DNA from: a virus
Direction: 5' to 3' (one strand)
Length of the DNA: 12,770 nt
Virus genome (UHGV): UHGV-0246522
Shown piece after piece: positions 1 through 12,770 of this stretch. The position numbers and the translations under genes were made by a program. The notes under the pieces are model-generated. The model was given only the letters and a program-made list of their open reading frames with translations. It was not told the origin of the DNA and made no database searches. How positions within the stretch are numbered: position 1 is the first letter of the stretch; the number at the start of each line of letters is the position of its first letter.

Positions 1-701
1 GGATATTTCATGTCGAACTGGAAGGAGTGCCAGGCAGCTTCTTACTGGAGAATCTCGGTTATACCTTTGGTTTTATTATCGTCATTATGGCCCGCCAGCA
101 ATTATTTACCGAAAACACCGTGACTGCGGTACTACCCGTCATGCAAAAACCGACAATGAGCAACGTCGGCTTACTTATGCGATTATGGGGCGTCGTGCTG
201 CTGGGTAATATTCTCGGGACAGGTATTGCGGCGTGGGCATTTGAATATATGCCTATCTTCAATGAAGAAACTCGCGATGCATTTGTCAAAATCGGCATGG
301 ATGTGATGAAGAACACCCCCAGCGAGATGTTTGCCAACGCGATCATTTCCGGCTGGCTGATCGCCACTATGGTTTGGATGTTTCCTGCAGCGGGTGCGGC
401 AAAGATTGTGGTGATTATATTGATGACCTGGCTTATTGCCCTGGGTGACACCACCCATATCGTGGTCGGTTCTGTTGAAATCCTCTATCTGGTGTTTAAC
501 GGTACGCTGCACTGGAGCGATTTCATCTGGCCCTTCGCACTACCTACTTTAGCGGGGAACATCTGCGGCGGCACCTTTATCTTCGCGTTAATGAGTCATG
601 CACAGATTCGTAACGACATGAGCAATAAGCGTAAAGCAGAAGCACGCCAAAAAGCAGAACGTGCGGAAAACATTAAGAAAAATTATAAAAACCCGGCATA
701 A
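1..701 (+). CDS. yfdC: Inner-membrane formate/nitrite-transporter-family protein (YfdC-like), 5' end cut by the window edge; stop TAA at 699-701
   Basis: Reading frame is open from position 3 with no stop up to 701; the track ORF 27..701 is only the first in-frame GTG. Protein is strongly hydrophobic and multi-TM with an FNT-like LFTEN motif, and sits immediately upstream of tRNA-Arg(CCU), as yfdC does in E. coli K-12 as I recall it. Confidence 0.8.
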   Translation, partial: IFHVELEGVPGSFLLENLGYTFGFIIVIMARQQLFTENTVTAVLPVMQKPTMSNVGLLMRLWGVVLLGNILGTGIAAWAFEYMPIFNEETRDAFVKIGMDVMKNTPSEMFANAIISGWLIATMVWMFPAAGAAKIVVIILMTWLIALGDTTHIVVGSVEILYLVFNGTLHWSDFIWPFALPTLAGNICGGTFIFALMSHAQIRNDMSNKRKAEARQKAERAENIKKNYKNPA

Positions 702-734
702 ATGGCGAGGGTTTAAGCAATCGAGCGGCAGCGT

Positions 735-776
735 ACTTACCCCGCACTCCATTAGCGGGTATACTCATGCCGCATT
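735..776 (+). promoter_or_regulatory. Putative tRNA promoter (-10 TATACT at 759-764, candidate -35 near 735-740, GC-rich discriminator)
   Basis: TATACT hexamer 12 nt upstream of the mature tRNA 5' end, followed by GC-rich catgccgc. Motif reading only. Confidence 0.35.
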
Positions 777-851
777 GTCCTCTTAGTTAAATGGATATAA
801 CGAGCCCCTCCTAAGGGCTAATTGCAGGTTCGATTCCTGCAGGGGACACCA
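777..851 (+). tRNA. argW: tRNA-Arg, anticodon CCU
   Basis: 75-nt sequence folded by hand: acceptor stem GTCCTCT pairs with AGGGGAC (one G-U), anticodon stem AGCCC/GGGCT, loop CTCCTAA with anticodon CCT, T-arm GGTTCGATTCC, discriminator A and CCA end. Confidence 0.95.
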
Positions 852-1012
852 TTTATCAGTTCGCTCCCATCCGTACCAGTCCGCAAAATCCCCTGAATAT
901 CAAGCTTTCCGTAGATTTACAGTTCGTAATGGTTCGCGTCAGATCGTTGACAGCCGCACTCCATGACGGGTAAAAAGTGGATAAAATAATTTTACCCACC
1001 GGATTTTTACCC

Positions 1013-2170
1013 ATGCTCACCGTTAAGCAGATTGAAGCAGCAAAGCCGAAAGAAAAACCATACCGCCTTCTCGATGGTAATGGCCTGTACCTTTATGTCC
1101 CTGTATCCGGGAAAAAGGTATGGCAGCTTCGCTACAAGATTGACGGTAAGGAGAAAATCCTGACCGTCGGAAAATATCCGCTTATGACTTTGCAGGAGGC
1201 AAGGGATAAAGCATGGACCGCGAGGAAAGACATCTCGGTTGGTATCGATCCGGTAAAAGCGAAAAAGACTTCGTCTAACAACAATTCCTTTAGCGCCATT
1301 TACAAGGAATGGTACGAGCACAAGAAGCAAGTCTGGTCAGTAGGCTATGCAAATGAACTTGCAAAAATGTTTGACGACGACATTTTACCTATCATTGGCG
1401 GCCTTGAAATTCAGGATATTGAGCCGATGCAACTGCTGGAAGTAATCCGCAGATTTGAAGATCGCGGTGCAATGGAGCGAGCCAACAAAGCCCGCAGAAG
1501 ATGCGGCGAGGTTTTCCGTTACGCTATTGTCACTGGTAGGGCTAAATATAACCCGGCACCTGACCTTGCTGACGCCATGAAGGGATACCGCAAGAAGAAC
1601 TTCCCGTTTCTTCCAGCAGACCAGATCCCTGCATTCAACAAAGCACTGGCAACATTTTCAGGAAGTATCGTATCGCTCATTGCGACCAAAGTTTTACGCT
1701 ACACAGCCCTAAGAACGAAAGAGCTTCGTTCCATGCTATGGAAGAACGTCGATTTTGAAAACAGGATTATCACCATCGACGCCAGTGTGATGAAGGGACG
1801 CAAAATTCATGTGGTCCCGATGTCGGACCAGGTGGTTGAACTTCTCACTACGCTAAGCTCCATCACTAAACCAGTATCAGAGTTTGTTTTTGCCGGGCGC
1901 AACGATAAGAAAAAGCCAATTTGCGAGAACGCGGTGCTACTTGTGATCAAACAAATCGGCTATGAAGGTCTGGAAAGCGGTCACGGATTCAGGCATGAAT
2001 TCAGCACGATTATGAACGAGCACGAATGGCCTGCTGATGCTATTGAAGTGCAACTGGCACATGCCAACGGCGGATCTGTGCGTGGGATTTACAACCATGC
2101 TCAGTATCTCGATAAGCGCAGAGAAATGATGCAGTGGTGGGCGGACTGGATTGATGAGAGGGTGGCATAG
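1013..2170 (+). CDS. intS: Tyrosine site-specific integrase (IntS-like, argW-specific)
   Basis: 385-aa product from ATG 1013 (MLTVKQIEAAKPKEKPYRLLDGNG...), which I recognise as the CPS-53 IntS-type integrase. Position next to the tRNA and the C-terminal R..HGFRH..Y-type catalytic region support this. The track's upstream GTG at 977 would add 12 aa. Confidence 0.9.
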   Translation: MLTVKQIEAAKPKEKPYRLLDGNGLYLYVPVSGKKVWQLRYKIDGKEKILTVGKYPLMTLQEARDKAWTARKDISVGIDPVKAKKTSSNNNSFSAIYKEWYEHKKQVWSVGYANELAKMFDDDILPIIGGLEIQDIEPMQLLEVIRRFEDRGAMERANKARRRCGEVFRYAIVTGRAKYNPAPDLADAMKGYRKKNFPFLPADQIPAFNKALATFSGSIVSLIATKVLRYTALRTKELRSMLWKNVDFENRIITIDASVMKGRKIHVVPMSDQVVELLTTLSSITKPVSEFVFAGRNDKKKPICENAVLLVIKQIGYEGLESGHGFRHEFSTIMNEHEWPADAIEVQLAHANGGSVRGIYNHAQYLDKRREMMQWWADWIDERVA

Positions 2171-2304
2171 CGCCACCTATAAACCGTGCAATAATCAAAC
2201 TCACATCGCATCGTTGATGATGTATGTTATCACTCCTAATGCAGCAGATGTCTCACAGAGGGCGCCATTCTGCAACCAATCCATTCCCAATTTATCAGAT
2301 TAAC

Positions 2305-4395
2305 CTACATATTCACGCATGATATATGCTCAATAATCACTGTCATCCGCCCGCTTGCAGCGGTGGTTCCAGCGATTTTTTTTACAACTAAATTGTTTTC
2401 AGCAACTGTGACCACGATAGATCCAACGTTTGTTTGTGTTTTTACTCCAGCGACTGATTCTATATAATATGGCAATGATAACCCGAAGAACCAGTATCCT
2501 TCTGTGAATAGCTTTGCTGCATGCTCATCCCTGTTTGAGTTATACATTACAGATATTTTTACTGCCGTTTTTCCATTTGTTGTCTTTATTGGTATTAAAA
2601 GTGTTGTAGATTCATTTTCAGCTACGTCTGCAGTTACTGCATAGATGCGTTGAGATGTATCGGAATTTACGTTAGTTAGCGTATCAAACCCTCTGCAATT
2701 ACTTACTTGACGAAATAAAACATCAAGAAAAGTTGTAACCCCTGGCAATGGGTCAAGATAATACAATGGTGCGATATTTCCATCGCCAAGATTGAGGTTT
2801 TGCACCCGTACTATAGCCTTCACATACGCAGAGGAACCTCTGCTTATTTGAATTACAGCAGTTGGCACCGTTCCTGCCATTCCTGACGACTGAATGTTTC
2901 TGAAGATAACCTCTTTGAAGAGATATACATTAAAATTTGTGTTTCCTGTATTGCTATACAGAAATCCAACATTCTCTATTATGGCATTACATTTTATATT
3001 TTCAGCAATGTAACCATCATATGTATTCGGCGAGTTATTATAAAATGATACCAGACGAGAGATAATATCTGACGGATCTTCGCAGTTGACGTCAATATTT
3101 CGCAAAGAAATACCTCGAAATGTCGGTGCTCCACTGACAAGACCACCTGAAACGATTGACTGTGGGGCTGCTCCGTCAGCATAGAAGCAACTAAGTCCGT
3201 CTAGAGAACCTCCTGCCTGCAAGTCTACTGCTGACTGCCCAGCAGCAACAGCAAAGGCCTGTGTGCGCCGCTCTACAATATTGCTCACCCGAGAGTTCAT
3301 TATCTGTGATTTGACTGATCTCTTCTGGCAGTCTTCAAAATACGAATCACTAATATCAAATACTGCTGATAAATAGTTAGGGGATGATGCATATATCCCA
3401 TCCGCATCCTGATATGGTCCAACTCGGAATACTGAAATATTCCTAACATAGCAATATTCAAAGTTTTGAACCATAAACCCGCGACCAACATTAGAACCAC
3501 CTGAGCTTGAAATATCATAAGCTGAGGAATCTGACAGCCTAATCTCTTTCCATCTAAACAATGAGCCTGCCGTAATATATGCAGCAGTTGATAATCCTGT
3601 GTCAATTGCTTCCCTAGCGTTTCTTCCAGAATAGCCTGAAATAGATATTTTTGCGTTGTTATCGGATGAAAGCGCATAGAGTAGCTTTGCAGCATTGTTC
3701 TTGCCGTCAATGGCAATATCCTCTATGGAAAGAACGGATGAGCACGTTATTTTTAAAACAAATGGACTTACTGCTCCAGTATAGATAATAGTTCCATTTC
3801 TTATTGTTGTTTTTTTGTTGAAAACAACACTAATCATCTCGCTTGTTTTAATTGTCATTCCAGACAGGTCGATAACATACCCATCATATCTATTTAGCAA
3901 ATAGATTAATTTTTCTCCTTCATCTGTCCCATCACCAGTTATTCCTGCCGATGATGGCGTAACATAATATATAGCACTTTGAACTGTTCCACCCTGCTGA
4001 AGGGGGATCATATCCGCACCTTTTCCTTTTCCTGTGGATGTAATTTCCTTCCTTAACTGATCAGGGTCGTATTTCAGCACATTAGGGAAATAAAACTGCT
4101 GCGCACCATATGCATCATAAATAGCCATAGAGTGGCCTTGCACAGTTACGAACTTGGCAATCTGTCCGTTATATACAGGATAACCAGCGGCGTTAATGAT
4201 GATTGGCTGCGAAACAGGAACGTGAGAACCATCCTCATTCTCCACATAAACCTGAATCTGGTTTTCAGGATTTACCGGGTCAGTGTCAATTTTTCCTATA
4301 TAAATTTTGCCATTGGCTACGGCTTTAAAAGAACGAGCCATAGTGAAGAGTTGCGAAGGCATCGATACGATCACATTGGCTGTAATGTCTGTCAT
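2305..4395 (-). CDS. P22-like tailspike protein: conserved N-terminal head-binding domain, divergent receptor-binding domain
   Basis: N-terminus [58 protein letters not shown]...[13 protein letters not shown]...NVLKYDPDQ matches the head-binding domain of P22 gp9, Sf6 and HK620 tailspikes as I recall them. The remaining ~580 aa are Gly/Ser/Asn-rich, consistent with a beta-helix. GGAG lies 9 nt upstream of the ATG. Confidence 0.85.
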
Positions 4396-4451
4396 TTAAT
4401 TTGCTCCAGATACAAGGAATCGCCGCAGCATGGCTACGGTGAATTTTGGGC

Positions 4452-4478
4452 ATAAAAAAACCCAGCCGAAGCTGGGTC
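4452..4478 (-). terminator. Rho-independent terminator between ant and the tailspike gene
   Basis: On the minus strand: stem CCCAGC, loop UUCG, stem GCUGGG, then a run of seven U (plus-strand A-run 4454-4460). Confidence 0.6.
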
Positions 4479-4495
4479 GTTGCGTTGGTTATCTG

Positions 4496-5398
4496 TCAGT
4501 AGTTATGTACTGAAGGAGGTAATTCTTTATTCTTAAGTCTCATCCATGCGGAAAGATTCGTTGGTCCGTCTGGCTCATTAATATCAACATCTCGTGTGTG
4601 GTTTATTAAAACGTCTCTCGCCATTCCGATAACATACGAGAACTCATGACCGTAGTCGTAGCATCTGCCGGAATAGTTCGATTGAATTTGTTTTAGCGCC
4701 GGATACAGTTCGCGGAATAATGCCTGTGAGCGGTTGGCATAATCCCATAACCATACAAGGCTGTTTGCTTCTTTTGCAGAAAGCTCGTTGGTTTTCTTCT
4801 CTTGTTTGCCGATGAACTCGCCTTCAAGCACTACCCTGTGGATGTACTCTACTGCTTGCGGTATCTGAGATGAATCAAGCTCTTCAATACTTTCCACGTT
4901 GAAACGCTGATGAATCATTGCATAAGCTTCTGGGTACATTAGATGCTTTTTGCTGACTAGCATATTTACAGCATCACGAAGCGGAGTCCTGTCATCAACA
5001 GATGTTTTCTTACGTGCATTTTCTGCCTTTCCCTTCGTCCAGTAGTCATGCAGCACAGTAAAGCATTCTTCCTGGTACTGAATCAGTTTATCGCGGATGT
5101 CAGCACGAACTTTCTCAGGGTTGATGCTGAACAGCCATCCATTTAACTTCTTCAAAGGAAGGCAGAGTAGCTTACGAAGCTTACCATCAGCGGCAACCAT
5201 GTTCATATGAACATGGTTGAATTTGCTAATCTGCTTCATGAGTTTTGTTTGCTGCGTTGACCAGCTCATTCCAAGGTTTTCAACGATTGGCTTCATCGCA
5301 ACATATGCAACTCCGGCAGTCATGGCGGTGATAATCTGCTGACCATTGAAAGGTACGTAAGAGGTGTTCACTGCTTCTAAAATTGCTATACTATTCAT
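4496..5398 (-). CDS. ant: Antirepressor Ant (P22 immI-type)
   Basis: 300-aa product from the ATG at 5398 with GGAG 9 nt upstream; lies directly downstream of arc and upstream of the tailspike gene, as in P22 immI. The track ORF starts 22 codons further upstream with no support. Confidence 0.85.
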
Positions 5399-5399
5399 G

Positions 5400-5468
5400 T
5401 TGGTTTTTCTCCACGAATTTACTGACAACAGAAGCCCTGACTGTTCCCGCAGTTGGGGCTTCAACTTT
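5400..5468 (+). ncRNA. sar: sar-like small antisense RNA covering the ant ribosome-binding site and the arc-ant intercistronic region
   Basis: Plus-strand promoter inside the ant 5' end (-35 TGTTCA 5365-5370, 16-bp spacer, -10 TATACT 5387-5392). The predicted ~69-nt transcript is antisense to the ant SD and start and ends after a hairpin (GAAGCCC 5431-5437 pairing with GGGCTTC 5456-5462). This matches what is known of P22 sar. Confidence 0.4.
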
Positions 5469-5628
5469 ACGCGCCAATACGCCCTTCCTTCTTAAAGCTG
5501 TCCATTACTCTCTGATAAATCTCAGAGTTAACAGACCGACCATTCTCTTCCGCCACCTTGCGTACCAAATCCAATACTTCTTTAGGCCACCGCAAATTGA
5601 ACTGCGGCATTTTGCTCATTCCTTTCAT
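5467..5628 (-). CDS. arc: Arc repressor (ribbon-helix-helix)
   Basis: 53-aa product [53 protein letters not shown], nearly identical to P22 Arc as I recall it. The track ORF start at 5691 falls inside the arc operator and is rejected. Confidence 0.9.
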
Positions 5629-5718
5629 GTTCACCTCACAATATAGGTCCACGGTGGACCTATTGAGAATATAGTAGAGTGCTTCTATCATGTCAATACA
5701 CTAACTTGGAGTGATGGC
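5629..5718. promoter_or_regulatory. immI control region: mnt operator, arc operator, divergent Pant (minus) and Pmnt (plus) promoters
   Basis: Perfect 21-bp palindrome ATAGGTCCACGGTGGACCTAT at 5643-5663 (P22 mnt operator type) and ATAGTAGAGTGCTTCTATCAT at 5671-5691 (reverse complement of the P22 arc operator as I recall it), lying between divergent arc and mnt. Confidence 0.75.
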
Positions 5719-5973
5719 ATGGCTAGAGATGATCCGCACTTTAACTTCCGCATGCCTTTGGAAGTAAGAGAAAAATTAAAATACAGAGCAGAGTCAAATG
5801 GTAGATCAATGAACTCAGAATTGTTGCAAATCGTCCAAGATGCTCTATCGAGACCATCTCCTGTAAAAGGTTATCGCAATGAAGCTGAACGATTAGCCGA
5901 GATGCAGGCTGAACAGTTCAAGTCTGTGGTATTTGAGACACTTAAAAACATGTATGGCAAGGATGCAAAATGA
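5719..5973 (+). CDS. mnt: Mnt repressor (maintenance of lysogeny, Arc/MetJ family)
   Basis: 84-aa product MARDDPHFNFRMPLEVREKLKYRAESNGRSMNSELLQIVQDAL..., clearly homologous to P22 Mnt; divergent from arc-ant. Confidence 0.9.
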   Translation: MARDDPHFNFRMPLEVREKLKYRAESNGRSMNSELLQIVQDALSRPSPVKGYRNEAERLAEMQAEQFKSVVFETLKNMYGKDAK

Positions 5974-6551
5974 TCGATTACAACCCAGCAAAAAAAGAAA
6001 TCATCGCAGCTAAAAAGTGCCTAGAGCAGATGAAATCATCTACAAACCATGATGATTTTGAAATGCACTGGCGAGAATGTCTTGGGCATATAGAAAAGTC
6101 TTTCAGTAAGTTGCTCTGTGCAACAAAGCCGGTTAGTGGAAAATTTAGCAGCCACTTCAACCAAAAGTTCATGCTTAGAAAAACAGACAAAACACTTGCT
6201 TACCTTCACCAAGCAAGAAATGCTGATCATCATTCCACTATGGAAATCTCAAAACTTGAACCTCCTTATACTACTCTTGGGGCATTTCCGGGAGCAAGAA
6301 GCCATTATATTAAAGAGTTAATCATTGATTCAACAGGGAAAATAGCAAAATACGAAGGCGACCCTATGATAGTTGAGTTTCATCCAGCAACAACTATGCC
6401 TATAACCGTAAGAAACCAAGGCAAAGATTATCCACCTCCAACAGAACATCTTGGCGAAAAGCTTGTTGATATACATCCATCTGTTCTTGCCTATCTCGGT
6501 ATACAATTTTATGAAAAATGGATAGATGAGTCGTGTGCAACGTTTAGATAG
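5970..6551 (+). CDS. Hypothetical protein, translationally coupled to mnt (candidate accessory gene)
   Basis: 193-aa ORF whose ATG overlaps the mnt stop in an ATGA arrangement (5970-5973), with an AAGGA SD 8 nt upstream inside mnt. No family recognised by eye. Confidence 0.6.
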   Translation: MIDYNPAKKEIIAAKKCLEQMKSSTNHDDFEMHWRECLGHIEKSFSKLLCATKPVSGKFSSHFNQKFMLRKTDKTLAYLHQARNADHHSTMEISKLEPPYTTLGAFPGARSHYIKELIIDSTGKIAKYEGDPMIVEFHPATTMPITVRNQGKDYPPPTEHLGEKLVDIHPSVLAYLGIQFYEKWIDESCATFR

Positions 6552-6768
6552 TTATTTTTGATAATTTCAAGTATTTCCTCTTGACTTTGATTTACCCAAA
6601 CGTGATCACACTCATGAAACCAGATTATGCTTCCTGTTTCGCCTTGTGCAATATAGGTGATCATGTTTTCATTAACAATTATTACTGAGTTATCATGTGC
6701 GCAATTTAGTTTTATCAATTCGCATATCCTATCGTGACAAAGTAACTAGAAAAACTAAAGAGGTTGGT

Positions 6769-7263
6769 GTGTCTGATTCTATGAGTTACGCTGTGCTAGT
6801 TGCCGCAACTCTATTTATGGGGATAGGGTTGCAGATTGCGTGGTTCTTTTTTTCTAGTTTTATTAAACGCAAAAGAATTGAATCAAGGATATCTGAGATT
6901 TCTATTGCTATAGGGAAAAATGCTGAAAATCCAGAGAATGAGACCTGCGCACTGAATTACCTTAAAGAAAAGTTTTCCCCTGAAAAATTTGAAAATAGAA
7001 TTACTGATGCTCTTGGATTGGTAATATCAGTAATTCATATGCCACTAAGTTTGCTGATAACAGTGTGGTACTTCGCCATGATCGCCGGAAGAATATTTGG
7101 TTTCATGAATATAGAGCCTGTAGTTCTTTGGGTTCCAATGATACTGCAACTGTTGTTAAGCGTTGCTATCTTTATTTTTTCTGTTTTTATAAAAATTGTC
7201 TTTGGAAGATACCCCGGAGAAGCTAAGGGATTTAATAAAGAATTCATAAAAACTATAAAATAA
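6769..7263 (+). CDS. Small inner-membrane protein with three predicted TM helices, in the position P22 uses for sieA (putative superinfection exclusion protein)
   Basis: GTG at 6769 is 5 nt after AAGAGG; an alternative ATG lies at 6781. Three hydrophobic segments ([82 protein letters not shown]). Located between mnt and the gp16-like gene. The 6697 start in the track has no RBS. Confidence 0.55.
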
Positions 7264-7285
7264 ATGCCGTCCTTGGCTTACAGTG

Positions 7286-9127
7286 CTACTGCCGGGTCGC
7301 TTCGTTAGCTAAGAGCGGGCGCACGGCAGTAGCAGCCTGATTTAGCGCTCTTTCATAAGCTGGCGTTCCAGCTTTAGTGTTTGCCAGACGTAAGAGCGCA
7401 TTCCTTGCTGCTTTGGACTCATACAAACGCATCATTGCACCAAAACCAGCCTCAATCCCCATTGATACTCCAAGAGTCGCAGTTGCGCCAATCGTCCTTA
7501 TCCTGTTGGCTTGTGATTGTCCCGTCTGAGTTACTACATTTGCGGTGTCTGACCTTGTTGTTTGCTGTAGAACTTCATGAAGAGCATCGAGCTCTTTCAT
7601 GTGCTTTCCAGAAAAAATAGTGTTGTAAATTTCACCGCCTGACTGAGATTTAAGCTTATTAACTTCAGTGATGAACTTGGCTGGAGAGTCACCGGCCTTT
7701 TCCGCTATTTTGCTGACGTAAGCTGCACGCATAGCATCTTTCCCTTTATCATCCAATGCGCTCCAGATTCGTTTCACGTCAGATGGTTTTCTGCTTAATA
7801 CAACGGTATTTATAAGTTCAGGACTGGCTTCACTGCTTGCCTTGTTGAGCTTGTTGGCAATGTTTTTATTAAGCACCTTATTATAAACGTTTGCATAATC
7901 GGAATTTGCTTTAAGGTATTTTGCTGCGTCTGATGCACCGAGGTTTTTAGCAACTGCGTTACGAAGGTCTTTTGACATTGCATTCTCTACCATATTGGTA
8001 GCTGCTTTTGCCTGGTTGGGGAAGACCATAGCATCTCCCTGAACATTAGATCTAAATGCAGTTCTGTGCTGACGCAAGAGATCAAACGTAACATCCAAAT
8101 CAGTTGCAGGGTTTGCTAATTCTTCGCGTAGGTTACGCAAGGATGTAAGCAGGCTTTGATTGGCAGACGTCCCAAGCCGTTCCTGTCTTGCGATCGCTGT
8201 ATTCAGAGCATTCATAGTGTTTGTGGTATCAACTGCGGCATTCCCCATTTTATTGGTGACGTCATTGATAACAGCGCCAGCGGCATCCTTCCGTCCCCTT
8301 AACGTGGTGGTCAGAGATTTCACCACATCATCCGGGTTGTACTCACCAAAACGGTCAAAATAATTACTTACCAACTTACTACGCGTTGCATATTGCTCCG
8401 CTCGCTTTGAGCCTGTCCCGAGCAAAGCCCCCTCGGCATCCTGAGTAAGGCCGCGAGTGAAAGCATTTTTCGGCGGGATAACATCAGATGTCATTGGTGT
8501 CACGCCCATCGATTCTGATGTGGCAATTTTCTTCGCCACTTCTGGCGCAATATCACCTTTTATAGCCGTTATTCCACGCCCTATTCCCTTTGCTGCTGCG
8601 GAAAGAACCCCCTGAGCGGCAAGGTTAACTCCGGCATTTTTAGCTGCATTTTGTGCGAAATCGCCTTTCTGATTTGCGGCCTCTGCCAGTGATCCAATAG
8701 CCATGCTTCCTGCCGTTCCAACTCCTGGAACTAAATACCCACCAATTGTTTCACCGGCTTGTGCGTATGGGTCTGTCGGTCTGTCTACTGGACGATAAAC
8801 ATCATCCAAAACCTTGGGTCCACCAAGCCCCTGACTGATTGCATTAATCAGACTTGCGCCGCCCTGCAATACGTCAAATGGTATGTTTACCAGACCACGA
8901 CCAGCCTGCTCTGCAATTTGCCCTGCACTTTGACCACCTGTGAGCCAATCGCCAGCTTGTTGCATCAATGATGGTTCTTCACGTGCTGGTTCATTATTGG
9001 CCTGATTAACTGTTTGTTGCTGAACAGCCTGACCAGCAAAATACTCATCAATGGCGGTGCCAATATCTTCCGTGCTCGTACCATCAGGGAAGGTAAATGT
9101 CTTACCGTTTGCAGTTACTTTCATCAT
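7286..9127 (-). CDS. Ejection (DNA transfer) protein, P22 gp16-like
   Basis: 613-aa product starting [33 protein letters not shown], Ala/Gly/Asn-rich, in the gp16 position after the gp20-like gene and before the sieA-like slot; its start overlaps the upstream stop (ATGA at 9124-9127). Confidence 0.8.
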
Positions 9128-10077
9128 TCCACCGTAAATTGAATGCCTGATTTTGAGGTATATGATCCAACCTGATTCCGTGGTTCTCCTGAAGGTGTCG
9201 AATCTTGTGCTGGCGCTGCGTCAGTATTCATTGACATATACCGCTTAACGGCACTCCCCAATGATTCACCTTTTTTAACATCCAACCCCAATATCTGACC
9301 GCCATTACGCGATTGTCCAGGGTTGCCATTCGCGCTCATCCACTCGGCTTTAAACTCATTAAACTGCGCGTTTCGTCGCTCAAGGTTTGCCATTGCATCA
9401 AGCCATCTTGCTACCGTCTCAGGGTTATCCATGTCAGTTGGAGCACCCTGTCGAACGATCTCAACGTCTTTATCCGTTGCGGGGCCGGGAGGTAGGAATT
9501 TAAGAACCTGACTGTTAACAAGGGCATTTTGGCGGATGCGCAAATCACGCAATGTTGTATCGCTTCCGGTAAGTTTTGCGAACATGTTCTGTGCGTTACC
9601 GAACAAACCTGTCGTTGGTTTTTCTGCTCTGAACTGTTGAGCAAGCGCACTCATAGAATTGGCTGAGTTTGATGATGCTGTAGCATTGTTTACAGCCGTC
9701 TCGATGCCTTTTTCCATGTTTACTGACAGCTTAGGTGCTTCGCTAATCAACTGCTGAGCCTTTTCCTGTGCTTGCTGCATCTTAAACCCGAACTCTTGCT
9801 GATCCAGAGCCAAGCGTTGTGCTGCGATATTGTGCCCAGTCATTGCTGACTGATAGGAAAGGTTTTGCCCTCTCGCCTGAAGTGCTTCTCCAGCCTGATT
9901 GCTGCGGATTGTCTCTGCCAGTTTGCCTCGGTCAATTTCACGACCAGCCATCTTGTCCTGAACAGCAAACGCCTTTTCTGGTCCAAGCGCACCGAGAGAC
10001 ATAGTAGTCAGCATGTGTGATAGCTGCTCTGGATTCTGGATACCTGTCTGAATCATCCAGTCAGCATTCGCCCCCAC
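9124..10077 (-). CDS. C-terminal portion of an ejection protein (P22 gp20-like); reading frame interrupted upstream
   Basis: 317-aa ORF (GTG at 10077) ending in ATGA overlap with the gp16-like start. Upstream of about 10135 this frame becomes Cys/Trp-rich and non-protein-like, while the adjacent frame becomes protein-like, indicating a frameshift. Confidence 0.6.
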
Positions 10078-10082
10078 GCGAT

Positions 10083-11253
<1,171 letters not shown>

Positions 11254-11375
11254 TCGGCAAGGTGTTCTGGTCGGCGCATAGCTGGTAATCCAACTTTTCC
11301 CTGTTCTTTTTATGCAAATTAATCTAATGAAATTGAAAAGATTTTTACCTATTTTGTTGGTTCAGGAGAACATAA

Positions 11376-11657
11376 GTGAGCGATAAACAAGAAGTTTCCT
11401 TAGCACATATCAATGATGTGCTGGAGTCCAAAAATTATATTGAAACTAATGCTGATGGGGTTGTAACCATCGGAACGGATAACAATGGCTACGAAGTTTT
11501 TAACTTCGTTTTTCTCAATAGCACCCCTGTCATCGGCCATATGAATGGCGAAATCGCAGTGGCAGGAATGCAGCGCACTAAGGTTGCGTCCGTGACTTTA
11601 AGTAAACAGAAGGCCTTCGATTTCTATCAGTCCTTGAAAAGCATGTTCGAGGAATAA
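11376..11657 (+). CDS. Hypothetical 93-aa soluble protein, first gene of the cassette in the rexA-rexB slot
   Basis: GTG start with AGGAG 7 nt upstream; no hydrophobic segment; the DNA looks AT-rich compared with the flanking cI; no resemblance to RexA. Confidence 0.6.
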   Translation: MSDKQEVSLAHINDVLESKNYIETNADGVVTIGTDNNGYEVFNFVFLNSTPVIGHMNGEIAVAGMQRTKVASVTLSKQKAFDFYQSLKSMFEE

Positions 11658-11663
11658 AAGCTG

Positions 11664-12215
11664 ATGAATGCAGCTCAATCATCTTTGGATGAGGGAAAGC
11701 TAGTAATTGCTTACTCTGATAAGAATGGCTCTACAGTAGGGCTGGAATTTTCTTCTGTAGCATCAAGCCAAGCAACGCTCTTGATGAAAGCTTGTTCTGT
11801 TGCTGCTTCAGATAAAGAAAAACGGATTGTCACATCGGTTGTGATGGATGATACTGAGATCATTCAAACAACAAGTGATGATGGAGGCGACGACATGGAT
11901 AAGCGATTAGCAGTTCTTGAAGCTGAAGTTGCGCACATCAAGAGCAGCATGACAGGAATTAAAGAGGATACCCGGAAAATATCTTCTGATTCTACTGACG
12001 CCAAAAGAGACACCGCTGTACTTTTACAGAAGAGCCTGGATTTTGATGCTTCATTATCTAAGAAACCATCGGTTGACTACTTTGAAGCTAAATTTTCCGC
12101 TTTGGAAACCAAGATAGCAGATGTAAAAGTATGGATGCTCGGGGTTCTCCTGGCCTCGCTTGCTATGCCAACTATATTTTTCCTAATAAACTTGTACCTT
12201 AAGAAAGGTCAGTAA
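11664..12215 (+). CDS. Hypothetical 183-aa protein with acidic/coiled-coil-like middle region and a single C-terminal transmembrane anchor, second gene of the rex-slot cassette
   Basis: ATG 6 nt after the upstream stop. C-terminus VKVWMLGVLLASLAMPTIFFLINLYLKKGQ is a typical tail anchor; the preceding region LAVLEAEVAHIKSSMTGIKEDTRKI has a heptad-like pattern. No resemblance to RexB. Confidence 0.6.
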   Translation: MNAAQSSLDEGKLVIAYSDKNGSTVGLEFSSVASSQATLLMKACSVAASDKEKRIVTSVVMDDTEIIQTTSDDGGDDMDKRLAVLEAEVAHIKSSMTGIKEDTRKISSDSTDAKRDTAVLLQKSLDFDASLSKKPSVDYFEAKFSALETKIADVKVWMLGVLLASLAMPTIFFLINLYLKKGQ

Positions 12216-12223
12216 TTTAGCAA

Positions 12224-12250
12224 ATCCGGCCACCGAGCCGGGTTTTCTTT
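12224..12250 (+). terminator. Rho-independent terminator after the rex-slot cassette (tImm-like position)
   Basis: Stem ATCCGGC (12224-12230), loop CACCGA, stem GCCGGGT (12237-12243), followed by TTTCTTT. Confidence 0.55.
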
Positions 12251-12403
12251 GCCTCACGATCCCCATCTAAAGACACATAACCAATTGTATTTATTTCAAA
12301 ATTAATAGATACAACTCACTAAACATCGCAATTCAGATCTCTCGATCACCTTCCCAATCCACACAACCCTGCAAAAAATAAATCTATATAAAAAACATAC
12401 AGA

Positions 12404-12468
12404 TAACCATCTGCGGTGATAAATTATCTCTGGCGGTGTTGACATAAATACCACTGGCGGTGATACTA
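12404..12468 (+). promoter_or_regulatory. Lambda-type left operator and PL promoter: OL3 (12405-12421), OL2 (12425-12441), OL1 (12449-12465); PL -35 TTGACA (12439-12444), -10 GATACT (12462-12467)
   Basis: Sequence TATCTCTGGCGGTGTTGACATAAATACCACTGGCGGTGATACT matches lambda OL/PL as I recall it; oriented to transcribe the plus strand into N. Confidence 0.85.
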
Positions 12469-12506
12469 AGCACATCAGCAGGACGCACTGACCACCATGA
12501 AGGTGA

Positions 12507-12537
12507 CGCTCTTAAAAATTTAGCCCTGAAGAAGGGC
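12507..12537 (+). promoter_or_regulatory. nutL antitermination site (boxA CGCTCTTA 12507-12514; boxB hairpin GCCCTGAAGAAGGGC 12523-12537)
   Basis: Canonical lambda boxA and boxB stem-loop between PL and the N start. Confidence 0.8.
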
Positions 12538-12647
12538 AGCATTCAAAGCAGAAGGCTTTGAGTAGCGCGAAATGCAGCTGCAAGACAGCAACCGTGGAGA
12601 TAAGCATCACGGCACGTTACTCAAAGCTAACTGGCAGGAGAATCCAG

Positions 12648-12770
12648 ATGGATGCACAAACACGCCGCCGCGAACGTCGCGCAGAGAAACAGGCTCAATG
12701 GAAAGCAGCAAATCCCCTGTTGGTTGGGGTAAGCGCAAAACCAGTTAACCGCCCTATTCTCTCGCTGAAT
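12648..12770 (+). CDS. N: Antitermination protein N, 5' part (continues past the window end)
   Basis: Translation MDAQTRRRERRAEKQAQWKAANPLLVGVSAKPVNRPILSLN matches the lambda N arginine-rich N-terminus as I recall it; GGAG lies 7 nt upstream. Not in the ORF track because no stop falls within the window. Confidence 0.9.
   Translation, partial: MDAQTRRRERRAEKQAQWKAANPLLVGVSAKPVNRPILSLN

Follow-up and report, generated by a model that had tools for sequence, protein, structure and literature searches.

A P22-type tailspike with an uncharacterised receptor-binding domain in a defective prophage at Escherichia coli argW

Layout and decay of the argW prophage

The window analysed here, by which the whole stretch of 12,770 nucleotides is meant, is a segment of the Escherichia coli chromosome. 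It opens with the 3' part of yfdC, followed by the tRNA-Arg(CCU) gene argW (777..851, plus strand; ARAGORN), which is the integration site and marks the attL side of a prophage, and by a gene for an IntS-type tyrosine integrase (977..2170, plus strand; Pfam Arm-DNA-bind_3, Phage_int_M, and Phage_integrase). The true start of intS is likely 1013, giving a protein of 385 aa, as called on the identical contig L014, a 16-kb metagenome contig from ENA that carries the same remnant and encodes exactly the same tailspike protein. Convergent with intS lies an intact tailspike gene, a homologue of gene 9 (2305..4395, minus strand, read from 4395 to 2305), which comprises 696 codons and a stop and begins with an ATG at 4395 that is preceded by a GGAG ribosome-binding site 8 nt upstream. 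The first-pass annotation of this DNA had placed a 696-aa open reading frame (ORF) at these coordinates, which are right, the coding strand being the minus strand. A hairpin resembling an intrinsic terminator and followed by a T run (4459..4478, minus strand) separates the tailspike gene from the antirepressor gene ant (4496..5398, minus strand; 300 aa, P22_AR_N and P22_AR_C, gene call on L014) and from arc (5467..5610, minus strand; 47 aa), for which a Pant-like promoter is found at 5696..5668 on the minus strand. The mnt repressor gene (5719..5973, plus strand; Pfam Arc and Repressor_Mnt) is read in the opposite direction, and the promoter scan placed a Pmnt-like promoter at 5663..5691 on the plus strand.

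Between mnt and gene 16 lies a low-GC (34-40%) moron block with two ORFs on the plus strand, one of which (5970-6551) encodes a 193-aa unknown protein assigned to phrog_23516, with no Pfam or PADLOC match, and the other (6769-7263) a SieA-like superinfection-exclusion protein. There follow, all on the minus strand, an intact 613-aa homologue of the ejection protein gp16 (7286..9127; PF26808 on L014, 97% nucleotide identity to the ENA contig L003), a gp20 homologue without its ~134 N-terminal codons (9124..10077; Inj_translocase positions 145-217 at residues 2-74, alignment with L003), and a 118-aa ORF in which cro' is fused to 'gene 7 (10083..10439; Pfam Cro positions 1-25 and P22_gp7 positions 115-200). 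Beyond these is a gene for a cI-type repressor of the LexA family (10540..11253, plus strand; HTH_3 and Peptidase_S24), and from 10363 to its end, which is the start of N, the window is 98.5% identical to phage HK544, making the immunity region one of HK544 type. Two unknown ORFs on the plus strand, 11376-11657 (phrog_12039) and 11664-12215 (phrog_12602), lie between cI and N in the place of rexA/rexB, arranged as in HK544; neither has a PADLOC match, the second encodes a C-terminal membrane-like segment, and both are possible uncharacterised exclusion genes.

The prophage is defective because of two internal deletions, gene losses being judged here within the window, up to its right end at the start of N. 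The larger is recorded by the fusion ORF, which joins Cro residues 1-26 to gp7 residues ~132-188 at a junction between 10343 and 10363; it removed cII through the replication, nin, Q, lysis, terminase, portal, scaffold, and coat genes, together with gp4, gp10, gp26, gp14, and the 5' half of gene 7. The other, ~0.5 kb long and located at 10138-10171, took gp7 from about residue 188 onward and gp20 up to about residue 134, as seen in the alignment with L003, and the remaining gene 20 frame restarts at a GTG. The cro'::'gp7 fusion and the gp7/gp20 deletion, both of which recur on the independent contig L014, bear out the earlier description of this DNA as a cryptic prophage that has lost its head genes. 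The large deletion also puts PR/OR directly upstream of 'gene 7-gene 20'-gene 16, and derepression of cI could transcribe the surviving ejection genes and, via read-through, perhaps immI and the tailspike gene.

The arrangement yfdC-argW-intS-tailspike recurs in HCP6S3_I2 and EC2641. In HCP6S3_I2 a near-complete relative of the prophage runs from dsdC|torI through N-cI-cro, Q-lysis-terminase, and coat to gp7-gp20-gp16(pseudogene)-mnt/arc/ant-tailspike-intS|argW. This order matches that of the window, where the tailspike gene closes the late region downstream of mnt, arc, and ant, and it implies that a tailspike gene beside int at the attL edge is the normal layout of the window's phage group. 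The source phage would have had a layout of the KplE1/HK620/Sf6 type, with int and xis at opposite ends of the prophage. The gp16-like gene of the HCP6S3_I2 prophage (L001 25492-26616), annotated as a lytic transglycosylase domain protein, is a pseudogene without both ends. Defective prophages of the KplE1/CPS-53 type share with the remnant the argW site, IntS, the persistence of genes near int when the interior has been deleted, and, as seen in the complete relative, a TorI-type excisionase at the far end. They differ in that, in the remnant described here, the tailspike is intact, immI and gp16 are still present along with an immunity region of HK544 type, and the gtr genes and tail-fibre fragments of K-12 are absent.

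Domains, fold, and relatives of the tailspike

The tailspike belongs to the P22-like class by its adaptor, its fold, and the position of its gene. The P22-type head-binding (particle-binding) domain (4057..4395, minus strand) covers codons 1-113, to which Pfam Head_binding (PF09008) aligns over its entire profile at E=2e-66, and matches to PDB sequences (Sf6 gp14 7sg7, P22 2xc1/8tvr, and 5gai) are confined to residues 1-118, in agreement with the earlier reading of the first ~115 residues as a P22-family head-binding domain. This conserved N-terminal domain would plug into a P22-type tail hub. Residues 8-107 also match WceF of Pantoea stewartii (6tgf, E=6e-8), a protein by which the bacterium modifies exopolysaccharide and whose fold resembles that of a tailspike.

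For residues ~116-696, no PHROG, no NCBIfam model, and no Pfam family above noise was found, and a PADLOC scan returned nothing informative on the receptor domain. When the full protein was compared by tblastn with 50,697 phage records, none of the 182 matches extended past residue 243, and the receptor domain alone matched these records only within at most its first 83 residues, which form the neck. A family profile searched against PDB sequences gave no receptor-domain match, its sole match being the TSP1/Gp66-type adaptor of other members, and a scan of GTDB species-representative genomes turned up no relative. Together with the head-binding match, an outcome far beyond chance, these searches uphold the earlier statement that the remainder of the protein is not the P22, Sf6, HK620, or endosialidase receptor domain (no Pfam, PHROG, NCBIfam, or PDB sequence match), and no high identity of the C-terminal part to a characterised tailspike emerged from them; as far as sequence comparison goes, no characterised tailspike shares this domain. 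As for individual candidates, the receptor-domain families of P22 (GH90 endorhamnosidase), Sf6, and HK620 were rejected, as PDB phmmer and profile alignments cover only residues 1-118 or adaptors, and so was an endosialidase of the CUS-3/K1F type, the CUS-3 match covering only residues 1-190, with no Pfam match and a β-helix in the model. The GC content is 37-43% in the receptor domain compared with 47-49% in its flanks.

A search among 5.8 billion sequences returned 19 clusters of receptor-domain relatives, and an exhaustive HMM search of 1.84 billion representatives returned 27 at E≤1e-30, ~24 of which span most or all of the domain; the family is small, with about 25 clusters among these representatives. 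The adaptors found N-terminal to its members are of the P22 head-binding, TSP1/Gp66, T7 tail-fibre N-terminus, endosialidase N-extension, and Calx-β types, and the hosts that have names are E. coli, Enterobacter hormaechei, and E. ludwigii. Homologues from Enterobacter prophages and metagenomic phages (P0002-P0019, L011, L012; UniProt A0A516LXN9) belong to the same family, being 30-63% identical over the whole β-helix and C-terminal domain and having the same invariant residues, but they differ in their adaptors, which are of the last four types, and in morphotype. The latter is illustrated by L011, a 48.6-kb IMG/VR contig of a siphovirus with a tape-measure gene, whose 714-aa spike has a receptor domain 60% identical to that of the window tailspike. 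The window protein contains an ITGDGTDEG motif, to be compared with the N-terminal cap motif GDGxxDD of the PF12708 superfamily (Pectate_lyase_3 / Pect-lyase_RHGA_epim), and has no significant match to the PF12708 profile; the distant family member P0017 matches this profile at 7e-7.

In an AlphaFold2 monomer model built from the family alignment (pLDDT 85.8), a short helical cap is accompanied by a right-handed parallel β-helix of ~13 rungs, spanning model residues 59-450, and model residues 469-575 fold into a C-terminal β-sandwich. The predicted β-helix, which would form the receptor-binding and putatively catalytic body, corresponds to 2701..3876 (minus strand, codons ~174-565). The β-sandwich corresponds to 2326..2646 (minus strand, codons ~584-690), as indicated by AlphaFold2 strands and by residues invariant in 19 homologues; conservation is high in this domain, whose probable role is in trimerisation or stability, presumably by locking the trimer. 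In a Foldseek search of the PDB, the top ranks were taken by phage tailspikes and depolymerases (Acinetobacter phage spikes, Kp9, phi92 colanidase, Sf6, and HK620) at 9-13% identity, and the best match in BFVD was a viral protein without a name at 29% identity. The first-pass annotation, which had proposed structure prediction and a fold search, expected a β-helix from what is established for P22-family tailspikes, and a β-helix with a C-terminal β-sandwich and tailspikes as structural neighbours is what both approaches gave. The fold is canonical, and the receptor-domain family is uncharacterised.

Compared with P22 gp9, Sf6 gp14, and HK620 gp9, the window protein has a head-binding domain nearly identical to that of Sf6 gp14 over residues 1-118, the same plan of β-helix and C-terminal domain, and a gene located after mnt-arc-ant beside int. 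It differs in having no detectable sequence similarity to them past residue ~120, where structural alignments are at ~9-12% identity, and in its distinct conserved motifs (PYQDxDG and CQKRSxKSQ), and it does not have the specificity of these phages' endorhamnosidase or endo-N-acetylglucosaminidase domains. Among β-helix polysaccharide lyases, epimerases, and hydrolases, coliphage K5A lyase (2x3h), AlgE4 (2pyg), GH87 (7c7d), and RbmB (9ozd) align at 11-12% identity only, and they have neither the P22 adaptor nor the C-terminal domain of the window protein.

Cassette exchange, candidate receptor, and putative active-site groove

The full tailspike gene is present in 2 of 5426 complete E. coli genomes (99.1% identity), and a homologous head-binding segment in 1102 of the same 5426. 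Between the window and the HCP6S3_I2 copy, 17 codons differ (14 synonymously and 3 non-synonymously), all of them within codons 11-122, and codons 123-696 are identical in nucleotide sequence. Across window positions 2500-4000 there are no nucleotide differences from L001 and L002 and three from L003; over ~1.5-1.7 kb, not one nucleotide of the receptor-domain DNA differs from two other copies, compared with differences of ~2-5% between copies in intS and the head-binding region. Ant, the immunity region, and the deletions are not the same in the backbones of the window, HCP6S3_I2, EC2641/L009, and L003/L010. Together with the GC-poor receptor-domain DNA, this pattern marks a cassette that has spread recently, entering unlike prophage backbones by recombination at the boundary of adaptor and receptor domain. 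The horizontal exchange of receptor domains to which the first-pass annotation had pointed is thus reflected here both in the variety of adaptors and in the contrast between 0 and 2-5% nucleotide differences. We consider it probable that the gene is the tailspike of a P22-like temperate phage at E. coli argW that is now defective, and that its β-helix/C-terminal unit is a rare mobile cassette for a rare O-antigen, a unit also found behind other adaptor types. No demonstrably functional phage with the window receptor domain was seen. The modular build of tailspikes, the swapping of their receptor domains, and the decay of argW prophages are familiar, and cassette swapping between phages is conceptually ordinary. 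What the present gene adds is an uncharacterised receptor-domain family, paired in a way that can be tested with an E. coli O-antigen cluster that is rare and has no name, and its four copies show neatly how a cassette is exchanged in nature precisely where adaptor and receptor domain meet.

The range of strains open to a phage is set by its tailspike receptor domains, which also find use as serotyping reagents, as specificity modules for engineered pyocins and phages, and as depolymerases. Between galF and gnd, HCP6S3_I2 has an O-antigen cluster (L004 9390-16472) with the order wzx, wecB/mnaA, GT4, GT, wzy-like, GT4. No NCBIfam serogroup model matches its wzx or wzy, its Wzy has three homologue clusters among 5.8 billion sequences, with homologues labelled just 'hypothetical protein', and the locus may represent an undescribed O-genotype. 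A cluster of this type occurs in 2 of the 5426 complete genomes, the other carrier being 2017.20.01CC, in which the argW site is empty. Locus tags and accession series place members of the Wzy cluster (38 in all) and of the tailspike cluster (40) in the same assemblies, with the tailspike/Wzy pairs ARC96_11255/ARC96_13750, HHO9861864/HHO9863936, and MEX3231036/MEX3230204, and the rare O-type is found in four of the five assessable tailspike carriers, a count that the window's own host stands outside. The carrier with a different O-type, EC2641, has an O112ab cluster (L006 14958-23333) together with a tailspike gene split by an IS3-family element; its flanking proteins have the same WP_ accessions as the HCP6S3_I2/ARC96 lineage, and L006 compared with L004 looks like an O-antigen switch. 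Many identical WP_ accessions are common to HCP6S3_I2, ARC96, and EC2641, so the co-occurrences of the O-cluster are not independent, and the association may be clonal, that is, due to shared ancestry.

On the strength of this co-occurrence, the rare O-antigen is the candidate receptor of the tailspike, and the most likely substrate would be the O-antigen of the rare unnamed E. coli O-type specified by the wzx, wecB/mnaA, GT4, GT, wzy-like, GT4 cluster. Different glycan specificity had been raised as a possibility in the first-pass annotation, and the idea is strengthened by the fact that no characterised tailspike was found with this domain and that its carriers share a rare O-antigen cluster. 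The receptor domain could alternatively be directed at a capsule (K antigen), colanic acid, or another exopolysaccharide, the O-cluster co-occurrence then being a by-product of the clonal relationship among carriers. This is unlikely, given that the co-occurring cluster is very rare and that the single carrier in which the O-cluster has been replaced, EC2641, is the one with a disrupted tailspike. It is established, moreover, that O-antigen is the target of most P22-like tailspikes characterised from E. coli, Shigella, and Salmonella, and across phage genera the subtype of the receptor domain has been shown to follow the O-serogroup of E. coli (PMC10408124).

Within the β-helix, residues that are invariant in the family lie on successive rungs encoded by 3304..3483 (minus strand, codons 305-364), in the motifs VGRG, PYQDxDG, and CQKRSxKSQ. 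The invariant polar residues are R305, D330, D332, C356, K358, R359, K362, and Q364 in a 25-sequence alignment with identities down to 21%; every one of them is present in the window tailspike, which thus shows none of the inactivating substitutions that the first-pass annotation had contemplated. Charged invariant residues clustered on consecutive rungs of a β-helix are the usual signature of an active-site groove, and this set is a candidate catalytic or substrate groove, in which the cluster of basic residues hints at an anionic substrate. The right-handed parallel β-helix of an O-antigen-directed tailspike would bind, and most probably cleave, the surface polysaccharide, cleavage proceeding through the groove of D330/D332 and R305/K358/R359/K362 by hydrolysis or β-elimination. 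Fold scores give no separation of hydrolases from lyases, or of catalytic from binding-only proteins. That the domain is instead a non-catalytic adhesin module which only binds its receptor is improbable: β-helix adhesins such as PfbA do occur among the structural neighbours, and homology assigns no catalytic residues, but nearly all of the top neighbours are enzymes, and the invariant acidic and basic residues cluster on consecutive rungs even in homologues as distant as 21% identity.

Expression and retention of the tailspike gene

The tailspike gene has a strong terminator-like hairpin upstream and, in simple consensus scans, no upstream promoter-like site, and the late activator and promoter region is deleted in the remnant. 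Its expression would need read-through either from Pant, whose repressors Mnt and Arc are both intact, or from PR, to which the deletion has joined 'gene 7, and these scans indicate that the gene is probably silent in the remnant.

Among the window, L001, and L002 there are no substitutions in the receptor domain from which dN/dS could be calculated, so selection cannot be measured. The 0 differences in this domain, set against 2-5% in the flanks, mean that there has been no time for decay, and the tailspike gene is intact because the copy is young and because its place at the int/attL edge spared it from the internal deletions. Recency is therefore the better reading of its intactness, as against maintenance. 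The first-pass annotation had left both alternatives standing, and it is the simply recent one that accords with receptor-domain DNA identical among copies and with the position at the int/attL edge.

Maintenance would mean, for example, that a P22-like phage resident in the same cell obtains the tailspike in trans, or that the protein has been domesticated as a glycan-modifying enzyme like WceF, and we give it little credence. The ORF and its ribosome-binding site are intact, the head-binding domain would fit P22-type tails, and L009, a 12.8-kb IMG/VR contig, is an EC2641-type remnant with an intact copy; Pantoea WceF (6tgf), a bacterial tailspike-like protein with the same N-terminal domain, provides a precedent for domestication. 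The zero receptor-domain substitutions among copies, however, leave no signal of purifying selection to be read, the EC2641 copy is disrupted by its IS3-family element, and the upstream terminator, the lack of a promoter-like site, and the deletion of the late activator and promoter region all weigh against a gene in use. In addition, the phage-type N-terminus appears by inspection to be without an export signal, and the neighbouring ejection genes are already truncated.

With recency as the preferred reading, the realistic use of the remnant would be to donate, through recombination, a host-range cassette that has conserved head-binding-domain sequence at its flank. We put forward only tentatively the fuller proposal that the receptor domain may define a new carbohydrate-active enzyme family (about 25 clusters, with the signature PYQDxDG and CQKRSxKSQ) that cleaves, possibly by β-elimination, the undescribed E. 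coli O-antigen of the unnamed wzx-mnaA-GT-GT-wzy-GT cluster, and that defective argW prophages may act as a standing reservoir for incoming P22-like phages through recombination at the head-binding-domain boundary.

On the ENA contig NODE_1685 (L003 12226-13135), a near-identical tailspike gene is followed by only a 154-aa C-terminal fragment of the integrase, which directly abuts early-left genes, and homology to the window begins at 1737, inside intS. A location of attP inside int, to which this fragment might have pointed, was disfavoured, as the complete HCP6S3_I2 prophage shows normal int...xis(torI) ends; L003 may represent the phage form, but more probably reflects a deletion or a fault of assembly.

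Follow-up and report, generated by a model that had tools for sequence, protein, structure and literature searches.

The closest described counterpart of the locus treated here is the sar RNA of phage P22, an antisense RNA of about 69 nt that is made by the phage and represses translation of the antirepressor gene ant (Liao et al. 1987 and Wu et al. 1987, both cited in PMC2629481; PMC7968456; PMC3134472). It has also been detected by small-RNA sequencing in P22 infection (PMC13397905). The database records of P22 and of the Salmonella phage epsilon34 annotate sar, its promoter Psar, the genes arc and ant, and the Pant/Pmnt region at homologous positions. A P22-type immunity-I (immI) module is made up of mnt, arc and ant, the divergent promoters Pmnt and Pant, and the operators of Arc and Mnt. 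The 1987 work of Liao et al. is also said to describe convergent transcription from Pant and Psar as interfering with each other.

The DNA analysed here, called the window below, is a stretch of 12,770 nucleotides from a viral genome (UHGV-0246522), numbered along one strand from its first letter. Positions 5399-5466 on its plus strand are very probably the sar gene of a P22-type immI module, which would make an antisense RNA against the ant leader. This is an RNA family that is already known, in its canonical context. The finding matters mainly for correct annotation, since we are dealing with a near-identical copy of a textbook antisense regulator; the RefSeq annotation of the matching E. 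coli genome contains no ncRNA feature for sar. Only two points are mildly new, and only mildly so: the DNA of Psar is conserved even where the ant genes are unrelated, and a deleted prophage has kept its immI module intact.

A predicted RNA of the sar family in the arc-ant spacer

The Rfam covariance model for sar (RF00262) matches the window at 5399-5466 (+) over its full length (model positions 1-68 of 68) with 91 bits and an E value of 1e-18, about twice the gathering score of 43. With the same model, the sar RNAs of P22 and epsilon34 score 97.8 and 95.6 bits. Over positions 5300-5720 the window is 97.2% identical to epsilon34 and 93.3% identical to P22, and within the RNA 64 of 68 bases are the same as in P22. 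The first-pass annotation, made from the letters alone, had recognised an arrangement of the P22 sar type and had proposed alignment to the P22 sar region as a check; both the full-length family match and the near identity bear it out. The arc-ant spacer, counted from the arc stop codon to the ant ATG, has 68 bases and is filled exactly by sar. The RNA is 68 nt long by the Rfam model, and by the P22 annotation it would extend up to 5468 (70 nt).

The plus strand folds into two hairpins with a free energy of -28.2 kcal/mol (z -5.2; 0 of 200 shuffles as good), whereas the complementary minus strand reaches -18 kcal/mol (z -1.2). Stem-loop I (5399-5426, +), found in the minimum free energy fold and in compensatory changes among relatives, carries in its loop the anti-Shine-Dalgarno sequence CUCC (5409-5412), which lies opposite the Shine-Dalgarno GGAG of ant (5412-5409). 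Stem-loop II (5431-5462, +) is the long hairpin that had already been noticed in the spacer. It has 14 base pairs, including three G.U pairs that are possible on the plus strand only, and is predicted to be a terminator from its fold and from the P22 record, which labels the homologous stretch as the sar terminator. The hairpin is followed by AACUUU (5463-5468), a poor U-tract, and the efficiency of termination is assumed to be that of P22.

In one respect the earlier description has to be narrowed. It had the transcript antisense to both the ribosome-binding site and the start codon of ant. The start of sar at 5399, which is given by the Rfam model and by the P22 annotation and lies 7 nt after the -10 element, means that the ribosome-binding site with its GGAG is covered, but that the ant AUG is excluded, being missed by one base.

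By analogy with P22, the RNA would act as follows. An extended -10 sigma-70 promoter (TGcTATACT, with a weak -35) inside ant codons 3-12 would fire towards arc and give a transcript of 68-70 nt that ends at the 14-bp hairpin, shortly ahead of the arc stop codon. The genes arc and ant would be co-transcribed from Pant, and because sar is encoded opposite the arc-ant spacer, it is perfectly complementary to the ant leader on the arc-ant mRNA, Shine-Dalgarno included. Pairing with this leader would block ribosome binding, and antirepressor synthesis would stop. In this scheme sar would be a post-transcriptional lock on top of the transcriptional repression of Pant, which Mnt exerts in the lysogen and Arc late in infection, and the antirepressor withheld would be one that could otherwise inactivate the prophage repressor. 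That the RNA is produced, that it has these exact ends and that it represses translation of ant is thus what the P22 work would lead one to expect here.

The Psar promoter and its conservation in relatives

On the plus strand, TGTTCA (5365-5370), a 16-bp spacer (5371-5386) and TATACT (5387-5392) can be read inside codons 3-12 of the minus-strand ant gene, which is where the first-pass annotation had located its promoter. The -10 element of that promoter stands, while the -35 has to be put in another register. The RefSeq record of P22 gives Psar as a feature of 29 bp (GTGTTA-17-TATACT), which implies a 17-bp spacer and makes GTGTTC (5364-5369) the homologous and conserved -35 in the window. The two overlapping hexamers together give a -35 region at 5364-5370 (+), assigned from the sequence and from P22 homology. 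TGTTCA with the 16-bp spacer matches the consensus at 3 of 6 positions and GTGTTC at 2 of 6, a slight advantage that exists in the present variant only; the window and the viable phage epsilon34 have a C in this region where P22 has an A. The extended -10 had been overlooked. It consists of TG (5384-5385), a C and TATACT (5387-5392), occupies 5384-5392 (+), falls into ant codons 3-5 (Ser-Ile-Ala) and is the same in P22 and epsilon34. A 141-nt alignment of the window with these two phages shows this element (TTGCTATACT) and both sar stems to be identical in all three. Judging from general knowledge of promoters, the TG probably makes up for the weak -35.

It is worth noting that a promoter of this quality does not stand out by its letters. 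A simple sigma-70 consensus scan of the window does not list Psar, because its -35 matches at fewer than 4 of 6 positions. The window contains 59 sites of equal quality (a -10 of at least 5/6 with a -35 of at least 3/6), and dinucleotide shuffles contain 54 +/- 9; with the additional TG the figures are 3 and 4.3 +/- 2, neither count being above chance. The well-spaced promoter of the earlier description is therefore present, yet its hexamers alone are at chance level; for this reason the pattern is not used as evidence here, and the support for Psar comes from homology and conservation. On this footing Psar is a predicted promoter inside the first ant codons, directed towards arc.

Homologues for the comparison came from three sources: divergent BLAST matches in phages and E. 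coli, loci with relatives of Ant in 185,579 species genomes, and viral contigs picked solely by the terminator hairpin (123 loci). Since the contigs of the third source were picked by the hairpin alone, the promoter found in them is an independent observation. These 123 loci contain 23 different N-terminal 20-mers of ant, which fall into nine families with unrelated residues 6-20. Over the nine families, T1, A2 and T6 of the -10 are invariant (2.0 bits), the extended -10 TG reaches 1.2 and 1.5 bits, and the G of xTGxxx at 17-bp spacing is invariant in the -35, the rest of which is loosely conserved. The end of the -10 is always 6 bp before the start of sar, the base after the ant start codon. 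How well the hexamers are kept in relatives had been set beforehand as a test; the -10, which is kept across nine unrelated coding families, passes it, and the -35 is kept only loosely.

The variants of the -10 among the families (TATACT, TACACT, TAAACT, TAAGCT, TAAATT, TACAAT and TACATT) encode different amino acid pairs in Ant, namely SI, SV, SL, NL, IV and NV, so it is the promoter and not the peptide that is conserved. The -10 and its TG thereby dictate residues 3-5 of Ant, (S/N/I)(I/V/L)(A/S), and Psar shows how a promoter can constrain the N-terminus of a protein that is encoded on the opposite strand. That the DNA of the -10/TG is conserved in unrelated ant genes is good comparative evidence for a functional Psar throughout the family.

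The structure of the RNA is conserved as well. In 15 diverse homologues, 96.5% of the pair cells are standard pairs, compared with 34-44% when the partners are slid by 1-3 columns, and compensatory changes are found in 7 of 19 pairs, a figure reached by 0 of 500 shuffles. In stem-loop I, columns 5 and 27 pair as GC in 7 sequences, as AU in 6 and as UA in 1, and in stem-loop II both-sided changes are found in 5 of 14 pairs. G.U pairs account for 56 of the 285 cells in the per-pair table. These cells would be A.C mismatches on the ant strand, which means that the constrained structure is that of the sar strand. Two members of the alignment, Erwinia phage Midgardsormr38 (without an RF00262 match at E up to 1) and Klebsiella phi17.1 (a weak match of 27 bits), were included as outliers only.

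These comparisons weigh on a reading in which the hairpin serves the minus-strand arc-ant mRNA only, be it as an attenuator, a processing site or a stabiliser, with hexamers that are a by-product of ant coding and with no antisense RNA at all. The complement of the hairpin is present in the arc-ant transcript too, and the promoter pattern by itself is, as described, not above chance. Such a reading does not sit well with a minus strand that folds poorly compared to the plus strand, nor with a stem in which about 20% of the pair cells would turn into mismatches on that strand. Coding constraint cannot explain a -10 and TG kept across nine unrelated coding families, and for P22 there are observations of the RNA itself (PMC13397905; Liao et al. 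1987, cited in PMC2629481). An exclusively minus-strand role is accordingly given very little credence here. The reading as a terminator or attenuator of arc on the minus strand was rejected on the strand asymmetry of the fold and on the G.U pairs.

RF00262 matches of 48-85 bits are found in Entomohabitans, Lonsdalea, Pluralibacter, Cronobacter phage ES2, phage SPN3UB and lambda-like prophages of E. coli O157:H7 and MS196-1, all of them equally placed, in antisense and abutting the ant start. Sub-threshold matches are found in Citrobacter sedlakii, phage SEN22 and a Klebsiella phage. In distant Ant loci (Pasteurellaceae, Neisseria and others) the Rfam scan finds no sar, and these loci are therefore unusable for comparing the RNA. 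What they carry is a different motif: sRNA-Xcc1 (RF02221, 53-83 bits) lies on the sense strand about 55-140 nt upstream of Ant relatives, in place of an antisense sar, in Pasteurellaceae, Neisseria, Pectobacterium, Desulfovibrio and some MAGs (loci L008, L010, L012-L018, L020, L022 and L024-L026). This suggests a different leader element for the same ant gene family.

A further observation concerns the terminator hairpin. In more than 120 viral contigs (L036-L155) its 32 nt (5431-5462 in the window) recur unchanged, three free loop positions excepted, while the flanks differ on both sides, with nine ant N-terminal families at one end and several 3' sequences at the other. A constant hairpin between varied flanks fits a mosaic "boundary sequence" at a point of module exchange, and in the record of phage CUS-3 the ant-mnt interval is labelled "bsq2; boundary sequence". 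One could go further and regard the likeness to sar as nothing other than such a shared recombination linker between phage modules, without any RNA function. In the window, though, the match goes beyond the hairpin and takes in the promoter, stem-loop I and stem-loop II, and in more distant relatives the hairpin covaries where it is variable. The stretch could serve as a linker and encode an RNA at the same time, and a linker without an RNA seems to us scarcely credible. The sar cassette of promoter, RNA and terminator behaves as a portable unit that has been joined to at least nine unrelated ant N-termini.

The immI module and its host prophage

The genes around sar make up a complete immI module. 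The antirepressor gene ant (4496-5398, -) encodes 300 aa with both Pfam domains, P22_AR_N (7e-45) and P22_AR_C (6e-30); its ATG is at 5398-5396 and its Shine-Dalgarno GGAG at 5412-5409. The Arc repressor gene arc (5467-5628, -; 53 aa; Pfam Arc, 8e-31) has its stop codon at 5469-5467, abutting the 3' end of sar. The homologues of these two genes are annotated as Ant and arc in the P22 and epsilon34 records. The Mnt repressor gene mnt (5719-5973, +; 84 aa) matches Pfam Arc (3e-27) and Repressor_Mnt (3e-11). Between arc and mnt, at 5640-5696, lie the divergent, overlapping promoters Pant and Pmnt with the Arc and Mnt operators, assigned from a promoter scan and from identity to P22. Pant (5696-5668, -) reads TTGACA-17-TATATT and agrees with the consensus at 11 of 12 positions, and Pmnt (5663-5691, +) reads TTGAGA-17-TATCAT and agrees at 10 of 12. 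From 5654 onward (alignment column 35) the window is identical to P22, including the annotated Arc operator and both promoters; in the Mnt operator the central base alone is different. With mnt, arc, ant, the Pant/Pmnt pair and the operators all present and near-identical to P22, the whole immI circuit is intact, and by its sequence the module is of the P22 type.

Downstream of mnt, an ORF of 193 aa (5970-6551, +) overlaps the mnt stop codon (ATGA) and fills the stretch between mnt and sieA, the variable "ant moron" slot. No Pfam domain is found in it, and its sole match is phrog_23516, of unassigned function; in E. coli Combat2C1 it is annotated as a hypothetical protein. The next gene is a SieA-like superinfection exclusion gene (6697-7263, +; phrog_7745, 2e-108, residues 25-188), the true start of which is probably about 24 codons downstream of the listed GTG.

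Over positions 5340-5480 the window has 100% identity to E. coli Combat2C1, whose copy of the module belongs to a P22-like prophage beside tRNA-Arg and intS, and similarity to the sar region is found in 830 of 5426 complete E. coli genomes (about 15%). The order in the window is tRNA-Arg(CCT), int, tailspike, ant, sar, arc, mnt, the 193-aa ORF, the SieA-like gene and gene 16, and further on a shortened gene 20, a fragment of gene 7 fused to a cro-like fragment, cI and two ORFs of unassigned function; N is annotated in matching genomes. The tRNA gene is argW (777-851, +). It is followed by an IntS-type integrase gene (977-2170, +), the neighbour of the tailspike gene at the tRNA end of the prophage, as in CUS-3 and Combat2C1. 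The tailspike gene (2305-4395, -) encodes 696 aa with a P22-type head-binding N-terminus. Similarity to P22-like Salmonella phages begins in the window only at about 4183-4427, at the N-terminal end of the tailspike, and the receptor-binding part is consequently a different module.

At the other end, P22-like similarity ends at 10343 and similarity to the immC region begins at 10363, which makes the element a remnant of an E. coli argW prophage without head, lysis and replication genes. The traces of the deletion are visible in several genes of the window region 9124-10540. The gene-20 homologue has only 317 aa and covers profile positions 155-509, and in a 118-aa ORF (10083-10439, -) a C-terminal part of gene 7 is joined to an N-terminus of the Cro/repressor kind. 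Directly after this fusion comes the cI repressor gene (10540-11253). In E. coli UMNF18 the same junction is annotated as two partial pseudogenes.

A host prophage that is a deletion remnant may have a module that is no longer important for a phage life cycle. In line with this, sar could be genuine by descent and functionally idle, a relic that has not yet decayed. The fusion of gene 7 to a cro fragment near 10343-10363, the shortened gene 20 and the pseudogenes of UMNF18 are what one would see in such a case. The module itself looks otherwise: the ant gene is complete and encodes both domains, arc and mnt are undamaged, the operators and promoters agree with those of P22 exactly or almost exactly, sar differs from P22 at unpaired positions only, and identical copies exist in other E. 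coli and in four of the hairpin-selected loci. Intact parts together with identical copies suggest either a recent deletion or continued selection, and we consider an idle sar unlikely.

The loss of head, lysis and replication genes next to an intact immI also raises the possibility that the module is retained by selection. Under this idea mnt-arc-sar-ant, with cI, N and sieA, would be kept in the remnant because Ant could act in trans on the repressors of other lambdoid phages, resident or incoming, with sar as the safety catch. We put this forward as a speculation with a small chance of being right, and the portability of the sar cassette described above is the better supported of the two proposals.

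Comparison with known systems

Other cis-antisense RNAs that occlude a ribosome-binding site are IS10 RNA-OUT and lambda OOP. Together with the c4 RNA of P1 and P7, which controls icd-ant, they resemble sar in being small and structured and in silencing the translation of a potentially harmful gene. The c4 RNA of P1 likewise controls an antirepressor in a region called "immI". Its targets are repeated sites from the same transcript; OOP works through cleavage by RNase III. To our knowledge, none of the three has sequence or structural homology to sar.

Within the sar family, the sar-like RNAs of phage SPN3UB and of the lambda-like prophages of E. coli O157:H7 (48-85 bits) have the same antisense placement and the same promoter geometry as the RNA of the window. 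They differ from it in having unrelated ant N-termini and a different, covarying stem-loop I, and in the type of phage, with a siphovirus tail operon. In lambda-like prophages of E. coli O157:H7 FRIK944 and MS196-1, the tail genes L and K (C40 peptidase) have between them an inserted, complete mnt-arc-sar-ant module whose ant N-terminus is a different one (L028, 1501-2300; L030, 1501-2350).

Epsilon34 is the closest phage record. It shares with the window the C in the -35 region and loop II, and differs by two substitutions in sar (positions 18 and 32) and three in the flanks of the 141-nt alignment; its neighbouring moron genes are different. In P22, sar has the same place (in the arc-ant spacer, in antisense, with its 5' end abutting the ant ATG), the same length, the same two hairpins and extended -10, and the same neighbouring genes and operators. 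The four substitutions between the two RNAs (positions 16, 18, 32 and 48) are all in loops or in the linker, that is in unpaired positions, and the A-to-C change in the -35 region comes in addition. The larger differences from P22 concern the surroundings: the host is E. coli and not Salmonella, and the module sits in a deleted prophage at argW, whose tailspike (696 aa) is a different one and whose CI/N immunity region is of the lambda type.

What the first reader, a model, noticed from the sequence alone, without database searches (positions are those of the whole stretch)
5970..7263. Accessory genes co-oriented with mnt: a translationally coupled 193-aa ORF and a 3-TM membrane protein in the sieA position
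Seen in sequence: the mnt stop overlaps the ATG of a 193-aa ORF (ATGA at 5970-5973) that has an internal SD, so it is very likely translated with the lysogen-expressed Mnt repressor. About 220 bp further on, a small gene encodes a three-TM membrane protein. Both read in the mnt direction, opposite to the flanking ant and gp16-like genes, and both look AT-rich. Established knowledge: in P22 the interval between gene 16 and mnt carries the superinfection exclusion gene sieA, and lysogeny-maintenance operons are typical sites for defence genes. Inference: the membrane protein may be a SieA-type injection blocker and the 193-aa protein an unrecognised lysogen-expressed accessory function, possibly working with it.
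Basis: partly seen in the sequence, partly recalled or inferred. Interest (0 to 1): 0.7.

Follow-up and report, generated by a model that had tools for sequence, protein, structure and literature searches.

The report
P22 sieA plus HEPN-like prophage gene
In this E. coli P22-like prophage, the membrane protein is the already known injection blocker SieA, and the 193-aa gene fused onto the mnt repressor gene belongs to a large unstudied protein family that looks like a toxic RNase (HEPN) of the kind prophages use to abort other phages' infections.

Summary
The mnt stop overlaps the ATG of a 193-aa ORF (ATGA, 5970-5973; AGGA 6 nt upstream). A 3-TM protein gene follows 217 bp later, and both are AT-rich.

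The membrane protein is not new. It is a type-A SieA, 91% identical over all 164 residues to P22 SieA, with the FxRYPxEAxxFNK motif. Its likely start is GTG 6769, as in P22.

The 4-nt coupling to mnt-type genes is kept in E. coli, Citrobacter and one metagenomic contig. More distant homologs are single genes in prophages, small plasmids and defence-like islands. ORF193 occurs without sieA in 9 of 21 E. coli genomes, so a joint function is not supported.

Best reading: two independent lysogen-expressed defences, SieA and a candidate stand-alone HEPN abortive-infection RNase. The RNase function is inferred, not shown.

The parts
5645..5691 (+). Mnt operator (5645-5667) and Pmnt (5663-5691), overlapping the Arc operator and the divergent Pant
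   Evidence: Positions transferred from the annotated P22 record BK000583 (offset). The region 5639-5725 is 85/87 bp identical to P22. The promoter scan finds TTGAGA-17-TATCAT at 5663-5691 (+) and TTGACA-17-TATATT at 5696-5668 (-).
5719..5973 (+). mnt, an 84-aa Arc/RHH repressor with the Mnt C-terminal domain
   Evidence: Pfam Arc E 2.8e-27 and Repressor_Mnt E 3.4e-11. 92% DNA identity to P22 up to position 5900.
5960..5973 (+). Translational coupling site: SD AGGA (5960-5963) and the ATGA start/stop overlap (5970-5973)
   Evidence: Read directly from the sequence. The same AAAATGAT(C/T)GATTAC junction is found behind four other Arc/Mnt-type genes, 27-43% identical to this Mnt where measured.
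5970..6551 (+). ORF193: soluble 193-aa protein, candidate stand-alone HEPN-like RNase, sitting where P22 has orf59a
6216..6233 (+). Codons for R83-N-A-D-H-H88, the Rx4H motif at the C-terminal end of helix 74-88
   Evidence: Across 114 homologs: R83 99%, position 84 is N/H/D in 113 of 114, D86 98%, H88 100%. Helix boundaries. The motif's position matches the HEPN description in PMC3710099.
6552..6768 (+). 217-bp AT-rich spacer with no recognisable intrinsic terminator and only a weak promoter-like site (6668-6696, 8/12 matches)
   Evidence: The P22 mnt terminator and PsieA lie in the part of P22 that is not homologous to the window. No Rfam family matches here.
6509..6718 (-). Convergent 69-aa ORF (TTG start) overlapping the ORF193 3' end by 43 nt; doubtful as a gene
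   Evidence: Homologs exist only in the 94-100% identical copies of this module. All 5 SNPs in its non-overlapping part are non-synonymous, and TTG becomes ATG in 3 copies. RefSeq does not annotate it.
6769..7263 (+). sieA: type-A superinfection exclusion protein, 164 aa, GTG start as in P22, three TM segments
   Evidence: 91% identity over 164/164 aa to P22 SieA. 92.6% DNA identity from 6751 onward. phrog_7745 E 6e-106. Motif [13 protein letters not shown] at residues 145-157, three hydrophobic segments, and GTG in both phages.

Best explanation
The interval is the accessory arm of the immI region of a P22-like E. coli prophage. It carries two independent lysogen-expressed protective genes.

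(1) sieA (6769-7263) is a true ortholog of P22 sieA. Its product is a 3-TM inner-membrane protein. In P22 it blocks DNA delivery by P22-like phages at the gp16/gp20 ejection conduit.

(2) ORF193 (5970-6551) is an inserted accessory gene (a 'moron') that replaces P22 orf59a. It is transcribed from Pmnt and translated by coupling to mnt, so it is made whenever the Mnt repressor is made.

The ORF193 protein is soluble. It has a HEPN-like helical core whose Rx4H motif (R83...H88) ends core helix 3. A beta-rich insert of about 75 residues and a closing helix follow the motif.

The proposed mechanism is inferred, not shown. ORF193 would be a latent, metal-independent RNase. During infection by a heterologous phage it would be switched on, plausibly through the beta-rich insert, and would cut tRNA or other RNA to abort the infection. 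The prophage-encoded stand-alone HEPN protein HepS works this way.

Shown: gene structure, homologies, the conserved coupling, the conserved motif, the predicted fold and the genomic contexts. Inferred: RNase activity, defence role and trigger.
For: SieA:
- 91% identity over the full length to P22 SieA.
- The family motif and three TM segments are present.
- It lies between the gene 16 and gene 9 homologs.
- Function is known from PMC10883804.

ORF193 expression:
- ATGA overlap plus a Shine-Dalgarno sequence.
- The coupling is conserved behind Arc/Mnt alleles only 27-43% identical to this Mnt, and around ORF193 homologs only 60-62% identical.
- Pmnt/Omnt is 85/87 bp identical to P22.
- The SNP pattern indicates purifying selection.

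HEPN reading:
- R83 99%, position 84 is N/H/D in 113 of 114, and H88 100%. This is the Rx4-6H signature with a polar residue after the R.
- The motif lies at the end of helix 3, where PMC3710099 places it. A beta insert directly after the motif is also seen in Csx1.

Conflict-system context:
- Homologs are opposite-strand single genes in prophage tail and lysis regions.
- Two lie on small Acinetobacter plasmids beside Fic and BrnTA.
- Others lie in islands with helicases, a Ymh-type HEPN gene, a PIN toxin-antitoxin pair, DpdA, an SMC-like ATPase, IS elements and an integrase.

Precedent: the stand-alone HEPN prophage defence HepS (PMC13043305).
Against: - No profile match to any Pfam HEPN family, for the window protein or for any of 114 relatives.
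- No match in NCBIfam, PADLOC or PDB sequences.
- hhalign against one Ymh-type HEPN protein gave no signal.
- Foldseek against the PDB found nothing significant; the best E-value was 0.85.
- I could not superpose coordinates to confirm that R83 and H88 fall on the catalytic R and H.
- The helix-2 acidic residue (E49 in 77% of the family) is L in this protein.
- A second nearly invariant histidine (H160) together with D73 and D86 could instead form a metal site.
- There is no expression or phenotype data.
Confidence: 0.55

Rival explanations
1. ORF193 has a helical-bundle plus beta-domain fold but is not a HEPN RNase. Its conserved D73, D86, H88 and H160 could form a metal or ligand site for some other activity, for example an anti-defence factor, a modifying enzyme or a binding protein that benefits the lysogen.
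Confidence: 0.25
2. ORF193 is the toxin of a toxin-antitoxin-like pair. Its partner would be either Mnt, an RHH protein encoded just upstream with overlapping codons as in classical type II systems, or the small convergent ORF (6509-6718) that overlaps its 3' end. The pair would stabilise the prophage or immI region rather than, or as well as, defending against phages.
For: The RHH gene overlaps by 4 nt, and this is conserved across diverged lineages. In at least 8 alphaproteobacterial loci a conserved small convergent gene overlaps the 3' end of the homolog. The window has a 69-aa ORF in the same geometry, with ATG instead of TTG in three copies.
Against: Mnt is a true P22 Mnt ortholog with its own known job, and its operator is conserved. 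The homologs examined that are 47-48%, 38-41% and about 30% identical have no RHH gene called or annotated directly upstream and are solo genes. ORF69 has no homolog outside the module, is unrelated to the alphaproteobacterial partner, and shows no sign of purifying selection.
Confidence: 0.1
3. ORF193 and SieA form one two-component exclusion system, with the soluble protein assisting or regulating the membrane blocker.
For: The two genes are adjacent, co-oriented and possibly co-transcribed, since no terminator lies between them. They co-occur in 12 complete E. coli genomes.
Against: 9 of the 21 E. coli genomes with ORF193 lack this sieA, and 7 of 18 sampled module copies lack it. P22 and many other prophages have sieA without ORF193. 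P22 sieA alone, in single copy, is sufficient for exclusion. Distant ORF193 homologs never sit next to a sieA.
Confidence: 0.05

Closest known systems
P22 SieA (type A superinfection exclusion protein; Leavitt et al. 2024, PMC10883804)
   Same: The window protein 6769-7263 is 91% identical over all 164 residues. It has the same GTG start and the same position between genes 16 and mnt/9. It has three TM segments and the FxRYPxEAxxFNK motif.
   Different: It sits in an E. coli prophage rather than in a Salmonella phage. The upstream DNA, including the P22 PsieA promoter, is replaced: homology starts only 18 bp before the start codon. Its promoter here is therefore unknown, and read-through from Pmnt is possible.
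P22 orf59a (59-aa ORF between mnt and the mnt terminator; phrog_3202)
   Same: Same slot: the gene directly downstream of mnt, in the mnt transcription unit.
   Different: There is no sequence relationship. ORF193 is three times longer. It overlaps the mnt stop, whereas orf59a starts about 100 bp after mnt. No terminator is visible after ORF193.
HepS of Salmonella prophage Gifsy-1 (stand-alone HEPN abortive-infection anticodon nuclease; PMC13043305)
   Different: No sequence similarity to any PDB chain was found, and HepS structures are reported as deposited. I could not confirm that HepS is in the PDB copy searched. ORF193 has a beta-rich insert of about 75 residues after the motif. Its trigger, oligomeric state and RNA target are unknown.
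HEPN toxins of HEPN-MNT (HepT) toxin-antitoxin systems and other HEPN domains (PDB 4nqf, 7ae2, 8xdj, 5yep, 1wwp, 1wol)
   Different: Sequence identity is 7-11%. There is no nucleotidyltransferase antitoxin gene next to ORF193. 'MNT' in those systems is a minimal nucleotidyltransferase and has nothing to do with the P22 Mnt repressor encoded upstream here.
AbiV and other single-gene HEPN Abi proteins (AbiD/F, AbiJ, AbiU2)
   Same: Stand-alone defence proteins of about 200 aa with a HEPN fold, carried on mobile elements.
   Different: No Pfam or PADLOC match to any of them. AbiV typically lacks the H of the motif, whereas H88 is invariant here.

Membership tests
SieA, type A (P22-like superinfection exclusion protein) | [quoted passage not shown] | tested here: met
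   150/164 residues identical (91%), no gaps, E 2e-113. phrog_7745 'SieA-like' E 6e-106.
SieA, type A (P22-like superinfection exclusion protein) | Three predicted transmembrane segments with no N-terminal extension | tested here: met
   Kyte-Doolittle scan gives three hydrophobic segments, about 5-32, 78-113 and 114-150, in a 164-aa protein. P22 SieA is described as 162/164 aa with 3 TM segments.
SieA, type A (P22-like superinfection exclusion protein) | Conserved cytoplasmic motif FxRYPxEAxxFNK at residues 145-157 | tested here: met
   [13 protein letters not shown] at residues 145-157. Motif as given in PMC10883804.
SieA, type A (P22-like superinfection exclusion protein) | Located in a P22-like prophage between the homologs of genes 16 and 9 | tested here: met
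   The gene-16 homolog is at 7286-9127 (phrog_770), the tailspike at 2305-4395, and ant/arc/mnt lie between them.
SieA, type A (P22-like superinfection exclusion protein) | Blocks DNA injection by P22-like phages | not testable with these tools
   Needs plating and K+ efflux assays.
HEPN superfamily (ORF193) | Conserved Rx4-6H motif with a polar residue (N/D/H) right after the R | tested here: met
   R83 is R in 113 of 114 (plus 1 K). Position 84 is N in 102, H in 9 and D in 2. H88 is H in 114 of 114. The spacing is x4. Criterion from PMC3710099.
HEPN superfamily (ORF193) | Motif located at the end of core helix 3, at the start of the connection to helix 4, in a four-helix (two alpha-hairpin) core | tested here: inconclusive
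HEPN superfamily (ORF193) | Profile-level sequence similarity to an established HEPN family | tested here: not met
   No Pfam hit for the protein or for 114 relatives at E up to 1. None in NCBIfam, PADLOC or PDB sequences. hhalign against a Ymh-type HEPN protein gave probability 1%. HHpred against all HEPN profiles was not available.
HEPN superfamily (ORF193) | Second conserved acidic residue in helix 2 (often Ex3[KR]) | tested here: inconclusive
   Position 49 in helix 2 is E in 77% of the family but L in the window protein. D73 (98%) and D86 (98%) are the conserved acidic residues.
HEPN superfamily (ORF193) | Metal-independent RNase activity that depends on the R and the H | not testable with these tools
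   Needs biochemistry.
Type II toxin-antitoxin pair (RHH antitoxin + toxin) | The toxin family is consistently paired with an adjacent cognate antitoxin gene | tested here: not met
   The pairing with an Arc/Mnt gene is found only in the enterobacterial immI clade. The homologs examined at 47-48%, 38-41% and about 30% identity are solo genes.
HepS family (stand-alone HEPN defence of Gifsy-1) | Sequence homology to HepS (STM14_3211) | not tested

The most novel reading that the evidence does not exclude
ORF193 founds a previously unrecognised clade of the HEPN superfamily. It is a widespread family (about 1,770 clusters at 50% identity, from Enterobacteria to Alphaproteobacteria, Acidobacteria and Cyanobacteria) of roughly 195-aa stand-alone RNases with a beta-rich sensor insert directly after the catalytic Rx4H motif. 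These act as single-gene abortive-infection defences. In P22-like prophages the gene has been wired into the mnt repressor operon by translational coupling. In Alphaproteobacteria it comes with a conserved small convergent partner gene.
Probability: 0.4. Interest if true: 0.65.

Novelty: new variant of a known kind. Interest (0 to 1): 0.45.

Why it matters
The sieA half adds nothing new, apart from showing that type-A sieA is exchanged as a cassette whose own promoter region is not conserved.

The ORF193 half offers a concrete, cheap-to-test candidate for a new single-gene anti-phage defence. The family has about 1,770 clusters and no annotation in Pfam, NCBIfam or PADLOC. It has a high-confidence predicted structure, two obvious catalytic residues to mutate, and a native expression context (Pmnt) that is one of the best understood promoters in phage biology.

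If confirmed, it would extend the recent finding that stand-alone HEPN proteins are prophage defences. It would also mark the mnt-downstream slot of P22-like prophages as a defence hotspot.

Tried and rejected
- Homology of ORF193 to known families: Pfam, PHROGs, PADLOC and NCBIfam gave only an unnamed PHROG. Scanning 114 relatives and several fused or longer relatives gave no informative domain.
- tblastn of ORF193 against 50,697 phage records found no hit.
- The family profile against PDB sequences gave only chance hits.
- Foldseek against the PDB found nothing significant. The afdb50 library was unavailable.
- hhalign of the family against a Ymh-type HEPN protein found next to a homolog gave no signal.
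- I tried to fetch HepS from the Gifsy-1 (LT2) record for a direct comparison. No ORF with the reported R100-H105 motif is there.
- I looked for the P22 mnt terminator and PsieA in the window. They fall in the non-homologous segment. No terminator and only a weak promoter-like site are present.
- I tested whether the minus-strand 69-aa ORF is a gene. It has no homolog outside the module, no family match of note, and an uninformative SNP pattern. It is left as doubtful.
- Full-text literature searches for the RefSeq protein accession and for HEPN in P22-like prophages found nothing on this family.
- The 'works with SieA' idea and the Mnt-as-antitoxin idea were rejected on distribution grounds.
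Full report
**Setting.** The window is an E. coli chromosome segment with a P22-like prophage next to yfdC and a tRNA gene (annotated tRNA-Arg in the matching RefSeq genome).
- Gene order: intS (977-2170), tailspike (2305-4395, -), ant and arc (4496-5628, -), mnt (5719-5973, +), a 193-aa ORF (5970-6551, +), a membrane-protein gene (to 7263, +), then homologs of ejection genes 16 and 20 on the minus strand.
- Rfam finds the P22 sar antisense RNA at 5399-5466 and the tRNA at 777-848.
- The window is 92% identical to phage P22 over 5401-5900 (end of ant, arc, the divergent promoters, most of mnt) and 92.6% identical over 6751-7387 (sieA and the end of gene 16). The 850 bp in between are unrelated to P22.
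- In that position P22 has orf59a, the mnt terminator and the sieA promoter.

**Observation.**
- The TGA of mnt overlaps the ATG of ORF193 (ATGA, 5970-5973), and AGGA lies 6 nt upstream.
- The next gene begins 217 bp after the ORF193 stop if the GTG at 6769 is used. P22 also has GTG at the aligned position, and a GAGG lies 5 nt upstream. Leavitt et al. note that the P22 start codon is itself uncertain, giving 162 or 164 aa.
- The longer ORF from GTG 6697 that RefSeq annotates in some genomes is probably an over-extension.
- The protein has three hydrophobic segments.
- GC content drops to 0.39 (ORF193), 0.33 (spacer) and 0.35 (sieA), against 0.44-0.47 in the flanking phage genes.

**The membrane protein is SieA.**
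- It is 91% identical to P22 SieA over all 164 residues, without gaps, and matches the PHROG 'SieA-like' family at E 6e-106.
- It carries the FxRYPxEAxxFNK motif at residues 145-157, which Leavitt et al. describe as the most conserved feature of the three SieA types.
- It lies between genes 16 and 9, as all examined sieA genes do.
[quoted passage not shown] Escape mutations map to gp16 and gp20, and the protein works in E. coli.
- This half of the finding is therefore right but already known.
- One small difference: homology to P22 begins only 18 bp upstream of the start codon, so the P22 PsieA promoter is not present. I found no intrinsic terminator between ORF193 and sieA, and only one weak promoter-like site (6668-6696, 8 of 12 matches). 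Read-through from Pmnt is possible but untested.

**ORF193 is a real gene made with Mnt.**
- The P22 Pmnt/Pant/operator region is 85/87 bp identical in the window. The annotated P22 Pmnt maps exactly onto a promoter-like site at 5663-5691.
- The ORF193 module (about 5933-6771) is present in 21 of 5,426 complete E. coli genomes at 99.3% identity or more and in 15 IMG/VR viral contigs.
- In those copies it follows Arc/Mnt-type genes that are 100%, 43% or 33-34% identical to this mnt. All share only the last dozen codons and the same ATGA overlap.
- The overlap is also kept in a Citrobacter koseri siphovirus-like prophage and in a metagenomic contig, where the ORF193 homolog is only 60-62% identical.
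- Among 18 module copies, the variable sites in ORF193 are 10 synonymous to 8 non-synonymous, which indicates purifying selection.

**What ORF193 is.**
- It has no match in Pfam, NCBIfam or PADLOC. Its only family match is an unnamed PHROG. It has no tblastn hit in 50,697 phage records.
- A word-indexed search found only seven related clusters. An exhaustive profile search found 1,772 representatives at E up to 0.001, and 1,296 at E up to 1e-10, nearly all 170-220 aa. All that carry a name are 'hypothetical protein'.
- Genome hits include Alphaproteobacteria (many), Halomonas, Cellvibrionaceae, Klebsiella, Acinetobacter plasmids, an acidobacterium, Synechococcus and a planctomycete.
- With 114 homologs as the alignment, AlphaFold2 gives a confident model (pLDDT 94.9, pTM 0.86). 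Helices are at 5-23, 27-51, 53-62, 64-72 and 74-88. A beta-rich region spans 94-154, and a final helix runs 170-191.
- The most conserved stretch is Y78-L-H-Q-A-R83-N-A-D86-H-H88. H88 is invariant, R83 is 99% conserved, D86 is 98% conserved, and position 84 is N, H or D in 113 of 114 sequences. A second motif, P156-P-T-E-H160-L-G162, precedes the last helix.

**The HEPN reading.** Anantharaman et al. define the HEPN active site as Rx4-6H with a polar N, D or H after the arginine. They place it at the end of helix 3, at the start of the link to helix 4. They note that inserts between helices 2 and 3 are frequent, and that Csx1 has a beta-hairpin inserted right after the motif. ORF193 fits each point.
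- It also lists ten more HEPN proteins among the top 60. These include HEPN toxins (7ae2, 8xdj, 5yep), 1wwp, 1wol, 1ylm, 1jog, 2hsb, 1ufb and the sacsin HEPN domain. The first, poorer model gave a similar list.

Against this reading:
- Foldseek against the PDB finds nothing significant.
- No sequence profile links the family to a known HEPN family.
- The helix-2 glutamate found in 77% of the family is leucine here.
- I could not superpose coordinates.

I put the HEPN assignment at about 0.6-0.65.

**Context and function.** Outside the immI clade the homologs examined are single genes.
- Several are opposite-strand inserts between late genes of prophages: next to a tailspike at a prophage end, between tail genes, or between a glycosyltransferase-like gene and the lysis cassette.
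- Two sit on small mobilizable Acinetobacter plasmids beside a Fic protein and BrnT/BrnA pairs.
- Others lie in variable islands. Neighbours there include a DEAD/ResIII helicase, a Ymh-type HEPN gene, a PhdYeFM/PIN pair, DpdA, AddAB-like and SMC-like genes, IS elements and an integrase.
- This is the pattern of a conflict or defence gene.
- A prophage-encoded stand-alone HEPN protein, HepS of Gifsy-1, was recently shown to be a constitutively made, latent anticodon nuclease that a phage tail protein switches on. ORF193 is the same kind of thing by inference, with a different sequence and an added beta-rich insert that could be the sensor.
- I therefore propose that it is a latent RNase made from the mnt operon in the lysogen and activated by an infecting heterologous phage. 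It would complement SieA, which only stops P22-like phages.

**Relation to SieA.** The two genes do not behave as a unit.
- Only 12 of the 21 E. coli genomes with ORF193 have this sieA.
- 7 of 18 sampled module copies lack it.
- Other prophages carry unrelated genes (phrog_2651, phrog_10450) in the sieA slot.
- P22 and its relatives have sieA without ORF193.
- P22 sieA alone is sufficient for exclusion.

**Loose ends.**
- A 69-aa convergent ORF (6509-6718, minus strand) overlaps the end of ORF193 by 43 nt. It has no homolog outside the module and is not annotated in RefSeq.
- In at least eight alphaproteobacterial loci, a conserved small protein with no detectable similarity to ORF69 is encoded in exactly this geometry: convergent and overlapping the 3' end of the homolog. 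It carries the motif ITpEMIEAG...ELREK and has no Pfam match. Whether this points to a partner or antitoxin function is unexplained.
- The prophage in the window appears defective. Genes 20 and 7 are fragmentary, and a lambda-type cro start is fused to a gene-7 fragment. No complete E. coli genome has this junction.

**Verdict.** sieA is already known. ORF193 is most likely a new, sequence-distinct variant of the stand-alone HEPN defence proteins, but its activity is inferred only. Interest is moderate.

Noticed in passing
window 9124-10439 (junction near 10343-10364): The prophage looks defective or mis-joined. The gene-20 homolog is 317 aa, against 459 aa in an intact relative. Only fragments of gene 7 and 36 bp of a gp10-like gene remain. 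The first 26 codons of a lambda-type cro (as I recall the lambda Cro sequence) are fused in frame to a gene-7 fragment (ORF 10083-10439, -). No complete E. coli genome covers this junction. The lysogen-expressed genes (cI, mnt, ORF193, sieA) are intact.
   Followed up: partly
window 11376-11657 and 11664-12215 (+): Two genes lie directly downstream of the repressor gene, which looks lambda-cI-like from my recollection of the lambda sequence; this is where lambda carries rexA/rexB. One encodes 93 aa (phrog_12039), the other 183 aa with a hydrophobic C-terminus (phrog_12602). Both are of unknown function, with no Pfam or PADLOC match. They are candidates for another lysogen-expressed exclusion function.
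   Followed up: partly
window 6509-6718 (-): A 69-aa convergent ORF overlaps the ORF193 3' end by 43 nt. It has a TTG start (ATG in three related copies) and an AGGA 9 nt upstream. There are no homologs beyond the module itself, and 5 of 5 private SNPs are non-synonymous.
   Followed up: yes
L014-L016/L025, L017/L028, L019, L020/L021, L032, L037, L040, L043 (just downstream of the ORF193 homolog in each): A conserved small protein (about 46-115 aa, motif ITpEMIEAG..ELREK.yG....E.V.DvF.AM) is encoded convergently and overlaps the 3' end of the ORF193 homolog by 15-150 nt in alphaproteobacterial loci. Most of the motif lies outside the overlap, so this is a separate gene. It has no Pfam match. 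It may be a partner or antitoxin in that clade.
   Followed up: partly
window 5933-6771, compared with L002-L004 and L050-L064: The ORF193 module is at least 99% identical in prophages whose mnt genes are only 33-43% identical to each other. The module boundaries lie inside the last dozen or so codons of mnt and at the start codon of the gene in the sieA slot. This suggests recent cassette exchange by recombination at these short shared ends.
   Followed up: partly
L003 5091-5459 and L004 4765-5157: In related E. coli prophages the sieA slot downstream of ORF193 holds unrelated small genes: 122 aa (phrog_2651) and 130 aa (phrog_10450), both of unknown function. The slot is variable and may hold alternative exclusion genes.
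   Followed up: partly
window 2170-2305, compared with L002 1875-4614: intS is followed directly by the tailspike gene. The otherwise similar prophage of strain YA-1 has three O-antigen glucosylation genes (gtrA/gtrB-like yfdG and yfdH, plus a glucosyltransferase) between them.
   Followed up: no
L018 6013-6891: In one soil metagenome contig the ORF193 homolog sits immediately downstream of a Ymh-family (PF09509) protein, an established HEPN family. A DEAD/ResIII helicase, a PhdYeFM/PIN pair and DpdA are nearby.
   Followed up: partly

What the first reader, a model, noticed from the sequence alone, without database searches (positions are those of the whole stretch)
11254..12252. Unrecognised two-gene cassette in the rexA-rexB slot between cI and OL/PL: candidate prophage exclusion or abortive-infection module
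Seen in sequence: the cI gene ends at 11253 and OL/PL, nutL and N begin at 12404. Where lambda carries rexA (about 279 aa) and rexB (about 144 aa, multi-TM), this element has two tightly linked plus-strand ORFs instead. One is 93 aa, soluble, with a GTG start and a good SD. The other is 183 aa with a coiled-coil-like middle and a single C-terminal TM anchor. A hairpin plus T-tract terminator follows. Neither resembles RexA or RexB as I recall them, and the cassette looks AT-rich against the flanking cI. There may be weak similarity between residues about 28-46 of the 93-aa protein and 11-30 of the 183-aa protein (D-x-N-G core), but I would not rely on it. Established knowledge: cI-rexA-rexB are co-transcribed from PRM in lysogens, Rex is the classic two-component abortive-infection system, and this slot is a known site of gene exchange. 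Inference: a soluble partner plus a membrane-anchored partner expressed with the repressor is the architecture expected of a defence system, so this is the strongest candidate for a new system in the window.
Basis: partly seen in the sequence, partly recalled or inferred. Interest (0 to 1): 0.85.

Follow-up and report, generated by a model that had tools for sequence, protein, structure and literature searches.

The report
Repressor-linked two-gene prophage cassette, function unknown
In the slot where phage lambda keeps its rexA-rexB exclusion genes, this defective prophage carries a conserved, lysogen-expressed pair of genes for a small soluble protein and a membrane-anchored coiled-coil protein; nobody has tested what the pair does, and it is a credible but unproven candidate for a new phage-exclusion module.

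Summary
Lambda cI ends at 11253. A 93-aa ORF (A, 11376-11657) and a 183-aa ORF (B, 11664-12215) follow, then the tImm terminator (12222-12250) and OL/PL. Lambda homology stops at 11288 and resumes at 12223, so the cassette replaces rexA-rexB exactly.

New findings here:
- In 56 loci that carry a full-length B (29 distinct A-B pairs), an A gene lies directly upstream, and a prophage repressor gene of many different types lies upstream of A.
- A distant A'-B' pair follows mnt in a P22-like phage, in the interval where P22 has sieA.
- A co-varies with B's N-terminal mini-domain, but not with B's coiled coil or its C-terminal membrane anchor.
- An invariant Gly-Gly-Asp-x-Met motif encodes the strongest Shine-Dalgarno site in the cassette. 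This predicts a 106-aa short isoform of B.
- Published O157 proteomes and arrays detect both products in lysogens.

No Pfam, PADLOC, NCBIfam, PDB or fold match exists. RexA, RexB, SieA and SieB homology is rejected. An exclusion or abortive-infection role is plausible by position and architecture but untested.

The parts
10540..11253 (+). Lambda-immunity cI repressor gene (237 aa). Presumed first gene of the PRM/PRE transcript that continues into the cassette.
   Evidence: one amino-acid difference from lambda cI; 98.9% DNA identity to lambda over 10363-11288.
11254..11288 (+). Conserved 35-nt linker after cI, shared with lambda. It forms the left boundary of the exchangeable slot.
   Evidence: lambda homology ends at 11288. 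The same linker precedes the cassette behind the unrelated VT1-Sakai cI.
11289..12222 (+). The exchangeable cassette, which replaces lambda rexA-rexB.
   Evidence: no lambda homology in this interval; 97.9-100% identical in HK544, the Stx1 prophages and E. coli strain A3.
11364..11368 (+). Shine-Dalgarno AGGAG for gene A, 7 nt before the GTG start.
   Evidence: sequence; pairing energy -7.4 kcal/mol.
11376..11657 (+). Gene A: 93 aa, 10.3 kDa, pI 4.85, soluble. Predicted as five beta-strands plus a C-terminal helix. PHROG 12039; identical to ECs2991 and HK544c104.
   Evidence: Protein detected in O157.
11664..12215 (+). [not shown]
   Evidence: Protein and mRNA detected in EDL933.
11688..11804 (+). 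B N-terminal mini-domain, residues 9-47: beta-hairpin plus helix, pLDDT about 90. It co-varies with A.
   Evidence: AF2 model. Spearman 0.86, Mantel p = 0.001.
11883..11897 (+). Internal translation-initiation signal inside B: GGAGG (11883-11887), 7-nt spacer, in-frame ATG (11895-11897, Met78). It predicts a 106-aa B-short isoform.
   Evidence: strongest SD pairing (-9.3 kcal/mol) of 55 candidate starts. GGAGG in 12 and GGGGG in 3 of 15 distinct homologue contexts. GG and M invariant or nearly so; gene callers often start at this Met.
11892..12068 (+). B coiled-coil helix, residues 77-135, ending at the conserved KKP kink (K134 invariant, P135 nearly invariant).
12123..12203 (+). B C-terminal transmembrane anchor, residues 154-180. 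Only three residues (KGQ) follow it.
   Evidence: four unrelated anchor types across the family.
12222..12250 (+). tImm intrinsic terminator (stem 12222-12230 / 12237-12245, then a T-tract). It forms the right boundary of the slot.
   Evidence: fold; lambda homology resumes at 12223; annotated Timm in HK544.
12404..12470 (+). OL3-OL1 and PL. Context only, not part of the cassette.

Best explanation
The cassette is a mobile, lysogen-expressed accessory operon (a moron). It is transcribed with the prophage repressor from PRM/PRE and ends at tImm.

It makes three products. A is a small acidic cytoplasmic protein. B-long has a cytoplasmic N-terminal mini-domain, a flexible linker, a roughly 55-residue coiled coil and a C-terminal inner-membrane anchor. 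B-short (Met78 to the end) is the coiled coil and anchor alone, made from an internal ribosome-binding site.

A together with B's N-domain forms the specificity, or sensor, module. The coiled coil plus anchor forms a membrane-tethered effector or scaffold module, which is also found with unrelated partner proteins in other prophages.

The most likely job is to protect the lysogen against superinfecting phages. It would do this by acting at the cytoplasmic face of the inner membrane, either by blocking genome entry or by collapsing the membrane in a Rex-like abortive infection. B-short would set or damp the response by co-assembling with B-long.

Shown here: gene structure, boundaries, linkage to repressor genes, modular co-variation, the conserved internal SD, and expression in lysogens. 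Inferred: co-transcription with cI, translation of B-short, A binding to B, and the anti-phage function and its mechanism.
For: Position:
- The cassette replaces rexAB exactly, between conserved flanks.
- No promoter-like or terminator-like site lies between cI and A.
- In 56 loci with a full-length B (29 distinct A-B pairs), A sits 6-45 nt upstream of B, and a repressor-type gene lies upstream on the same strand. These repressors fall into 17 clusters at 70% identity; ten representatives carry HTH_3 alone or HTH_3 plus Peptidase_S24.
- The nearly identical cassette follows at least 7 different repressors.
- A distant A'-B' pair overlaps the end of mnt in phage UPF_BP1, in the interval that holds orf59a and sieA in P22.
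- The cI-to-N interval is a recognised site for exclusion genes such as rexAB and bstA (papers PMC7067206 and PMC8585504).

Expression:
- Its mRNA is at log2 11.8-13.0 in stationary phase (PMC2907692).
- ECs2991, which is A, was detected by proteomics (PMC3936929).

Architecture:
- B has a single C-terminal TM segment, a heptad repeat, and an N-domain modelled with confidence.

Modularity:
- A identity tracks the B N-domain (Spearman 0.86, Mantel p = 0.001), but not the coil (0.24) or the anchor (0.22).
- Short B homologues pair with unrelated partners in Klebsiella prophages and Salmonella phage S107.

Internal start:
-, plus the gene-caller behaviour seen.

Selection:
- dN is far below dS.
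Against: - No phenotype is reported anywhere in the searched literature.
- The same slot also carries cargo that need not be anti-phage, such as hicAB in mEp234. RexA itself has a regulatory role in the lambda switch (abstract of PMC11077077).
- The anchor sequence is very variable, with four types. That fits a plain anchor better than a specific pore.
- Only three residues reach the periplasm, which is an awkward geometry for blocking ejection proteins.
- The A model has low confidence (pLDDT 46). No test of an A-B complex could be run.
- The cassette is rare: about 2% of complete E. coli genomes.
Confidence: 0.45

Rival explanations
1. Non-abortive superinfection exclusion. B, positioned by A, sits at the cytoplasmic face of the inner membrane and blocks genome translocation or the channel used by incoming phage DNA, as SieA, Imm or HK97 gp15 do. 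The cell is not killed.
For: A distant A'-B' pair occupies the sieA interval of a P22-like phage. B is membrane-anchored and fractionates with membranes or large assemblies. The variable anchor and the variable N-domain could reflect adaptation to different targets.
Against: Almost all of B, and all of A, is cytoplasmic; only three residues are periplasmic. There is no homology to SieA (hhalign probability 6%) or to SieB. The window's own prophage already carries a SieA-like gene at 6697-7263.
Confidence: 0.17
2. The cassette serves the prophage itself rather than defence. It could be an addiction or toxin-antitoxin-like pair, with A neutralising a membrane-toxic B. Or it could modulate the lysis-lysogeny switch, induction or lysis timing, as RexA modulates the lambda switch.
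For: A small acidic protein is encoded first, and the downstream membrane protein may be translationally coupled to it (6-nt gap, SD inside A's 3' end). hicAB sits in the same slot in mEp234. RexA has a switch-biasing role (PMC11077077 abstract). The cassette is retained in two independently deleted, defective prophages: this window and strain 2020CK-00188.
Against: No similarity to any TA family. A is not predicted to bind DNA, since it is acidic with no HTH. Partner swapping around a conserved coil-and-anchor module is more typical of sensor/effector systems than of TA pairs.
Confidence: 0.2
3. Lysogenic conversion of host physiology, unrelated to phage. The pair would be a tail-anchored stress or envelope factor in the manner of ElaB, YqjD or YgaM (recalled from my own knowledge), or a colonisation factor of EHEC.
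For: mRNA is high in stationary phase and rises about twofold in an rpoS mutant. A was detected in rumen-fluid cultures. B has a tail-anchored coiled-coil topology. The cassette is enriched in O157:H7.
Against: No Pfam match to DUF883 or any stress family. Strict linkage to repressor genes of many phage types across seven or more genera points to a phage-centred function. The O157 enrichment simply follows the Stx1 prophage.
Confidence: 0.12
4. The ORFs are chance or decaying reading frames with no function.
For: No annotation or domain in any library.
Against: dN is far below dS. Paired homologues are conserved in many genera. Both proteins are detected by mass spectrometry.
Confidence: 0.01

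Closest known systems
Lambda RexA-RexB (abortive infection; cI-rexA-rexB operon)
   Same: The cassette sits at the identical genomic position, between the post-cI linker and tImm. Transcription with the repressor is presumed. Both have two components, one soluble and one in the inner membrane. Both may produce the membrane partner in excess of the soluble one: pLit in lambda (as noted in the Timm annotation), the internal start here.
   Different: No sequence relationship (hhalign probabilities 0.8% and 0.4%). RexA is 279 aa and binds DNA (abstract of PMC11077077); A is 93 aa and acidic. No phenotype is known for A-B.
P22 SieA and the SieB/Esc pair (superinfection exclusion)
   Same: A distant A'-B' pair occupies the mnt-to-gene-16 interval that holds sieA in P22. 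The predicted in-frame short isoform of B recalls SieB and its internal-start product Esc, which I cite from my own knowledge of the P22 literature.
   Different: No homology. No SieA- or SieB-like arrangement of hydrophobic segments is seen in B, which has a single C-terminal one. The isoform is predicted, not shown.
BstA (the cI-bstA operon of Salmonella prophage BTP1)
   Same: A defence gene lies immediately downstream of the prophage repressor and shares its promoter, and this synteny is conserved across many prophages (PMC8585504 and PMC7067206).
   Different: BstA is a single gene and is reported to localise to sites of phage DNA replication (PMC8585504 abstract). There is no PADLOC hit to any known system.
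PHROG families 12039, 12602 and 3556 (unknown function)
   Same: A matches phrog_12039 and B matches phrog_12602 end to end (E = 7e-65 and 2e-123). B residues 60-181 match the C-terminal half of phrog_3556 (E = 4e-26).
   Different: These are sequence clusters with no assigned function. phrog_3556 has a different, longer N-terminal part.
Tail-anchored coiled-coil proteins (XhlA of PBSX, SNARE-like proteins, ATP synthase b, FtsL): analogues only
   Different: All scores are below family thresholds and are driven by heptad repeats. There is no evidence of common descent or of shared function.

Membership tests
RexA/RexB exclusion system | Homology of the soluble partner to RexA | tested here: not met
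   hhalign of the A profile against lambda RexA gives probability 0.4%. No Pfam hit.
RexA/RexB exclusion system | Homology of the membrane partner to RexB | tested here: not met
   hhalign of the B profile against lambda RexB gives probability 0.8%. B has one C-terminal hydrophobic segment only.
RexA/RexB exclusion system | Location in the cI-to-tImm operon, downstream of the repressor | tested here: met
   Lambda homology is interrupted only between 11289 and 12222. No promoter or terminator match lies between cI and A.
RexA/RexB exclusion system | Exclusion of T4 rII and other phages with loss of membrane potential | not testable with these tools
   Needs plating and membrane-potential assays.
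SieA / SieB superinfection exclusion proteins | Sequence homology to P22 SieA or to SieB | tested here: not met
   hhalign gives probability 6% against SieA and 0.4% against SieB.
Any defence system in PADLOC-DB 2.0.0 | Profile match of either protein to a catalogued defence protein | tested here: not met
   No hit for A or B. Across 50 B homologues there is only coiled-coil noise, to LmuB, JetA and PbeC (best E = 2e-4). Systems described after 2023 were not covered.
XhlA / holin-associated tail-anchored proteins (PF10779) | Pfam match above the gathering score | tested here: not met
   8 of 50 members match, with best E = 0.024, so none reaches significance.
Type II toxin-antitoxin pairs (such as the hicAB found in the same slot) | Homology to a known toxin or antitoxin fold | tested here: not met
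   Pfam and NCBIfam give nothing. Toxicity of B and neutralisation by A were not testable.
PHROG 12039 + PHROG 12602 (uncharacterised phage protein families) | Full-length profile match | tested here: met
   E = 6.7e-65 (1-93 of 93) and E = 2.4e-123 (1-183 of 183).
Tail-anchored inner-membrane proteins (a structural class) | Single hydrophobic segment within about 30 residues of the C-terminus, and no other hydrophobic segment upstream of it (so no hydrophobic N-terminal leader) | tested here: met
   [not shown]
Repressor-linked prophage morons | Conserved position directly downstream of, and co-oriented with, diverse prophage repressor genes | tested here: met
   The loci carry 17 repressor clusters. 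One variant lies behind mnt.

The most novel reading that the evidence does not exclude
A-B is the founding example of a new, modular, membrane-tethered anti-phage system. It is confined to the repressor operons (immC and immI) of enterobacterial prophages. An exchangeable sensor module (A plus the B N-domain, or unrelated partners in other prophages) controls a conserved tail-anchored coiled-coil effector. That effector is made as two isoforms from one gene, and the short isoform sets the trigger threshold or protects the resident phage.
Probability: 0.3. Interest if true: 0.7.

Novelty: new variant of a known kind. Interest (0 to 1): 0.55.

Why it matters
If the pair is an exclusion system, it would add a mechanistically distinct member to the small set of defences wired directly to prophage repressors: RexAB, BstA, and SieA behind Mnt. 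It has a very simple effector, a tail-anchored coiled coil, which should be easy to dissect.

It is carried by the Stx1 prophage of E. coli O157:H7. It may therefore influence which phages, including therapeutic or Stx-converting ones, can grow on EHEC.

The predicted two-isoform design and the sensor/effector mosaic give concrete, cheap experiments. If the pair turns out not to be anti-phage, it is still an abundant lysogen-expressed membrane protein of unknown role in a major pathogen.

Tried and rejected

3. Sequence profiles against PDB: none for A, coiled-coil noise for B.

4. An exhaustive profile search with A found only about 20 clusters among 1.84 billion representatives. The long hits are repeat proteins (one is built of FN3-like repeats), which I judge spurious.

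6. I considered that the invariant Gly-Gly is only a flexible hinge. This is less likely than an SD constraint. The first Gly codon is GGA or GGG in 15 of 15 distinct contexts, while neighbouring synonymous sites vary freely. The site also has the best SD pairing in the cassette.

8. An internal promoter for B: the only match is weak, 9 of 12 at 11827-11855. The region as a whole has fewer promoter-like sites than its shuffles, 3 against a mean of 4.4.

Full report
**1. What is in the sequence**

The window carries lambda cI on the + strand (10540-11253; one residue differs from lambda). After a 122-nt spacer come two genes:
- ORF A, 11376-11657 (93 aa), with a GTG start and AGGAG 7 nt upstream.
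- ORF B, 11664-12215 (183 aa), starting 6 nt after A's stop, with GAGG inside the end of A.

A hairpin plus T-tract at 12222-12250 follows. OL/PL (PL at 12439-12467), nutL and N come next.

BLASTN against lambda shows 98.9% identity over 10363-11288, no homology over 11289-12222, and homology again from 12223. The cassette therefore replaces rexA-rexB exactly, between a conserved 35-nt post-cI linker and tImm.

GC content is 0.455 for cI, 0.422 for A and 0.413 for B, so the cassette is only slightly AT-richer. The scan finds no promoter-like or terminator-like site between cI and A.

**2. Not a new sequence**

The cassette is 97.9% identical to phage HK544 (EF120455, the immunity-region record), where the genes are HK544c104 and HK544c103, "conserved hypothetical" proteins similar to ECs2991/ECs2992 of O157 Sakai, followed by an annotated Timm.

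It is 99.5% identical to the Stx1 prophage VT1-Sakai/Sp15 and to CP-933V. There it follows a different cI, and the identity runs from the cI stop codon to just past the terminator.

It occurs in 93 of 5426 complete E. coli genomes, mostly O157:H7. The 100% match is a P22-like prophage of bat isolate A3. A 76%-identical version behind a Rac-type repressor is in 13 more genomes.

Papers that cite the 2007 immunity-region study describe the cI-to-N interval as a mosaic site for accessory genes such as rexAB and bstA. Other lambda-immunity phages carry hicAB plus an ORF (mEp234), or a single 301-aa ORF (CL707), in the same slot.

I found no paper that assigns a function to the pair.

**3. Real, expressed genes**

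Against homologues 65-76% identical in DNA, dN is 0.1-0.7 while dS is saturated.

[quoted passage not shown] My computed mass is 19,770 Da, and residues 41-45 read MKACS. It was detected only in the >280 kDa size-exclusion fraction, which is enriched in membrane proteins (APEX 858 against 0). Its mRNA is at log2 11.8-13.0 in stationary-phase cultures. ECs2991, which is A, appears in an O157 proteome.

**4. The proteins**

A is 10.3 kDa and acidic (pI 4.85) with no hydrophobic segment. AF2 predicts five strands and a C-terminal helix, but with low confidence (pLDDT 46.5). An exhaustive profile search of 1.84 billion representatives finds only about 20 clusters. The short ones (85-103 aa) are true relatives.

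B (AF2 pLDDT 72) has four parts:
- A confidently modelled beta-hairpin-plus-helix mini-domain, residues 9-47.
- A disordered acidic linker.
- A long helix, 77-132, with a heptad pattern (12 of 17 a/d positions hydrophobic).
- After a conserved KKP kink (K134 invariant, P135 nearly invariant), a second helix ending in the only hydrophobic segment, residues 154-180 of 183.

That is a tail-anchored topology: nearly everything is cytoplasmic.

No Pfam, PADLOC, NCBIfam or PDB-sequence match exists for either protein. Across 50 B homologues, only generic coiled-coil families appear, all below their cut-offs. Fold searches give only coiled coils. hhalign rejects RexA, RexB, SieA and SieB. A and B are not paralogues. 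Both match PHROGs of unknown function.

**5. Context across relatives**

I collected loci from assemblies and IMG/VR. In all 56 loci with a full-length B (29 distinct A-B pairs), an A gene lies 6-45 nt upstream. The next upstream gene on the same strand is a repressor type in every locus where it is intact. These fall into 17 clusters at 70% identity; ten representatives have HTH_3 alone or HTH_3 plus Peptidase_S24. The hosts include Escherichia, Klebsiella, Citrobacter, Enterobacter, Cronobacter, Salmonella, Serratia and Pantoea. The nearly identical cassette sits behind at least seven different repressors.

More distant forms keep the coil-plus-anchor but change the partner:
- Two IMG/VR prophages have a weakly A-like 88-aa gene before a short-N B.
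- Klebsiella prophages have cI, then an unrelated 142-aa gene, then a 126-aa B'.
- Salmonella phage S107 pairs a B' with an unrelated 124-aa protein that gives only a weak, sub-threshold match to the Lar family.

In the P22-like phage UPF_BP1, a weakly A-like 94-aa gene and a 149-aa B' start inside the end of mnt and fill the mnt-to-gene-16 interval. In P22 that interval holds orf59a and the exclusion gene sieA. So versions of the module have been captured behind both lysogeny repressors of lambdoid phages, in the two places classically occupied by exclusion genes.

**6. Mosaic structure**

Among the 29 distinct A-B pairs, identity in A tracks identity in the B N-domain (Spearman 0.86, Mantel p = 0.001). 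It tracks the coil only weakly (0.24) and the C-terminal part only weakly (0.22). At least four unrelated anchor sequences occur.

[A + B N-domain] therefore behaves as one unit and [coil + anchor] as another. The breakpoint lies near the invariant DGGD(D/N)M-x-R-L-A-x-L-E motif. Either A-to-B-N contact or simple adjacency of the two coding regions would produce this pattern. I could not separate the two explanations.

**7. A probable internal start**

The invariant Gly-Gly-Asp-x-Met is encoded as GAT GGA GGC GAC GAC ATG (11880-11897). That is GGAGG, 7 nt, then an in-frame ATG at Met78.

Of 55 ATG/GTG/TTG codons between 11300 and 12213, this one has the strongest predicted pairing with the 16S 3' end: -9.3 kcal/mol, against -7.4 for A's start and -5.9 for B's start.

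In 15 distinct homologue DNA contexts, the first Gly codon is always GGA or GGG, giving GGAGG in 12 and GGGGG in 3. Meanwhile the second Gly codon and the Asp/Asn codons vary freely at their third positions.

Gene callers frequently begin the gene at this Met (P0085, P0087; L013 5519-5815).

I infer a 106-aa B-short (11.8 kDa, pI 8.9) consisting of the coil and anchor only. This is a prediction, not a demonstration.

**8. Interpretation**

Shown: a mobile, conserved, lysogen-expressed two-gene module tied to repressor genes, and a soluble partner plus a tail-anchored coiled-coil partner with a modular build.

Inferred: co-transcription from PRM/PRE, B-short, A-B contact, and function.

The best-supported function is protection of the lysogen against other phages at the inner membrane. 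[A + B-N] would be the specificity module and the coil-anchor the effector or scaffold. I put this at about 0.45 overall, and I cannot decide between Rex-like abortive infection and Sie-like entry block.

Serious rivals are a prophage-internal role (addiction, or switch or lysis modulation; about 0.2) and a host-physiology role (about 0.12). It is not a member of any known family. It resembles RexAB only in position and two-component logic.

**9. Verdict**

The cassette is a previously catalogued but functionally unexplored gene pair. It is a good experimental candidate rather than a demonstrated new system. Interest 0.55.

Noticed in passing
window 10083-10439 (- strand); joint at 10362/10363: cro is truncated after about 26 codons and fused in frame to the middle of a P22 gp7-type DNA-ejection gene. 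Everything from the rest of cro through cII, replication, nin, lysis and head genes is missing. The prophage is therefore defective, yet it keeps cI-A-B intact. Strain 2020CK-00188 carries the same cassette in a prophage with a different internal deletion.
   Followed up: partly
window 5719-7263 (+ strand): The immI region of this P22-like remnant has mnt (5719-5973), then an overlapping 193-aa ORF of unknown function (5970-6551, phrog_23516), then a SieA-like gene (6697-7263). The 193-aa ORF is a second uncharacterised gene wired directly to a lysogeny repressor.
   Followed up: no
window 10463 and 10475: There are two C-to-T differences from lambda in the PR/OR1 region. The one at 10475 changes OR1 from TATCACCGCCAGAGGTA to TATCACCGCTAGAGGTA. 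The effect on repressor or Cro binding was not assessed.
   Followed up: no
L065 (Salmonella phage UPF_BP1) 3045-3782: A weakly A-like 94-aa gene and a 149-aa B homologue begin inside the 3' end of mnt. They fill the interval that holds orf59a and sieA in P22.
   Followed up: yes
L016 4571-5381 (Klebsiella prophage); L066 3041-3785 (Salmonella phage S107): Short B homologues (coil and anchor with a short N-terminus) are paired with unrelated upstream proteins. In Klebsiella this is a 142-aa protein with no family match. In S107 it is a 124-aa protein with only a weak, sub-threshold resemblance to Lar restriction-alleviation proteins (TIGR03655, E = 0.004, below cut-off).
   Followed up: partly
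[not shown]
   Followed up: partly
proteins P0145, P0148, P0153, P0154 (hits to the A profile): The A profile also matches long repeat proteins in several stretches each; one of them is built of FN3-like repeats. This is probably compositional or beta-strand-pattern noise inflated by repetition, but a distant beta-sandwich relationship was not excluded.
   Followed up: no
window 27-701 and 977-2170 (+ strand): An integrase gene (977-2170) is preceded by a 224-aa ORF that matches only the C-terminal part of an unknown-function PHROG (phrog_12662, profile positions 87-310). It runs off the window start.
   Followed up: no
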